This document shows positions 1 to 64,000 of a DNA stretch of 64,000 bases, piece by piece. The stretch comes from Pseudomonadota bacterium (GTDB lineage: Bacteria > Bdellovibrionota > Bdellovibrionia > Bdellovibrionales > SG-bin7): the NCBI GenBank assembly GCA_034439715.1, contig JAWXAY010000010.1, forward strand, positions 54,590-118,589, given 5' to 3'. The first letter of the stretch is position 1; each line of letters opens with the position of its first letter. The position numbers and the translations under genes are program-made. The notes below the pieces were generated by a model. It made no database searches. It was given only the letters and a program-made list of their open reading frames with translations, and was not told the DNA's origin.

Positions 1-947
1 AAAATTGTCGCGTTTTTGAAACAAAACACGCTTGTTACGGGGCGACGGCAGCCCTTGCCATGGCTACAGATTGGATTCTATCGGGACGGGCGCAGGGCAA
101 AAAAGCAATAATAATAGCAAGTGATATTGCTCGCTACGGGTTGAAAACTGCAGGCGAACCCACGCAAGGTGCTGGTGCCGTGGCGATGCTGATTTCAGAC
201 AACCCAAAATTGCTAGAGTTAGAAACCAATTATGTTGGTAACTACTCAGAACAGGTTATGGATTTTTGGCGACCAACATACTCTAAAGAAGCTTTTGCTG
301 ATGGTCATTTTTCAATTCAATGTTACTTAACGGCCTTAGCAGGTTCCTACGACGCCTACAGAGAAAGTTTTACGAAACAGCATGCCGATGCTCCTGAAAT
401 GCTAGCCAGTCGTTTTGCCGCTTGTTTGTATCACGTGCCGTTTGTCAAAATGGCGAATAAAGCTCACCACAAATTAATCGAACACGAAACGAAAACTAAA
501 ATAGAAAAAGATGACCCACGCATGAATGACGTCATCAAGGACTTTAATGAGCGGGTGGCTGGTAATTTAAATCTCAACGCCAGGATTGGAAATGTATATA
601 CTGGCTCTCTGTATCTTTCGCTTTTTAACTTCCTGGAACAGAATAGCGCCAAAAACGTGGGCCGCGCGATTAGTCTATTTAGTTATGGCAGCGGCTGCAC
701 CTCAGAATTTTTTAGCGGAATTGTACAGCCCGGCGCAGAATTAGCTTTACAAAAAGTTTCGTCGCAGTCGGCATTGAATTCCCGCATTCGCATTCCCGTT
801 GATCATTATGAAAAAATGTTGAATGCATCGGCCGAATCCGACCAAAATAATGTCGAGGTTTCTGATCCTAAAACTTGGCATATTACAGGTCCGGTACTTT
901 ATTTAGGAAATAAAGACCACAAACGACAGTATGCCGTTAATCAGTGA
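1..947 (+). CDS. mvaS: Hydroxymethylglutaryl-CoA synthase, 5'-truncated by the window edge
   Basis: The frame is open from base 3 and reads NCRVFETKHACYGATAALAM (catalytic Cys motif); also GEPTQGAGAVA, DFWRP, YHVPF, GNVYTGS, FSYGSG. Confidence 0.9.
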   Translation, partial: NCRVFETKHACYGATAALAMATDWILSGRAQGKKAIIIASDIARYGLKTAGEPTQGAGAVAMLISDNPKLLELETNYVGNYSEQVMDFWRPTYSKEAFADGHFSIQCYLTALAGSYDAYRESFTKQHADAPEMLASRFAACLYHVPFVKMANKAHHKLIEHETKTKIEKDDPRMNDVIKDFNERVAGNLNLNARIGNVYTGSLYLSLFNFLEQNSAKNVGRAISLFSYGSGCTSEFFSGIVQPGAELALQKVSSQSALNSRIRIPVDHYEKMLNASAESDQNNVEVSDPKTWHITGPVLYLGNKDHKRQYAVNQ

Positions 948-1755
948 ACCGACCTAATACCGGCGATAAGAGCAATAATATTACCGGTATTGAGGCAAAT
1001 AAAACCACAATAAACGCACCTGCGGGCAGATCCCAGATGTGACTTAGGGTCATACCAATAAAGCTTAAAGCAAATCCTAGAGCCCATCCAAAAAAAAGGC
1101 GAGCACGAATACTATTAAAAAACAAGGTTCCCACGACAGCGGGTACAATTAAATAAGCGAATACCTGCAGTACTCCGGCGACGCTCACAGAGGACGTAAT
1201 GACTACGCCGAATAATACATAAAATAGAAAGTCCCAATACCCCGTCTTTTCTGTTTTTTTGCCAAATGAGGCCGCAATGAGTTGTCTTCTAAAAACAAAA
1301 TGAATACCAGCAACGATGCTATAAATGATTCCAGTTTTTATGACGTCAAACCAAGTTACCCACAATACCTGACCTACTAGTAGATCTTTAATGTGCTCTG
1401 CTCCATGCGCAATGCGGTCAACGACAAGAACTACAGCAGCAGAAGCTAACGCATAGACGATGCCGATGATTGCTTCTTGTGAAAATAATTTTTCGTGACG
1501 TCTTGCCAATGCAAAAAGGCCGGCGACGGCGAATGTGCTAAATAGAGAAATAAAATAGGTCCCAGCCGAATTGTGTTCAAAGCCAAATAATATCGCGATC
1601 GTGGCTCCAAAAGCAGCTACTTGCGCTAGACTGAGATCCACAAAAATCACCCCACGTGCCAGCACATGTAATCCCAAATAACAATGAATTCCGGCCAAGA
1701 TTAGACACATCACAAACGGTGCAGCTAGAAATGTTAGGGCGTTCACCAGCTCCAT
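937..1755 (-). CDS. Mn/Zn ABC-type permease (ZnuB/MntB family)
   Basis: Multiple TM helices; GVIFVDLSLAQVAAFG and GVLQVFAYLIVPA are family-like; follows the binding-protein gene. Confidence 0.85.
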   Translation of the reverse strand: MELVNALTFLAAPFVMCLILAGIHCYLGLHVLARGVIFVDLSLAQVAAFGATIAILFGFEHNSAGTYFISLFSTFAVAGLFALARRHEKLFSQEAIIGIVYALASAAVVLVVDRIAHGAEHIKDLLVGQVLWVTWFDVIKTGIIYSIVAGIHFVFRRQLIAASFGKKTEKTGYWDFLFYVLFGVVITSSVSVAGVLQVFAYLIVPAVVGTLFFNSIRARLFFGWALGFALSFIGMTLSHIWDLPAGAFIVVLFASIPVILLLLSPVLGRFTD

Positions 1756-1778
1756 TATTTATTCCTCTATTCATTTCT

Positions 1779-2702
1779 CTAGTTATTATTTTGATCCACA
1801 ATGCCTTTTACTAAGTTTTCGTACAAGTCGTCTATTGTAGCAATTCCCTCGGCGCCATCCACAGCGACAGGAACGGTTGCCGATCGAATCGAGGGAATTG
1901 TTTGTTTAATTTTTTCTGTCACCGTTGGGGCAAAATAATTTTCTACGAGTATCAATGAAATTTGGTCTTTCTTGATGGTATCTATTACTTTAAGAATATG
2001 TGCGCTGGTTGGAGGAATTCCCGGCTTTGGTTCTAGGATTACGGGATTTTCAATTTGAAATCGGTCTAAAAAATAAGTGAGCGTTCTGTGATAGGTGACA
2101 GCTTTTTTTATACCAGCCGCTTGAATTCTCTGTTGCCACTCTTTGGTTTTCTTTTGCATTCTCAATTGCAGAGCGAGCGCATTTTTTTGATACTCAGCAG
2201 TATTCGCGCTGTCAAGCTCACCTAGTCGCTCAGCAATTTTCAAGGCGATTTCACCAGTTCTGATAGGATCTAAAGTGACATGTGGATTACCAAATGGGTG
2301 TACATCACCATCGGCTCTGCTGATTCGACCGATGGGTATTTCTAACGGTTTTACAAAGGTTCCCACCTCGAGGTAGCCTTTTTGGCCCTGATTTATTTTT
2401 GGGTTCCTCGCTCCGCGGATAAGGCTGGGTAGCCAACCCACTTCTAAATCCAGTCCAATTGCAATCAGCAGATCAGCTTTGCTTACTTTAGTCATATAAG
2501 AAGGCTTGGCTTCTATAAAGTGAGGGTCCTGCGTGCCCTTAGCAATTGAGTTTACGTTAATGAATTTTTGTCCAACTTCATTTGTGATTGCGCGTAAGTC
2601 AGTAGTGGTTGTGACTACGTTAAGTTCAGCCAGAGCGCTAACTGCTGATAAATTGAAAGTACTCAATATAACGGGAATTAAAATAGAGTTTAATAAACGC
2701 AT
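1779..2702 (-). CDS. Metal-binding periplasmic protein (ZnuA/TroA family)
   Basis: Start moved to MRLLNS (ATG 2702, GGGGAG RBS); signal peptide; DPHF, GNPHVTLDP and YH metal-ligand motifs. Confidence 0.88.
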   Translation of the reverse strand: MRLLNSILIPVILSTFNLSAVSALAELNVVTTTTDLRAITNEVGQKFINVNSIAKGTQDPHFIEAKPSYMTKVSKADLLIAIGLDLEVGWLPSLIRGARNPKINQGQKGYLEVGTFVKPLEIPIGRISRADGDVHPFGNPHVTLDPIRTGEIALKIAERLGELDSANTAEYQKNALALQLRMQKKTKEWQQRIQAAGIKKAVTYHRTLTYFLDRFQIENPVILEPKPGIPPTSAHILKVIDTIKKDQISLILVENYFAPTVTEKIKQTIPSIRSATVPVAVDGAEGIATIDDLYENLVKGIVDQNNN

Positions 2703-2715
2703 TTTGAACTCCCCA

Positions 2716-3786
2716 TTAATAGGTATGCGCTGGGTGCACACCGATACTAATGTTATACTGAAGAGCCACCACATGATCCACATTGTTTTTGCCTTGTGTG
2801 TTGATGCGATTATACTGCATCCTGAATCCCGAAAATTCAGAGGGTAAGAATCCCAAGAGAATACTTTGCTTATTCTGAAATGGGATAACATCCGGATGAG
2901 GTAATCCCACATACTCATATCGTAGTTGCAGCCACCAACGCTCTGCAAATTGGTATTGTATCCAAGTAGCGACCCCGCCCAATTTTTCTGTAGTCTCTGC
3001 GGTAGTGGGTTCTGTAAATCCCCTTCGATTTGCCTGTAAATATTCGGTCGACCATATTAGGGCGTGATACTTACCACCTTTTTCAGGTCTCCATTTAGAA
3101 GTCAGATCGATGCCAAAGATAGAACTGTTTCTGTCGAGCTGGTTACGTCCTTCTGCCGCCGATAGACCAAGCTCAAGGGTTAAGTCTGAACTCAAATCCC
3201 AAAGATTTTTAATGTGTACCAACCCACCCGAATGGCGAGATTTAGGACTATTAAAGATGGTTTCATTGCTGAGACTAAACGCCTGCAACACTATCTCCGA
3301 ATACCATTTAGCAGGTATCAAAATAGCTGCTGAAACACCTGATTCATTGATGCCCTCGTCACCCAATAACGTCTGGTGAATTAATGGGGCGTCGACAAAA
3401 GGAAAAGCATGTGCGTGCAACTCATTGTGCCTTCCCAGTGCCAATTTAAATTTGCCGGCCTTTAAGATCATATGTGGTAGTGAAATCGTCTCAATAAAAA
3501 CGTCTTCGGGTTCGATGACAAACCCGGGATCACCGGCTTCTTGGCCGACCGCCAATAGTACTTTAGCTTTCGTATAAGGATCGACGTCAGCCGTAAATTG
3601 TATTTCAGCTTCTTGCAGAGAAAATCCATTGTGGGGAACATCTAAGCGATCATTTGAAATGTCAGTGCCTGACAAAAATAATCCTAAAAAATTTGCGCTG
3701 ATGTCAGGATTAAAGGCTTTTGTGTTTTGTGCAAGTGCGCCGAGTGGAAATGCGCAAAAAATTAAAATAGGTAACAGTTTAGTCAT
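2716..3786 (-). CDS. Putative outer-membrane beta-barrel protein associated with metal uptake
   Basis: Start MTKLL (3786, GGAG RBS); signal peptide; alternating beta-strand pattern; His-rich HNELHAH and C-terminal GVHPAHTY. Confidence 0.7.
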   Translation of the reverse strand: MTKLLPILIFCAFPLGALAQNTKAFNPDISANFLGLFLSGTDISNDRLDVPHNGFSLQEAEIQFTADVDPYTKAKVLLAVGQEAGDPGFVIEPEDVFIETISLPHMILKAGKFKLALGRHNELHAHAFPFVDAPLIHQTLLGDEGINESGVSAAILIPAKWYSEIVLQAFSLSNETIFNSPKSRHSGGLVHIKNLWDLSSDLTLELGLSAAEGRNQLDRNSSIFGIDLTSKWRPEKGGKYHALIWSTEYLQANRRGFTEPTTAETTEKLGGVATWIQYQFAERWWLQLRYEYVGLPHPDVIPFQNKQSILLGFLPSEFSGFRMQYNRINTQGKNNVDHVVALQYNISIGVHPAHTY

Positions 3787-3836
3787 AGGGGCTCCAAATA
3801 AATTTTGGTAATTAAAAAAATAGGAACTAAAAAACA

Positions 3837-4109
3837 TTAGGAGACGTGTGGAGGTGCCCGGGCAGGTGAGTTAAGGACTATTAAGGGCGACAATATTATA
3901 CGCTCCAACTTAGGAAGCAAATAGGTCTCAATTTGAATAGCTATTAAGAAAATAATTGGATCACAAGTGATTGTTATTGTGTTTGATTGAACTTCGCAAA
4001 TTGGACAGTGATGCTTTTCATTGTTAGACCCTTGAGGTTCATGGCTAAAGTCGTGGAACTGTAAGGCCAGAAGTGCAACAATTATGATTAAAGGCAACAA
4101 TTTACGCAT
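3837..4109 (-). CDS. DUF2946/CruR/CutF-like leader ORF (hydrophobic N-terminus, CxxC, C-terminal RAPP)
   Basis: MRKLLPLIIIVALLAL, then HDFSH, HHCPIC and SPARAPPHVS-stop; ends 50 nt before the OMP start. Confidence 0.75.
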   Translation of the reverse strand: MRKLLPLIIIVALLALQFHDFSHEPQGSNNEKHHCPICEVQSNTITITCDPIIFLIAIQIETYLLPKLERIILSPLIVLNSPARAPPHVS

Positions 4110-4117
4110 CAGAGGAG

Positions 4118-4147
4118 AGTATAGTGACTTTCAAAAAAAAGTCACTA
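4118..4147 (-). promoter_or_regulatory. -10 box TATACT overlapped by a perfect 10-bp inverted repeat (operator and/or terminator)
   Basis: TAGTGACTTT (4122-4131) / AAAGTCACTA (4138-4147); minus-strand TATACT at 4123-4118, 8 nt before the ATG at 4109. Confidence 0.5.
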
Positions 4148-4196
4148 GAAGAAAATACTCTTCGTTTAATAGGCGTGCTTATGAGCAATGCTGTTC

Positions 4197-5138
4197 CTAT
4201 TCTAGGTATCTCTGCATTTGATTATACCCTAATCTCGCTATAGCGGCCCTTTGATTGCAGTGTCGACAGAGTAGTCTTAGGTTTTTGATGTCTGAAGACC
4301 CACCCAAGCTTAGCGGGTTTAGATGATCAATCTCCAAGGCATATTCGGAACTACAATTTTGGCATTTTCCTGCAGCTTTACGCCAAACATCTTTTTTTAA
4401 TTTTATAGAAATATATTGTCTCGTGGGTTTTGTCGTTGTGATCACCGCTACTTTCGGCGCCGGCGGTATGTTTTTGGGCAAATCGATTTTCTGTTTCTTT
4501 CCTATTTTAAGTTCTCGGCGCAAAGGATCCAGTTCATTTAATGCCATTTCACAAAGTTCATTGATAAGGTCTGAGGTATTTAGGCCCGGCTTTCGATGGG
4601 CAATCAGGCCCTTAATTCGATTCATCTTAGAAAGTAAATTCTGATCAGCCGAAAATCTCACCTCAGTAACTTCTGGCGTAACTTGTCTGAATTTTTCTAC
4701 GACGGGTTTGGGCGGAACAGAAGATCTCGATATTAAAATTTTCTCCCCTTCACGACTGGATTTGTTCGAAAGTTCCTCTAAAACTTTAAACTTTTCATGA
4801 GGACTCATGGCAGACAGTTTTTCTTCTTGGTTAAAAAACGTTTTAGCTTGAACAACATTACTTAAACTCAATTCGCCTCTTGAAATTTTTTCTTCAATTG
4901 TTGGAATCTCTGTAATCATACGCATGGCCACAATTCTTCGCTGGGCCTGGCTTTCTGAATACTTAAGAGCCTGCATGCAGTACGAAAACAAACTGGGAAA
5001 TCCCAGAGCAGAATAGAGTCTTCGTCTTTGGATTTCCTGCAAGTGACGCAGGATCTCGGTTAAGACTTCGCGCTCGGATGTCACCAGTGATTTTGTTTTT
5101 TCAAGTAACTCTTTGTCAGATAAACTATTTAAGTTCAT
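4197..5138 (-). CDS. HNH endonuclease with a long helical N-terminal domain (loosely DUF222-like architecture)
   Basis: C-terminal CQNC...LEIDHLNPLSLGGSSDIKNLRLLCRHCN (HNH plus Zn-finger cysteines); start likely MNLNSL at 5138 after GGGGG. Confidence 0.85.
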   Translation of the reverse strand: MNLNSLSDKELLEKTKSLVTSEREVLTEILRHLQEIQRRRLYSALGFPSLFSYCMQALKYSESQAQRRIVAMRMITEIPTIEEKISRGELSLSNVVQAKTFFNQEEKLSAMSPHEKFKVLEELSNKSSREGEKILISRSSVPPKPVVEKFRQVTPEVTEVRFSADQNLLSKMNRIKGLIAHRKPGLNTSDLINELCEMALNELDPLRRELKIGKKQKIDLPKNIPPAPKVAVITTTKPTRQYISIKLKKDVWRKAAGKCQNCSSEYALEIDHLNPLSLGGSSDIKNLRLLCRHCNQRAAIARLGYNQMQRYLE

Positions 5139-5197
5139 AAAGCCCCCCATTTAAACCAAACATAACACGGTATTTTTCGCACGAATTTTTCCTCCTT

Positions 5198-5341
5198 AAA
5201 CCGACGCAAGCTGGTTTCTAAAAATAGAGAGTTCGCAGGCCTGCATAGTTATGGCAGCACTCAGCTAAAGGCCCGCAAGTGACTTTAACAAGGGTGCAGT
5301 GCTGGCGATGCAATGACGTATAAATTTTTTCGAAAATTTAT
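5198..5341 (+). ncRNA. Candidate structured non-coding element next to the HNH gene
   Basis: Hairpins AAACC/GGTTT with C-GCAA-G loop; nested TGCAT/ATGCA, CAGCACT/AGTGCTG, TAAAG/CTTTA with C-GCAA-G loop; ATAAATTTT-TTCG-AAAATTTAT. Confidence 0.35.
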
Positions 5342-5412
5342 TAAACTGATGTCAAGGAAAGTTTAAAAAAATAATACCAAAATATTAAAAATGGAATTAA
5401 CTTGTATGAAAA

Positions 5413-5880
5413 TCAGTGAATGATTTTTAGGCCCTTAAGACTGTAAGGCACTTGGGATTTCATGGCCTTTGTTGACTGAGCGCCAACTTTATCTGATTCA
5501 GGAGGCGTCAAAATTTGGGTTGTCCCATACTTTACCCCATCCTGAAGTTCGTAAACAGAAAAAACCACTTTCCACTGACTTGATTTAAATCGCACCACGA
5601 TTTCAGAGTGTACCGTGGTGCCGGCCTTCACGTCGTTATGGTTGACAGTTGTGGTGCCCTGCACCAGTTCCACTTCGGGGGGTAAAATCCAGTCCATGGT
5701 AAGCTCGTTATAATCTTGTGCCACGGTAGCCTTGCCGGTTAATGTGATGTCGAGGTTTGGATCATCGTATTTTGTTTGAGACGGAATTATTTCAAGTGCC
5801 AGCGGGCCCTTACTTTTAGAAATTGCACCATTTGAAAAAAGCAATAGTCCTACTAAAAAAAAATTTGAAATTAAGGACAT
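5413..5880 (-). CDS. Secreted hypothetical protein, beta-rich
   Basis: Signal peptide; overlaps the end of the upstream protease gene by 10 nt. Confidence 0.7.
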   Translation of the reverse strand: MSLISNFFLVGLLLFSNGAISKSKGPLALEIIPSQTKYDDPNLDITLTGKATVAQDYNELTMDWILPPEVELVQGTTTVNHNDVKAGTTVHSEIVVRFKSSQWKVVFSVYELQDGVKYGTTQILTPPESDKVGAQSTKAMKSQVPYSLKGLKIIH

Positions 5881-7622
5881 ACTTGTGCTCCTCCCGCGGT
5901 CAAGGTGTAGTTAATGCTCCCCGCGCCAGTATAATATTGCACGACCACTAAATAATGTCCAATTGCTAAGGAGGGCGTTAACGATACACTTCCATTATCA
6001 GTAGTGCTGTCGTTAAAAAGGACCATGTCTGAAACATCAAGTTCAATGGGGCTATAGTTATTAAAGAGATTGTGGTCGCGTCTCATAATAAATAAATCCA
6101 TATCTTCGCTGCCTGGAGAGGAATAATTGAGGGTAAAATTTATAGTACCATTTGATGTTTTGATATAATCCCAATAATCAAAAGAGATATAGGCGCCACT
6201 TCCATTAGTGGCGGTAGTAGTACTTTTAGGAATTGCAGTAGTACACGCGCCCCCTTGAACCTTTGTGGCGTAGCCTGTGCGATTAGCGACCTGATTCTCA
6301 CTACCTAAAAGTGCAGTGTAGCTGGTGCTGCCAGAAAATGCCGCGTGAACTTCTTGAAAAAGTCCGAAAGACCTAAAGTTTACGCTTAATGTTTTTAATG
6401 CTGTAAATGCGGCCCACAGTTGATCAAAAGTGCCGGCGCCATTTACAGTATCAAAGCTATCGTCCCCAGCATTTGTGGCGTCTACGGCGTCATAGAGTGA
6501 TCTCGTAATGCCAAACTCTCTAAAGTTTCCTTCTCCCGCCTCGTTACCTTTATCAAAACAACCAGAACCGGGTATGTTTTGAGTTTGGCAGATATATTCT
6601 GTGCTCACATTAAAGTATATCTGCGGAGACCCGCTTATGTTTCCGACAGTGTCGCGGTAAAAAGAAACTCCAGTAACTGCCGCTTGTAAAAAATTTGCCC
6701 AACCTTCGCTCCACGCTAGCCGTGCATCAATCGCCGTTGTGCCCGAATGGCCACCGCCGGGAGAGTCAGACGTCGAATAGTGAGCTTCGATAAAATGGCC
6801 ATACTCGTGAATAATAATTGAAGAATCAAAATGATCGGTATCCGCACTGTCGGTATCGCCGCTAATGCCACCCAAGATATATAAATAATCTTGGCTAGGC
6901 ACATAAAAACTTAAGCCACTGCCATTATCACCAAGATAAGAGTTGGGATTAAAACCCTTTGTCCAATATACGTTTACCTTAAAGGTAGGTGTATAAGGTG
7001 TGCAGGTTAGACTTTGGCTCTCAAAAGATCCGGTCATGCTGGCACACGAAGCTGTTTTAGTGACCAAGTATTGGTTGGTGTCTAAGATTTTATCTAAAAT
7101 GTTAAAAGCACCGCCCTCAAGAGTTCCGGTAGCAGGGGCAGTAATTGTACCAACGCTTTTTGAGGAATCAGGCGTAAATGTTGTTGAAATAGTATAGTGG
7201 GTATTGCTTGTCGGATTATTAAGTATGCTAGCTTTATACTGTGAATTATTGGCACGTGAGCTTATTTTCACGGTCCATGTCTCGCCAGTCGTGTTTGCCT
7301 GAAAAGAAAAATTCCCGCTGCCGTCAGTTTCTGCACATTGAGCAATAGCACCGGCTTCGTTATAAACGACGACTTCGGCAAAGCGAATGGGTTTTGGTGT
7401 TGGATCAACTCCACCCAGGCCGCTCGAAGAGGATGTGCGAAATTGGTACTTGGCTGTACCAGTAATAGTTGCCGGCGAAGAATAGGTGATAGAATTTGAA
7501 CAATAATTCGCCTCAGCTCTCACCGAAACTGAAGTATCAGGCCGGTTTTTGCCACACCCTGAGTAAATCAAAACTATCGCGAGCGGGAGTAATGGAATGA
7601 GTAAAAATTGGCGGCCAATCAT
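5871..7622 (-). CDS. Lipoprotein zinc metalloprotease (gluzincin-like) with a C-terminal PPC-like domain
   Basis: Lipobox-like YSGC; HEYGH followed by AWSEGWANF; C-terminal DMDLFI...GHYLVVV; start moved downstream of the sigma28-like promoter. Confidence 0.7.
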   Translation of the reverse strand: MIGRQFLLIPLLPLAIVLIYSGCGKNRPDTSVSVRAEANYCSNSITYSSPATITGTAKYQFRTSSSSGLGGVDPTPKPIRFAEVVVYNEAGAIAQCAETDGSGNFSFQANTTGETWTVKISSRANNSQYKASILNNPTSNTHYTISTTFTPDSSKSVGTITAPATGTLEGGAFNILDKILDTNQYLVTKTASCASMTGSFESQSLTCTPYTPTFKVNVYWTKGFNPNSYLGDNGSGLSFYVPSQDYLYILGGISGDTDSADTDHFDSSIIIHEYGHFIEAHYSTSDSPGGGHSGTTAIDARLAWSEGWANFLQAAVTGVSFYRDTVGNISGSPQIYFNVSTEYICQTQNIPGSGCFDKGNEAGEGNFREFGITRSLYDAVDATNAGDDSFDTVNGAGTFDQLWAAFTALKTLSVNFRSFGLFQEVHAAFSGSTSYTALLGSENQVANRTGYATKVQGGACTTAIPKSTTTATNGSGAYISFDYWDYIKTSNGTINFTLNYSSPGSEDMDLFIMRRDHNLFNNYSPIELDVSDMVLFNDSTTDNGSVSLTPSLAIGHYLVVVQYYTGAGSINYTLTAGGAQVCP

Positions 7623-7629
7623 CATGATC

Positions 7630-7656
7630 TTATCGGCAAAAGAACCACAAAAATTA
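7630..7656 (-). promoter_or_regulatory. sigma28 (FliA)-like promoter
   Basis: Minus strand TAAT-N15-GCCGATAA versus consensus TAAA-N15-GCCGATAA. Confidence 0.6.
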
Positions 7657-7701
7657 AGTCTCATATTGAAACACTCTCGTCTCTATTGTATAAGAATAAA
7701 T

Positions 7702-7959
7702 ATGGAAAAGGGCTGCAATTCTGACATCACGGCTTTAGGCAAATCGTACCATGTCCAGACTGAGGACTGGGGCCTTAAAAACCCATTTATTGTTAGCCAA
7801 ATATTTCGCAATGGTGCAATTGTGAAAAGTGTAAAGAATCCCTACGAAAAAATACTTCCGCGTGGGCTAAGGTCTGATAGTCCCTCCATTCGTCTGGCTC
7901 TACGCAAGCAGCATCAAGAAATTCTAGACCTTCTCAATTCTGGTCAATTCGTTCTATAA
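7702..7959 (+). CDS. Small hypothetical protein (YHVQTED motif)
   Basis: Start MEKGCN at 7702; directly upstream of ftsE. Confidence 0.6.
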   Translation: MEKGCNSDITALGKSYHVQTEDWGLKNPFIVSQIFRNGAIVKSVKNPYEKILPRGLRSDSPSIRLALRKQHQEILDLLNSGQFVL

Positions 7960-7975
7960 CCGTTAACATATAAGA

Positions 7976-8659
7976 ATGATTTCACTATCTCATATTTATA
8001 AGACCTATCCCGGGCCCATTCATGCACTCAGTAATTTTGATTTAAATATAGAAAAAGGGGAGTCGGTATTCATAACTGGTCCCAGTGGCTCAGGAAAAAC
8101 AACTTTGTTTCGTTTGGTGTCTGGCTTTGATCGACCCAGTTCGGGAGCGATTTCTGTCGCTGGATTCAATATCAATGAACTTACTGAAAAAGAAGTTCCC
8201 TATTTTCGTAGAAATATTGGTGTCGTGTTTCAAGATTTCAGATTACTAAAAGATCGTACCGTTTTTGAAAACGTTGCATTACCTCTTGAAATCAAAGGTC
8301 AAAAATTTGTCGGTATAAAACAAAAAGTAAATGAGATGCTCGATATTGTTGGTCTCACGTTTAAGCGCGAACAACATCCGGAGCAGCTGTCGGGCGGAGA
8401 GCAGCAGCGGGTCGCTATTGCGCGCGCCCTCATTCATCAACCAGGCGTATTAATAGCGGACGAGCCGACAGGTAACTTGGACGAAGAGCTAAGTTTGGGA
8501 ATAATGGAGCTGCTAGATAAGGTCAATGCTCAAGGCACCACGGTACTAATTGCCACTCACGATATGGACCTCGTCAAAAAAAAGCGGCGCCGAGTGATTC
8601 AGATTAAATCAGGTAACATTGTAAAGGACTCAAAAAATGAACCAAATGCTTTGGGCTAA
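7976..8659 (+). CDS. ftsE: Cell division ATP-binding protein FtsE
   Basis: GPSGSGKT, RRNIGVVFQDFRLL, LSGGEQQRVAIARA, ADEPTGNLD; upstream of ftsX and envC. Confidence 0.93.
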   Translation: MISLSHIYKTYPGPIHALSNFDLNIEKGESVFITGPSGSGKTTLFRLVSGFDRPSSGAISVAGFNINELTEKEVPYFRRNIGVVFQDFRLLKDRTVFENVALPLEIKGQKFVGIKQKVNEMLDIVGLTFKREQHPEQLSGGEQQRVAIARALIHQPGVLIADEPTGNLDEELSLGIMELLDKVNAQGTTVLIATHDMDLVKKKRRRVIQIKSGNIVKDSKNEPNALG

Positions 8660-9577
8660 TTTAAAGAGAACCTGGACCCATCACTTTGGAACTCAGATGA
8701 CTACTCTCATAGTATTGGCGGCATCATATGCGATTATTTGTTCATTTTTGACCTTAGGTCAAAATTTGAGAAACATTTTATCGCTTTGGGGTGACTCAAT
8801 TCAAATGACGGTTTTTTTAAAGGAAGAAACAAAAGAAGATAGTGGCAACGAAAAACTGACTCAACTAAAAACGAGGCTACAAGCTATAAACGGCGTAGAT
8901 GATGTAAAATATGTTTCGAAGCAAGAGGCCGCCGAAAAATTTAAAATGGAAATGTCGGGCTTTATGCCAGAAGTCTTTCAGGACGAAGAATTTATCGCAC
9001 CATTTCCATCGAGTTTTATTATAAGTTTCAAAGACCAACTAAAGCAAAAAATCGACACCCTAAGGCTTGCAGAAATTGCTAAACAAATATCAGGTTTTGA
9101 GGGAGCCGAGGACATTGCTTATGGTCAAGACTGGCTCAACAACTATGCCAGCTTTATTAAGGGAATAAATAGTATGGGGCTGGCATTGGTTTTAGTTCTC
9201 CTTTCAGGAAGTGTCTTCGTAGTCGGCACCTCTATAAAGACTTCTATTTCTGCGAGACGCGATGAAATCGAAATTATGGAACTCGTCGGGGCTACAAGTC
9301 AGATGATCAGGTGGCCCCTTGTCGTCGAAGGACTTTTTTTAGGACTTTTGGCTTCAACTGTGGCTGGTTTCTAACTTTTTTTGCTTTTACCTTTGTTAGA
9401 GAGTCCATGGCCACCCAGGCTTTTTTTCTAGCAGTTCAAAGCCAGTTCCAATTCTTAAGTGGGCTATATGTTTTCCTGTTCATTAGTACGGGAACAATTT
9501 GTGGAGGGCTAAGTGCCTTCTTCTTTGCAAGAAAGCTAAATCACGGATGGTTGGCATCTCAGAGATCCGAAGTTTGA
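8637..9577 (+). CDS. ftsX: Cell division permease FtsX, frameshifted near 9368-9372
   Basis: TM1, periplasmic domain, RRDEIEIMELVGAT...IRWP..VEG; frame 1 stops at 9374 and the last TM helices continue in the 9311-9577 frame. Confidence 0.85.
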
Positions 9578-10749
9578 AGAAGGAAATAATTAGCTCCATA
9601 AGCGGAGCTCTTGCCATGGTCCTATTCCTTCAGCCAGTAATTGCAATTGGTGAAAATTCAAACATGTCTTTAGAAGAAGGAGCCAAACAGAATATAATTG
9701 ATGCCTATAAAAGCGGAAAAATAAATTTAGAGGAGCTCGAAACTCAGCGAAGAGAAACACTGGGTGTCTTGTATAGAATCAATAGAATGATCCAAAGAAT
9801 AAACACTGAGAAGGCCCGGTTGACAGACAATTTATTGAGCCAAGAAAGTAAAATCAACCGCCTAACGAATGTTATTGGGAGCCTTCAGTCAAAAATCTTG
9901 GTGGAGAAAAAGAAAATGCGAGCACAGCTAAGGACCATCTATCAACTTTCAGGGCAGGGCGCGCTCCGCTTAGTTTTTTCAAATAAAACGTCACATGACC
10001 TGGATCGAGATTTAAAATTTCTTAATCTTCTTGTCGGAAAGAATTATACGGGACTCAGAGAATATCACAAATTAATCGCCTACAATAATCAACAGAGAAT
10101 AGCCCTAACCGACACCCTCAAGAATTACGAAGAACTTAAAAACAAAATTAAGGCAAAAGAAGAAGTACTGCTGGTAAAACAGCGAGAAAAAAAGGCTTTA
10201 GTTTCAAGAGTCGAACAAAAGCGCAGGGTTCAGATTTCTACTATTGGCGATTTACGGGACAAAACAAAAAATCTATTAAATTCGTCGGGCTCGGGTGACT
10301 CAGATTTAAAAAGTGTGTTACTAAAAAGTTTTTTCGAGCAGAAGAGCCGTCTTGAGAATCCTGTTAAAGGAAAGGTCAATCAGGAGTATGGGCTACTAAA
10401 GGGCGGACGGTTCAATTTGGCGATCAGCTCAAAAGGCCGTCAGTATGGCACTGTACTCCATGAGAGCGTACGTACCGTATATTCGGGTGTGGTAGCATTT
10501 GTGGGGCGATTAAAAACATTTGGGAAGACCTTAATAATTGATCACGGAGATCATTACTACACCGTTTATGCAAATCTGGCAGGAATCGATGTGAGCGTCG
10601 GCGACAAGGTAGGTACCCTTCAATCGATTGCCACGACAGGCGCATCTCATAAATTCGGAACAGGATTATATTTTGAAATTAGACATTTTTCAGAACCTGA
10701 GGATCCCTCTCGATGGATCAAGATGGTTTCAGATGGAGCAATACCATGA
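9574..10749 (+). CDS. envC: Murein hydrolase activator EnvC family (coiled coil + M23 domain)
   Basis: TTG start overlapping the ftsX TGA; long coiled coil; IIDHGDHYYTVYA and LYFEIR, lacking the HxH Zn ligands as in EnvC. Confidence 0.8.
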   Translation: MKKEIISSISGALAMVLFLQPVIAIGENSNMSLEEGAKQNIIDAYKSGKINLEELETQRRETLGVLYRINRMIQRINTEKARLTDNLLSQESKINRLTNVIGSLQSKILVEKKKMRAQLRTIYQLSGQGALRLVFSNKTSHDLDRDLKFLNLLVGKNYTGLREYHKLIAYNNQQRIALTDTLKNYEELKNKIKAKEEVLLVKQREKKALVSRVEQKRRVQISTIGDLRDKTKNLLNSSGSGDSDLKSVLLKSFFEQKSRLENPVKGKVNQEYGLLKGGRFNLAISSKGRQYGTVLHESVRTVYSGVVAFVGRLKTFGKTLIIDHGDHYYTVYANLAGIDVSVGDKVGTLQSIATTGASHKFGTGLYFEIRHFSEPEDPSRWIKMVSDGAIP

Positions 10750-12143
10750 GTCGAAGAAAGACGAAAATCATTCTGGGGACATTTATTTCGATTGTTACAA
10801 TTATCTGTGCTGCTCTGTTGTTTGGTGGACTTAACGGAAAGGTTTCGGCGGCTGACAGGTATTCTGACCTTCAGATTTTCACTAAGGTTTTAAATCTTAT
10901 CGGAAAGTATTACGTTGAAGAGGTTGATACCAAAAAACTTATTTACGGAAGCATCAAAGGGATGCTGAGAGAGCTAGATCCGCATACAAACTTTTTATCG
11001 CCAGAGGTATACGAAGAATTCGAGTCAGAAACATCGGGAAAGTTTGGCGGACTGGGTATTGAAATAACAATTCAGAAGGGGCAACTGACAATTATTGCTC
11101 CCATCGAAGATTCGCCCGCTTGGAAAGCGGGAATTAAGGCCGGGGACAAAATAATAGAAATCGACGGCGTTGTCACAAAGGGCTTAACGCTCGTAGAGGC
11201 AGCTCAAAAAATGCGAGGTGAAAAAGGTGCAAAAATAAAACTGACTATTTTTCGAGAGGGATTTACTGATCCGAAAGACTTTACAGTCACACGCGAAGTT
11301 ATAAAGCTCCATTCAGTTAAATACACAGACATGGAGGATGGCTATGTTTATATAAAGATCACTAACTTCATAGAAAACACCGAGAGTGACCTGCAAAAAC
11401 ATCTTGAGGCACATATCAAGAAATATAAAAATACAAAAGGCATTGTCTTAGATATGCGCGGCAACCCTGGTGGGATTTTGGATCAGGCCATTAAGGTCAG
11501 CGATATGTTTATCGAAGACGGAATAATCGTGTCCACTATTCCACGAGATGAGTCCGTCAAAGAGGTGGCTATGGCAAAAAAATCTAAAGACTACGTGGGA
11601 TTTCCAATTATCGTATTGATCAACGAATCCTCGGCCAGTGCTAGCGAAATTGTGGCGGGAGCTCTTCAAGATAACCAGCGGGCGCTTATCATGGGCCAGA
11701 GAAGTTTTGGCAAGGGTACCGTACAAACGGTGGTAAAACTGGGTGATGGCTCGGCACTAAAAATGACTACGGCTCGCTATTTTACCCCCAGTGGCAAATC
11801 CATTCAGGCCGAAGGCATTCATCCGGATATTATATTAGAACAAATTGAACCCGAGACCTTGGAGAAATCTGGCGGACAGGGCGCGGTAACACGTGAAGCC
11901 GATATCGACGGGCATCTTGGAAAAAAGAAGAAGTCGAAAGCAACTGCGCCGGGAACGATAAGCGAAGGTGACACTTTTGCCTTTTGGTGGAGTCAGACCA
12001 AGAACAAAGACACCAAAGATCTAAGCCCTAAACAAATGTTGTTGGGTCGTGATTTTCAAGCGCTGCAAGCCTATAATTATTTAAAGGCCTGGAGTGTGAT
12101 GAAATCTTTTGCCGTTCAACGCGCTAACAAGAGCGAAAAGTAA
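10746..12143 (+). CDS. ctpA: Carboxyl-terminal processing protease, S41 family
   Basis: LDPHT, PDZ GGLGIEI, LDMRGNPGG, SASASEIVAGALQD, FGKGTVQ; ATGA overlap with envC. Confidence 0.92.
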   Translation: MSRRKTKIILGTFISIVTIICAALLFGGLNGKVSAADRYSDLQIFTKVLNLIGKYYVEEVDTKKLIYGSIKGMLRELDPHTNFLSPEVYEEFESETSGKFGGLGIEITIQKGQLTIIAPIEDSPAWKAGIKAGDKIIEIDGVVTKGLTLVEAAQKMRGEKGAKIKLTIFREGFTDPKDFTVTREVIKLHSVKYTDMEDGYVYIKITNFIENTESDLQKHLEAHIKKYKNTKGIVLDMRGNPGGILDQAIKVSDMFIEDGIIVSTIPRDESVKEVAMAKKSKDYVGFPIIVLINESSASASEIVAGALQDNQRALIMGQRSFGKGTVQTVVKLGDGSALKMTTARYFTPSGKSIQAEGIHPDIILEQIEPETLEKSGGQGAVTREADIDGHLGKKKKSKATAPGTISEGDTFAFWWSQTKNKDTKDLSPKQMLLGRDFQALQAYNYLKAWSVMKSFAVQRANKSEK

Positions 12144-12161
12144 GGCGCGCTGAGTGCCTTA
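12141..12161. terminator. Hairpin between the convergent ctpA and tig stop codons
   Basis: TAAGGCGC-GCTGA-GTGCCTTA. Confidence 0.4.
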
Positions 12162-13469
12162 GGTTTGTGGGGGCGGCAGCTTATCTTTTTCGATTTCTTT
12201 TATTTTTGCTGTGGCTTCTAATAACTTAATCACATTATTTTCAGTGACTTGATAACTCAGGCGAGAACGTAGATCGGGGTTGCTGTAGTATTTTCGCAAT
12301 TCCGCGATATCAATACCTGTTGTTGTCGAATACTGAATGAGTTCTTTTTCAAGGTCGCCTTCCTTTGGCTTAAGATTGTTATCTCGAGCCAATTTATCGA
12401 CCAAAAAATAGGAATGGACTAAGAAGTTCGCGGTTTTGTCAAAATCAACATCCCAATCAGTTTTATATTTTTCGTACTCATCGGCGCTCATGCCCTGTGA
12501 CAACATGCGCTGCCTAAAATCTTCAACGAGTTTAGTTTTCTGTTCGTCTCTTAGGGACTTGGGAATTTCTACGGGATTGGCTTGAGTTAAAGCCTGCATT
12601 AAACGTTTTTTGAAATCCTCACGAATGCGCCCTTCTTCTTGTGTGGTGACATTTTTTTGAAGCTCTTCTTTAAATTCGGCCAAGGTACTTTTGCCAAATT
12701 TTTTGGCGAACTCATCATCAAGTACAGGAACATGTTTTTCACGAATTTCGATAACTTTAACTTTAAACGTAACGGTTTTGCCGGCAATCTCTTTGAAATG
12801 GTAGTCGCCGGGCATGGCTTGTTCAAAACTTTTTTCGTCGCCGGGTTGTAATCCCATCAAGTGCTCTTCAAACCCAGGCACAAACTGACCACCGCCAATT
12901 TCGACCGGCATTTTTTCGCCTTTTACTTCTTTGATGGCGACACCATTCTCAAAACCTTCAAAATCAACTACTACCGAATCACCTGTATGCGCGGGTCGAG
13001 TTTCCTTAACGGTTTCAAGCCGAGTTTGTCTCTGTTGAAGTTGTGCCACATGCTCTTCAATCATGGCGTCTGTGACGTTTAGTTTTTCTTTCAAAACATC
13101 CAGATTTTCAAAATTTATTTTTGAGATTTCAGGTTTAATTTCGAAAGAGGCCGTAAACTTTAAATCGAGATCTTCGCCAACAGTTTCTATATCTACCGAA
13201 GGGGCATTTACGGGAATAAGGGCATGCTCACCAAGTGCTTTGCTATAGTGGGTTTGAATAAGATCTTGTACGACATCCGGAAAAAGTCGGTCTTTATACA
13301 TACCCCGAATCATATCTAAAGGAGCCTTGCCTTTGCGGAAGCCCTTGATTTCAGCGTGTTTTTGCGCATTTTTATAGGCGCGATCAAATGCTTCTTTAAC
13401 AAGTGCTACTGGTACTTCGATGTTGAGCTTTCGCTCAAGGGCTGATACTTTTTGTAAGTCAGATTTCAT
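12159..13469 (-). CDS. tig: Trigger factor
   Basis: GFRKGKAP ribosome-binding signature; FKBP domain (VDFEG...FVPGFEE); start MKSDLQ at 13469. Confidence 0.93.
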   Translation of the reverse strand: MKSDLQKVSALERKLNIEVPVALVKEAFDRAYKNAQKHAEIKGFRKGKAPLDMIRGMYKDRLFPDVVQDLIQTHYSKALGEHALIPVNAPSVDIETVGEDLDLKFTASFEIKPEISKINFENLDVLKEKLNVTDAMIEEHVAQLQQRQTRLETVKETRPAHTGDSVVVDFEGFENGVAIKEVKGEKMPVEIGGGQFVPGFEEHLMGLQPGDEKSFEQAMPGDYHFKEIAGKTVTFKVKVIEIREKHVPVLDDEFAKKFGKSTLAEFKEELQKNVTTQEEGRIREDFKKRLMQALTQANPVEIPKSLRDEQKTKLVEDFRQRMLSQGMSADEYEKYKTDWDVDFDKTANFLVHSYFLVDKLARDNNLKPKEGDLEKELIQYSTTTGIDIAELRKYYSNPDLRSRLSYQVTENNVIKLLEATAKIKEIEKDKLPPPQT

Positions 13470-13533
13470 AATTTTCTCCGTAAAACCAGGGGAATATAGA
13501 GTACACAAATGCACATGGCAAGGATCATATAAT

Positions 13534-14415
13534 TTGAAGACGCAAAAAATAGCATTTGTAACAGGCAAGGGTGGGACTGGGAAGTCAATGGTCGCTTTAT
13601 CTATGGCATACCACCAGGCTGTTTTAGGCAAAAAAACATTGTTAGTAGAACTGGCGGAGAGTAGTTTTTTTCAATTTTTGACCGATAAAATCCAATTGGA
13701 TTTTGCCCCCCAAGAAGTAAAATCGAATCTTTATGTCTCTAGATGGGATGGCGCTACCTGTCTTCGTGATTATTTTTTGCACTTAGTACGCTCCGAAACG
13801 CTCTTAAAAATAATTTTCGATAATCCATTTATGAAAACCCTAGTAGATGTTGGCCCATCGCTTTCAGAACTAGCAATTGTTGGAAAAATTACAAGCGGCG
13901 CAAGAGAGATCGGGCCTCAAATGGATTTTGACTTAATTGTGATCGACGCCTATGCGACGGGGCATATGTTGGCCTTGATTCGCGCCCCTTTTGGGATCGC
14001 GGAAGCCGTGAAAATCGGACCCATGGCTACACAATGCCGAGACATTATTAAGACTCTTCGAGATAAAGAGGTTACGAGTTATTACATTGTAACTATCCCG
14101 GAGGAATTGGCAATAACAGAGTCCATAGAGCTGTGGAATGCGCTGAATCTAGAAATAGGAGTAATCCCCAAGTTTATTTGCAACAAGCTCGTAATGCCGC
14201 CAATTACTAAGACCGAGCTCATCGAGTTAAGCCGAGAACCTATTGGTGAAGGTGCTAGCGGTTTTATAAAATTTATTTTGGATAAGGTAGAGTTTCAGGC
14301 AGTTCAATTAGAAAAAATAAAAGACCTTGCCGGGCCGGTAGTTGAAATTCCTCATTTTTTAACTGCTAAATCTACCGATTTAGTTGATAAAATGTCTTGG
14401 TACTTGAAAATTTAA
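13534..14415 (+). CDS. ArsA/Get3-like ATPase, first of a pair
   Basis: GKGGTGKS deviant Walker A, DAYATGH, VTIPEELAITES; TTG start at 13534. Confidence 0.8.
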   Translation: MKTQKIAFVTGKGGTGKSMVALSMAYHQAVLGKKTLLVELAESSFFQFLTDKIQLDFAPQEVKSNLYVSRWDGATCLRDYFLHLVRSETLLKIIFDNPFMKTLVDVGPSLSELAIVGKITSGAREIGPQMDFDLIVIDAYATGHMLALIRAPFGIAEAVKIGPMATQCRDIIKTLRDKEVTSYYIVTIPEELAITESIELWNALNLEIGVIPKFICNKLVMPPITKTELIELSREPIGEGASGFIKFILDKVEFQAVQLEKIKDLAGPVVEIPHFLTAKSTDLVDKMSWYLKI

Positions 14416-14416
14416 T

Positions 14417-15469
14417 ATGGATGAAATTCTAAAAAAATATAAAGTTATCATTTGCGCTGGCAGCGGTGGCGTAGGCAAAACCACAATTGCTGCTGCCCTG
14501 GCTGTAAGGGCGGCAGAGTCCGGCATGAATGTGCTTGTACTTACTATTGATCCTTCAAGGCGGCTCGCAACTTCTCTGGGAATATCTAAGGATATTGATC
14601 AAGATGTTTTTGTTCCTCAGCAGAAATTTAAGGGTAAACTTTATGCGGCCGTATTAAATTCGAAAAAAACATTCGATGATTTTGTTATGAGGTGTGCGAC
14701 CAATCCAGAAGTGGCAAAAAAGTTTATGAAAAACCGCCTTTATATTCAAATGTCTACCAAGCTCAGTGGCTCCCAGGAGTTTACAGCCATGGAGCGGCTT
14801 TACTCGAGTTTTGAATCAGCAAAGTATGACCTAATAATTTTAGATACTCCGCCTACTAAGCACGCCGTAGATTTTTTGCGAGCGCCGCAAAAATTAAATG
14901 CCATGTTCACTCAATCGATGTCGCAATGGCTTATCGGCGCCCAAGAAAAATCCAAATCGTTTTTTTCGAGGTTTTTAGGACCTTCTCAGGTCTTTCGTAT
15001 CCTCGCTAAGGTCACTGGGGCCCAATTTGTCGATGAGCTGGTCGACTTTTTTCAAAACATTCAGGCTTGGCAAGAAAAAGTGGGACAAAGGACCATTGAC
15101 GTCCACCGGCTACTCACCAGTGAGAAAACAGGTTTTGTTTTGATTTCTTCTTTTGATAGCAATAAAATAGAAGAGGCTAAGTATTTTTACAAAGAGATAC
15201 AGAGAGATGGGCACCATTTAGCAGGGGTTATTATTAACCGCTCTCTGCCAGTATGGGGTAGGACAGAAAAAGAGGGGCCTTCTAAGCTGGCCAACTATTA
15301 CGAGGAGTTTGTGAAATATTACTCTGAAAGAGAAAATTCATTTGTTGAGTTTCAAAGGAGCGTGGCGCCAGGAACAAGCTTTGTGAGGATTCCTGATTTT
15401 AATCAAGACGTCAGTGGGCTTGAAAGCCTGACTGAAATATCTCATTTATTGGTAGGAGGGCGAGCCTGA
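14417..15469 (+). CDS. ArsA/Get3-like ATPase, second of a pair
   Basis: GSGGVGKTT, TIDPSRRLATSLG, GSQEFTAME, LDTPPT. Confidence 0.85.
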   Translation: MDEILKKYKVIICAGSGGVGKTTIAAALAVRAAESGMNVLVLTIDPSRRLATSLGISKDIDQDVFVPQQKFKGKLYAAVLNSKKTFDDFVMRCATNPEVAKKFMKNRLYIQMSTKLSGSQEFTAMERLYSSFESAKYDLIILDTPPTKHAVDFLRAPQKLNAMFTQSMSQWLIGAQEKSKSFFSRFLGPSQVFRILAKVTGAQFVDELVDFFQNIQAWQEKVGQRTIDVHRLLTSEKTGFVLISSFDSNKIEEAKYFYKEIQRDGHHLAGVIINRSLPVWGRTEKEGPSKLANYYEEFVKYYSERENSFVEFQRSVAPGTSFVRIPDFNQDVSGLESLTEISHLLVGGRA

Positions 15470-16600
15470 ATGAAACACCTTGTCTCGATTTTATTGTTGT
15501 CATCTTGTCTTTTGAATTGTACTGCGAAAAAGAAAAAATTAGAAATGGAGCAAGCCTATGTAGAAGGGGTCAGTGACTCAAAGCTCATAAGTAATATAGA
15601 AATGCTTATTGAAAAAGAAAAATATGCCGAGGCCTTGGCCGAAACAAAAGCCTTTCAAGAAAAAAAATCTCCGTCGAAATATAGTCAGGACGTAAATTAT
15701 TACAGCGCTCGCGCCGCCGAGGGATTAGAAAATTGGGAAGGGGCATTTGCGGGTTACCGCGAAGTCATTCGGAATCCTATTACAACGGACGAAATTAAAA
15801 ATAAGGCTCTCTATCGCCAATCATTTGTTTATGAGGCTTTAAACCAGGACGAAAAAGTCGTTGCCACCTTGCTTGACCTAAAAAAAAGAAAGGTAAAAGT
15901 GCGAGACCAGGTATTTTTAGCAGAAATTCCTGCCCGATTAGCATCCATATATGCCCGCTTGGGGAATCGAAAAATGGCTGATAGCTATTACGCAGAGGCC
16001 GAGGCAGGAATAAAGGAACTTCAGGCGACTCAGCCCTCGGGAGACCATCGAAAATGGTTACCCAAGACCCTATTTTTTATGGGTAATATGTCGGCGAGAG
16101 AGTTTCGCGAACAAGACTTTGAGGCCAGCATTAAGCCTCTCGAAAAAGCACAGGGTTATCTGTTAAGAGCAATGACAATGAAAGACGAAGTCTGGTCAAA
16201 AAAAGCTTCTGAGGAGCTTTACAAAATCTATAAGGACATCACATTGGCTATTTCTAGGGTCCAACTACCAGAGAACACCGACGAAGAAGTTGCACAGAAA
16301 GAAGCTCAAACAAAAAAATGGCAAATGGCAACGACAGCGACGGAGTCATTGAAAAGACTGCGAATGGCATTGGATGCAGAGACAGATATTTCTTCAGAAA
16401 GCAAATTGAGTTTTATGACGTTTTTAGATGAACAGGAGCGAGAGATGGGCAAAGTTTTAGAGGAAACTCCCATTACATCGCGAATGACGGTCGAAGCGCA
16501 AAAAAGGCAAGGGCTCAAACGCGCAGGACGAGTAGAAAATCCTGATCCTATGTTAGAAGAGCTGCCCAAAAAGGTTCCAAAAAAAGGACCGAAAAAATGA
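15470..16600 (+). CDS. TPR-containing lipoprotein
   Basis: Signal peptide with Cys (LLNC); TPR-like helices such as YYSARAAEGLENWEGAFAGY. Confidence 0.65.
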   Translation: MKHLVSILLLSSCLLNCTAKKKKLEMEQAYVEGVSDSKLISNIEMLIEKEKYAEALAETKAFQEKKSPSKYSQDVNYYSARAAEGLENWEGAFAGYREVIRNPITTDEIKNKALYRQSFVYEALNQDEKVVATLLDLKKRKVKVRDQVFLAEIPARLASIYARLGNRKMADSYYAEAEAGIKELQATQPSGDHRKWLPKTLFFMGNMSAREFREQDFEASIKPLEKAQGYLLRAMTMKDEVWSKKASEELYKIYKDITLAISRVQLPENTDEEVAQKEAQTKKWQMATTATESLKRLRMALDAETDISSESKLSFMTFLDEQEREMGKVLEETPITSRMTVEAQKRQGLKRAGRVENPDPMLEELPKKVPKKGPKK

Positions 16601-17370
16601 CATCGTTAGTGAGTCTTTTTAGCTCGGGATTTGCCGCGCCCCTTAAGGGAATTGTCTTTATTTTTAAGAATCCTTCGCTTTGGATTTGGGCCCTACTGCC
16701 TTTTTTCTTAAACGCGGTTCTCGTTGTAGTTTCGTTTTCTTGGGCCTTTCAAAATTTGGCTGATATGGTGTTTTCAGTTTTGGCCTTCTTAGGCTTTTCC
16801 GTCCATTCCGGAGTGTTTGCTTGGATGCTTTTCTATTTTTTTAAAATATTACTTTGGATTATTTTTTTTATTTTCCTTTCTTTTGTGGCTTACCTATTTG
16901 GTCAAATTATTTCGTCACCTTTTAGCGCGGTTTTATCAGAAAAATCATTGATAAAACTCAATGTCATTAAGGATAGGCCGTTCCTATTAAAGATCTGGCT
17001 AGCAACAAGCATAAAAATGATGCGAATTTCTCTCGTTAAGGGAGTCCTATTTTTATTAATTGGGGTAGTACTTTTTTTTGCAGGAATGATTCCTGTCATA
17101 AATATTTTAGTGCCCTTCGCTGTACTTCTGACTATTGCGTTCGACAGTGCTGATTACTCATTTGAGAATTTGCATATGACCTTGCGCGAAAGGCTCGCAT
17201 TTTTTAGAAAGAATTTTTCGATTTTTGCGGGATATTCAATGGCACTCGGGATAGTGCTGTTCGTGCCGGGATTAAATTTTTTTCTGTTTCCGGCTTCAGT
17301 GGTTGGCTCCTCACTCTTAATTGCCCAAATAAAAGACCCTCCAGAGGACGCACCAAATGTTAAAAGCTAA
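16597..17370 (+). CDS. EI24/CysZ-like membrane protein
   Basis: WALLPFFLN, IISSPFSAVLSEK, DYSFE, PGLNFFLFPASVVG pattern. Confidence 0.75.
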   Translation: MTSLVSLFSSGFAAPLKGIVFIFKNPSLWIWALLPFFLNAVLVVVSFSWAFQNLADMVFSVLAFLGFSVHSGVFAWMLFYFFKILLWIIFFIFLSFVAYLFGQIISSPFSAVLSEKSLIKLNVIKDRPFLLKIWLATSIKMMRISLVKGVLFLLIGVVLFFAGMIPVINILVPFAVLLTIAFDSADYSFENLHMTLRERLAFFRKNFSIFAGYSMALGIVLFVPGLNFFLFPASVVGSSLLIAQIKDPPEDAPNVKS

Positions 17371-18583
17371 AATCCATGACCAAGTTGTCAAAAAGCGAAA
17401 AGATATTGAAAAGTGGTTTTCTGAAAAAAGAAAAGAGTTAAAATTCCCAATCTACTCTAGCTTTGATATTCGAGACTCAGGGTATAAAATAGCCAATGTC
17501 GATGCCAATATTTTTCCGGCGGGATTTAATAACATATGCGAGGTAGATCGCGACCGAGCTCCGACCCTTGTCGCCAATTATTTAAAAAACCATTATAGTG
17601 AAAATTTAAAAAACATTGTTCTCCTCACCGAAGAACACACTCACAATTCTTACTACTGGGAAAATATTTGGGCACTAAAAAATATTTTTGAAAAAGCCGG
17701 CAAGATAGTCAGAATCGCCATTCCGCGTGAATTTTCTGGGCATTTTCAAGCTGACACAGCGAATGGAAATAAAATAGATGTGTACTCTGCAATTCGTAAA
17801 GGCACTTCGCTAGAGGTCGACGGCATGACTCCCGATTTAGTCGTAAGCAATAACGATTTTTCTGAGTCTTATGCCGACTGGTACGCCGGGCTAAAAGCGA
17901 CGATCAATCCGCCTCGAGAAATGGGTTGGTATAGGCGCAAAAAAAGTGATTATTTTCGCGAGTACAATTCGGTCATGGCAGAGTTTTCACAGGTTATCGA
18001 AGTTGATCCCTGGTGTCTTCAGGTTGATACCGAATTATTTGAGCACTTTGATATTGGGGACGAAAAAGTGATGGGCGAGGTGGCCAGTAAAGTCGACATC
18101 ATGATCAAAAGAATTCAAGAAAAATACCTCCAACACGGAATTGCCGAAGCGCCCTTTATTTTTATAAAAAACAATTCAGGTACATATGGGTTAGGTGTTC
18201 TGCAGGTGAAATCGGGCGAGGAGGTCATGAAACTCAACTACAAGGGCAGAAAAAAAATGAAAGCCGCCAAAGGCGGTCGAGAGGTCAGTGAAGTTATTAT
18301 TCAAGAGGGAATCTCGACAAGCCTGGTGTCGGGCACGGCCGTCGCAGAGCCCACTATATATCTGTTGGGCTGTGAACTACTAGGAGGATTTCTGCGCACC
18401 CACAGCGATAAGAGTTCGCAGGAAAGTTTGAACAGCCCCGGCGCTGTCTATAAACGTCTTTGTGTTTCTGACCTCGAGATCAACGTCGAGGGCAAACCAA
18501 TGGAAAACGTCTACGGCTGGATTGCGAGGCTGGGACTTCTGGCAATTGGTCGAGAGTACAACTCATTTCTAAAGACCTTATAA
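17357..18583 (+). CDS. gshA: Glutamate--cysteine ligase
   Basis: YSSFDIRDSGYKIANVDANIFPAGFNN, EEHTHNSYY, KNNSGTYGLG, IIQEG, ESLNSPG. Confidence 0.88.
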   Translation: MLKAKIHDQVVKKRKDIEKWFSEKRKELKFPIYSSFDIRDSGYKIANVDANIFPAGFNNICEVDRDRAPTLVANYLKNHYSENLKNIVLLTEEHTHNSYYWENIWALKNIFEKAGKIVRIAIPREFSGHFQADTANGNKIDVYSAIRKGTSLEVDGMTPDLVVSNNDFSESYADWYAGLKATINPPREMGWYRRKKSDYFREYNSVMAEFSQVIEVDPWCLQVDTELFEHFDIGDEKVMGEVASKVDIMIKRIQEKYLQHGIAEAPFIFIKNNSGTYGLGVLQVKSGEEVMKLNYKGRKKMKAAKGGREVSEVIIQEGISTSLVSGTAVAEPTIYLLGCELLGGFLRTHSDKSSQESLNSPGAVYKRLCVSDLEINVEGKPMENVYGWIARLGLLAIGREYNSFLKTL

Positions 18584-18603
18584 TTTCGAGACGATAAGCG
18601 GGT

Positions 18604-19266
18604 GTGGAGGTCTATCTGCACGATAATAAGTATGTGCATGGCTCTTTTTTATTCGCCTTTTTTTTCGCTGTCGGTTGGTGGTGGGGTGCTATGCCTTCTA
18701 GTAGTATCGAGGATTTTTTAAAAAGTAGAAATCCCGCCAATATGGACGCACAAAATGACCTCTCCTCTTTTCAAGGCGAAGAGTTAGAGTCACGAACAAA
18801 GTCTATTTTACTAGATAATGTGCGAGTCACTAAAGATCAATCTGGCGAGAACTTTGGTGTGGAGATCGGACATTTCGTGGTTCGTGGCGATGGCGACGAA
18901 AAAGAATTTGCCTGCGGTTATTTTGAACGCGTGACTTTGATTTTTAGAGGGGAGGGGATCGCCACTAGCGGTCATCCTCCAGAAATGATTGTGTCCGCAA
19001 ACTGTGAAGTATCAAAAAATATAAATCGACTAAAGGCGCTGTGGATTCCATTTGTAAAAATTCGAGATCAACAAGCGAGTGATTTTATCGTGACCTTTGA
19101 CGGATACCCCAAGATTGAATTTAAACATATGTCCGGCGACTGGCCTGTGACTTGGTATTTGCACACGGTACGCCTAGATAGCGAACAGTTTCCTGAGCGA
19201 ATGATCGAAGCCGACATGGAAAGTGCCGGCAAAGCTGTGCTCTATCAACTAGATTTTCTGAATTAA
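18604..19266 (+). CDS. Hypothetical membrane-anchored protein
   Basis: N-terminal hydrophobic segment followed by RNPA; start uncertain. Confidence 0.6.
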   Translation: MEVYLHDNKYVHGSFLFAFFFAVGWWWGAMPSSSIEDFLKSRNPANMDAQNDLSSFQGEELESRTKSILLDNVRVTKDQSGENFGVEIGHFVVRGDGDEKEFACGYFERVTLIFRGEGIATSGHPPEMIVSANCEVSKNINRLKALWIPFVKIRDQQASDFIVTFDGYPKIEFKHMSGDWPVTWYLHTVRLDSEQFPERMIEADMESAGKAVLYQLDFLN

Positions 19267-20754
19267 CTCCAACCACGTTCTAATCATCACACCCGAAGCC
19301 CCTTTTTTGGGATTGTAAGCTACGCGATCACCAGTGTGCCAAGCGGTTCCAGCAATATCAAAATGCGCCCAGGGGATTTCTTCATCCACAAACTGTTCTA
19401 AAAATCCGGCAGCTGTTGCGCTACCGGCGCCACGACCTGAGGTTGAGACGTTTGACAGGTCTGCGTAGGTACCTTTCATGTCGCTGACATGAAAATCCAC
19501 CAAGGGCATATGCCAGACGAGCTCACCACTTTGCTCAGCAGCCTCCTTGGCCTTTTTTGCCAAACCAGCGTCACGAGTAAAAAATCCGCAATGAATATTA
19601 CCCAGCGCTACCGACATGGCTCCCGTTAAAGTTGCCATATCCAAAATTGCGGCCGGTTTTTTTTCTGAGGCATAAACCAAAGCATCTGCTAAGATAAGGC
19701 GGCCTTCGGCATCGGTATTATTGATCTCTATTGATTTGCCATTGCGAGCCACCAAAATATCACCGGGCTTAATGGCACCCCCACCAGGCATATTTTCTGT
19801 AGAGGGAACAAATCCCAAAAGATTAACCTTAAGTTTTAGTTTTGCCGCGGCCAAAATCGTACCTATGACGTTGGCGCCACCGCACATATCAAATTTCATT
19901 TCTTCCATTCCAGCCGAAGGTTTAATGCTGATGCCGCCCGAGTCAAAGGTGAGGCCCTTACCCACTAGTGCAACAGGTTTTTTGGACTTACCGCCGCCAG
20001 AATATTCCATCACGATAAAGCGAGGCTCTTGTTCACTTCCAAAGGATACTCCTAAGAAAGAGCCCATTTTCTCGCTTTTGATTTTTGCCGAATCCCAGAC
20101 GGTAACTTTAACTTTATATTTCGTTAGCTCGTCTTTTGCTTCTTTCGCTAAAACTGTGGGAGTCATGAGGTTGCCGGGAGTGTCGCCAAGCCTTCGCGCA
20201 AAATTTATTGCACTAGCAATTTTTTCTCCATCAAGAATTCCAGCACCAATTTGCTTTTGGTCGGCAGTGCTATCGCTAACAATTAGTACGTGGTTTAACT
20301 TTCCATCTTTTTTATCGGAATCTTTTTTATACTCGTCAAAGCAATAAGAGCCTAAAACAATTCCTTCAGTAAGGACTTGAGCTAGTTTGTCTTTCTTGGC
20401 GCGCGTAGAAGCGAGTGAACCAATACTAAAGGATGCGCTTTCAATTTTTGCTGAATTTAGCTCTTTAAGAGCAACAGCGGCCGCTTGGCGAAGAGTGTCG
20501 AGAGAAAATTTTGCTTTGTCCCCGAGGCCAATAGACAAGACATATTTAAAGCCATCACAATTTGCATTTCTAAAGAGAACGGCCTCTTTAAATTTTCCAG
20601 TTATTTCGCTCGAAGAACACAAAAGAGATTTTACGTCGTTGGAACAAGGTCCCACTAAGGCGGCTGTTTTTTTATTTACAGTCCCTGAAAAGGCAAAGTT
20701 AACCAGCGCCAATGTTTCACTTTGAGACGATATTTTTTTAAATTCGATTTTCAT
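19249..20754 (-). CDS. pepA: Leucyl aminopeptidase, M17 family
   Basis: GKGLTFDSGGISIK, MKFDMCG, NTDAEGRL, ATLTGA, HFDIAG. Confidence 0.95.
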   Translation of the reverse strand: MKIEFKKISSQSETLALVNFAFSGTVNKKTAALVGPCSNDVKSLLCSSSEITGKFKEAVLFRNANCDGFKYVLSIGLGDKAKFSLDTLRQAAAVALKELNSAKIESASFSIGSLASTRAKKDKLAQVLTEGIVLGSYCFDEYKKDSDKKDGKLNHVLIVSDSTADQKQIGAGILDGEKIASAINFARRLGDTPGNLMTPTVLAKEAKDELTKYKVKVTVWDSAKIKSEKMGSFLGVSFGSEQEPRFIVMEYSGGGKSKKPVALVGKGLTFDSGGISIKPSAGMEEMKFDMCGGANVIGTILAAAKLKLKVNLLGFVPSTENMPGGGAIKPGDILVARNGKSIEINNTDAEGRLILADALVYASEKKPAAILDMATLTGAMSVALGNIHCGFFTRDAGLAKKAKEAAEQSGELVWHMPLVDFHVSDMKGTYADLSNVSTSGRGAGSATAAGFLEQFVDEEIPWAHFDIAGTAWHTGDRVAYNPKKGASGVMIRTWLELIQKI

Positions 20755-20885
20755 TTATGATGCTCCCCAGCAGAAAAGTGCGCCTTAATACAGAGCGCCA
20801 AGACCAAAAGCCAATAGATAAGTGGGCGAAAGGTATCATAAACATTTCAAATTGGTAAAGTGATTTTAAATTACTAATAACAGTT

Positions 20886-20911
20886 TAAACCTATCCTTTA
20901 TTAGCCGAGAA
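20886..20911 (+). promoter_or_regulatory. sigma28-like promoter upstream of clpP
   Basis: TAAA-N14-GCCGAGAA. Confidence 0.4.
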
Positions 20912-20971
20912 GCCCTTGTCAGATCAGTAAGAGTGCTCAGATTAAGGTAATTGTACGAAGAGGAGTAGGCT

Positions 20972-21586
20972 GTGCCATTAGTACCAATAGTTGTTGAACA
21001 GACGTCCCGGGGAGAACGAAGTTATGATATCTACTCCCGATTATTAAAGGATCGCATAATCATACTGGGAACTGTGGTTACGGATGATGTTGCTAATCTT
21101 ATCGTAGCGCAAATGTTGTTTCTGGAGTCAGACAGTCCTGATAAGGACATCCATCTTTATATAAATTCGCCCGGTGGAAGTGTTTCTTCGGGTCTTGCCG
21201 TCTATGACATTATGCAGTTTGTAAAATGTGATATTTCTACTGTGTGCATTGGTATGGCAGCAAGTATGGGTTCTCTATTATTGACTGCGGGCACCAAGGG
21301 AAAGCGCTTTATTATGCCTCATAGTAGAGTTATGATCCACCAACCGCTCATTAGTGGTGGCGGAATTTCTGGGCAGGCAAGCGATATTGAAATTCAAGCC
21401 CGAGAAATGATTAAGACTAAAGATAAATTGACCGAAATCTATCATAAACATACGGGTCAAAAACAAGACGCTCTCAATAAGGCGATGGATAGAGATAACT
21501 ATTTGAGTCCCCAAGAAGCGGTTGATTTTGGAATTGCCGATAAGATTATTGAATTTAGAAAAGGCGTCGGAAGGAATGATAAATGA
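20972..21586 (+). CDS. clpP: ATP-dependent Clp protease proteolytic subunit
   Basis: [30 protein letters not shown]. Confidence 0.97.
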
Positions 21587-22878
21587 GTAAAAACAATCAT
21601 GGTTCATTGACGTGTAGTTTTTGTGGAAAAAGTCAAAAAGAAGTCAAAAAACTTATAGCGGGACCTAGCGTATATATTTGTGATGAATGTATCGACTTAT
21701 GTAATGATATTATTTCTGAGGAGCGGGACCGCGAAGAGACAACAAAGGGCTCGCTTAAAGTTCCCAAGCCCAGTGAAATCAAGGCACACCTTGATGATTA
21801 TGTTATCGGCCAGGATCGAGCAAAAAAGGCCCTCGCTGTCGCCGTTCACAATCACTACAAACGCATAAACAGTTTAAAAGGCAAAGACGATATTGAAATT
21901 GCGAAGAGTAACATTCTATTAGTTGGTCCCACTGGCTCTGGCAAAACGTTGTTAGCGCAAACTATCGCGAAAGTTCTAAACGTGCCTTTTGCAATGGCCG
22001 ACGCCACCACACTAACCGAAGCCGGTTATGTGGGTGAGGATGTAGAAAACGTGGTGCTGTATTTGCTACAGGCTGCCGACTACGATATCGAAAAATGTCA
22101 AAAAGGTGTTATTTACATCGATGAAATAGATAAAATCTCACGAAAATCTGAAAACCCTAGCATTACGCGTGACGTAAGCGGCGAAGGTGTTCAACAAGCT
22201 CTTTTGAAAATCTTAGAAGGTACAGTGGCCAATCTACCACCCAAAGGTGGCCGCAAACATCCCCAACAAGAATTTGTTCAAGTAGACACGTCTAATATTC
22301 TCTTTATTTGTGGTGGAGCCTTTGTCGGACTAGAAAAAATAATTGAGCGCAGAACTGAACAAAGGTCTATGGGAATTACGGCTGATATCAAAACTGAATC
22401 TGAAAAATCTAAAGAGAACTTATTACATAAAATAGAACCAGACGATTTGGTTAAATTTGGAATTATTCCTGAGTTCATCGGTCGACTGCCCGTGACAGCC
22501 GTACTAGACCCACTTGAGGAGTCAGCACTTCTTGATATTCTTGTTAAGCCAAAAAATGCGCTAACTAAGCAATACAAAAAGCTTTTTGGATTTGAGAATG
22601 TCGAGCTTAACTTTACAAATGATGCCCTAGTAGCCATAGCTCGTCAGGCAATTGCCCGTAAAACAGGAGCTCGCGGGTTAAGAAGTGTTATAGAAGAATC
22701 AATGTTAGAAATCATGTACGAAATTCCTTCCAAGGGGAACGTCAAAGAATGTATAATTGATGAAGGGGTCATACTGAAAAAAGGACTCCCAAAGTTGGTT
22801 TATAGGGCCGAGGGTGAGCAACCCAAATCAAAGTCGGGCACCAACGAAGACGGAACAGGTTCAGCAGAGAGCGCATAG
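21583..22878 (+). CDS. clpX: Clp protease ATP-binding subunit ClpX
   Basis: CSFCGK...CDEC zinc-binding domain, [23 protein letters not shown]. Confidence 0.97.
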
Positions 22879-22935
22879 CGGTAGATCACTTTAGAGCTTC
22901 TTCTCTCTGCTAGATCAACCAAGGAAGGGATTGAT

Positions 22936-25422
22936 ATGGCAGACAAGAAGGAATCACCCAAGGGTGAGATTTTAAAGCTACCGGTACTTCCACTACGAGA
23001 TTTGATTATATTCCCTCATATGATGATGCCCTTGTTTGTCGGGCGAGAAAAAAGCATCAATGCTTTAGAAAAGGCTATGCAGGAGCAGACGTCCATCCTT
23101 TTAGTGGCGCAACGAGAAGCTAAAACCAATAATCCTGAGCCAGCCGATATCTATAAAGTCGGAACGATTGGTTCAATCATTCAGCTTTTGAGGCTTCCGG
23201 ATGGCACTGTTAAGGTTTTTGTTGAGGGCAAGAAGCGCGCGAAAATATTAGATTATATTCAAACAGACACGGTTTTTGTGGCTGAGGTTGAGGTCTTAAG
23301 TCCAGGTCCAGAAACAAATGTCGAAGCCGCGGGACTCATGCGTACCGTTAAATCTACGTTTGAAACATATGTGAAACTCAATAAACGAATCCAGCCTGAA
23401 ACTCTAATGCGAGTGACCAGCATAGAAAATCCAAGTGAGCTTGCCGATATTATAGTGGCGCAACTTAATTTAAAAATTGAAGACAAACAGGCTATCTTAG
23501 AAATTGTGGACCCGATCCAACGTCTAGAAAAACTCTTAAACCTCATGACTGGCGAAATCGAAATTCTTGAGGTTGAAAAGAAAATTCGTTCGCGCGTCAA
23601 AAAGCAGATGGAGCGCTCACAAAAAGAGTATTACTTAAACGAGCAAATGCAAGCCATTCAAAAAGAGCTTGGCGAACAGGATGATTATTCGGCAGAACTG
23701 CAGGAACTAGAGCTACAGGCTGAAAAGAAAAAAATGTCTCCCGAGGCCAAAAGTAAAGTCAAAAAAGAAATCAAGAAACTAAGAATGATGTCGCCAATGA
23801 GTGCGGAGGCCGCTGTCGTTAGAAACTATATCGATTGGATTTTAGCGCTACCTTGGCAGCTTTATTCAAAAACCCGCAACGATTTGGATTATGCTGAAAA
23901 AGTCCTAGACGATGATCATTGGGGCCTTGAGAAAGTAAAAGAGAGAATTTTAGAACATCTGGCGGTACAAGTGTTGTCTCCCGACATGAAGGGGCCGATT
24001 CTTTGTCTGGTGGGTCCACCGGGGGTGGGTAAGACCTCTTTGGCAAAATCCGTTGCGCGCGCCTTAAATCGTGAGTTTGCTCGGATTTCCCTTGGCGGCG
24101 TGCGAGATGAGGCCGAAATTCGCGGACACAGAAAGACCTACGTCGGCGCGATGCCCGGAAAAATTATTCAGGCGATGCGAAAAGTAAATCACAATAATCC
24201 GGTTCTCCTTTTGGATGAGATTGATAAAATGAGTAATGATTTTAAAGGGGACCCTTCGTCAGCGCTCCTTGAGGTTCTTGACCCCGAGCAAAACTGTAAT
24301 TTTCAAGATCACTATCTCGAAGTTGAATATGATTTGTCGAGAGTTCTATTTTTTACCACCGCAAACTCAATTCATTCAATTCCCCGTCCATTGCTTGATC
24401 GGATGGAGCTCATATTCCTTGAGGGCTATATCGAAAATGAGAAGTTTCATATCGGCAAAAAATATTTAGTTCCAAAGCAATTAAAAATGCATGGTCTTGA
24501 ATCGCGAAAAATCTCTATTAACGATGCCGCCCTAAGACACCTCATTCGATATTACACGCGAGAATCTGGGGTTAGAAACATGGAGCGCATGATTGCCACC
24601 ATTTGTCGAAAGCTGGCCAGAGATATCGTGAAGCAAGAGATGCTAAAAGACTTTAGGGGCAAGAAAAAATTGAAAAACAAAGGCAACGAGACCTCAAAAA
24701 AGATTTCTCGCGCAAAACCTATGTTGGTAACGCCAAAGAGAATCGAAGAATTGTTGGGACCTGTTAAGTATAAATTTGGTAAGGCTGAGACTGATAACGA
24801 AATTGGATTAACCAATGGATTGGCTTGGACTGAAACCGGCGGTGACCTTTTAGTTGTCGAAGTCAGCATTGTTCCTGGCAAAGGAAAGTTTGTTGTGACG
24901 GGCCAACTCGGCGATGTCATGAAAGAGTCCTGTTCGGCAGCCATGAGTTATGTGCGATCGCGCGGCCCGCTCTTTGGTTATACGGCAGATTATTTTGCTA
25001 ATCACGACGTTCATATTCATGTGCCCGAAGGTGCGGTTCCTAAAGATGGGCCATCGGCCGGAATTGCACTCACGACCAGTATTGTGTCGGCTATGACTAA
25101 AATTCCCGTGAAGCGTGTTGTGGCAATGACGGGCGAAGTGACCCTTCGTGGCCGCGTGCTACCGATTGGCGGCTTAAAAGAAAAAATCTTGGCTGCTCAC
25201 AGAGGCGGAATTAAAATGATCATTGTGCCAAGAGAGAATGAGAAAGACCTCAAGGATATACCTAAAGAGGTCATGCGTGACTTAAAAGTTGTATTGGTAG
25301 ATCACGTCGATCAGGTTTTGGTAAATGCTCTTGAAATTAAACACGCTCGTGAGCTATTTAAATCAAAAGCTCCCGGCGAAATCGGGCTTCGCGCACGCTA
25401 TACAGGGCATACGCTTCAATAG
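22936..25422 (+). CDS. lon: Lon protease
   Basis: Lon N-domain, [24 protein letters not shown]. Confidence 0.97.
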
Positions 25423-25432
25423 TTCGACGCAT

Positions 25433-25491
25433 CCTTAGGCAGGTATCGGTTTGGCGTTAATAACGTGTTCTTGAACACTTAACGCCTAAGG
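25433..25491 (+). terminator. Compound hairpin after lon (possible terminator)
   Basis: GGCGTTAA...GTGTTC-TT-GAACAC-TTAACGCC, plus alternative CCTTAGGC/GCCTAAGG pairing. Confidence 0.4.
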
Positions 25492-25572
25492 CCCTAGTTC
25501 CTGAAAATATCTTTAAAAATACTTTGACCAAAACAGGTCACTTTCTGTAAGAATTGGTAAATTCACAAAACA

Positions 25573-25596
25573 GTTTATTTAAGTATTTAAATAAAC
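25573..25596. promoter_or_regulatory. Perfect 10-bp inverted repeat upstream of the TPR-wHTH regulator (candidate operator)
   Basis: GTTTATTTAA-GTAT-TTAAATAAAC, downstream of a TTGACC -35-like box at 25524. Confidence 0.45.
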
Positions 25597-25620
25597 CTTT
25601 AGGAAAGGGGCTTAAGCGGA

Positions 25621-26724
25621 GTGACAAAACCAGTTGTTTCCCCACAGTTTGAATTGGCCAAGCTCTATTACGATCGGTGCGATATAGATAAGGCAACCGA
25701 GCTTTTTACAGTTTTATGTGAGCAAAGCAAAAAAGAAAAAAATTGGCTAGAACATCTGAAGTGTCTTAATTTTTTACTTCGTATAAGTGCCGAATTAGAA
25801 GACTTTGATCGCGTCAATGTCATCAAAGAATCATTGCAAGATTTAGTTCTCAACGAAGGCGTCGAGATTACTTCCAAAACTTATTACACGCTCGGTATGT
25901 GCACATTTTATAAAAAGCAATTTGATATGGCGATGGACTATTTTCAAAAGTCTTTAAATATTGCTTTTAGTAAGAACGATAAAGAAGATATTTGTTACGC
26001 CATTAATGGAATGGCTATCACCTATTACGCGACTGATCGACTTTCAGAGGCGCTTAAAGAAATATATAATCTTAAAGTCTTTTTCGAAGTCCTCGATATC
26101 CCCGCTCTTAAAATATCAAATCTTATGCTTAACGGACATATTTTACGAAAATTAGGTCGCCTCAATGAGGCACTTGAAATTTTTTGGGAATGCTATGAAT
26201 CTCTCAAGTCTGAGAAGAACATGTTTATGTATGTTTCTCTACTTTACGGAATGGGTTTGACTTATCAGGACAAGGGAGAGGTTGAACTTACTAAAACTTA
26301 TTTGAAATTGGCTAAGAGTATGGTGTCGCCCGACCACTTTAAACGCCAAGCACGCGCTATTGATGAAAAGCTGGAGGAGCTGGGCGTGCGGCCACATAAT
26401 GATTATGATTTGATTTTTGACTCTCGACAAAATATGGTGACAGAAAGAAAGCGAGGTAAGGTTGATTTTAAGAATCAGTTTATCTTGCTCGACCTTCTCC
26501 ATCTATTTATGCAACACCCTGGCGAAACCTTTTCAAAAGAAATTCTGGTAAAAAGAATATGGAAGCAGGATTACAACCCAGCGATTCACGACAATAAAAT
26601 CTACGTTACAATTAAACGTCTTCGCCAAATTATCGAGCCGGATGTAGATCACCCAAAATATATATTTAGAGCAAAAAACGGTTATTATTTAAACAAGAGT
26701 ACACGTGTTCTTTTAGAACACTAA
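25621..26724 (+). CDS. TPR-repeat protein with a C-terminal OmpR/PhoB-type winged-helix DNA-binding domain
   Basis: TPR helices followed by PGETFSKEILVKRIW...IYVTIKRLRQIIE...YIFRAKNGY. Confidence 0.82.
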   Translation: MTKPVVSPQFELAKLYYDRCDIDKATELFTVLCEQSKKEKNWLEHLKCLNFLLRISAELEDFDRVNVIKESLQDLVLNEGVEITSKTYYTLGMCTFYKKQFDMAMDYFQKSLNIAFSKNDKEDICYAINGMAITYYATDRLSEALKEIYNLKVFFEVLDIPALKISNLMLNGHILRKLGRLNEALEIFWECYESLKSEKNMFMYVSLLYGMGLTYQDKGEVELTKTYLKLAKSMVSPDHFKRQARAIDEKLEELGVRPHNDYDLIFDSRQNMVTERKRGKVDFKNQFILLDLLHLFMQHPGETFSKEILVKRIWKQDYNPAIHDNKIYVTIKRLRQIIEPDVDHPKYIFRAKNGYYLNKSTRVLLEH

Positions 26725-26738
26725 TGGGAGAGAAGTTT

Positions 26739-27236
26739 ATGAAATTTTGGCAACAGAGACTCCGGCCTTTGGCATTAATGATCATCACCGCATTGATGGT
26801 CATTCCAATCGTGTCCGTGGGAGAAATTGAAGTAGTCTTTCCCTGGGGTACAGAGGTTCCTTTCCCTTGGAAGCAAATAGAGGGTACGTGGATCTATGAA
26901 AAGGTACAAAATAAATTTGAATTCCATGTGATTGCAGTTTATGAAGACGGCACTCGAGTAGTTCAGGTAACTGAGCTTGATCACGACAATCAAATATTGG
27001 CTCGTGGTCTGGGAGTCGCTGGTCCGGATAGGCGAATCGTTCGTGCCGCCATGCAATCAGAAGAAGGATCCTATTTACTTCTTATCAGGGCCTTTAAGGA
27101 CGACAAGGAATGTGTGTACGGACGGAAACTAATGGTGGTAGTCACGATTCGCTCAATGGATCCCAAATCTCAAACAAAGGATCGCAACTTCGTAATCAAT
27201 AAGCAGGCGGAAGAGCCTTCTTGTGAGTTGAACTAA
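26739..27236 (+). CDS. Secreted hypothetical protein
   Basis: Signal peptide; FPWGTEVPFPW motif; RBS before 26739. Confidence 0.65.
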   Translation: MKFWQQRLRPLALMIITALMVIPIVSVGEIEVVFPWGTEVPFPWKQIEGTWIYEKVQNKFEFHVIAVYEDGTRVVQVTELDHDNQILARGLGVAGPDRRIVRAAMQSEEGSYLLLIRAFKDDKECVYGRKLMVVVTIRSMDPKSQTKDRNFVINKQAEEPSCELN

Positions 27237-27244
27237 CTCTGGCC

Positions 27245-27844
27245 ATGAGTTCCTACCGATTTGACCAATACGAGCTTCTTGAAGGTAAAAAGCTCGTACT
27301 GATCAAGCTTGATCAAGAAATTCTTCCAGGGCTGGCAGAAATCCTGGTCAGTCCTAGCACATGGTTTTCTATTAAAAGAGATGTCGACACGCCTGAAAAA
27401 TTTAAAGAAAATTTAAGCATTAAGCTTGAAAAGCAAAACAGACATGAGTGCCTTACTCTTGTGGCCGTTGATAAAGAGTCCCAGCAAAAGGTTGCGATGA
27501 GCTCGTATCAATATCCCACCTCGGGTTTTGAAAGAATTGAAATTGGCTACACTTGGATTGCGGACACTTGGATGCGGTCTTATGTGCACACAGAAATGAA
27601 GTACCTAATGCTTACTTACGCTTTTGAGACCATGAGGGTTCAGCGAGTAGAGTTTATGGTTCACCCAACCAACGATATCTCTAATCGTTCTATGAAGCGA
27701 ATTGGCGCCACTTATGAGGGCCTGCTCAGAAAATACAGATCTTTTTGGGAGTGTGACGATGGTGATAGAAATGTTTATAGTATCATAGGTGACGAGTGGC
27801 CGAAGGTTAGGTCGCATATCCAGGGGCTAATGAGAAATTATTAA
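27245..27844 (+). CDS. GNAT N-acetyltransferase, RimJ/RimL family
   Basis: IEIGYTW, TEMKYLMLTYAFE, NDISNRSMKRIGATYEGLLR, YSIIGDEWP. Confidence 0.85.
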   Translation: MSSYRFDQYELLEGKKLVLIKLDQEILPGLAEILVSPSTWFSIKRDVDTPEKFKENLSIKLEKQNRHECLTLVAVDKESQQKVAMSSYQYPTSGFERIEIGYTWIADTWMRSYVHTEMKYLMLTYAFETMRVQRVEFMVHPTNDISNRSMKRIGATYEGLLRKYRSFWECDDGDRNVYSIIGDEWPKVRSHIQGLMRNY

Positions 27845-29581
27845 AATTAAGCCCTCATCAATGGGGTCTTTGAATTTAGGATTGAGTTTTGATAGCTGTT
27901 TTAAATGACCATGGGCCGTCTCTCGAATGTCACCAAATATTTTTTGCGAAAATGCCAATTCAAAAACTTCTAATGAAAGTAGCCAGTCGTTTGGGAAATC
28001 AGAGATGAGTTCTCCCATCATGGACTTCATTTCTTTTACGATCGCTAATGCAAATAATTTTTTTTCACGAATTTCTCTCACTCTAGCGTAGAGAGACATC
28101 AGTCTCTTGGCTTTTTCGTCAGGTACTCCTCTAGGAATTATCTTTACATTAAAGTCGGGGCTGTCATGGTAATGATTTCGGTCAGCCGGGCCAGCAAACA
28201 CGGAAGTAACTTTTTCACCAACAGCCATGTCGTATACTCCCCAAGAGGGATCAAAGAGCAAGTCAGTTCCCCGCCGTACCGTACATTTTTCAAATGAAAT
28301 GATTATTATTTTGCCATTTTCTTTGGTGATTGAAACAACCTGACCTTCAACACAAACACCAGAAGTAAAAATCAACGTAGCATTTTTCTTCGGGGCAAGA
28401 TTAAATTTTCTAAGTTCAGAAGCGCCAAACTTTTCGATTGGTTTTTTTATTCCACGAAGTTTGCCAACCGGACTACCAAACCCTTTTGGGTGTTGGCCGA
28501 CGCCTTGGCCCGTTAGGACGCGGTAATTTAGGCAGAGTTGACAGGGGCCACTAAAGTTTAAATAAACGGCCTCGTCTTCAGCGGCGTTTTTGTAAACCCG
28601 GCTTAATATGCCAGACACTTGTAGGCCCGAAGAAAACTGTACAGTATTAACAGTTTTTGATTGCAAAGCCTTATTGAGACCGGCGGAGCCTCCGGTTTTA
28701 AAAGCCATCTGGTCGGATAATTCTTTTAAAACATTTTCAAGATGTTTAAAGCTGGGGGTCACAAATAATTGCGGCTGGGGCTCTGTGATGTCGTAGGAGT
28801 AATTAATGCAGTCAATCGAAAGCGGAATCCTTTTAACAGAGGGGTTGAGGCAGCTTTCAGCTTCTTCAGCAGAAGACAGTAGGCCCGCGCCAAATATTTT
28901 TGGCTGCTTTAGGCTGCCAATCAATCCATATTCAGCCGTCCACCAATTCATTCGTCCCAAATACCCGGCCTCAGAAATATGAGAGATACTTTTTGATACC
29001 CTATTTAATTGATCCTCGGCCTTCTTTATGTCCCCAGCGCTTGAGTTAGGGTCTTCTTTGGCATCAGAAAGAGCTCGTATGGATTCATAAAGTTCAATGT
29101 CTTCACTGCTGATTATTGCTTTTTTGGCTATCTGGGCATATTTTTTCAAATAGGCGGCATAACGTTTATCGACAAGTATGGGGGCGTGTCCAGCAGCTTC
29201 GTGAACGATGTCAGGAGCCGGCGTATAGAGCAGGTGGTCGATTGATCGCATATCCGAGGCAATAGGCAAGATACTTAAGCTCTGCAGCTCCATAAATGCA
29301 GAGGGAGGAATAAAGCCACTAACTGGCACGGCTCGCCAGCCAAATTTTTGGAGAGAGCGGTTCATAATTTCAATATTAGGGATTCGTTCTATCTCGATTC
29401 CTGATCTCGTGAGTCCGCTTTGGTAACAGGAGTGGGCGTTCCTCGACAAGAAATTAAAAAGTCTTCGCATAATATAGCGCCATGCCGCTTGATCAATCGA
29501 AGTATAGCGTGAGTAGTCTTGCTCCACAATATATCGAACTAGATGCTTGGGTAATTTTAATTTTATTTCTTCAATATTCAC
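27827..29581 (-). CDS. phhA: Phenylalanine 4-monooxygenase, long form
   Basis: YTPAPDIVHEAAGH iron-ligand motif, WWTAEYGL, FGAGLLSS, YDITEPQPQLFV. Confidence 0.88.
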   Translation of the reverse strand: MNIEEIKLKLPKHLVRYIVEQDYSRYTSIDQAAWRYIMRRLFNFLSRNAHSCYQSGLTRSGIEIERIPNIEIMNRSLQKFGWRAVPVSGFIPPSAFMELQSLSILPIASDMRSIDHLLYTPAPDIVHEAAGHAPILVDKRYAAYLKKYAQIAKKAIISSEDIELYESIRALSDAKEDPNSSAGDIKKAEDQLNRVSKSISHISEAGYLGRMNWWTAEYGLIGSLKQPKIFGAGLLSSAEEAESCLNPSVKRIPLSIDCINYSYDITEPQPQLFVTPSFKHLENVLKELSDQMAFKTGGSAGLNKALQSKTVNTVQFSSGLQVSGILSRVYKNAAEDEAVYLNFSGPCQLCLNYRVLTGQGVGQHPKGFGSPVGKLRGIKKPIEKFGASELRKFNLAPKKNATLIFTSGVCVEGQVVSITKENGKIIIISFEKCTVRRGTDLLFDPSWGVYDMAVGEKVTSVFAGPADRNHYHDSPDFNVKIIPRGVPDEKAKRLMSLYARVREIREKKLFALAIVKEMKSMMGELISDFPNDWLLSLEVFELAFSQKIFGDIRETAHGHLKQLSKLNPKFKDPIDEGLILIISH

Positions 29582-30546
29582 AAGGCTGTCTCATTTTTCG
29601 AAAGATAATTGCGAACATAATCCTTTACGCCGTCCTCCAAGGACCACTGGGGCTGAGAAATTCCCTGACTAAAAAGTTTTTGCATCTTTGCTTCTGTGAA
29701 ATATTGATACTGGTTTCTAATATTTTCAGGAATTTCTATCCAATTGATTTTTAATGGCGTTTCTAAACTCGAAAAAACAATGCTGGCCAAATCTAGCCAA
29801 GATCGGGCTGCCCCTGTGCCCATATTATATATACCTGACGGTATTTGTTTACTCATGATTTCAAGAATCCAGCGGGTAACGTCTTTTACGTAGACAAAGT
29901 CTCGCTTTTGCTGGCCATCGTCGTAATCCGCACGATGAGATTTAAAAAGATTTAAGCTCTTGCTTTTTTTGACCTGGAGAAACGCCTTATAAGTCACACT
30001 CGCCATTTCTCCCTTAAAGTACTCGTTGGGTCCGTAGACATTAAAAAATCTGAGCCCATACCAATTTTTAGGAGCTGATTTTTGGTTTAATGCCCAGCAG
30101 TCAAACTCCCATTTAGAGTTTCCGTAAGGATTTAAGGGCTTAAAAATATCTGGTGAAGATTTATCATCAAAACCCAAATCTCCCGCGCCATAAACGGCGC
30201 CGCTAGATGCGTAAATAAAGGGGACGTGATTTTTTAGGCACCAACCAAAGAGCGTTTGAGTGTACTGAGTGTTATTTTCTCTCAGAAACTCAACATTGGT
30301 TTCGGTCGTTGATGAACAGGCGCCAATGTGAATTATCCAGTCAATATTTTTAAGCTGGCCGCTTGTTAGTGAATTAAGAAATTCGTCCTTCAATTGGAAG
30401 GCCTGATATTTTTTATTGGATAAAAGCTGAGGGCGGGTTTTTGTATCTACAGAGTCTACACAAATGATGTCCCTTCGGCCGGCCTCGTTAAGCTGCCAAA
30501 CCATTGCACTGCCGATAAAGCCGTTTGCGCCAGTCACGATGATCAT
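29578..30546 (-). CDS. hldD: ADP-L-glycero-D-manno-heptose 6-epimerase
   Basis: TGANGFIGS, GACSSTTE, YASSGAVYG, PLNPYGNSK, RFFNVYGPNE, YQYFTEA. Confidence 0.92.
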   Translation of the reverse strand: MIIVTGANGFIGSAMVWQLNEAGRRDIICVDSVDTKTRPQLLSNKKYQAFQLKDEFLNSLTSGQLKNIDWIIHIGACSSTTETNVEFLRENNTQYTQTLFGWCLKNHVPFIYASSGAVYGAGDLGFDDKSSPDIFKPLNPYGNSKWEFDCWALNQKSAPKNWYGLRFFNVYGPNEYFKGEMASVTYKAFLQVKKSKSLNLFKSHRADYDDGQQKRDFVYVKDVTRWILEIMSKQIPSGIYNMGTGAARSWLDLASIVFSSLETPLKINWIEIPENIRNQYQYFTEAKMQKLFSQGISQPQWSLEDGVKDYVRNYLSKNETAL

Positions 30547-30588
30547 TATGATATCATTTATCTCACAGAGGAATGTTTTAGCAAAGAG

Positions 30589-31023
30589 TTAAATGTCGTC
30601 CTTGCAAGTCTTAAGGGCCTCAACAAGAGAGGTAAAGACCCTCTTTGATGGGCCGCGCAAAGGATCATGTGGCCTATTGAGCTTTTGCGCTTCGGGCGCC
30701 AAAACCTGGGAGCGAATGAACTCCTCAATGGCCGCCTGAATGTTAGAAGGGTCCATGCCTTTTTTAAAGAAGTCGATGATTTTTTGAACGACTGATTCAA
30801 CACCATTTCCGGTGATTCGGTTTTCGTCATTTATAATTCTTGATCGAGAACAAACATCACGAAGCGTTCGATTTAGCGTTCGGCGACCCTGGGCTAAACT
30901 GAGCAGATTTTTATAAGAAATTTGCATTTCAGCTAACCGTATTAAAAGTGGGCGACTTACTTTGCGGTCCCTAGTGTTTGCAAAATCAGAAAAACTATCC
31001 GTTAAAACATTGTTATCTTTCAA
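30589..31023 (-). CDS. Probable C-terminal segment of the SelO-like protein (frameshifted) or a separate small protein
   Basis: Overlaps the upstream ORF by 11 nt, no clear RBS, its frame is open only back to 31038. Confidence 0.45.
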   Translation of the reverse strand: MKDNNVLTDSFSDFANTRDRKVSRPLLIRLAEMQISYKNLLSLAQGRRTLNRTLRDVCSRSRIINDENRITGNGVESVVQKIIDFFKKGMDPSNIQAAIEEFIRSQVLAPEAQKLNRPHDPLRGPSKRVFTSLVEALKTCKDDI

Positions 31024-32320
31024 AATATTGAAAACGTTTTACAAAATCTTTAGCTGCTTTTAAATGTCGGCTCAAAAGATACCGACATTGGCGAAGGTCA
31101 AAGCCCAGTCGGTAAAGAATGCGCTCCAATCGAAAATATTTGAAGTCTTCACTAAAATTTAAAACATGAGGGTGAGATTTAAATGTTGCTAAGGGTTTCT
31201 TTTTTCCGGTCTTTACGAAGTCAACCGCTTGAGCAAAGGCTTGAACAATTTGTTGAGCTTTACATTTTTGTTCATTGAGGTTGGTAGAATAGCGTGGTCC
31301 ATCATCAAATCGGTACTGGTCGTGTCTAACTCCAAACTGCCTGACGCTGCCGTAATCAATTATTCCGCCGTTGGCGAGCACATTGTCGCCATCCCAATCG
31401 AGCCACAAAAAAATGTAGTCGACATCAAGACGAGCGGCAAATCTCGCAAAATCATTTTCAATACACTTTAGCATCAACTCGTATTTGTGTTTTCCTTTAG
31501 TATTAATGTGCCACTCGCCGTTTTGCACCTGCCGTTCTATGAGGTAATCCAATGACCGAGTTAGGGCTCCTAGGTTATTCTGCTTCAGATACATTAAGAT
31601 ATGTGCCGGCCTTAAAAGATTGGGAGCGGCGCGTACTCCAATGCCGGTTTCTTTTCCGCTTTGAATAATCGCCAACATTCTTTCAGTTTTAATTCCTTGG
31701 CGATGAAAGATTTCAGACATAAGTGCCGAGCCCACTAACTCATCAAGTTCAGCTAAACCACAGCCATATCCAAATTTTTCGCATCCAGTGGGAAGGGGCT
31801 TTCCGGCCTCAACGGCTCCGGGGGCCAGGCGAGTGACTCCGGTCCCTCGCGAAGAAACATCCCAGATTTTATCCTTATTTTTAACACAACCATTCCAGAT
31901 ACTTCGACCATCACCCGAAGTTTTACCGGTCTTACTTTGATGTTGAAGCTGTAAGTAGCGAGTTGCCATATACTTGGGAAGAACAGACAAATCTATTTTT
32001 TGCGCCCGCTTTTTTTCTTGCTCAAACTCATTTACAATTTTTAAAGCGAAGGTATCCAAAATCTTTTTTTCTAACATCCTATTAAGCTTATGGTCGCCAT
32101 TTGTAGGGACTAACCCCATTTCTTCAGCCAGTTCAAAATTAAAATATAGGATCCGCGCACCCTCAATCTTTTCAACGGGATAAAGAATGTATCCTTCGGG
32201 AACCTTTGCACGATAGGGATGTGAGCCATCCAACGATTCAAAATTTTTGTATAGGGCGTCCTGCGTCCGCGAAGGGACTGCTTGGGTCCGCAAATTTGGT
32301 TTACTAGACCTATTACCCAT
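31013..32320 (-). CDS. Divergent SelO/YdiU-like pseudokinase (candidate AMPylase)
   Basis: Motifs in SelO order: SGDGRS, SSRGTGVT, MSEIFHRQGIKTERMLA, LLRPAH, WDGDNVL, IIDYGS, RYSTN. Confidence 0.65.
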   Translation of the reverse strand: MGNRSSKPNLRTQAVPSRTQDALYKNFESLDGSHPYRAKVPEGYILYPVEKIEGARILYFNFELAEEMGLVPTNGDHKLNRMLEKKILDTFALKIVNEFEQEKKRAQKIDLSVLPKYMATRYLQLQHQSKTGKTSGDGRSIWNGCVKNKDKIWDVSSRGTGVTRLAPGAVEAGKPLPTGCEKFGYGCGLAELDELVGSALMSEIFHRQGIKTERMLAIIQSGKETGIGVRAAPNLLRPAHILMYLKQNNLGALTRSLDYLIERQVQNGEWHINTKGKHKYELMLKCIENDFARFAARLDVDYIFLWLDWDGDNVLANGGIIDYGSVRQFGVRHDQYRFDDGPRYSTNLNEQKCKAQQIVQAFAQAVDFVKTGKKKPLATFKSHPHVLNFSEDFKYFRLERILYRLGFDLRQCRYLLSRHLKAAKDFVKRFQYFER

Positions 32321-32328
32321 TATGTTAA

Positions 32329-32355
32329 TTATCGGATATTACGGGAGATTCTTTA
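32329..32355 (-). promoter_or_regulatory. sigma28-like promoter of the SelO-like gene
   Basis: Minus strand TAAA-N15-TCCGATAA, 8 nt upstream of the ATG. Confidence 0.6.
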
Positions 32356-32391
32356 TAGTGGGAGGCAACCATAGGCCCCGACCCCCTCTTA

Positions 32392-32412
32392 ACTGTCAAT
32401 TTTTTTGACAGT
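32392..32412. promoter_or_regulatory. Inverted repeat, candidate enhancer-binding-protein site
   Basis: ACTGTCAA-N5-TTGACAGT, about 120 bp upstream of a sigma54 motif. Confidence 0.5.
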
Positions 32413-32529
32413 GCCAATGCCAATTTACATATCGCAAAAAGTTAACACCCCCCCCTTTGTTGTTTATTGTGACGAAAATATCTTAATAGTTTTAAATACT
32501 TAGGCGTATTCGACTACATCTTCAATGCC

Positions 32530-32545
32530 TGGCACTACTTCTGCA
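32530..32545 (+). promoter_or_regulatory. sigma54 (-24/-12) promoter
   Basis: TGGCAC-TACTT-CTGCA (GG-N10-GC). Confidence 0.65.
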
Positions 32546-32582
32546 ATTATCATCGTAGGACATACTTTTTTAGGAGAATTAT

Positions 32583-34181
32583 ATGTTTAGTATTAAAAAG
32601 CCTCTTACCTACTTGATTGCTGTTGCAACAATTCAACTGCCTTATTCACCCGCCGATGCAGGCGGTTGGGCGCCATTTCTTGCCGGCGCTGTCGTAGGCT
32701 GGGTCGCTAACCGGATTTCTGATTATAGTAGTAGCCGCAGTAGTGGTAATTATAGTGTTGGCGGAGGTAGTGGTTATAGTGGTGGCAGCTACGGTGGTGG
32801 GGCCTACCAAACAGTTATTGCAGATAACTCGCGCATCGGAGATGAACTAAAGGGTATAGCAAGTGAACTAAGAAGTTTAACGAAGGCTGTTACAGACTCT
32901 GATGGTCGGCAACTTTTAACTCCAGAAAATATCGCTTATATTGAGAAGCACAATTTAAAAGGCTACGGAAAATTAATTGGTATCGAAGATCTCCATGAGA
33001 CAAAATGGGCTAAATACGTCTTAGAGCACGATATTGTTGCTTTTCGAGAATTAATTGATCGCCGGATTGAACGCTATAAGGAGAATTCCGCCAAAGCTTT
33101 AATCATTTCGCAAATACTTTCTGGTGAGAAGACGGTTAAAATTCCCGCTACCCCGGACGAAGAGAGCCAAATTGGGAATTTAATTTCAGAAAACGTGAAT
33201 GTCGATGCACTCATGGCTTTCCTTGAATCAGAAGGCGGCTCAGTGAAGAGTAAAAAAAACTACGATATTTTAAAAGGAGCTTCCCCAGGCGAACAAGACA
33301 ATATCAATTCTATGCTGAGACACGCTGTTAAGAAATCTTCTGGAAAGACAGCAGAAGACAGACTAAAAGCGTTAACCTCTATTCTCAGGAACCCGCAATC
33401 TCTCAAGGATAAAATCTTGTCTGATCGAAAAAATTATAAATCGTGCAGAGGCTCACAATTTAGTAACGCCATGTCCGCATTAGAACAAGCCGTCGGTAAA
33501 GAGGAAAATGAAAAAGCCGATGCAATTGCACAGAGAAGCCAACTTACCGCTAAAGCTGATAAATTAAATAACGAGATTCTAGAGTGGGCACAAAAAGAAC
33601 GGCCGCTTAAAACAACTTTGATTAAAAACAGAGGTCTATTTACGAACGGGACCATTGTTAAAATTACGCCACACGACTCCAAATCTGACAGCTTCGAAAT
33701 TCATGCTTCGGCCGGCAATGAAACTTCGCCTGACGATGCCTTACATAAACTCTACATGGACGCAGTAGTAGACCTTCATAAGAAAAGCCAAGAGCCCGTT
33801 CCCTATGGTTCTTATTGGCCACACGAGGCCAGAACTAATAACTGGGTCACTAACGTTGCCTCAATGGAATACGTTTCGAAAAATAAAGAGTTATCCGAGA
33901 GAGTCGCCCTTCTGGCTGCTAACGATACCCTTGATCGACGCATTGAAATTCACAATCTACGCGCCAAGGCGTCTCAATGGGATAATTGGATCACGAAATC
34001 AATGGATGGAAAAATATTGACCCAACAAAATGAAAAGGAAACCTTTGAAAACCTCTGCTCAAAAGAGAGACTCGCTGTAAAAGAACTTGATTCGGCTGTA
34101 ACGACGTTTGAAAAATTAGTTGGTAAAACTCCCTCAAGCATCGTGACCCACCGTGATTCATCAACGCCCAGTGCTCAATGA
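32583..34181 (+). CDS. Secreted orphan protein with Gly-zipper-like helix, G/S/Y-rich linker and coiled coil
   Basis: AGGAG RBS; signal peptide ending ADA; GGWAPFLAGAVVGWVA; SSSRSSGNYSVGGGSGYSGGSYGGGAY. Confidence 0.75.
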   Translation: MFSIKKPLTYLIAVATIQLPYSPADAGGWAPFLAGAVVGWVANRISDYSSSRSSGNYSVGGGSGYSGGSYGGGAYQTVIADNSRIGDELKGIASELRSLTKAVTDSDGRQLLTPENIAYIEKHNLKGYGKLIGIEDLHETKWAKYVLEHDIVAFRELIDRRIERYKENSAKALIISQILSGEKTVKIPATPDEESQIGNLISENVNVDALMAFLESEGGSVKSKKNYDILKGASPGEQDNINSMLRHAVKKSSGKTAEDRLKALTSILRNPQSLKDKILSDRKNYKSCRGSQFSNAMSALEQAVGKEENEKADAIAQRSQLTAKADKLNNEILEWAQKERPLKTTLIKNRGLFTNGTIVKITPHDSKSDSFEIHASAGNETSPDDALHKLYMDAVVDLHKKSQEPVPYGSYWPHEARTNNWVTNVASMEYVSKNKELSERVALLAANDTLDRRIEIHNLRAKASQWDNWITKSMDGKILTQQNEKETFENLCSKERLAVKELDSAVTTFEKLVGKTPSSIVTHRDSSTPSAQ

Positions 34182-34295
34182 TGCGGGAGAGGGCCTTTAG
34201 AGAGTTTAGATTGGCAATTATTGACCAAGGTGTAAAGCAAAACGCCGTCTAACTAGCTTCTGTACAGCAGTGACATATTACAAAAACACGATAAA

Positions 34296-34349
34296 AATCA
34301 ACAGTTTAGAATATTTTCATGGTCGGTGAGTAATGGTCTGGAAATTGCT
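34296..34349 (+). promoter_or_regulatory. IHF-like site plus sigma54 promoter
   Basis: AATCAA-CAGT-TTA (34296-34308) matches WATCAANNNNTTR; TGGTCTGGAAATTGCT (34334-34349) is GG-N10-GC. Confidence 0.55.
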
Positions 34350-34364
34350 CTTTTTATGGTAATT

Positions 34365-35036
34365 ATGAGAACAATGAATCGCAAAAATGTGAAATCTATT
34401 TTAAAAAAGTTTATTATTCCGCTGGCTGTATTTGCGGTTTTTTTAGCGTGTCAGCATTCTGAAGTATTGGAACAGACGGGAATTCTCACCAGTCGGCAGG
34501 CAAGTTGCGAGAACCGACCCATTTCTTTAGAGATCACCGACAAAACTCCCATTTTTGACGATAAAGATTTGCCACAGGGAATTCTTGTTTTTGATAGCGC
34601 AAATGTTTATATGGAAAAGCTCGATGAGCAAGGTGATGTTACCGAGAAAGTGATAGTTTCTGAAGAATACACGTCAGCAAAAAAAGAGAATCGCGAAATT
34701 AATGTTCGTTGTGTAAAGGCTAGTGGAAAAAAACTAGTTACAGATTTTGATTCTATGATACCGGCGCTCAAAAAAATTGAGATTGGTCAAAAAGGAAGCC
34801 GCCTTTTTTCAAACGCTTTTGAAATTAAGGTAGAAAAGGGCCAAGTTAAATATTCTTCGGAAGCGCCTACGGCGCCGACGTCGACAACCTCGGTGCGTGA
34901 TTTCTTTGAACGGGTTGGCGTTAACTACGCCTTTTATAAAACCGGCGAGGGCGCTTACGAGTTTCGCGGTCATAAGATCAAAGATAGAATTAGTTCTTAT
35001 ATTTCTGTAAAATATCAATTGGTACAATTTAATTAA
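34365..35036 (+). CDS. Hypothetical lipoprotein
   Basis: Lipobox FLAC; start moved downstream of the sigma54 motif. Confidence 0.65.
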   Translation: MRTMNRKNVKSILKKFIIPLAVFAVFLACQHSEVLEQTGILTSRQASCENRPISLEITDKTPIFDDKDLPQGILVFDSANVYMEKLDEQGDVTEKVIVSEEYTSAKKENREINVRCVKASGKKLVTDFDSMIPALKKIEIGQKGSRLFSNAFEIKVEKGQVKYSSEAPTAPTSTTSVRDFFERVGVNYAFYKTGEGAYEFRGHKIKDRISSYISVKYQLVQFN

Positions 35037-36165
35037 AAATCACTATTCCAAGTCCTGACCCCGGCGTTTGAAAATTTGTGGTCTGGCCTTTGTATAAACG
35101 TGAAGCCGCAAGCTGAATATTATCTTTGTAAGCATAAAAGCGAAGGTCCCATTTTAAATCGTTGTGCACGGGTGGCATTATATATTCTTGTGCCACATAG
35201 TCCTTTTCAAACAGCTCATTAAATAGCTTGCGACTGATGGATTCGCCTTTAAAAGCGCCGCGGCCTCCGAAGGCTCCCGAGGGCTTAAAAAAGTATTTTT
35301 TTCTATTTCGCCAAAGTTCAATCGCAGAGGAGAACTCTCGAAAAGAGTGCGTGTTTAGAAGGTACGACCACTCGAGGTTAGGGTTTTTAGAAAGTTCTAC
35401 CAGGCGGTTTTTGTCGGCCAACAAAAAATACTCGTGAGGGTTCGGAGATAAACCTACTTTTTTTGCAAAATAAGCATCATGTAATGCTTTGCTTTTGGGC
35501 CCCGACAAATAAAAGTCTGTCAGGCGATTATAAACAAAGTCAATTTCGATGTTTCCCACTGAATAAACAAGAGATTGTCCATCAAATTTAAATTCGTCGG
35601 GATCTCCAATGATGCAGGAGTAGCCCCAGCGTCCAAAAAGAGCTTTAAACATTAAAAACTCGAAATAGGAATTTTGTTCTTTATGGTTGTCGTCAATGAT
35701 GGCAATGTTTTTTATTTTTCGTAAAGTGTGTTTTTCGCAATGCTTGATTTCCTCATCAAATGATGAACGTAAGCTTTTTAGAAAAGCTACACTCAAATCA
35801 CTTGAACCATGAACTTTATATAATAGGTCCATCAAGAGTGAGTTGGCGGCATTAGTATTTATCTCTATGAGTTTTAATTCATTTTTTTCTGTTACATGAA
35901 AGTCATAACCCATTAAGACCGAAAAACTTTCGGGGTCTTTGGCTATGGCCGGTTGTTTTGGGCTCAAGGAATCTTTGTATTCTTTTGAAAGTCTTAATTC
36001 GAAAAACAACTTAACGGCATGTTGAGCTTGGTCAATTACCGATTTCGGTAATTCAACGATTTGATCCGTACAAATATTTAGAATTTTTTCGGCTAATTCG
36101 GCATGAGGCTTGAGCTCAGGATAGTGTTGCCACAATGTATTTGCAACAGAGTCACGAAAACTCAA
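35029..36165 (-). CDS. Circularly permuted ATP-grasp (peptide ligase-like) protein
   Basis: N-terminal GYDFH...LKLIEINTNA; later FFKPSGAFGGRG, YVAQEYI, WDLRFY, RLYKGQTTNF. Confidence 0.65.
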   Translation of the reverse strand: MSFRDSVANTLWQHYPELKPHAELAEKILNICTDQIVELPKSVIDQAQHAVKLFFELRLSKEYKDSLSPKQPAIAKDPESFSVLMGYDFHVTEKNELKLIEINTNAANSLLMDLLYKVHGSSDLSVAFLKSLRSSFDEEIKHCEKHTLRKIKNIAIIDDNHKEQNSYFEFLMFKALFGRWGYSCIIGDPDEFKFDGQSLVYSVGNIEIDFVYNRLTDFYLSGPKSKALHDAYFAKKVGLSPNPHEYFLLADKNRLVELSKNPNLEWSYLLNTHSFREFSSAIELWRNRKKYFFKPSGAFGGRGAFKGESISRKLFNELFEKDYVAQEYIMPPVHNDLKWDLRFYAYKDNIQLAASRLYKGQTTNFQTPGSGLGIVIFN

Positions 36166-36174
36166 GTGGCAAAC

Positions 36175-36699
36175 TCATTTTGTTTTAAGGTGGGCTTGGC
36201 CTGGCTTCCAGCCTGCGGCACACAGTTCCCCCGATTGAAGGCCACTTAAGACACGAATAATTTCGCCAGCATCGCGCCCAACATTCAAATTATGAATTCC
36301 CATGTATTGAACGTGACCCTCAGGATCTATAATAAATGTTCCGCGAGTAGCAATCCCTTTGTCTTCAATGAGTACGCCAAAGTCTTGAGATATTTTCTTG
36401 GTGATGTCGCCAATTAAGGGATAACCAAGATCACCTAGCTCATCGCTGAGCCATTTTTTATGAGCATAAACTGAATCCACACTGCAGCCGAGAACAATCG
36501 CATTGAGTTTTGTGAACTGAGAAAGTGAGTCTCTAAATTGTGTTAATTCTGTAGGGCAGACAAAAGTAAAATCCAAGGGATAAAAAAACAACACCACCCA
36601 TTTGCCCATATATTCAGCGAGGCTAATATTTTTAATTTCACCTTTATTTATTACAGCTTGAGCCATAAATTTTGGAGCCATTTGTCCGATTGTAACCAT
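36175..36699 (-). CDS. ahpC: 2-Cys peroxiredoxin
   Basis: FYPLDFTFVCPTE, RGTFIIDPEG, ELCAAGW. Confidence 0.92.
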   Translation of the reverse strand: MVTIGQMAPKFMAQAVINKGEIKNISLAEYMGKWVVLFFYPLDFTFVCPTELTQFRDSLSQFTKLNAIVLGCSVDSVYAHKKWLSDELGDLGYPLIGDITKKISQDFGVLIEDKGIATRGTFIIDPEGHVQYMGIHNLNVGRDAGEIIRVLSGLQSGELCAAGWKPGQAHLKTK

Positions 36700-36809
36700 A
36701 CTATTACCTCGCTTTTCACTAGGGCTAAGTATAAGCCTAAGTTTATGATGACATCAACCAATAGGGTTAAGTTGATTTTCAGCATCAACAGAGGTAAGTC
36801 CCTTTACCT

Positions 36810-37580
36810 ATGAAATTGATTACCTGGAATGTAAACGGCATCCGTGCCTGGCATAAAAAGGGAATGCTAAAGGTCATTGAAAAAGAGGCTCCCGACGTAT
36901 TGTGCCTGCAAGAAACTAAAGCACATAAGGATCAAGTTGGAAATGAGTTAATTGAACCTTTTCAAATGAAGAGTTTTTGGTCTTCGGCTGTACGTAAGGG
37001 ATATTCAGGTGTTGCGACGTTTACAAAATTGAATCATCCAAGCCATGCCGGAATTGGAATCGATAAATTTGATAGTGAGGGCCGCACAGTTGTAACCCAG
37101 TTTAAAGATTTTAAACTTTACAACGTATATTTTCCAAATGGCGGCTCGGGCCCAGAAAGACATCAATACAAGCAAGAATTCTTAAGGGCTATTGCGAAAA
37201 AACTAAAATCTGATATTGAGGCCGGTGTAGATGTTGTTTTGGTTGGAGACTACAATGTAGCGCCTGAAGAAATTGACGTCTATGACCCCATCAGACTAAG
37301 TACTATGAGCGGCTTTTTACCTGAGGAGCGGGAGTGGTTTAAAGAATTTCTTTCCTTAGGATTAGTTGATACCTTTCGGGAATTAAATCCAAAGACCTTA
37401 GGAGTTTACACTTGGTGGTCTATGCAAGAGCGCGCCCGCCCGGCCAACAGAGGTTGGCGAATTGATCATATATGTGTGACCAAAGCATTATTTAAAAAAG
37501 TTAAAGAAGTTATTATTTATCAAGATCAAGAAGGCTCAGATCACTGTCCTGTGGGAATAACAATTGAAGGAGTAGAATGA
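36810..37580 (+). CDS. xth: Exodeoxyribonuclease III
   Basis: TWNVNGIR, LQETK, GYSGVA, GDYNVA, GWRIDH, SDHCP. Confidence 0.93.
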   Translation: MKLITWNVNGIRAWHKKGMLKVIEKEAPDVLCLQETKAHKDQVGNELIEPFQMKSFWSSAVRKGYSGVATFTKLNHPSHAGIGIDKFDSEGRTVVTQFKDFKLYNVYFPNGGSGPERHQYKQEFLRAIAKKLKSDIEAGVDVVLVGDYNVAPEEIDVYDPIRLSTMSGFLPEEREWFKEFLSLGLVDTFRELNPKTLGVYTWWSMQERARPANRGWRIDHICVTKALFKKVKEVIIYQDQEGSDHCPVGITIEGVE

Positions 37581-38032
37581 TGCGGCCAAGTTTTGAAAAA
37601 ATTTATATGGATTTAGCTTTTCAACTTGCTCGGCGCTCAACATGTTCACGACTCAAAGTTGGAACGGTCATCACCTCTAAAGATTACCGAAAGGTCTTAG
37701 CTGTAGGCTATAACGGAAATGCCTCTGGCCTTTCAAATAAGTGTGATCGGGATGAGGCTGGTAACTGTGGATGCCTTCACTCCGAAGAAAACGCTGTGAT
37801 CAACTGTGACAGTCTGCGTGCAACGCAGAAGGTGGTGTTTGTTACTCACCTACCTTGCGTGATGTGTGCCAAGCGGCTTATTAATCTCGGTGGAGTTGAA
37901 AAAATATTTTTTGCGAATCAATACCGTTCGCAGGACTCGCTCTTGGTCCTGTCGCAGGTCTCTATTGATGTAGCACATTTGTCTGATTTCGATGATCAAC
38001 AATCTAGACCTCAGCCGGAGCCCAGTATTTAA
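37577..38032 (+). CDS. dCMP deaminase family protein
   Basis: RSTCSRLKVG, GYNG, HSEENA, PCVMC. Confidence 0.88.
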   Translation: MMRPSFEKIYMDLAFQLARRSTCSRLKVGTVITSKDYRKVLAVGYNGNASGLSNKCDRDEAGNCGCLHSEENAVINCDSLRATQKVVFVTHLPCVMCAKRLINLGGVEKIFFANQYRSQDSLLVLSQVSIDVAHLSDFDDQQSRPQPEPSI

Positions 38033-38098
38033 AGTCGAGCCTAATTCTATTTGTATCAATTGTCGAAACGGCATTGAGAGATTCACCTAATAGTAAAT

Positions 38099-38560
38099 AT
38101 GAAAAAGAATATTAGCGTTGTTCTGTTTTTATTATTTTTTTCTAACTTGGCAGGGGCTTTGTGTGTCTCTGCTAGCAAGGCTGTTTTGCGCTCTGGCCCC
38201 GGTACCCAATTCCGTGAAACCTGGTCGGTGGGTAAATTTATGCCATTAAAATTCAAGTCAAAAAGGGGATCGTGGTTTGAGGTTTCAGATTTAGACGGAA
38301 AATCCCATTGGGTTTTCTCGGGGGTTGTTACCGAAGACTTCAGTTGTGTGGCGGTAAAGGTCCCTTATGTTGTGTTGAGACAGGGGCCAGGAGAAGGTTC
38401 TCTACCCGCAGCTTTTAAAATTGCCGACAAATATTTTCCGTATAAAAAGCTGCGACGAGAAGACAATTGGATTGAACTTGAAGACGATTTTGGTGATCAG
38501 TATTGGGTAAAAGACTCTTTTGTTTGGTGGCCGGTGAGTTACGCCAAGGTAAGTTTCTAA
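38099..38560 (+). CDS. Secreted tandem bacterial SH3-domain protein
   Basis: Signal peptide; two repeats LRSGPG...GSWFEV..DG..HWV and LRQGPG...NWIEL..D...YWV. Confidence 0.8.
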   Translation: MKKNISVVLFLLFFSNLAGALCVSASKAVLRSGPGTQFRETWSVGKFMPLKFKSKRGSWFEVSDLDGKSHWVFSGVVTEDFSCVAVKVPYVVLRQGPGEGSLPAAFKIADKYFPYKKLRREDNWIELEDDFGDQYWVKDSFVWWPVSYAKVSF

Positions 38561-38643
38561 AGAAACTGTACAAAAGGCGGTCACTATAAACGGAACTAAT
38601 TTCTCCCATTAAGATTTATTAAGAAACTCAAATATATTGTGCA

Positions 38644-38673
38644 TTGAAACCGAGCTCAAAAATCTAATATAAT
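38644..38673 (+). promoter_or_regulatory. sigma70-like promoter upstream of dksA
   Basis: TTGAAA-N18-TATAAT. Confidence 0.4.
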
Positions 38674-38783
38674 GAAATAATAGCATTAGTACCTGTAAGT
38701 TTTTTTAAGATTTCTTCTTGATTGACCTCATTTGATGTGTCTTAATGTGGGTCTGAAAAACAGATCTAATGGGAGGTTTGAAC

Positions 38784-39155
38784 ATGCCGGGGATCACTAA
38801 AGAAGTTGTCGCCAGATGCAGAGAAAAACTTATAAAAACTCGCGAAGAAATCATCAACCGTTTTCAATCTACAAGAATTGATCTCTATGCGGGAGATGAC
38901 AAGGGCGGCGACGAAGCAGATCAAACCGTGCGGACTATGGCCGAAAGCGAAACGCTCTCCATGCACGAGCGGCTTCGACAAAAGTTATACGAAATTGAAT
39001 TGGCCCTAGCTCGTATCGAAGGGGGCACCTTTGGCATGTGTGAAGAAACAGAAGAGCCTATTGAAGCAGATCGCCTCTTAGCGATTCCGTGGACGAGGCT
39101 AAGCATTGAGGGCGCTGAAATTCGTGAAAGCCTCAAAAAGCGTTACGCTCGTTAG
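38784..39155 (+). CDS. dksA: DksA/TraR family regulator, single-Cys type
   Basis: Coiled-coil tip GDEADQT; ALARIEGGTFGMCEET...RLLAIPWTRLSIEG; GGAGG RBS. Confidence 0.85.
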   Translation: MPGITKEVVARCREKLIKTREEIINRFQSTRIDLYAGDDKGGDEADQTVRTMAESETLSMHERLRQKLYEIELALARIEGGTFGMCEETEEPIEADRLLAIPWTRLSIEGAEIRESLKKRYAR

Positions 39156-40105
39156 TTCGTCCTTAAAGCTAAGCCACAGAGTTTAAATAAAATACGGGCG
39201 CCAACATTGGCGTCCCATTCAGAGGACCCCCGGTTCTCGCCTAAAGAAACTTCACACAAATCAAAGCCGACAATCTTTTTGTTTTTTTCTAAAAGTCTAT
39301 TAAGAAAAAAACTTATTTCATTAAAACTTAAGCCGCCGGGCACAGGAGTGCCTGTGTTGGGGCAGAGCGATGGTTCCAAACCGTCTATGTCAAAACTGAT
39401 ATAAATATTTTTTGGAAGCTCAGAAATAATTTCATCAACAAGAGACGCCCAAGGCTTTCCTTTGAGCTGTTCTGATTTCAAATAATCATCATAAAATGTT
39501 TTTACGGTCTCTGCATGAGACTCAATAAAGTGTTTTTCTTCTTCGCAGTAGTCGCGAATTCCGACCTGCACCAATTTGGTAAGAGAAAGTCTATTGATCA
39601 CGTTATTCATGATGGAGGCATGTGAAAACTCAAAACCCTGGTAACTCTCTCGGAGATCGGCGTGAGCATCGAAATGAAGAATGCCGAAATCACCTTTAAA
39701 GTGTTCAGCGACGGCCTGGAGGGCGCCAAACGGTGCGGAGTGGTCGCCACCAATCACCCCACAAATTTTACCGGACTTCAATATCTCTGAGGTTTTGAGG
39801 CGCACGGCTTCATTAACTTTGCTGCTAGCAGCATTTATTTTTGTGATACTTTTGGGATCGCGAGCAAGCGGTTTAAATTCTAAGTTTAGTTCTGCGATAT
39901 TTCCAAAGTCTTCCTCCAAAAAAATTCCTTGATCGGTAAATGAACCAAAGTGGTTATCAAATAGGTCTACCTGTTGGCTGGCCTTATTAATAATTTCAGG
40001 GCCAAAAGATGTGCCTCCTCCGTATGAAGTTGTGACCTCCCAGGGGACGGGCAGCAATATGATTTTAGAATTTTCTTTTCTGGCATCTACTCCAAAAATT
40101 TTCAT
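39152..40105 (-). CDS. speB: Agmatinase (ureohydrolase family)
   Basis: GGDHS, HFDAHADL, SHAS, SFDIDGLEP, TGTPVPGGL. Confidence 0.85.
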   Translation of the reverse strand: MKIFGVDARKENSKIILLPVPWEVTTSYGGGTSFGPEIINKASQQVDLFDNHFGSFTDQGIFLEEDFGNIAELNLEFKPLARDPKSITKINAASSKVNEAVRLKTSEILKSGKICGVIGGDHSAPFGALQAVAEHFKGDFGILHFDAHADLRESYQGFEFSHASIMNNVINRLSLTKLVQVGIRDYCEEEKHFIESHAETVKTFYDDYLKSEQLKGKPWASLVDEIISELPKNIYISFDIDGLEPSLCPNTGTPVPGGLSFNEISFFLNRLLEKNKKIVGFDLCEVSLGENRGSSEWDANVGARILFKLCGLALRTN

Positions 40106-41253
40106 TTTCTATCCTTTTTCTGGGCCTTTTCTGGGCCTTTTTTCTGGGCCTTCTCAGGGAGCCGCCCAGTGATCTGTATGTCGTTCCCTAGTTTTTTAAG
40201 CCGCACATTACTTAAATTAATTCTATTTTTTAAATTTGAAATCTTTAAACCCGAGGACCACGCTACTCCATCTCCCGCGCCCAAAATTGTTGGAGCTTGA
40301 AAGACAGTCATTCTTTGTCCACAGTTTTGTTTTAAAAAACTTCCTAGAGTTTCGCCCCCGCCCTCTACTAATATCGAAAAAATACCCAGACTATAAAACT
40401 CTTTTAAAAGCGATTTTATGTCAAAGCCCATATTTTTATTATATTTTGCGGTAATAACGTTAACTTCAGATCTGTCAGTTTTTATTTTTGGCGCGACGAC
40501 CACAAAGATATCTTCACTTTTATGAGTGGCATATATTTTCGATCGATTAATCTTTTTTAATGATTTTCCTGACGGATCGAGAATAATCACTTTGTTTTTA
40601 TGATTTAAAAAATCGGGATGCCGGACGTCTAGCGAAGGATTATCGCTTTCAAAGGTCCCGCGGCCTATAAGTACGGCGGAGCAACCGGCGCGCCAATAAT
40701 GTGCCTCTTCGCGTGCGATTTTACCTGTGATCCATTGGCTTTCGCCATTTTTTAAACCTATCTGTCCGTCTAGGCTGGTTCCGACTTTCAGATTTACAAA
40801 AGGCATTTTGTTTTTCAAGTTATGGGCATGGACCTCAATGAGCTCCCAGAGTTCCGAAGGATCACCATTATATTCTAGGGACCGAATCCCGGCGGCACGT
40901 AAAATTTTGCCTCCCCTTCCGGCGACTAATGGGTTGGGATCTGTCAGTCCGTATGTCACCGACGCTAATGGTAGGACAGAAAGCGTTTGTGCACATGGGG
41001 GGGTTTTGCCCGTGTGCGCGCAAGGTTCCAAAGTTACATAAAGGTGGGCTCCATCAAGGAGGTCTTTATTTTTTAGCTTTCTAATGGCATTTATTTCTGC
41101 GTGATCTGCTCCATACCTATTGTGGTAACCTTGGCTTATAAGATTGTAATGCCGATCAAGAATCACGCAACCGACCAGGGGGTTAGGCAAAACGTAGCCC
41201 CAGCCCTTTTGGGCCTCAAGAATGGCTAAATGCATGGCTTCTGTTGCGGTCAT
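40102..41253 (-). CDS. ribD: Bifunctional riboflavin deaminase/reductase
   Basis: PNPLVGC, HAE, TLEPCAHTGKTPPC, SLDG, SQWITG, LVEGGG. Confidence 0.94.
   Translation of the reverse strand: MTATEAMHLAILEAQKGWGYVLPNPLVGCVILDRHYNLISQGYHNRYGADHAEINAIRKLKNKDLLDGAHLYVTLEPCAHTGKTPPCAQTLSVLPLASVTYGLTDPNPLVAGRGGKILRAAGIRSLEYNGDPSELWELIEVHAHNLKNKMPFVNLKVGTSLDGQIGLKNGESQWITGKIAREEAHYWRAGCSAVLIGRGTFESDNPSLDVRHPDFLNHKNKVIILDPSGKSLKKINRSKIYATHKSEDIFVVVAPKIKTDRSEVNVITAKYNKNMGFDIKSLLKEFYSLGIFSILVEGGGETLGSFLKQNCGQRMTVFQAPTILGAGDGVAWSSGLKISNLKNRINLSNVRLKKLGNDIQITGRLPEKAQKKGPEKAQKKDRK
40117..40150. repeat. Three copies of TTTCTGGGCC in the ribD 3' end (PEKAQKK twice)
   Basis: Copies at 40117, 40128 and 40141. 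Confidence 0.8.
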
Positions 41254-41408
41254 AGGGGTAGAGATTTAGTAGCCCTTTACTGGATTATCAAGGATTTAAT
41301 GGCCGCAGTTTGGGCCGGTGTTAGAGCTGCCAATTGTCAGTTGCCCGCTCTCAAACAAGGCTAAGTAAGTCTTTGCGCCTTAGATTAGGAAAAATTCAAA
41401 AACCAGTG

Positions 41409-42152
41409 TCATTTAGCCGCAGACGCGGAAACATCTTTTTTTGTAACTACCGAGAATGGAACAACTGAACTCATAAAATCCAAAAAGCTTTCAGAATTAA
41501 CACATTTCTTCTCAAGATCAGAAATTTCTTTTCCCGTCATTTCAACGCCAAATTTTTTAACGTACTTTTCAAAAATGTATTGGGCAGGCTTTTCAATAAC
41601 TTCAAGGGTATCAAAACTAAGACCTTGTTTTGAGAGATTTATATTCGATTGGTACGCTCGTCTCTCCTGACAAAATAACCCATACATAACAAAGTTAACT
41701 TTATCCTTATTTTTAACGAGAAATTCACTACGGTTTGTATCTCGTAGACCTTTTATGACAAACGGTCCAATGGCGTTTATAGCTGGGTTAGACTCCAAAA
41801 ATTGATCAAAGGCAGTCTCATCCTTTATATGCTGTAATTCATGGGCTATCGCGTGAGCCTTTTGATTAACAGAGATGTCTTTATTAATTAAAATTTCGTA
41901 TTTTTTTGTGATTGGATCTTGACGTACTCCCCCGCCATTGTGTCCCGCTCTCTTTTCAATTTCAGTTTGTTCAAGAAGAATTATTTTAACATCGGAGAAC
42001 TTGCCTGTGGAGTTTAAGTCATTAAGAACTTTTTGACCCTCAGAAAATTTCATTAAAATTGAGGCTACAGGCGAATCAGGAGGAAGATCCGCTTTTGTAA
42101 CCGAACCTAAAATTAATGGAATGGCAAAAAGCAAATTTTTGTGATTTAACAT
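41409..42152 (-). CDS. Secreted protein with HExxH motif (putative zinc metallopeptidase)
   Basis: Signal peptide; IAHELQH followed later by ERRAY. Confidence 0.6.
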   Translation of the reverse strand: MLNHKNLLFAIPLILGSVTKADLPPDSPVASILMKFSEGQKVLNDLNSTGKFSDVKIILLEQTEIEKRAGHNGGGVRQDPITKKYEILINKDISVNQKAHAIAHELQHIKDETAFDQFLESNPAINAIGPFVIKGLRDTNRSEFLVKNKDKVNFVMYGLFCQERRAYQSNINLSKQGLSFDTLEVIEKPAQYIFEKYVKKFGVEMTGKEISDLEKKCVNSESFLDFMSSVVPFSVVTKKDVSASAAK

Positions 42153-42172
42153 CAATGATTACCCCTCAAAAT

Positions 42173-42199
42173 GTATCGGCTAAAAATTTTTGTTAATTA
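42173..42199 (-). promoter_or_regulatory. sigma28-like promoter
   Basis: Minus strand TAAT-N15-GCCGATAC. Confidence 0.5.
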
Positions 42200-42393
42200 A
42201 CTTAATCCCTGGTCTTTGATCTAAACCAAATGATTTGCGATCTGAGCAAGGCCACTATTGCGTGGGCTTTGGACGGGCCGTCTGAGTGCTCGATCATTTT
42301 CTTAATCCGACCACCCATTATAACATATTGCACAAAGCTTAAAATTTAAGTTAAAAGATGTTATCGTCCCATTTCCATTTTGAGGAGAAATTG

Positions 42394-42768
42394 ATGAAGA
42401 GAATAGTAAGTTTCGATACGGCTGAGGCCAATCCTGAGAACCCCGGCGTTTTAGATATTTCTCCAGAAGAAGTTAGGGGTGAGGCTCGGGAAGTACTATT
42501 GGTAGATGTGCGTCGCAATGAAGAATTTGTTGGGGAGTTAGGGCATATTCCCGGCGCACGCCTTATTACGTTAGACCTACTTCCGGATCAAATAGATGAG
42601 CTTCCAAAAAATGTCACGATTGTGTTTATTTGTCGAAGTGGCAGCAGATCAGGTCGAGCTGCAGGGCTGGCCCTGACTAAAGGCTTTAAACATGTTTTCA
42701 ATATGAAGGGCGGGATGATTGCCTGGAACTCTTTAGAATTTGAGACGAGTACCGAAGATAGTGATTAG
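42394..42768 (+). CDS. Rhodanese-like protein
   Basis: DVRRNEEF, GHIPGA, ICRSGSRS, MKGGMIAW; GAGGAG RBS. Confidence 0.88.
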   Translation: MKRIVSFDTAEANPENPGVLDISPEEVRGEAREVLLVDVRRNEEFVGELGHIPGARLITLDLLPDQIDELPKNVTIVFICRSGSRSGRAAGLALTKGFKHVFNMKGGMIAWNSLEFETSTEDSD

Positions 42769-42769
42769 G

Positions 42770-44152
42770 ATGTCCAACGCTGAACGAGTCTACGTAAACA
42801 GAACTTTGAACCTTAAGAAAATCAAATATGTTGGTTTGGACATGGATCATACTTTAATCCGGTACAATGCCGAAAATTTTGAGGCCTTTGCACATAAAAC
42901 TATTCTTGAAAAATTAGTTAATGATAAGGGCTATCCCGTCATCATCAAAAACCAGACATTTGATTTTGAAATGGCAATTCGTGGGTTAGTTATTGATTCC
43001 CGCCACGGTAATATTTTGAAGCTCAATCGTTATGGTGCGATTCGAGTCAGCTATCATGGTACTCGCAAAATCGACTATTCGGAGCAACAAAAACTTTATA
43101 AAAATACCTATATAGATTTGAGCGATCCAAAATATAAACCCATAGACACCTCGTTTTCGCTGTCCGTTGCTTCTACCTATGCCCAACTTGTAGATCTAAA
43201 GGATGGCAAAGAGTCAAAGACGCTTCCGGGATATGACATCTTGGCCTCTGACGTGTTGGAAGTTTTGGACATTGCCCATAAAGACGAAACGCTTAAATCT
43301 GAAGTCAGAAACGACTTGTCTCGATATATTATTAAAGATCAAAAAGCTGTAGAGGGTCTTGAAAGAATGAAGTTGCACGATAAGAAACTGTTTATTTTGA
43401 CAAATTCTGATTTTTTTTACACAAAACTTTTGCTCGATTACGCTATTAATCCTTATCTTAAGAATCACGACTCATGGCAGGAGCTTTTTGACTTTGTGAT
43501 TACGAGTGCCATGAAACCCCGATTTTTTAACGACAAGCTAAAATTCTTAAAAATTAATCCTACTGATGGAACTATGATGAATTTTGAAGAGAAGTTAAAG
43601 CCTGGGATTTATCAGGGAGGCTGTGCCAATACTTTTTCGGAAGACCTGGGGCTTTCAGGAGACGAGATTCTTTACGTGGGGGATCACATTTATGGAGATA
43701 TTCTACGTTTAAAAAAAGATCAAGCTTGGCGCACGGGCTTGGTCGTAGAGGAGCTTGATCATGAGGTAGCTCAAAATCAAAAGGCTCAACCGTTACAAAC
43801 TCAAATTGACGAAATGATGGCTGAGAAAGAAAAACTCGAAGACCAGTTTGTGGCGAGATCTACTAAAACGGTAGAGGCCCATCATTCAAATGGCCAAGGT
43901 GGTCTGTCAAAAATTCAAGACAAAATATCTGAACTCGATACTAAAATTGCGACTCTCATTCATTCTCAACAAACGTTATATAATCATCGTTGGGGTCGAC
44001 TATTTCGTGCGGGTAACGAGGAGAGTTATTTCGCCCACCAGGTCGATCGATTTGCGTGCATTTACATGCCTTATTTAACCGATCTCCTCGAATACTCTCC
44101 ACGTACCTACTTTCGCGCCAAACGCCGCCCCCTCGCCCACGAAATGAATTAG
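42770..44152 (+). CDS. HAD-IG family 5'-nucleotidase (cN-II type)
   Basis: GLDMDHTL, LTNS, AMKPRFF, YVGDHIYGDI, WRTGLVVEEL. Confidence 0.9.
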   Translation: MSNAERVYVNRTLNLKKIKYVGLDMDHTLIRYNAENFEAFAHKTILEKLVNDKGYPVIIKNQTFDFEMAIRGLVIDSRHGNILKLNRYGAIRVSYHGTRKIDYSEQQKLYKNTYIDLSDPKYKPIDTSFSLSVASTYAQLVDLKDGKESKTLPGYDILASDVLEVLDIAHKDETLKSEVRNDLSRYIIKDQKAVEGLERMKLHDKKLFILTNSDFFYTKLLLDYAINPYLKNHDSWQELFDFVITSAMKPRFFNDKLKFLKINPTDGTMMNFEEKLKPGIYQGGCANTFSEDLGLSGDEILYVGDHIYGDILRLKKDQAWRTGLVVEELDHEVAQNQKAQPLQTQIDEMMAEKEKLEDQFVARSTKTVEAHHSNGQGGLSKIQDKISELDTKIATLIHSQQTLYNHRWGRLFRAGNEESYFAHQVDRFACIYMPYLTDLLEYSPRTYFRAKRRPLAHEMN

Positions 44153-44153
44153 T

Positions 44154-44238
44154 TCTCATAAGGTGCCTGCCCCTATATAGGAATGGGCTGCAGCACAGCA
44201 ATTGCCTTATCGCTTTGAGGGGCTGGCACCTTATGAGA
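44154..44238. repeat. Long inverted repeat / rod-like hairpin upstream of the pan operon
   Basis: TCTCATAAGGTGCC (44154-44167) / GGCACCTTATGAGA (44225-44238), then GCCCCT/AGGGGC and inner GCTG/CAGC. Confidence 0.75.
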
Positions 44239-44273
44239 TAGTCAATTCAATCGATTTGAAAGGACTTGATCCC

Positions 44274-44969
44274 TTGAGACAGGTACCTAAATATTTAATT
44301 ATGGGTAGTGGGCGTGTGGCTCGTCACATGTCTTACTATCTTTCGCTTCTCGAAATCCCATTCATTCAGTGGGACGGGATAGAACATGTAAAGACCTTAC
44401 TGACAAAAATCGATCGCGTCTTAGTATTGGTCTCTGATTCCGCAATTGAAAAGGTAATTACCGAGAATGGTTTGATCGAAAAGTCAAAAATTATTCAGTT
44501 CTCGGGAGCGCTTGTAACCGATCGCGCTTATGGTGCTCACCCTCTCATGACTTTTGGCAACGAAGTTTACGACCTTAAAACTTACCAAGGCTTTCCTTTT
44601 ATTATTGAAAACGAGGGGCCAGATTTTTCAGAACTTATGCCGGGGCTTCCCAATCTCTCTTATAAAATTCCCCGCGAACTTAAACCTCTTTACCACAGTC
44701 TTTGCGTTCTCAGCGGAAATTTTACCGTTTTACTGTGGCAAAAATTTTTTACCGATATGAAAAATAAGTTTGGTGTTCCTCAAGAGTCCATTAAGCCTTT
44801 TTTGCACCAAACTCTTATAAATCTCGAAAAAAACTATGAATCGGCCTTTACGGGGCCACTGTCTCGTCGAGACTTAGAAACCATCCAAAGAAATATAACG
44901 GCTTTAGCGTCAGATCCGTATGCCGACGTTTATCGCAGCTTTGTTAAGACACAGGGGTTAGAAATATGA
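44274..44969 (+). CDS. DUF2520/Rossmann-fold protein, PanG-like ketopantoate reductase candidate
   Basis: IMGSGRVA, AHPLMTF, LYHSLCVLSGNF, FTGPLSRRD; first gene of the pan operon; TTG start inferred. Confidence 0.72.
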   Translation: MRQVPKYLIMGSGRVARHMSYYLSLLEIPFIQWDGIEHVKTLLTKIDRVLVLVSDSAIEKVITENGLIEKSKIIQFSGALVTDRAYGAHPLMTFGNEVYDLKTYQGFPFIIENEGPDFSELMPGLPNLSYKIPRELKPLYHSLCVLSGNFTVLLWQKFFTDMKNKFGVPQESIKPFLHQTLINLEKNYESAFTGPLSRRDLETIQRNITALASDPYADVYRSFVKTQGLEI

Positions 44970-45757
44970 AATCTGTTTGGGACTTAATAAAAAAGAAAAA
45001 AGCTAAAGAAAAAATAACCATGGTCACTTGCTACGACTACCTGTTTGCTAAAATTCTCAACGACTCACTCATTGATATTCTCTTGGTCGGCGATAGCGCG
45101 GCCATGGTGATGCATGGGCATCCCAATACTTTAAGTGCTACCCCTGAAATGATGTGTGGGCATTCGGCAGCGGTAGCCAAAGGCGCGCCAGACAAACTAA
45201 TTGTGGCGGACATGCCGTTCATGTCTTTTCGTAAAGGAATTATTTTCGCACTTGATACTGTCAAAGCGTTAATGGTGGCAGGAGCTCATGCGGTAAAGCT
45301 TGAGGGAGTTTGGGGCCACGAAGATGTCGTCAAGGCAATTGTAGAGTCAGGAGTTCCAGTAATGGGCCATGTTGGTTTAACTCCCCAATCAGTTTTTCAG
45401 CTTGGGGGATATAAAGTTCAAGGCAAGACACGGACACAGGCTGAGGATTTGTTAATGCAGGCGCAAAAATTACAGGAACTAGGTTGTTTTTCTTTGGTCG
45501 CCGAATGTGTGCCTCAAGCCTTAGGGAAAGAATTGTCAGAAATGCTTGCTGTCCCCGTCATTGGCATTGGAGCGGGTCACGATGTCGATGGCCAGGTTTT
45601 GGTTCTCCATGATCTCCTAGGATTAAATCAAGAGATGCATCCAAAATTTGTCAGAAAATTTTTAGATGGCGCTGGTCTTGTTAGAGAAGCAGTAAATCAT
45701 TACTGTATAAACGTTAAAGAGGACAAGTATCCAACATTGGAGGAATCCTACATATGA
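44966..45757 (+). CDS. panB: 3-methyl-2-oxobutanoate hydroxymethyltransferase
   Basis: TCYDY, LVGDS, ADMPF, AVKLEG, GHVGLTPQS, GIGAG, DGQVLV. Confidence 0.96.
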   Translation: MKSVWDLIKKKKAKEKITMVTCYDYLFAKILNDSLIDILLVGDSAAMVMHGHPNTLSATPEMMCGHSAAVAKGAPDKLIVADMPFMSFRKGIIFALDTVKALMVAGAHAVKLEGVWGHEDVVKAIVESGVPVMGHVGLTPQSVFQLGGYKVQGKTRTQAEDLLMQAQKLQELGCFSLVAECVPQALGKELSEMLAVPVIGIGAGHDVDGQVLVLHDLLGLNQEMHPKFVRKFLDGAGLVREAVNHYCINVKEDKYPTLEESYI

Positions 45758-46518
45758 TCAAAATTTTTCAGGATTTAACTGACTGGACAGCCTTTCGAAA
45801 TAGCTCTCATTTTTTAAATAAAAGAGTTGGTTTTGTACCTACAATGGGCGCGCTTCACGAAGGTCACCTTTCGCTCTTTCGCCTAAGTCTATTGGAAAAT
45901 GATATTACGGTGGGTTCAATTTTTGTGAATCCTACCCAGTTTAATAACCCCGAGGATTTGAAGAAGTATCCCCACAGTTTAGAGCGGGATATGAAAATGC
46001 TCAGCGATTTAGGGGTTGATTTTTTAATTAACCCCAGCTTTGACAGCATTTACCCTGACAATTATCGTTACAAAATAGTAGAATCTGAATTGAGCCATGA
46101 TTTGTGTGGCCAGCATCGGCCAGGACATTTTGACGGCGTGTTAACTGTGGTCATGAAGCTTTTTAATCTGGTGGTTCCCGACAGGGCCTACTTTGGAGAA
46201 AAAGATTACCAGCAATATTTATTGGTGAGAGACATGGTAAAGACTTTCTTTATGTCGGTAGTGATTGTAAGTTGTCCTACAATTCGTGAGCAGACGGGAT
46301 TAGCCATGAGCTCACGAAACGAGAGACTAAATGAACAACAAAAGATTTTGGCGGCCGCCTTTGCGCGAATACTAAAAGTTTCAAGCAGGTGTGAAAATAT
46401 TCGAGAAGAGTTAAGCGAGGCCGGCATTAAAGTTGATTACATTCAGGAAAGGTGGGGTCGCCGGTTTGGCGCCGTTCACATTGGGAATGTAAGGTTAATA
46501 GATAATGTGAAGGTTTAA
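45754..46518 (+). CDS. panC: Pantoate--beta-alanine ligase
   Basis: PTMGALHEGH, SIFVNPTQF, RPGHFDGV, FGEKDYQQ, GLAMSSRN, RLIDN. Confidence 0.96.
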   Translation: MIKIFQDLTDWTAFRNSSHFLNKRVGFVPTMGALHEGHLSLFRLSLLENDITVGSIFVNPTQFNNPEDLKKYPHSLERDMKMLSDLGVDFLINPSFDSIYPDNYRYKIVESELSHDLCGQHRPGHFDGVLTVVMKLFNLVVPDRAYFGEKDYQQYLLVRDMVKTFFMSVVIVSCPTIREQTGLAMSSRNERLNEQQKILAAAFARILKVSSRCENIREELSEAGIKVDYIQERWGRRFGAVHIGNVRLIDNVKV

Positions 46519-46519
46519 C

Positions 46520-47710
46520 ATGGGTAAAAATATATTATTTAAACTGTCTGGATCCATCGCTGCTTACAAGAGTTGTGAGCTAATTTCAAAATTGGTGCAA
46601 AAGGGTTTTGAGGTGCAAGTGGTTGCAACGCCCTCGACATTAAAATTTGTGGGGGCTGCCACACTCGAGGGACTTACACGGAGGCCGGCACTCACAGATA
46701 TTTTTAAGGATGGCAACATGATGTCCCACGTTGAACTAAATCGCTGGGCGGACTTGACAGTTTTGTGTCCAGCCACAGGCAATATAGTCAATGAAATGGC
46801 GGCAGGAATTTCTAATAATCTTGTGACCACGTTATTCTTAGCCCATGATTTCAAAAAACCCTACCTTGTCGCGCCAGCAATGAACGAAAAAATGTATCAA
46901 CACCCAGCCACTCAAGCGGCAATAAAAAAGCTATCTAGTTGGGGACTTAACGTATTGCCAGTTGATAATGGTTACTTGGGTTGTGGTGATGTTGGCGAAG
47001 GGAGACTCTTAAATATCGATCGTATCTATCACGAAATTTTATTGGGATTAAAAAGCAAAGGCAGTGGTCGGGGCAATGTGTTAGTTACTTCTGGTGGAAC
47101 GGCCGAACCAATTGATGACGTGAGAGCCATTACAAATATTAGTTCAGGAAAGACAGCCGCGCATATTGCTGAGTCGTATTTCTTTGCTGGCTTTGATGTT
47201 ACCTACGTGCATGCCACGAATGCCACATTGCCAGATGTTCCCTGTAGAAAACACTCCTTCAAAACATTTATTGATCTGCAAAACTTGTTACGCGAGGAGC
47301 TGGCTATATCGAAATTTGATGTTTTTATTCATGCGGCGGCGGTAGGAGATTTTTTTGTAAAGTCGGCGTCCGGGGGCAAGATTGATTCGAGCGAGGGGAT
47401 CACATTAGCTCTTGGAAAAAACATAAAGCTATTAAACATGGTAAAAAAATGGACGGCGAACACGCGACTTAATCTTGTAGGGTTTAAGTTAACTGTAGGG
47501 GCTCCACAAGAAGAGAAAAATTTAGCTATTGATAAAATGTTTAACGAATCGCAATGTGATTATGTAGTTTCAAATGATTTGTCCGAGATCAGTGACATTA
47601 GCCATCGTGGCGAAATTTGGTCAACAAGTGGAAGTAAAGGAAAATTTGCAAGTAAACGACAGTTATCAGAAAACCTAGTACGCTTGCATTTAGAAGGGGC
47701 TGATTTATGA
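46520..47710 (+). CDS. coaBC: Phosphopantothenoylcysteine decarboxylase/ligase
   Basis: [50 protein letters not shown]. Confidence 0.93.
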
Positions 47711-48477
47711 CATTGTGTTTAGACGTCGGCAACAGCCAGATTTTTGGCGGGGTTTTTGAAAACGGAAAGTCCGTTTTTACTTTTCGAAAGAATTCTAAGG
47801 GAAATTCTTCGTCAGATGAAATCGGCCTTTTTTTAAAAGGCGTTTTGCGTGAAAATGATTTTGACCCAGATAGGATAAAACATATTGCAGTATGTTCTGT
47901 AGTTCCAGCTGTTGACCACTCCCTAAGGAATTGCTGTAAAAAATATTTTAATTTGATTCCCTTTTTCTTGCAAGCCGGAGTTAAAACGGGTTTGAAAATT
48001 AAATATCGAAATCCTTTAGAAGTTGGTGCAGACAGAATCGCTAATGCGATTGCCGCCACCCATTTATTTGTAAATCAGGACATCATAGTAATTGATTTCG
48101 GTACGGCGACTACCTTTTGTGCGGTCAATAAAAACAAAGAATACCTAGGTGGAGTTATTGTGGCGGGAATAAGAACTAGCATGGAAGCCTTGGAGGCTCA
48201 AACAGCGAAGCTTCCCGTTGTAGAGATCGTGGCGCCCAAGGAAACCTTAGGACGGTCAACTGTCGAAAGCATACAGTCAGGTCTTTACTACGGCCATGTT
48301 GGTGTCGTGAATGAAATCGTTAGTCGTTTAAGTAATGATATTTTCTTAGGTCAGAAGCCTTTGATCTTAGGCACGGGTGGTTTTTCGAGCCTCTTTGAGA
48401 AAGAAAAGCTTTTTGACAGGATAATTCCTGACTTAGTTTTGCAAGGTCTAAATACAGCTTTGAAATTAAATGTTTAG
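47707..48477 (+). CDS. coaX: Type III pantothenate kinase
   Basis: [24 protein letters not shown]. Confidence 0.93.
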
Positions 48478-48758
48478 CGCGCGGCTTTGCCGTCAGTGTC
48501 GCTAGTAGAGAAAGGCAAATAGTTGGGGCCGTCATCAAGGTCTTTAAGTCCATTGCCTTCGGGGCCAGAGAATCCAGCTTCTGAGACATTAGATTCAGGG
48601 TAATATTGAGGGTCTGAAGAGTAGCCCGTTGAGCGCGGCCCCTGCTCATCAACTATTGCCTTGATGCCCCAAATGCTATTTGAAAAGGGATTGCCAAAAG
48701 CCTGTGATTGACTAAATAAGATCAAGCTCCCAAGGATAACTTTAATTAAACTTCTCAT
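48474..48758 (-). CDS. Small secreted hypothetical protein
   Basis: Signal peptide ending SQA; ATGA overlap with the upstream gene. Confidence 0.55.
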
Positions 48759-49165
48759 TCTAACTCCTCTTCAAAATTTATATTGGACACAGTTTTTTTT
48801 GGAGGTAAGACCGAGGCTAACTTTCGTATATTTTGGAAGCCAACTTGTTTGCCTTCATTGGCCTGATATTTTTTTATAGATTGAGCGAGTTCAACCCGAG
48901 TTACTAGGGGTAATTCCATTTTTGACTTTCTTTTATAAAGCTCGCTTATTTCAATAACCGCAACGGAAGGTTTTACTGACGAAGCTCTATGAGATTGCTG
49001 ATAGTAATTTGTTATTACAATGTTAAGCACCTTTTGATTAATATGTTTTTTAGCTTTAATCGGTTTGAATTTTATCAATGGGGATTTGGATGTTTCTGTG
49101 CCTGAAAACCCGATGCTTGGGTTTAAAAAACCAATAATTATAAGTACAAGGCTCAAAAATCTCAA
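48755..49165 (-). CDS. Secreted hypothetical protein
   Basis: Signal peptide; GGAG RBS; TTG start. Confidence 0.55.
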   Translation of the reverse strand: MRFLSLVLIIIGFLNPSIGFSGTETSKSPLIKFKPIKAKKHINQKVLNIVITNYYQQSHRASSVKPSVAVIEISELYKRKSKMELPLVTRVELAQSIKKYQANEGKQVGFQNIRKLASVLPPKKTVSNINFEEELE

Positions 49166-49197
49166 TTATAGATCTCCGGTGTTATTACGGTTATATT

Positions 49198-49213
49198 TGC
49201 AATATGGGGGCCT
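49198..49213 (-). promoter_or_regulatory. sigma54-like promoter
   Basis: Minus strand AGGCCCCCATATTGCA (GG-N10-GC). Confidence 0.4.
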
Positions 49214-49298
49214 TGCCGGCTCAAACGAGACGCCCCTAGCGCCTTGCTCCTATCCAAACTATTAACAGTTGTTAAGTGTAATGACAGAGATTTGATTC

Positions 49299-50216
49299 TC
49301 AGAATGAGACGTTACTAAGAAAATCTAGTACGACGGAACTCTTTAAAAATAATTCGCCCGCACAATCGCCGTCCTGGCAGACGCGTGACTTTCGACAGCC
49401 TTCTTTGGTTGTATCGAAATCTTCTTCGCCATCAATGAGAATGCCCTCGACTCTTAAGGTTGAGGCGTTAAAGATCGGAGAGCCTGAATTACCAGTGTAG
49501 GTATCTAAGTTGGTATTAACATAGTTGTTGGGGCCGACTCTTCTGACCCAAGCATTATCGGTGTACTTTAATGGTAAGCCGAGAGGGTGACCCCAGGCAA
49601 ACAGCCTGTCGCCAATTACTAATTTGGAGTCAGTTTCGAGCACTAGCGGGATGTGCCCCCTTACATCACGGTCCAGTTCAATAATTGCGAAATCGTCTTC
49701 TAAAGATTGCTGCTCCTTTGGATTGTGCTCACTGTGAATAAGCTTGCCACAGGAATAAATATCACTATTCGAAATTTCGTTATAAGGACGGTTGCTGCCA
49801 TCAATGGCATAGCCAAAGACAAACTTAGTATTATTACAGGCCTGTCTCGAAGCAATACAATGTCCCGCCGAAACGACCAGTCGGGGTGAAATTAGAAACC
49901 CCGTGCAATACATAGCCGTCTCTTGTTCTTTAAAGCTTTCATCAGGGCAAACGCTTTCTTGTTTTTCAAGCGAAAGAGATTTGATCTTCGAATAACCATT
50001 GCCAAGATCTTCGATTGCTTTTGGAGCTACAAGGCCAACTACGGCTGCGGCCAAGGCTTGAACCTGATGATCAGGTATTTGGCTCAGCTCCAGGCGGTCG
50101 TCGGAACCATATATTACCCCGACTGGGTTCGAGGGCTGCCATGGCTGAGCAAAGACCAGGGTCGGAAAATTCAAAGCCGAGCTAAATAAAAAAACAGCTA
50201 AGTGTTTATTCACCAA
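49299..50216 (-). CDS. Secreted trypsin-like serine protease (S1)
   Basis: Signal peptide, VIYGSDDR, SAGHC, DFAIIELD, GNSGSP. Confidence 0.88.
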   Translation of the reverse strand: MVNKHLAVFLFSSALNFPTLVFAQPWQPSNPVGVIYGSDDRLELSQIPDHQVQALAAAVVGLVAPKAIEDLGNGYSKIKSLSLEKQESVCPDESFKEQETAMYCTGFLISPRLVVSAGHCIASRQACNNTKFVFGYAIDGSNRPYNEISNSDIYSCGKLIHSEHNPKEQQSLEDDFAIIELDRDVRGHIPLVLETDSKLVIGDRLFAWGHPLGLPLKYTDNAWVRRVGPNNYVNTNLDTYTGNSGSPIFNASTLRVEGILIDGEEDFDTTKEGCRKSRVCQDGDCAGELFLKSSVVLDFLSNVSF

Positions 50217-50229
50217 GGACGATTGTCTC

Positions 50230-51624
50230 TTACTTTGAGAGCTCGTGTAAAAGAAAAATTTGGCTTAAACAGGATTTCTTGAAATCACTGACGCACAGGC
50301 TTTCGTTTTCGCCGTGAGCATTTGTATAGGGATCTTCGACACCAACTAAAAGCGCAGGTGCGCCCTTAAGCAATTGTACGAATTGTTTGACAAAGGGTAT
50401 GCTACCGCCGCAGCCCATTTTTACGGGTTTTTTTCCGTATCCAAGAGTTAAAGCTTTTTCGGCAGCTTTAAATGCTTTTGTTTCGTATATTTTAGGGTCA
50501 GCGGCCCAGCCTGAGTTACCTTCTTCCCAAGAAATTTTTACGTCTAGGCCCCATTGAGCATTTTTTTTAAAATGGCGTACTAAGGCTTCTCTAGATTTAG
50601 CAACTGGCATGCCAGGAGCAAGGCGCAGAGTTACGCGGGCCCACGCTGTGTCGTTGATTACATTGCCGGCTTGGCTGCGCGAAGCAACTTGCATAGCATT
50701 TATGCTGATGCTCGGTTTTCTCCATAAGGATTCCCAAATTTCATGTTTTTTAAAGAAAAGTTTAGCTTTTTTTACGATCCCCAGTTGGTGGCGAAATACT
50801 TTTTCGTGATAAGGGGTTTCTCTGAGAAATTTTTTTTCCGCTGATGTTAGTTTGGGCACAAGTTTATTGATTTCCTTAACGGCAACTCTTCCATCTTTAT
50901 TTATTAGGGTTGAAAGCAGTTTTGAGAGCGCCATGGCAGGATCAGGTGTCGGGCCACCCCACATGCCTGAATGGACCGTATTTTTTAAGCTACGTACTTC
51001 AATCTCAAAACCCAAAAGGCCCCGGAGGGAAACCGTCAACGCCGGTATGCCGACATCAAAATTTGACGTGTCAGATAGCAGGATAACATCGGCAGCAAAT
51101 AAATCTTTATATTGTTGTAAAAAACGATCCAGATTAGGGCTACCAATTTCTTCTTCGCCTTCGACAATGATTTTGATATTCACAGGGAGCTCACCCAGTG
51201 ATTCTAGATAAGAGTGAATCGCGGCGGTTTGGGCAATTATTCCCGCTTTGTCATCGGCAGCACCCCGAGCATATAGTCTCTCGCCTCCTGGCCCTTTCAG
51301 TAAAGTGGGCTCGAAGGGTTCAGTATTCCAAAGATTTTTTTGACCAATAGGTTGCACGTCATAGTGTGCGTACATTAATACTGTCGGTTTTCCTTTGGCA
51401 TGTAACCAGTCTCCATAAACAAAGGGATTGGCATTGGGGATTTCTAAAAACTTAACATTTTCAAGTCCCCGTGCCTTTAAGAGATCGGCCACTTTGTGCC
51501 CACAATCCAAAACAGATTTTTTATCAAAGCCTTCAAAGCTAATGCTCGGAATTTTAATCAATTCCTTTAAATCATTAAGATGAAGTTCCCAATCCTGTTC
51601 AAATTTTTGAATTACTTTTTGCAT
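50230..51624 (-). CDS. M20 family dipeptidase
   Basis: YAHYDVQP, ARGAADDK, EGEEEIGS, HSG, GGSIP, AHGENE. Confidence 0.9.
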   Translation of the reverse strand: MQKVIQKFEQDWELHLNDLKELIKIPSISFEGFDKKSVLDCGHKVADLLKARGLENVKFLEIPNANPFVYGDWLHAKGKPTVLMYAHYDVQPIGQKNLWNTEPFEPTLLKGPGGERLYARGAADDKAGIIAQTAAIHSYLESLGELPVNIKIIVEGEEEIGSPNLDRFLQQYKDLFAADVILLSDTSNFDVGIPALTVSLRGLLGFEIEVRSLKNTVHSGMWGGPTPDPAMALSKLLSTLINKDGRVAVKEINKLVPKLTSAEKKFLRETPYHEKVFRHQLGIVKKAKLFFKKHEIWESLWRKPSISINAMQVASRSQAGNVINDTAWARVTLRLAPGMPVAKSREALVRHFKKNAQWGLDVKISWEEGNSGWAADPKIYETKAFKAAEKALTLGYGKKPVKMGCGGSIPFVKQFVQLLKGAPALLVGVEDPYTNAHGENESLCVSDFKKSCLSQIFLLHELSK

Positions 51625-51680
51625 GCCGGGCCATCATAAATCTCGCGGGAATCTAAGGCAACCAAATTATAAGTGCGGAA

Positions 51681-52397
51681 CTAGGTAATTGTATTGATAG
51701 TGACATTCAAAGTTTTAAATACGAACTCGTGATTAACAAAGGAGACTTCGTAGGCTTTGGTCAAAAAAATATCCGAAGAAAAGTGGCATATAGATGCGTG
51801 ATGGTTGCCCAGTGTTAAATACTGAAAATAACAAGCTGGTTTATTTAATTTAAGAGAAAATTTATTGTCCTCTAGATTAAACTCAATATCCTTGAGGCCT
51901 GTGTTCAGGCCCTGACCTGTGGCTTTGCTGTATGACTCTTTTAGGCACCAATGAGCATAGAATTTTTTTGCGCGACCACTAGGCTCGGTACTTTCGATAT
52001 CTAAAATCTCTTTTTCAGTGCCATAGTTTTTTACAATATTAAGAAATTTACGATCAGAGTTATCGCATTCAACATCAACACCCAACTCACCACTATCACC
52101 TAAGACGAGAGCAAGAACTCCATTAGAATGACTTAAATTGAACGGCCTGCCCTGATGAGCAGTTGGCTTTCCAGAATCAGAAACTGCTAGCTTATCGGGT
52201 AGGTCTAAATCATAAATTTTGCGGAAGACACTTCTTAGCAAAGTACGACCTCTCAAGAGTTCAGACTGTCTTTTTAAAGATTTAGCTGCTGCAATGGCCA
52301 TTTGCTCAAAAGCAGGTAAGTTGTTTTTCATAAATTTAAGATCGAGTTCCGATGTATTCGATTCCGGCCAATAAAAAAAGTGGAGCTCTTTATTCAT
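51681..52397 (-). CDS. Sfp-type 4'-phosphopantetheinyl transferase
   Basis: GKP, FNLSHS, GVDVE, WCLKESYSKATGQGL. Confidence 0.88.
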   Translation of the reverse strand: MNKELHFFYWPESNTSELDLKFMKNNLPAFEQMAIAAAKSLKRQSELLRGRTLLRSVFRKIYDLDLPDKLAVSDSGKPTAHQGRPFNLSHSNGVLALVLGDSGELGVDVECDNSDRKFLNIVKNYGTEKEILDIESTEPSGRAKKFYAHWCLKESYSKATGQGLNTGLKDIEFNLEDNKFSLKLNKPACYFQYLTLGNHHASICHFSSDIFLTKAYEVSFVNHEFVFKTLNVTINTIT

Positions 52398-52494
52398 GCC
52401 AGGCTTATACGCAGTCAATTGAAGCTCAGCAATGAGTTCATCGTTAAGCCCGCCGCATCATGATTAAAGCGAAATAATTGCGTTGCTGGCGACG

Positions 52495-53559
52495 TTAATT
52501 AGCCAGCTCCTTTATTTTAACTAAGGCTCCGGGGTCGATCCGGTAGTCTTGTGATGCCTTTGTAACTCTGGCGATCGCAATATCTTGGCCGGCTTCAACG
52601 ATAATGACTTCTGCAATAGATTCGAGTGGATGAGAAATAGAGTAATCGAGCGGAGATTCACACTCTATGCCGACCCACTTGTAGTGCATATTATAAACAC
52701 TAAACTGATCACCCTTTCTAATATTAGAGCGCCAGCCACCCCGAACTGCGATGTGTGTGTCGCCATCAGCAATTACAGAATCGAAAATAACTTTTGATTG
52801 CCAAACGTCAGTCCATTTTTCCACATTCATACGAGTCATATGAGTATTGACCAGATTGTCGATGGATTCTTGAAACGCATTTGTGACCACTTTAAACAGT
52901 GGCGTTTTAAAAAAGAAATCTAAACCAATAAAACCCATGTAATCAAATGAGCCATCTAACTTTACTTCGCTCGCATGGCCTTCGTCGATAGCTATAGGCT
53001 TTTTCGTCAACGGATCTTCAGATTGAAGTGTAACACTTAGTCTTGTGTTATTAAGACTAAGGCTGCCACCTACAGGAAGTGGCGATCCGCCGCCGGGATA
53101 TCCAGCATGAATTCCCCCTCCTGCAATCAACTCAAAACTAATCACGTTACCGCTCAAGCGAATTTCGGGAGATTGATCAAGACACTTTGGTACTTCTTTG
53201 GCTTTAGCAAAACTTGAGACGGAATGTTTAAAAAATCCATAACGGGCCAAAAGGCTATCATCAGACTCTACGTACAAACTTGTCTTTTGCCTTCCGGCAA
53301 TAACGGGATATCCAATTTGTATTGGCCTATCGATAATAAAATGCGGATCTCGCATTAAAGCATAATAAAACAAGGCATTTGCTATATAGGGAAAATCAAT
53401 TATTCTGCCATCGGGCATTTTAATAATTTGTCCTTTAACGGGGCCCACGTCGGCAGAAAGTCGCAGGTACCTTTCTTTAGGATCGTCACCTGTGCAACTA
53501 TCGACACCCATCAGTGTAAAACTTAAAACTCCAATTAATAAGACTTTCATAATTTTCAT
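52495..53559 (-). CDS. Lipoprotein with possible CsgG/HfaB-like and FlgT C-terminal-like domains
   Basis: Signal peptide with Cys; GNVISFE, VTLQSEDPLT, FFKTPLFKVV; IAVRGG..SNIRKGDQFSVY. Confidence 0.45.
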   Translation of the reverse strand: MKIMKVLLIGVLSFTLMGVDSCTGDDPKERYLRLSADVGPVKGQIIKMPDGRIIDFPYIANALFYYALMRDPHFIIDRPIQIGYPVIAGRQKTSLYVESDDSLLARYGFFKHSVSSFAKAKEVPKCLDQSPEIRLSGNVISFELIAGGGIHAGYPGGGSPLPVGGSLSLNNTRLSVTLQSEDPLTKKPIAIDEGHASEVKLDGSFDYMGFIGLDFFFKTPLFKVVTNAFQESIDNLVNTHMTRMNVEKWTDVWQSKVIFDSVIADGDTHIAVRGGWRSNIRKGDQFSVYNMHYKWVGIECESPLDYSISHPLESIAEVIIVEAGQDIAIARVTKASQDYRIDPGALVKIKELAN

Positions 53560-53569
53560 AAAAACCTCG

Positions 53570-54526
53570 CTATTTAGGGTCTTTCGGATCAAAGTAAATT
53601 TCAATTCGCGTTTGCGATTTTGGAATAAAACTGCCATGAAAAAAAATCGAATTTTTTTGGGAATTATAAGTCCAACCATTTGTTGGATCGTTAGGTATCA
53701 AAATGCGATTAAAACTTACTCGAAGAGACTCAACAATGGGTATTCGGGATAAAGAAATTTCGGTTAAAAGTGTAAGAAGAGTTTTTTCGACGTGATTGAG
53801 TACATTCTTTAGATTCGCCGTGCAAATGGTCGAAGACACGCCCTCTGATAAGTGTACCAGCTCCATGTATCTCGCCCCAACATCTTTGTAGTCACCAAAA
53901 GTCTTACAGTTCTCGTCTGCCGCTCCTGTCACACCAATAAAATGCATCATCCAGCTCCGCTTACGAGTAGAAGTAGGGGACTTTAAGTTTTCTAAAAAAT
54001 TAATATAGTCTTTTGTGGCGGCTTCGCTCTGGTCATTTTCGTTCGAAAGTATTACTACAAGTAGAAATGCATCGGAGCGCAGAAATCCTTGGTTACTATC
54101 GCTAACTAAAGGCTCAGTGAAAGCTAGTCTGAAAGCCTCAAGCCCCTTTTCGACATTAGAACCGTCAGCGCCCAGCAAAAGTTTTTCTTTGAGTCGCTCA
54201 TTAATGTTTGGCGTAGAATTAATCAAATAACTAGGGCTTCCAATAAGTTTTCCCCTCTCGCCGTTACCACTGACATCTGTACTCGTGGCCCCTAAATGAA
54301 AATCAAATTGCTTTTCTTGGAGACGAGAAATTAGATCAGGAGCCGTATTAAACAAAATCTCTTGGTGTTGAAGCATAGAGCTGGAGTTATCGATGACCAA
54401 TAAGATGTCAACTTTGCTATTAAACTGGGGTCTAAAATCTAAAGAGGTAGACTCTGGACTCAGAGAAAACGCATTCTTCTGTCCACAGGAAAGTAAAATT
54501 GTGGTAATTAACAAGAGTAATTTCAT
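53570..54526 (-). CDS. vWA-domain lipoprotein
   Basis: Lipobox LLSC; MIDAS DILLVIDNSSSM; FLRSDAFLLVVILSNEND. Confidence 0.8.
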   Translation of the reverse strand: MKLLLLITTILLSCGQKNAFSLSPESTSLDFRPQFNSKVDILLVIDNSSSMLQHQEILFNTAPDLISRLQEKQFDFHLGATSTDVSGNGERGKLIGSPSYLINSTPNINERLKEKLLLGADGSNVEKGLEAFRLAFTEPLVSDSNQGFLRSDAFLLVVILSNENDQSEAATKDYINFLENLKSPTSTRKRSWMMHFIGVTGAADENCKTFGDYKDVGARYMELVHLSEGVSSTICTANLKNVLNHVEKTLLTLLTEISLSRIPIVESLRVSFNRILIPNDPTNGWTYNSQKNSIFFHGSFIPKSQTRIEIYFDPKDPK

Positions 54527-55233
54527 CGAATTAAAGCCATTGTGGAAGAGGGGATAACGGCCGACATAAAGATTCCACCAAATTCAAAGTTCGCCTTAGG
54601 AATAGTACTGACATACCCCAAAATGTTTTCGGGCTCGAGGAGAAATAGATCTCTCTTAATAGGTAAGCTTGTTTTTAGCATAGGATCGTAGGGAACATCA
54701 ACGAGTAGGGCCACCACTCCCTTGCCGAAAAAAAGGTGGGCGCGAAAGTTTTTAGCCATTGGAATATCGATTCTTGCTAGCTTACCGTCTGTTATACCAG
54801 GCAGAAGTTCACCATTTGACAAACCATACTTTTCACTAAATTTATCGAACTTTTCGCTGAGGAGATAAAGAGGATATCGAACTTCGACAAAACTGTGTTG
54901 TTGGGCGTCCACGTAAGCGCGAACTTGGGTTCCGGGAAGCTCAGAAATTATAGTGGACCAGTTGTCCAAGAAAACATTAGGTGAGGGCATAGTTAGAACC
55001 AATTTTTGACTTGGAATATCCAGCCAGATAGCTTTATGGTTTCCCAAAACTGAGCTTTCAAGAAAGCCCGTTAAATTTTTACTTATTTTATCCAAAGATT
55101 CTTTATCCCATTGCCTACTTTGGGAGGAGAATAATTGCGGGGGACAGCCATCCTTGCAAGTAGAACTCGAAAAAGGCGAGTATTCGCAACCACAAACAGT
55201 TATAAAAATCCAAATTAAAAATAGCCTTACCAT
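54523..55233 (-). CDS. Hypothetical lipoprotein
   Basis: Start MVRLF at 55233 after AGGAG; lipobox-like VCGC. Confidence 0.6.
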   Translation of the reverse strand: MVRLFLIWIFITVCGCEYSPFSSSTCKDGCPPQLFSSQSRQWDKESLDKISKNLTGFLESSVLGNHKAIWLDIPSQKLVLTMPSPNVFLDNWSTIISELPGTQVRAYVDAQQHSFVEVRYPLYLLSEKFDKFSEKYGLSNGELLPGITDGKLARIDIPMAKNFRAHLFFGKGVVALLVDVPYDPMLKTSLPIKRDLFLLEPENILGYVSTIPKANFEFGGIFMSAVIPSSTMALIR

Positions 55234-55423
55234 AGGTACTCCTAAGTTTAAATTTAGATGAGTATTCAATGGTGAGACGTTTTTCAAAAGAAGGAGTAGC
55301 TCTTGTCAGAAACTCAGTATGGACCTAGAAAAATAAATAAAGAAGAAAAAAAAATACTTTCGAATTTCTGTCCACAGTTTTTGCAAAAAAATCCCAATTC
55401 CCAACTTGAGAACTACACAAAAT

Positions 55424-56347
55424 CTACTTTAGCCAGCTGGGAATTCCCGCTCTTGAAAGTTTAGCTGGAAGTGAGTGACCTAAAATCTTTCGAAGCCAAT
55501 GATTAATGGATATTATTTTCTGCAAGTCTATGCCAGTTTTGAAACCCATGCCGTGAAGCATATATAAAATGTCTTCGGTGGCGACATTTCCTTGAGCACC
55601 TTTGGCAAAGGGGCAGCCGCCCAGGCCACCCAAGCTACTGTCGAAATTGCGAATACCATATTTAATGCCTTCCAAAATATTTGCTACAGCTGTACCCCTC
55701 GTATCATGGAAGTGCAGAGCATATTTTTTGGGTGAAGCCACCCGGAACAAGGTTAATAATAGGGATTTAACCTGCAAGGGTGTGGCTACGCCGATGGTAT
55801 CGCCAATTGAAACCTCATATACGCCCAGTTCAAAAAGTTTTTCGGCGAGCTCAGCAACCTTTTTCTCACTAACCTTTCCTTCATAGGGACAGCCAAAGCA
55901 GGTACTAATATAGCCACGTACCCTAACGCCATTTTTTTTAGCCAATTTCAATACGCTCTCAAAGCGCTGGAGACTTTGCTCGGGAGTACAGTTAATATTT
56001 TTCAAAGCAAAAGTTTTACTAACCGCTGTGAATACCGCAACCTCATGAATCCCAGTTTCAATAGCATCTATAATTCCGCGGTCATTTGGGACGAGTGCTG
56101 AAAAACAAACTGAAGGCAAAATGGTTTTCTTTTTTTGAGCTTTAATTATTTTCGCGACTAGCTGGGCTGTGCCTTTCATCTGTGGGACCCATTTGGGATT
56201 CACAAAGGCCCCGAGCTCCATGTGCCTTACACCCGCTTGAACCAGTTTTTTTACCATTTTGGCGCGCGTCTCTACGCTAAGTATTTTTTTTTCGTGCTGC
56301 AGGCCATCCCTTAGACTCACTTCAACTATTCGTACTTCTCTTGACAC
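55424..56347 (-). CDS. liuE: Hydroxymethylglutaryl-CoA lyase
   Basis: RDGLQ, WVPQM, GDTIG, HFHDTRG, GGCPFA, GNVATED. Confidence 0.93.
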   Translation of the reverse strand: MSREVRIVEVSLRDGLQHEKKILSVETRAKMVKKLVQAGVRHMELGAFVNPKWVPQMKGTAQLVAKIIKAQKKKTILPSVCFSALVPNDRGIIDAIETGIHEVAVFTAVSKTFALKNINCTPEQSLQRFESVLKLAKKNGVRVRGYISTCFGCPYEGKVSEKKVAELAEKLFELGVYEVSIGDTIGVATPLQVKSLLLTLFRVASPKKYALHFHDTRGTAVANILEGIKYGIRNFDSSLGGLGGCPFAKGAQGNVATEDILYMLHGMGFKTGIDLQKIISINHWLRKILGHSLPAKLSRAGIPSWLK

Positions 56348-56355
56348 AAATGATC

Positions 56356-56721
56356 CTATTCTATCTCGACGAGTTTTTGTCCTAACGCTACCTGATCTCC
56401 TAACTTGCAGCCCACAAATTTAATCTTTCCTGTTTTGTCAGCCTTAAGACTATATTCCATTTTCATAGCTTCCATCGATATCAAAACATTGCCCACTCCT
56501 ACGGAGTTACCGACGTTACAGTCTACTTTAGTGATTTTTCCAGGCATAGGAGCTAAAATTATTCCGGTGATTTTGGTGCTAGGGGAGGATCTTTTCTTTT
56601 CGGCGCGCTCTGGTCCAAAGGTAAATGTTTCGCCATTGAGATGTACCCATAGCGTGTCCTTTATTTTTTGAACTTTACCTGTGGTCTTTTTTGCACCTAT
56701 CTGGAAAACAACAGTTTTCAT
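56356..56721 (-). CDS. Biotin carboxyl carrier subunit
   Basis: APMPG, EAMKM; TGATG overlap with the carboxylase gene. Confidence 0.88.
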   Translation of the reverse strand: MKTVVFQIGAKKTTGKVQKIKDTLWVHLNGETFTFGPERAEKKRSSPSTKITGIILAPMPGKITKVDCNVGNSVGVGNVLISMEAMKMEYSLKADKTGKIKFVGCKLGDQVALGQKLVEIE

Positions 56722-58196
56722 CAGACTCTCCAATCTTGTCGCCAAGGATTGGGCAGCACTATTTGATCATTGGAATGGGCAAGTGTGCAATGATCGTAGG
56801 CGAAGGCCGCAAACTTTCGTTGGTCGTTCGTCAATGATTTCTGTTCGAGTCCATTTGGAAAGTACTTACCAATAAACTGAGTGGTCATGGTGGTACTAAC
56901 AAAGTCGGGATGTGCAAGAATGGCTTTCAAAAATGGTATATTTGTCTTTACACCAAATATAACCGTCTGGCTCAAAACTTCAATAGCTTTTTTTATACAT
57001 TGGGGGCGATTTTCGTCCCAAACGATAATTTTTCCGATCATCGGGTCATAGTAGTGAGTTATCGTATCTCCCGTTTCGAATCCAAATTCAAACCGCCGAC
57101 CTGGGCCATTTGGTAGCTCCATATCTCCCAATCGGCCCGTACTGGGCATTCCTTGTGAGTAGGAATCTTCAGCGTAAATACGGCACTCTATTGCGTGTCC
57201 ACGCGCTGACAGTTCAGTTCGGCTCCAATTTAGCGGCATACCTTGGGCCGTCAAAATCTGAGCCTTCACCAAATCTAAATTCAAAATGAGTTCTGTAACA
57301 GCGTGTTCGACTTGAAGTCGAGTATTCATTTCTATAAAATAAAAGTCTCCATCTTGAAAAAGGAACTCAATGGTGCCCGCGTTTTTGTAGGCGCCCTTTT
57401 CTGCTATTTTTCGGGCCAGTTCGCACAAGATCTGTCGCTCTTTTTCAGTTAACGACGCACTGGGAGCCTCTTCGATTATTTTTTGGTGACGTCGTTGCAC
57501 GGTACATTCTCGCTCACATAAAATATGAATTTTACCAAGGGCATCTCCGAAAACTTGAACTTCTATATGTTTGGCTCGGTCGAGGTATTTTTCTAAGAAA
57601 ACTTTATCTGAGCCAAAAGATGAATTAGCCTCTCGTTTTGCGGACTCAATTTTCTCTCGAACATCTGCTTTAGATTGAATGACCTTTAGACCGCGCCCAC
57701 CTCCGCCAGCAGTGGCCTTCACTAAAACTGGGTAACCCATTTTTTCGCACTGTTCGATAAGAAAGTTGATATCCTGATTGTCACCCTTATAACCGGGAAC
57801 AGTTTTAATTTTCATTTCTTCGGCAATTTTTTTTGCTTCTATCTTATCTCCAAAGAGTTTTATAGCGCCGGCATCTGGACCAATAAATGTAAGATTGGCC
57901 TCTCTGCAAGCAAGCGCAAATTCAGCATTCTCAGATAGGAAACCAAATCCCGGGTGAACAGCTTGCGCGCCCCCAGCCTGAGCTCCTCGAATATTATTTT
58001 GAATATTCAAATAGCTTTCGTTAGGTGGTGCTGAGCCAATACAAACCTGGTGGTCAGATAAGCGGTGGGCCAGACTCTGAGAATCTGGTTCCGAATGTAA
58101 TAACACCGTTTGGATTCCAAGCTCTTGACAGGCTCTAATAATTCTCACGGCGACTTCGCCTCGATTTGCTATAGCGATTCGTTGAAACTCCTTCAT
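56721..58196 (-). CDS. liuD: Biotin carboxylase subunit of methylcrotonyl-CoA carboxylase
   Basis: ANRGE, HPGFGFLSEN, GGGGRG, QRRHQK, EMNTRLQVEH; liu context. Confidence 0.85.
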   Translation of the reverse strand: MKEFQRIAIANRGEVAVRIIRACQELGIQTVLLHSEPDSQSLAHRLSDHQVCIGSAPPNESYLNIQNNIRGAQAGGAQAVHPGFGFLSENAEFALACREANLTFIGPDAGAIKLFGDKIEAKKIAEEMKIKTVPGYKGDNQDINFLIEQCEKMGYPVLVKATAGGGGRGLKVIQSKADVREKIESAKREANSSFGSDKVFLEKYLDRAKHIEVQVFGDALGKIHILCERECTVQRRHQKIIEEAPSASLTEKERQILCELARKIAEKGAYKNAGTIEFLFQDGDFYFIEMNTRLQVEHAVTELILNLDLVKAQILTAQGMPLNWSRTELSARGHAIECRIYAEDSYSQGMPSTGRLGDMELPNGPGRRFEFGFETGDTITHYYDPMIGKIIVWDENRPQCIKKAIEVLSQTVIFGVKTNIPFLKAILAHPDFVSTTMTTQFIGKYFPNGLEQKSLTNDQRKFAAFAYDHCTLAHSNDQIVLPNPWRQDWRV

Positions 58197-58978
58197 AGAT
58201 CTGAAATTCTCCAGGTCGGTGGGCGCTTCTCTAAAAAGGCTCGCATGCCCTCTTGCCCCTCGGAGCTAACTCGTCTCTCGGCAATTATTCTGGCAGTCTT
58301 TGTTTTGGCTTTACTTAGGGGATTGGTAAAAATAAAGTCTATAAGACTTTTAGTGATTTGAATGGCTTCAGGTCCACATTTATGAATCGAACTTATGGTA
58401 TCGACGATAAATTTTTCGATATTATTCTTATCTCCTACAAAATGAACTAGGCCAGAATCATAGGCGCGCTGGGCAGAAAAAATCTTACCGGTGACCATAA
58501 GTTCCCGGAGTGAGGCCTCAGACATTTTTCTGGCAACAAATGGACATATCACTGAAGGCACGAGGCCTAAGTGAGCCTCGCTAAAACCAAAAAGTGTGTT
58601 TGACTCGGCAACAACAATATCACAAACAGAGGCTAAGCCTAACCCACCACCTCGAACGTTTCCATGAACTCTGCCAATAACGGGAACAGGACACTGAAAA
58701 ATAGTATCAAACATTTCGTAGAGTTGTTCGGCGTCTTTAAGGTTTTGCTTGTTAGTATACTTTACCATGGACTTCATCCACTCAAGATCGCCGCCTGCGC
58801 AAAAACTTGGGCCCTCGCCACTCAGTACAATGACACGAACATCTTTAGGTAGATTTTTTTTAGAAAAAAGAAAAATCAGTTCCTTTATAATGTCCAGGTT
58901 AAACGCGTTATGAATGGTTGGGCGATTTAATTTGACATGTAAATCATGACCTAATCTTTCAGTCAGAACAAAGGACAT
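58193..58978 (-). CDS. liuC: Enoyl-CoA hydratase, methylglutaconyl-CoA hydratase by context
   Basis: LNRP..HNA, FCAGGDL, GGGLGL, EGQEGMRAFLEKR. Confidence 0.82.
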   Translation of the reverse strand: MSFVLTERLGHDLHVKLNRPTIHNAFNLDIIKELIFLFSKKNLPKDVRVIVLSGEGPSFCAGGDLEWMKSMVKYTNKQNLKDAEQLYEMFDTIFQCPVPVIGRVHGNVRGGGLGLASVCDIVVAESNTLFGFSEAHLGLVPSVICPFVARKMSEASLRELMVTGKIFSAQRAYDSGLVHFVGDKNNIEKFIVDTISSIHKCGPEAIQITKSLIDFIFTNPLSKAKTKTARIIAERRVSSEGQEGMRAFLEKRPPTWRISDL

Positions 58979-58987
58979 AAAAACTCC

Positions 58988-60574
58988 TCACATTCGGTAA
59001 ACACCTTTTTTCTTTGGTCCCCAGCGCCTATAAAGGCTGGCATTTATTCCTAAAGCAATAACTGTACGTGTATCTTTAGGATTGATAATTCCATCATCCC
59101 AAAGTCGGGCGGTAGAGTAATAGGCAGAACTTTCAAGTGCATATTTTTCTAGAATTGGTCGTTTAAACTCATCTTGCTCAGCCTTCGTCATGGTTTGTTG
59201 TTTAACAGTTAACAGGACATTGGCAGCTTGTTCTCCACCCATTACGGCGATTTTTGCGCTAGGCCACATCCAGAGTTGACGGGGGTTGTAGCCTCGGCCA
59301 CACATACCATAGTTGCCGGCTCCATAAGAGCTGCCAATTATTATTGTAAAGCGTGGGACGCGCGCCAGGCTTACGGCCATTACCATTTTAGCACCGTGCT
59401 TAGCTATTCCTTCGTTTTCGTATTTTCTTCCGACCATAAAGCCAGTAATGTTTTGTAAAAATAAAAGTGGAACCCGTCTCTGATCGCAGAGGTCAACAAA
59501 ATGCGCCACCTTCATTGCACTTTCACTAAATAAAACGCCATTATTGGCGACAATCCCGACCGGGTATCCCCAAATGTGGGCGAATCCAGTCACGATTGTT
59601 TCAGCATAATCTTTTTTGAATTCGTGAAACTTGCTGCCATCTACCGTTCGCGCGATAATTTCGCGAACATCAAAAGGTTTTCGTGGGTCCTTTGGCATTA
59701 TCCCAAAAATTTCTTCGGGATCATAAGCAGGATCTTCGGGTGCTTTTCGATTTATTTTTTCTTTCACACGGTAATTAATATTTTCTATAATGATTCTTGT
59801 GATTTCTAAAGCATGCTCATCACTCTCGGCATAATGATCAGTAACCCCGCTAATAGAACAGTGAACTCTTCCGCCGCCTAGGTCTTCAGCGGTGACTTCT
59901 TCTCCTGTGGCGGCCTTAACTAATGGGGGGCCACCTAAAAAGATCGTTCCCTGATTTCCGACAATGACGTTTTCATCGCTCATGGCAGGCATATAGGCGC
60001 CGCCTGCCGTACAACTACCCATCACTACAGAAATTTGTGGAATGCCAAGTGCAGACATATGCGCTTGATTATAAAACGTTTTGCCAAAATGGTCTTTGTC
60101 CGGAAACAGTTCTGATTGAAGGGGTAAAAAAGCGCCACCACTATCAACTAGATAAATCGTTGGCAGGCCATTCTCCATTGCAACCTCTTGGGCCCGAATA
60201 TGTTTTTTGACTGCCATCGGAAAATACGTGCCACCCTTAACAGTGGCATCGTTAGCAATGATCACGCAGGGCTGATTATGGATTATTCCCACACCAGTGA
60301 TAAGGCCTGAACTAGGAGCCACATTGTCGTACATTTCCCAGGCAGCAAGAGGAGAAAATTCCAAAAAAGCCGAGCCGTCATCAATGAGTCTATCAATTCT
60401 TTCGCGCGCCAATAACTTACCACGGGATTTGTGACGCTCCACTTGCTCTTTGCCACCACCCTTTTTTACGAGATCCACTCTTTCACGAAAGATACGAACC
60501 TGTTCACGGTAATGTTCTTGATTCTCTCGAAACTCAGGAGAGGCAATGTTAATTTGTGAGACGAGCTGTTCCAT
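58988..60574 (-). CDS. liuB: Methylcrotonyl-CoA carboxylase carboxyltransferase subunit
   Basis: [40 protein letters not shown]. Confidence 0.9.
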
Positions 60575-63128
60575 CGAGCCGACTTTCAAGAATTTCTAAA
60601 CGATCCTTCAATTCATTATTTTCTTTTACAAGCTTTTCTACAGATTCCTTTATGTTTTTAACCTCATCTTTTTCTTTATCGCCTTTTCTCAAGTTTTTTA
60701 CTGCCAAGTGGGCGGCAAACTTCAAATGTCCATCGACCGCTGAGTGCGCTAAGTGATCTAGGGCACCAAGGGCACTCCTCTGGCCTCGCTCCACAATAGC
60801 ATCTATGGCAGCATATCGCGCCTGCGAAAAAGGATCTTTAAGCAAATCCAACAAAAGACCGTCTAAGCTGCGTTTTTCTTTTGACAGGCTTCCTAGAGCT
60901 CTAATGGCGGTGGGCCTTGCCCACTTTTGGGCGCCGTACTGACAGCCTTCAATCAAAACCGGGACGACGCTTTCATCGCCAATATGTCCCAAGCCTTTAT
61001 AGGCGTGTGAGCGTACTAAGTCTCGCCAAGAATCTACGCTTAAAAGTTTAGTTAATTGATCAACAGATTTAGTGTGTCGGGTTTTGCCGATGGCTTCGGC
61101 TGCCTTGGCGCGGGTCATGGTTGATTCATTTTCTTTGGTTAAAAGAACCAGCTGACTAAATGCTTCGTTAGTTCTAAAACTTCCGAGCGCTGTTGCTATA
61201 CCACCACGCACGCGACTATCTTTTTCATTCTTTAACGTTTCACAGAGGTAGCCAAAGGCGCGTTGGGAAGTAATTTTTCCGAGCATGAGTGCGGCCTCTT
61301 TGCGGACGCCCCAAAAAAAATCTGATTTCAATCGTTCTGCCAGCAATTCTTGACCTTTGACAGTGGCTTTTTTTGCAAGGGTTTTCATAGCCCAAATTTT
61401 TCCAACAACGTCACCAGAAAGTTTTAACTGTTCGCCAATCATTTTCTCCGATAATTCCCATTGGACGGTTTTCAGCAATCGATTTTCGGAATCAATTCGC
61501 ATTGCTACGGGTTCCTTTTCAAAAGATACCACAAGATTTTTCACTGCGTGATCCATCGCTAAGTGTACTTTTTGGCTCCTGCCACCTTCAAAAAAGAATT
61601 CTACGAAGGTATTTATCTGGTGAATGGGAGTTAATAGATCCTTTTTCTGAGTTTGTTCCAAACGTACTTTGGCCATTTTATTTTTACTGTCCCACTCATA
61701 GCCAACTTTCAACTCTGGATGTCCCGCCTTGTAAATCCACTGATCAAAAAACCAGTCAAGAGGACGTTGTGAGACTTCTTCGAGAGCTCGCTGGAAGTCG
61801 ATGGTCTCTACAGCCTGTCCCTGATGCCTTTCAAGATAAAGCTTTGTGCCTTTCCAAAAGTCATCTGGGCCTAGCTCAGCTCGTAAAAGATTTAAAATTA
61901 ATCCCCCTTTTTGATACAAGTGGCGATCCCAAATTTCTGCCGGATCACTATAAATATTAGTGACAATGGGCCGGCGATAAACAGAGGAGTCTTCATTTAA
62001 ATAAATTTGTAGCTCTTCGTAGCGAAAGTATTGGGTTTCGTCCTCGCCCATGTCTTTTTCTTTGAAGACGGTCTCCATAAATGTAGCCCAAGATTCATTA
62101 AGCCAGCCATGTGACCAAGATTTACAGGTGACTAGATCACCAAACCATTGGTGTGCGAGCTCGTGTGACACGAGGTCCTCGCTGGTAAAATCAGGCTCCA
62201 TCTCTTGGGGATGTAAAGTCGCATCCGTTTGAGTAGTAGCAGATGTGTTCTCCATACCACCAAACGTAAATTCACTGACAGCGATCTGGTGGTATTTTTC
62301 ATAAGGATAGGGTACACCCAGTTTTTCTGAAAAAAGTTCTAGCATTTGCGGGGTTTTTCCAAAAGAACGTTTGCCTTCTTCTTCACGCCCCTTTTCTACA
62401 AGGTAGTTGACGGGAATGTTTCTCCAGCTGTCCTTGATTTCGCTAAATTTTCCGGCCGTTAAAGTTACTAAGTAGGCGGGGATGGGCCACTTCATTTTCC
62501 AATGAAAAGTCCATTGGCTTCCGGTGCGGTCTTCTTTTACTAAGCCGCCATTTGAAGTGCACACAAAACCAGACGGTGCGGTGATTTTTATTTCACTGAC
62601 AAATTTTACCCCTGGTTCGTCAAAACAGGGAAACCAATAGCGAGCGTCGTCATCTTGTCCCTGAGTCCAAACTTGAACCGCGCGATCTGGATATTCTTTG
62701 TCGGGTGCAATAAAATAAATTCCAGCTCGAGGTTCAGAGACCGAATACTCAATACTTACAGTTCCCTTGTCGCCTCGAGTGAGTGTTTTTGGTAAATTGA
62801 CAATGATCTCATCATCTTTTTCGCTAAACGATATTTTTTGACCATTCCATGTGACGGTCTTGATTTCTAAATCTACCGCATTGAGCGAAAACTCATCGGT
62901 TTCATTTTTGAGAACCTCAATGTCAATAGAGTTTCTGCCAATCAACATTTTTTTTTCAACGAGCAACTCGATCTCTAGTAGTTGGTGGATTGGCTTTACG
63001 TTTCGATCCGCTCGATAGTTAGGTTTTGCCCAAGGCACGGAGTGGGGCTCAGTGTGAATGGCGTTGGTACTGTGTCGCGAGCAACATGAGGCAAACTCTC
63101 GTTTGAAATCAATATGATCAGTCGACAT
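60549..63128 (-). CDS. pepN: M1 aminopeptidase with C-terminal HEAT repeats
   Basis: [14 protein letters not shown]...WLNE, YQKG; HEAT-like repeats and a terminal coiled coil. Confidence 0.88.
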
Positions 63129-63283
63129 AGTTACTCTCCGCTGGAAGGTTGCAATTTAACTTAGATAAAATGGCGATTCAAAGACAATCCGGCTCTAAAT
63201 AATTCAGCGCATAAATTCTGTAAAATTCATTTTGCCTGTTGCGTAAGACCTTACAATTAGTAAAATAAAGTTTGGGAGCAACT

Positions 63284-63736
63284 GTGAAATATTTGAGCAT
63301 AATTTTTTTCTTAGTTTTGATGAAGTTCACCTGGGGAATGGCCTACAAAGCTCCAGTGGTTAGCATTGAAACCCATAAGCTGATTCAAACTGAACTTAAA
63401 GACATCATTTATCAGGTTTTGGTACAGTATCGCCCGACGGCAACAAATTTAAAATTTCAAACTATTTGGACAGAGCGGCTTTCTGATCATCAGCTTAAGG
63501 CCCATTTTACCTATTCGTTCGTCGACTCTGACGACCAAGATGGCGAGTCAGTTGAGCAAACTCAAGATGGTGAAGTCATATTAAACCAAATCCCGCCAAG
63601 CGATGGCGACCAAATGGACCAAAATGGCCAGAAGAGCCAGAAGAGCCAGAAGAGTTGGTCTCTGGATGAAGTTACAGTTTTACGCCAAGCACTTCATTTT
63701 AAGAAGGGCATTGTCATTTCTCCCGCAGAGAAGTAA
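63284..63736 (+). CDS. Secreted hypothetical protein
   Basis: GGGAG RBS with GTG start; signal peptide. Confidence 0.6.
   Translation: MKYLSIIFFLVLMKFTWGMAYKAPVVSIETHKLIQTELKDIIYQVLVQYRPTATNLKFQTIWTERLSDHQLKAHFTYSFVDSDDQDGESVEQTQDGEVILNQIPPSDGDQMDQNGQKSQKSQKSWSLDEVTVLRQALHFKKGIVISPAEK
63627..63653 (+). repeat. In-frame 9-bp tandem repeat (GCCAGAAGA x3)
   Basis: Encodes QKSQKSQKS. Confidence 0.85.
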
Positions 63737-63747
63737 ACCTAGTTCTT

Positions 63748-64000
63748 ATGAAATTTATAGAGATTGATCGAGAAGGATATTTTAAAACTGGAGAACTTCG
63801 CGTTTCAGACCAACATTACGGTCACGAGCTTATGAAGAACTTGCGTGTGACTGATAAGTTTGAGGTTTATACCGAATCCGAAGGCGAAAAAATAATTGTG
63901 CAAGCTTTTGATGAGCCCTTTTTGGTAGAACAAGTTTTTTACAAAAGTGGCGGCACATGGAAAGCGCAAATGCCCTACGACTTTGTGCAATCCTTTCAGC
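63748..64000 (+). CDS. Hypothetical protein, 3'-truncated (not in the ORF track)
   Basis: Open frame MKFIEIDREGYFKTGELRVSDQHYG...VQAFDEPFLV... runs to the window end. Confidence 0.65.
   Translation, partial: MKFIEIDREGYFKTGELRVSDQHYGHELMKNLRVTDKFEVYTESEGEKIIVQAFDEPFLVEQVFYKSGGTWKAQMPYDFVQSFQ

Follow-up and report, generated by a model that had tools for sequence, protein, structure and literature searches.

A CruR-like candidate arrest leader precedes a zinc-type omr-znuA-znuB import operon in a member of the Bdellovibrionota

The window analyzed here, a 64,000-nt stretch of contig JAWXAY010000010.1 (GenBank assembly GCA_034439715.1, positions 54,590 to 118,589), carries on its minus strand a short leader ORF followed by genes for an outer membrane protein (OMP), a ZnuA-type binding protein, and a ZnuB-type permease. 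The leader ORF runs from an ATG at 4109 to a TAA at 3837 and encodes 90 aa. The initial annotation had described an ORF of this length with a hydrophobic N-terminus, HDFSH and HHCPIC motifs, RAPP near the stop, and a 50-nt gap before the OMP gene, and we confirmed all of these features; position 3786, given there as a boundary of the ORF, is instead the ATG of the OMP gene. Approximately residues 1 to 17 (4059..4109) form a putative signal peptide or membrane anchor (best 15-residue Kyte-Doolittle mean, 2.8; predicted helix, residues 5 to 22). HDFSH at residues 19 to 23 (4041..4055) supplies the His pair H19xxxH23, putative metal ligands; HHCPIC at residues 33 to 38 ends in C35xxC38 (3996..4007); and RAPP at R84 to P87 (3849..3860), three codons ahead of the stop, is followed by HVS and the TAA. 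A structural model of the leader (pLDDT 71.8, pTM 0.39), used for secondary structure only, places H19 within the predicted helix and H23 at its end. Of the 19,005 stop-to-stop segments in the whole genome that reach 50 aa, 7 have an R[AG]PP motif within 10 residues of the stop, and by our arithmetic the chance of meeting such a segment is about 0.06% per 600-nt interval.

The OMP gene (2716..3786) encodes an omr-type porin, assigned from a weak BBP2 match, from matches to porin and omr clusters in the ESM Atlas (TM 0.86), and from its Vibrio homologue; a single-sequence AlphaFold prediction of this protein reached a pLDDT of 28.7. An alternative in-frame ATG overlapping the leader stop lacks a Shine-Dalgarno (SD) sequence and gives a poorer N-terminus. 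The next gene (1779..2702) encodes a binding protein of Pfam PF01297, the only such gene found in the genome; its best PDB match is a zinc ZnuA, with which three His ligands align. The three ligand sites are His in 65, 65, and 64 of 67 loci, and the fourth-ligand position is mostly Val. Manganese-type binding proteins (PsaA/MntC) have acidic third and fourth ligands; here, in a comparison drawn against zinc-type alignments only, the third site is His in nearly all loci and the protein of the window has no acid at the fourth. The ABC-3 (ZnuB-type) permease gene (937..1755, Pfam) completes the operon, and no ATPase gene lies within it (937 to 3786). An ATPase gene is likewise absent from the close-clade omr-znuA-znuB cassettes, both here and in Vibrio, and is present in distant cassettes; a search of the genome with the ATPases of the latter returned one weak match (E = 1e-10). 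An HMG-CoA synthase gene on the plus strand (60 to 947) is convergent with znuB, overlapping its end by 11 nt, and points to a mevalonate pathway in this organism.

A V. campbellii record contains homologues of all three operon genes (E = 7e-26 for the OMP, 5e-38 for the binding protein, and 2e-20 for the permease). The record NZ_CP050465.1 (2.06 Mb, 2 annotated features) is filed as a plasmid, and its size suggests a Vibrio second chromosome. The Vibrio omr-znuA2-znuB2 cassette (PMC9817125) shares its gene content and gene order with this operon and likewise has no ATPase gene, but it is controlled by Zur boxes, whereas a leader stands in their place here. Two TGTTA-N5-TAACA palindromes resembling the Zur sites of PMC4176598 lie upstream of the V. 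campbellii cassette, and no leader ORF of at least 85 aa was seen directly upstream of it. According to the same source (PMC9817125), the cassette is named in V. campbellii and placed in the Zur regulon, omr-znuAII-znuBII of V. parahaemolyticus rises 1034-, 543-, and 283-fold on zinc depletion, and deletion of the cassette's ZnuA in V. parahaemolyticus has a minor effect only.

We searched 61 relatives and 301 genomes of the phylum with the OMP as query and added 7 named loci. Judged by its named relatives, the lineage belongs to the Bdellovibrionota. With the two weakest matches of the phylum search left out, this gave 74 loci, of which 65 are close (tblastn score above 150 bits, window included) and 9 are distant. 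An R[AG]PP-ended leader lies upstream in 40 of the 65 close loci versus none of the 9 distant ones; 4 further close loci have other Pro-Pro tails, and 21, among them that of the nearest OMP relative, have no Pro-Pro leader at all. On a quick OMP tree, in which kin are not independent, the leader is spread over the close clade with about 14 changes; it therefore appears to be old and to have been repeatedly lost or replaced. Among held-out metagenome loci with upstream DNA, three of four have the leader (two are identical), and the fourth has an RRPP tail. Tails of other kinds, PKNSPP, (E)PxKKPP/RKPP/RRPP, and in Sulfurovum HAPP, occur in His/Cys leaders before the same OMP family and are possible alternative arrest motifs. 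At one locus (L195, genome G182), a second RAPP leader directly follows the cassette's znuB and precedes a gene whose 580-aa product matches nothing in Pfam or NCBIfam.

Alignment of 39 leaders (one near-duplicate dropped) had a mean column identity of 17%, yet H19, H23, R84, P86, and P87 do not vary, and C35 hardly does. Without reference to the alignment, an HxH or HxxxH motif follows the hydrophobic segment in 39/39 leaders but in only 7 of the 885 proteins of the genome whose N-terminus is hydrophobic; the His pair was not selected for, because the Pro-Pro tail alone guided the search. Every leader has a Cys 43 to 55 residues ahead of the Arg, with a full CxxC in 29/39, and the gap from CxxC to the Arg is 45 residues here and 43 to 48 in relatives. 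The stretch between ligands and RAPP is fixed in length and unconserved in sequence. The idea that additional His residues contribute to sensing holds for H19 and H23 but not for the His residues before CxxC, as a His just before this motif is kept in only 10/39 leaders. Conservation of RAPP and CxxC in syntenic homologues had been set beforehand as a test that could refute the arrest-leader proposal, and the proposal withstood it in synteny, in motifs, and in spacing. A profile built from the leaders matched 650 cluster representatives at E ≤ 0.001, and the 147 examined all end in RAPP or RGPP, 139 with CxxC and mostly with a gap of 44 to 45; because the profile itself picked this set, it does not count as independent evidence.

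The initial annotation had called for a search against DUF2946, the family of CruR. DUF2946 (PF11162) is indeed the best Pfam match of the leader, but the score (20.0 bits, E = 0.0012) is below the gathering cut-off of 23.7. Two of the 39 relatives score above the cut-off and 11 reach E ≤ 0.05, while 36/148 wider homologues match at E ≤ 0.001; neither the leader nor the 148 homologues gave a Pfam match to DUF2607 (PF10795). CruR (Bp2923) of Bordetella pertussis and our leader are both the first gene of a metal-import operon and carry an export signal (PMC9426467). Both have CxxC 45 residues ahead of RAPP, RAPP three residues from the C-terminus, and a bubble of C over G near the 3' end, and a Rho gene is present in both hosts. 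The two differ in length (90 aa versus 145 for CruR), in spacer (50 nt versus 162 nt), in the invariant juxtamembrane His pair of our family, and in its second Cys, which a quarter of the relatives lack. Above all, CruR heads a copper TonB receptor gene, whereas this leader heads a zinc-type porin, ZnuA, and ZnuB. We therefore call the leader CruR-like and not a formal DUF2946 member, because CxxC, C-terminal RAPP, the 45-residue spacing, the export signal, and the first operon position are all present, whereas the Pfam score and the copper-gene context are not those of the family. The reading of the ORF as a leader and putative arrest peptide is nevertheless well supported by comparison of synteny, motifs, and spacing.

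RAPP had been linked in the initial annotation to ApdA/ApdP; it is also CruR's own motif, on which CruR arrests in vitro, and RAPP or RGPP causes arrest in several contexts (PMC12992588). Proteomes avoid RAPP except in such leaders (PMC12992588), and the CxxC of CruR is a proven copper ligand. ApdA, ApdP, and SecM resemble the leader in combining an N-terminal targeting signal with RAPP-type arrest (PMC12992588), but the genes behind them are sec/yidC genes, and the portion of the source available describes no metal-ligand cluster in these peptides. CutF of Rhodobacter capsulatus (PMC9973294; bioRxiv 10.1101/2025.02.05.636593) is, like the leader, exported, with a Cys/His site, a Pro-rich tail, and a short spacer. 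Unlike the leader, CutF has CxxxC, a copper-induced stall that switches on a detoxifying oxidase, and a strong stem-loop at the ribosome-binding site (RBS), of which no counterpart is predicted at the leader-OMP junction. Among zinc systems, a close parallel is ZrgD (DUF2607) of the Vibrionaceae ZrgABCDE system, which is RAPP-ended with a His/Cys cluster and precedes ZrgA/DUF2796 (source data of PMC12992588), and whose ESM Atlas nearest-cluster score with the leader is 0.90. ZrgD differs in belonging to DUF2607 and in being additionally under Zur, and PMC9817125 lists it as a Zrg component whose function is unknown. Among the rows listed in the source data of PMC12992588, DUF2607 tails are RAPP in at least 137 cases versus AAPP in at least 2.

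Upstream of the leader, a putative sigma-70 promoter, GTGACT-16-TATACT (4118..4145, minus strand), places its -10 element TATACT 8 nt ahead of the leader ATG, which has no SD; a leaderless leader mRNA is predicted on both grounds. The pattern recurs in the family: among 36 leaders with an assignable start, TAnnnT lies 5 to 9 nt ahead of the start in 17, against a mean of 3.6 at shifted positions and 0 for OMP starts, and an SD is present in 4/36 leaders versus 35/39 OMP starts, the latter having been partly chosen on their SD. A perfect 10-bp inverted repeat with a 6-nt spacer (4122..4147, minus strand; 1 copy in the genome) overlaps the putative promoter and is possibly an operator or the terminator of the upstream gene. 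As a conserved operator it was rejected, as it is not kept in relatives; stems of at least 7 bp occur in the 90 nt upstream of 3/40 leaders. The gene directly upstream (4197 to 5150, minus strand) encodes a protein of 317 aa, with an HNH domain at its C-terminus and weak similarity to DUF222 at its N-terminus, and it has two paralogues in the genome. A terminator scan of 3000 to 4500 gave 0 sites, an Rfam search of 2500 to 5500 gave no credible match (one at E = 0.74), and no tRNA or tmRNA was found in 1 to 9000.

The 50-nt intergenic region (3787..3836) is U-rich and weakly structured, with the SD of the OMP gene (GGAG) at 3795 to 3792 and a bubble of C over G across the leader stop; spacers are short across the family (median, 60 nt). 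Ranked by C minus G among 2,492 gene ends, this junction falls within the top 0.2%, and in the window this richness is explained by the amino acids encoded (synonymous null, p = 0.43). Across the family, C over G exceeds the synonymous null, drawn on OMP codon usage, in 31 of 39 members, and 35/40 spacers have more C than G. The first Pro codon of the arrest motif is CCU, which yields the anti-SD CCUCC, in 22/40 leaders versus 32% in leader bodies (p = 0.0025). When a stalled ribosome was modelled, unmasking of the RBS exceeded the synonymous null in 25 of 37 loci (one duplicate and two loci with long spacers dropped) and beat all 12 nulls in 10; cognate pairs of footprint and RBS were stronger than permuted ones, although this comparison may be confounded by kinship and by GC content. 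In the window itself, unmasking amounts to 0.6 kcal/mol versus 0.1 ± 0.5 for the null, small because the SD has several weak alternative partners. This value, and a junction that folds no better than its shuffles (z = 0.35), led us to reject a strong anti-SD hairpin here.

The initial annotation had proposed Zn/Mn-type uptake, of which the zinc half is favoured by the ZnuA match and the Vibrio cassette and the manganese half is disfavoured by the three His ligands and the lack of an acid at the fourth position. Its suggestion of nickel or cobalt sensing gained no support, and no supporting neighbour gene was found. We also ran a leader-first profile search of 301 + 401 genomes of the phylum, which gave 22 matches outside the training loci, one of them a duplicate that was dropped. 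The 21 held-out matches comprise 10 omr cassettes, 2 ZrgA systems, 1 ZnuD-like TonB receptor (ZnuD is its best model, below cut-off), 4 weak matches before RND efflux operons, 3 that could not be assigned, and 1 spurious; none has a recognisable copper gene behind the leader. Since omr cases are expected from the training set, the information lies in the Zrg and ZnuD-like cases. Zinc is favoured over manganese, because the homologous Vibrio cassette is induced by zinc starvation and Zur-regulated and because held-out leaders head ZrgA and ZnuD-like genes. The ZrgA/ZrgE/ABC operons headed by the same leader type are in two Bdellovibrionota genomes (L122, L196). The weak matches before RND efflux operons (L202, L203, L206, L207) are small His/Cys-rich ORFs, three with KPP or FRPP tails, which we take to be CzcI-like; the two efflux operons scanned are both of CusA/CzcA type. 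By eye, many of at least 27 copper-receptor leaders in the PMC12992588 data have His-rich linkers, and the metal therefore cannot be told from His content alone; a fixed juxtamembrane His pair, also judged by eye, is present in 9/9 listed leaders of "zinc-regulated" receptors and is untypical of the copper set.

Searches of this genome, which is 95.7% complete, turned up neither a Fur-family nor a DtxR gene, and its three relatives of the same family likewise gave no Fur-family gene; a Rho gene is present. More broadly, a Fur-family gene was not found in genomes G000 to G003 and in 10/13 genomes of family f22, mostly at least 95% complete; this is an unusual lack, and it prompts the question of what regulates iron and zinc there. 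A general rule by which the leader takes the place of Zur genome-wide was rejected, as Fur-family genes are lacking in 13/34 versus 6/23 genomes divided by leader presence (hand count), with no correlation, and as one leader-bearing genome encodes a close homologue of an operon-linked Fur-family protein. NCBIfam could not type the Fur-family proteins of these genomes as Zur. At the level of single loci, one close locus without a leader has a Fur-family gene inside the operon together with a Desulfovibrio-type Zur box with 1 mismatch, which suggests that leader and Zur-type control may be interchangeable. Such boxes (PMC545781; up to 3 mismatches) occur in 0/40 leader loci, 2/25 close leader-less loci, and 2/9 distant loci, a distribution that is suggestive on few cases; the second close box, with 3 mismatches, is weak, and its nearby Fur gene lies downstream on the other strand.

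From the observed anatomy, synteny, conserved motifs and spacing, and zinc-type cargo operon, we propose that this is probably a CruR-type arrest leader that keeps omr-znuA-znuB on when zinc is scarce and would turn it off when zinc binds the nascent peptide. The predicted leaderless mRNA would be translated until P86 is in the P site and the ribosome stalls, by analogy with CruR, in which arrest on RAPP occurs with the third codon of the motif in the P site and the fourth in the A site (PMC12992588). With this geometry, the distance from the active centre would be 48 residues for C38, 51 for C35, 63 for H23, and 67 for H19. Given the length of the ribosome tunnel, both Cys residues would then sit just outside it, where they could meet H19 and H23 at the end of the anchor; assembly of the ligands would thus take place immediately beyond the ribosome, possibly on the side of the periplasm. 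Metal sensing is described as cytoplasmic for CruR and periplasmic for CutF. Zinc binding by His-His-Cys(-Cys) would fold or pull the chain and release the stall, and the freed junction would shut off the downstream genes. For this last step we favour Rho loading on the C-rich, unstructured junction, at slightly less than an even chance, over a route in which the CCUCC/CUCC codons pair again with the OMP SD, which we regard as a more tentative possibility; a combination of the two or some other route is unlikely.

An arrest leader of the same kind could instead sense copper or several soft metals, for example to close the importer against copper entry or mismetallation. In favour of this, the CxxC motif and its spacing match those of CruR, DUF2946 gives the best Pfam match, and His residues are common in copper-type leaders; however, the three non-homologous import systems headed by these leaders are all zinc-type, and it is the second Cys that is missing in 10/39 leaders while the His pair is constant, so we consider copper rather unlikely. 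Fixed ligands also weigh against an arrest leader indifferent to metal, which would monitor its own Sec export in the manner of SecM/ApdP or boost OMP translation in cis. A signal peptide with C-terminal RAPP is the layout of ApdA/ApdP (PMC12992588), the downstream genes all encode exported or membrane proteins, and 21/65 loci do without the leader, but the invariant His pair, the Cys at a fixed distance, and the repeated link to zinc importers would go unexplained, and we judge this improbable.

It is less probable still that RAPP is incidental and that the finished peptide acts as a small periplasmic or membrane zinc chaperone or importer subunit. The product is a small exported His/Cys-rich protein, and ZrgD is listed as a component of the Zrg system (PMC9817125), but an unconserved stretch of fixed length between ligands and RAPP, a leader that is always the gene directly upstream, and the avoidance of RAPP outside such leaders speak against it. 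Finally, a zinc sensor of opposite sign, in which metal prolongs the stall and turns the operon on, would follow CutF, in which metal acts in this direction, the signal peptide is required, and the intergenic region is short as here; as the Vibrio cassette is induced by zinc starvation and induction by zinc makes little sense for an importer, we give this the lowest probability of all.

The proposed CruR-type leader for zinc can be taken further. It is possible, although we regard it as tentative, that this is a zinc-specific arrest sensor on a leaderless mRNA, in which the His pair at the membrane end and the Cys behind it clamp zinc at the translocon exit and so draw the chain off RAPP, that it serves as the main zinc regulator where Fur/Zur is lacking, and that it is a portable module placed before three unrelated zinc importers (omr-ZnuAB, Zrg, and ZnuD-like), with Vibrio ZrgD as an unrecognised member. 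We found no paper on a zinc-sensing RAPP leader in the open-access literature, and the word "zinc" is absent from the main texts, as available, of PMC9426467, PMC9973294, and PMC12992588, although a moderate effect of zinc on bfrG is reported in PMC9426467. In Caulobacter, a DUF2946 gene heads the Zur-activated czrCBA efflux operon (PMC4176598). The surprise is moderate, as nickel and cobalt members with His-only sites have been proposed among CutF-like proteins (PMC9973294, whose available main text does not mention ZnuA) and the pairing of this leader with omr/ZnuAB is already in a published data table, the source data of a 2025 paper, where the portion available carries no comment on it. 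Roy et al. (PMC9426467) note that no riboswitch is known for copper or zinc and that protein-based post-transcriptional sensing may fill this gap. Among leaders proposed to sense metals in this way, those tested so far concern copper only, and the set of His pair plus Cys ligands would offer a direct test of whether an arrest-peptide scaffold has been retuned for zinc and of the metal selectivity of nascent chains. If true, our proposal would explain how zinc uptake is controlled in bacteria without Zur, and it would suggest a function for ZrgD.
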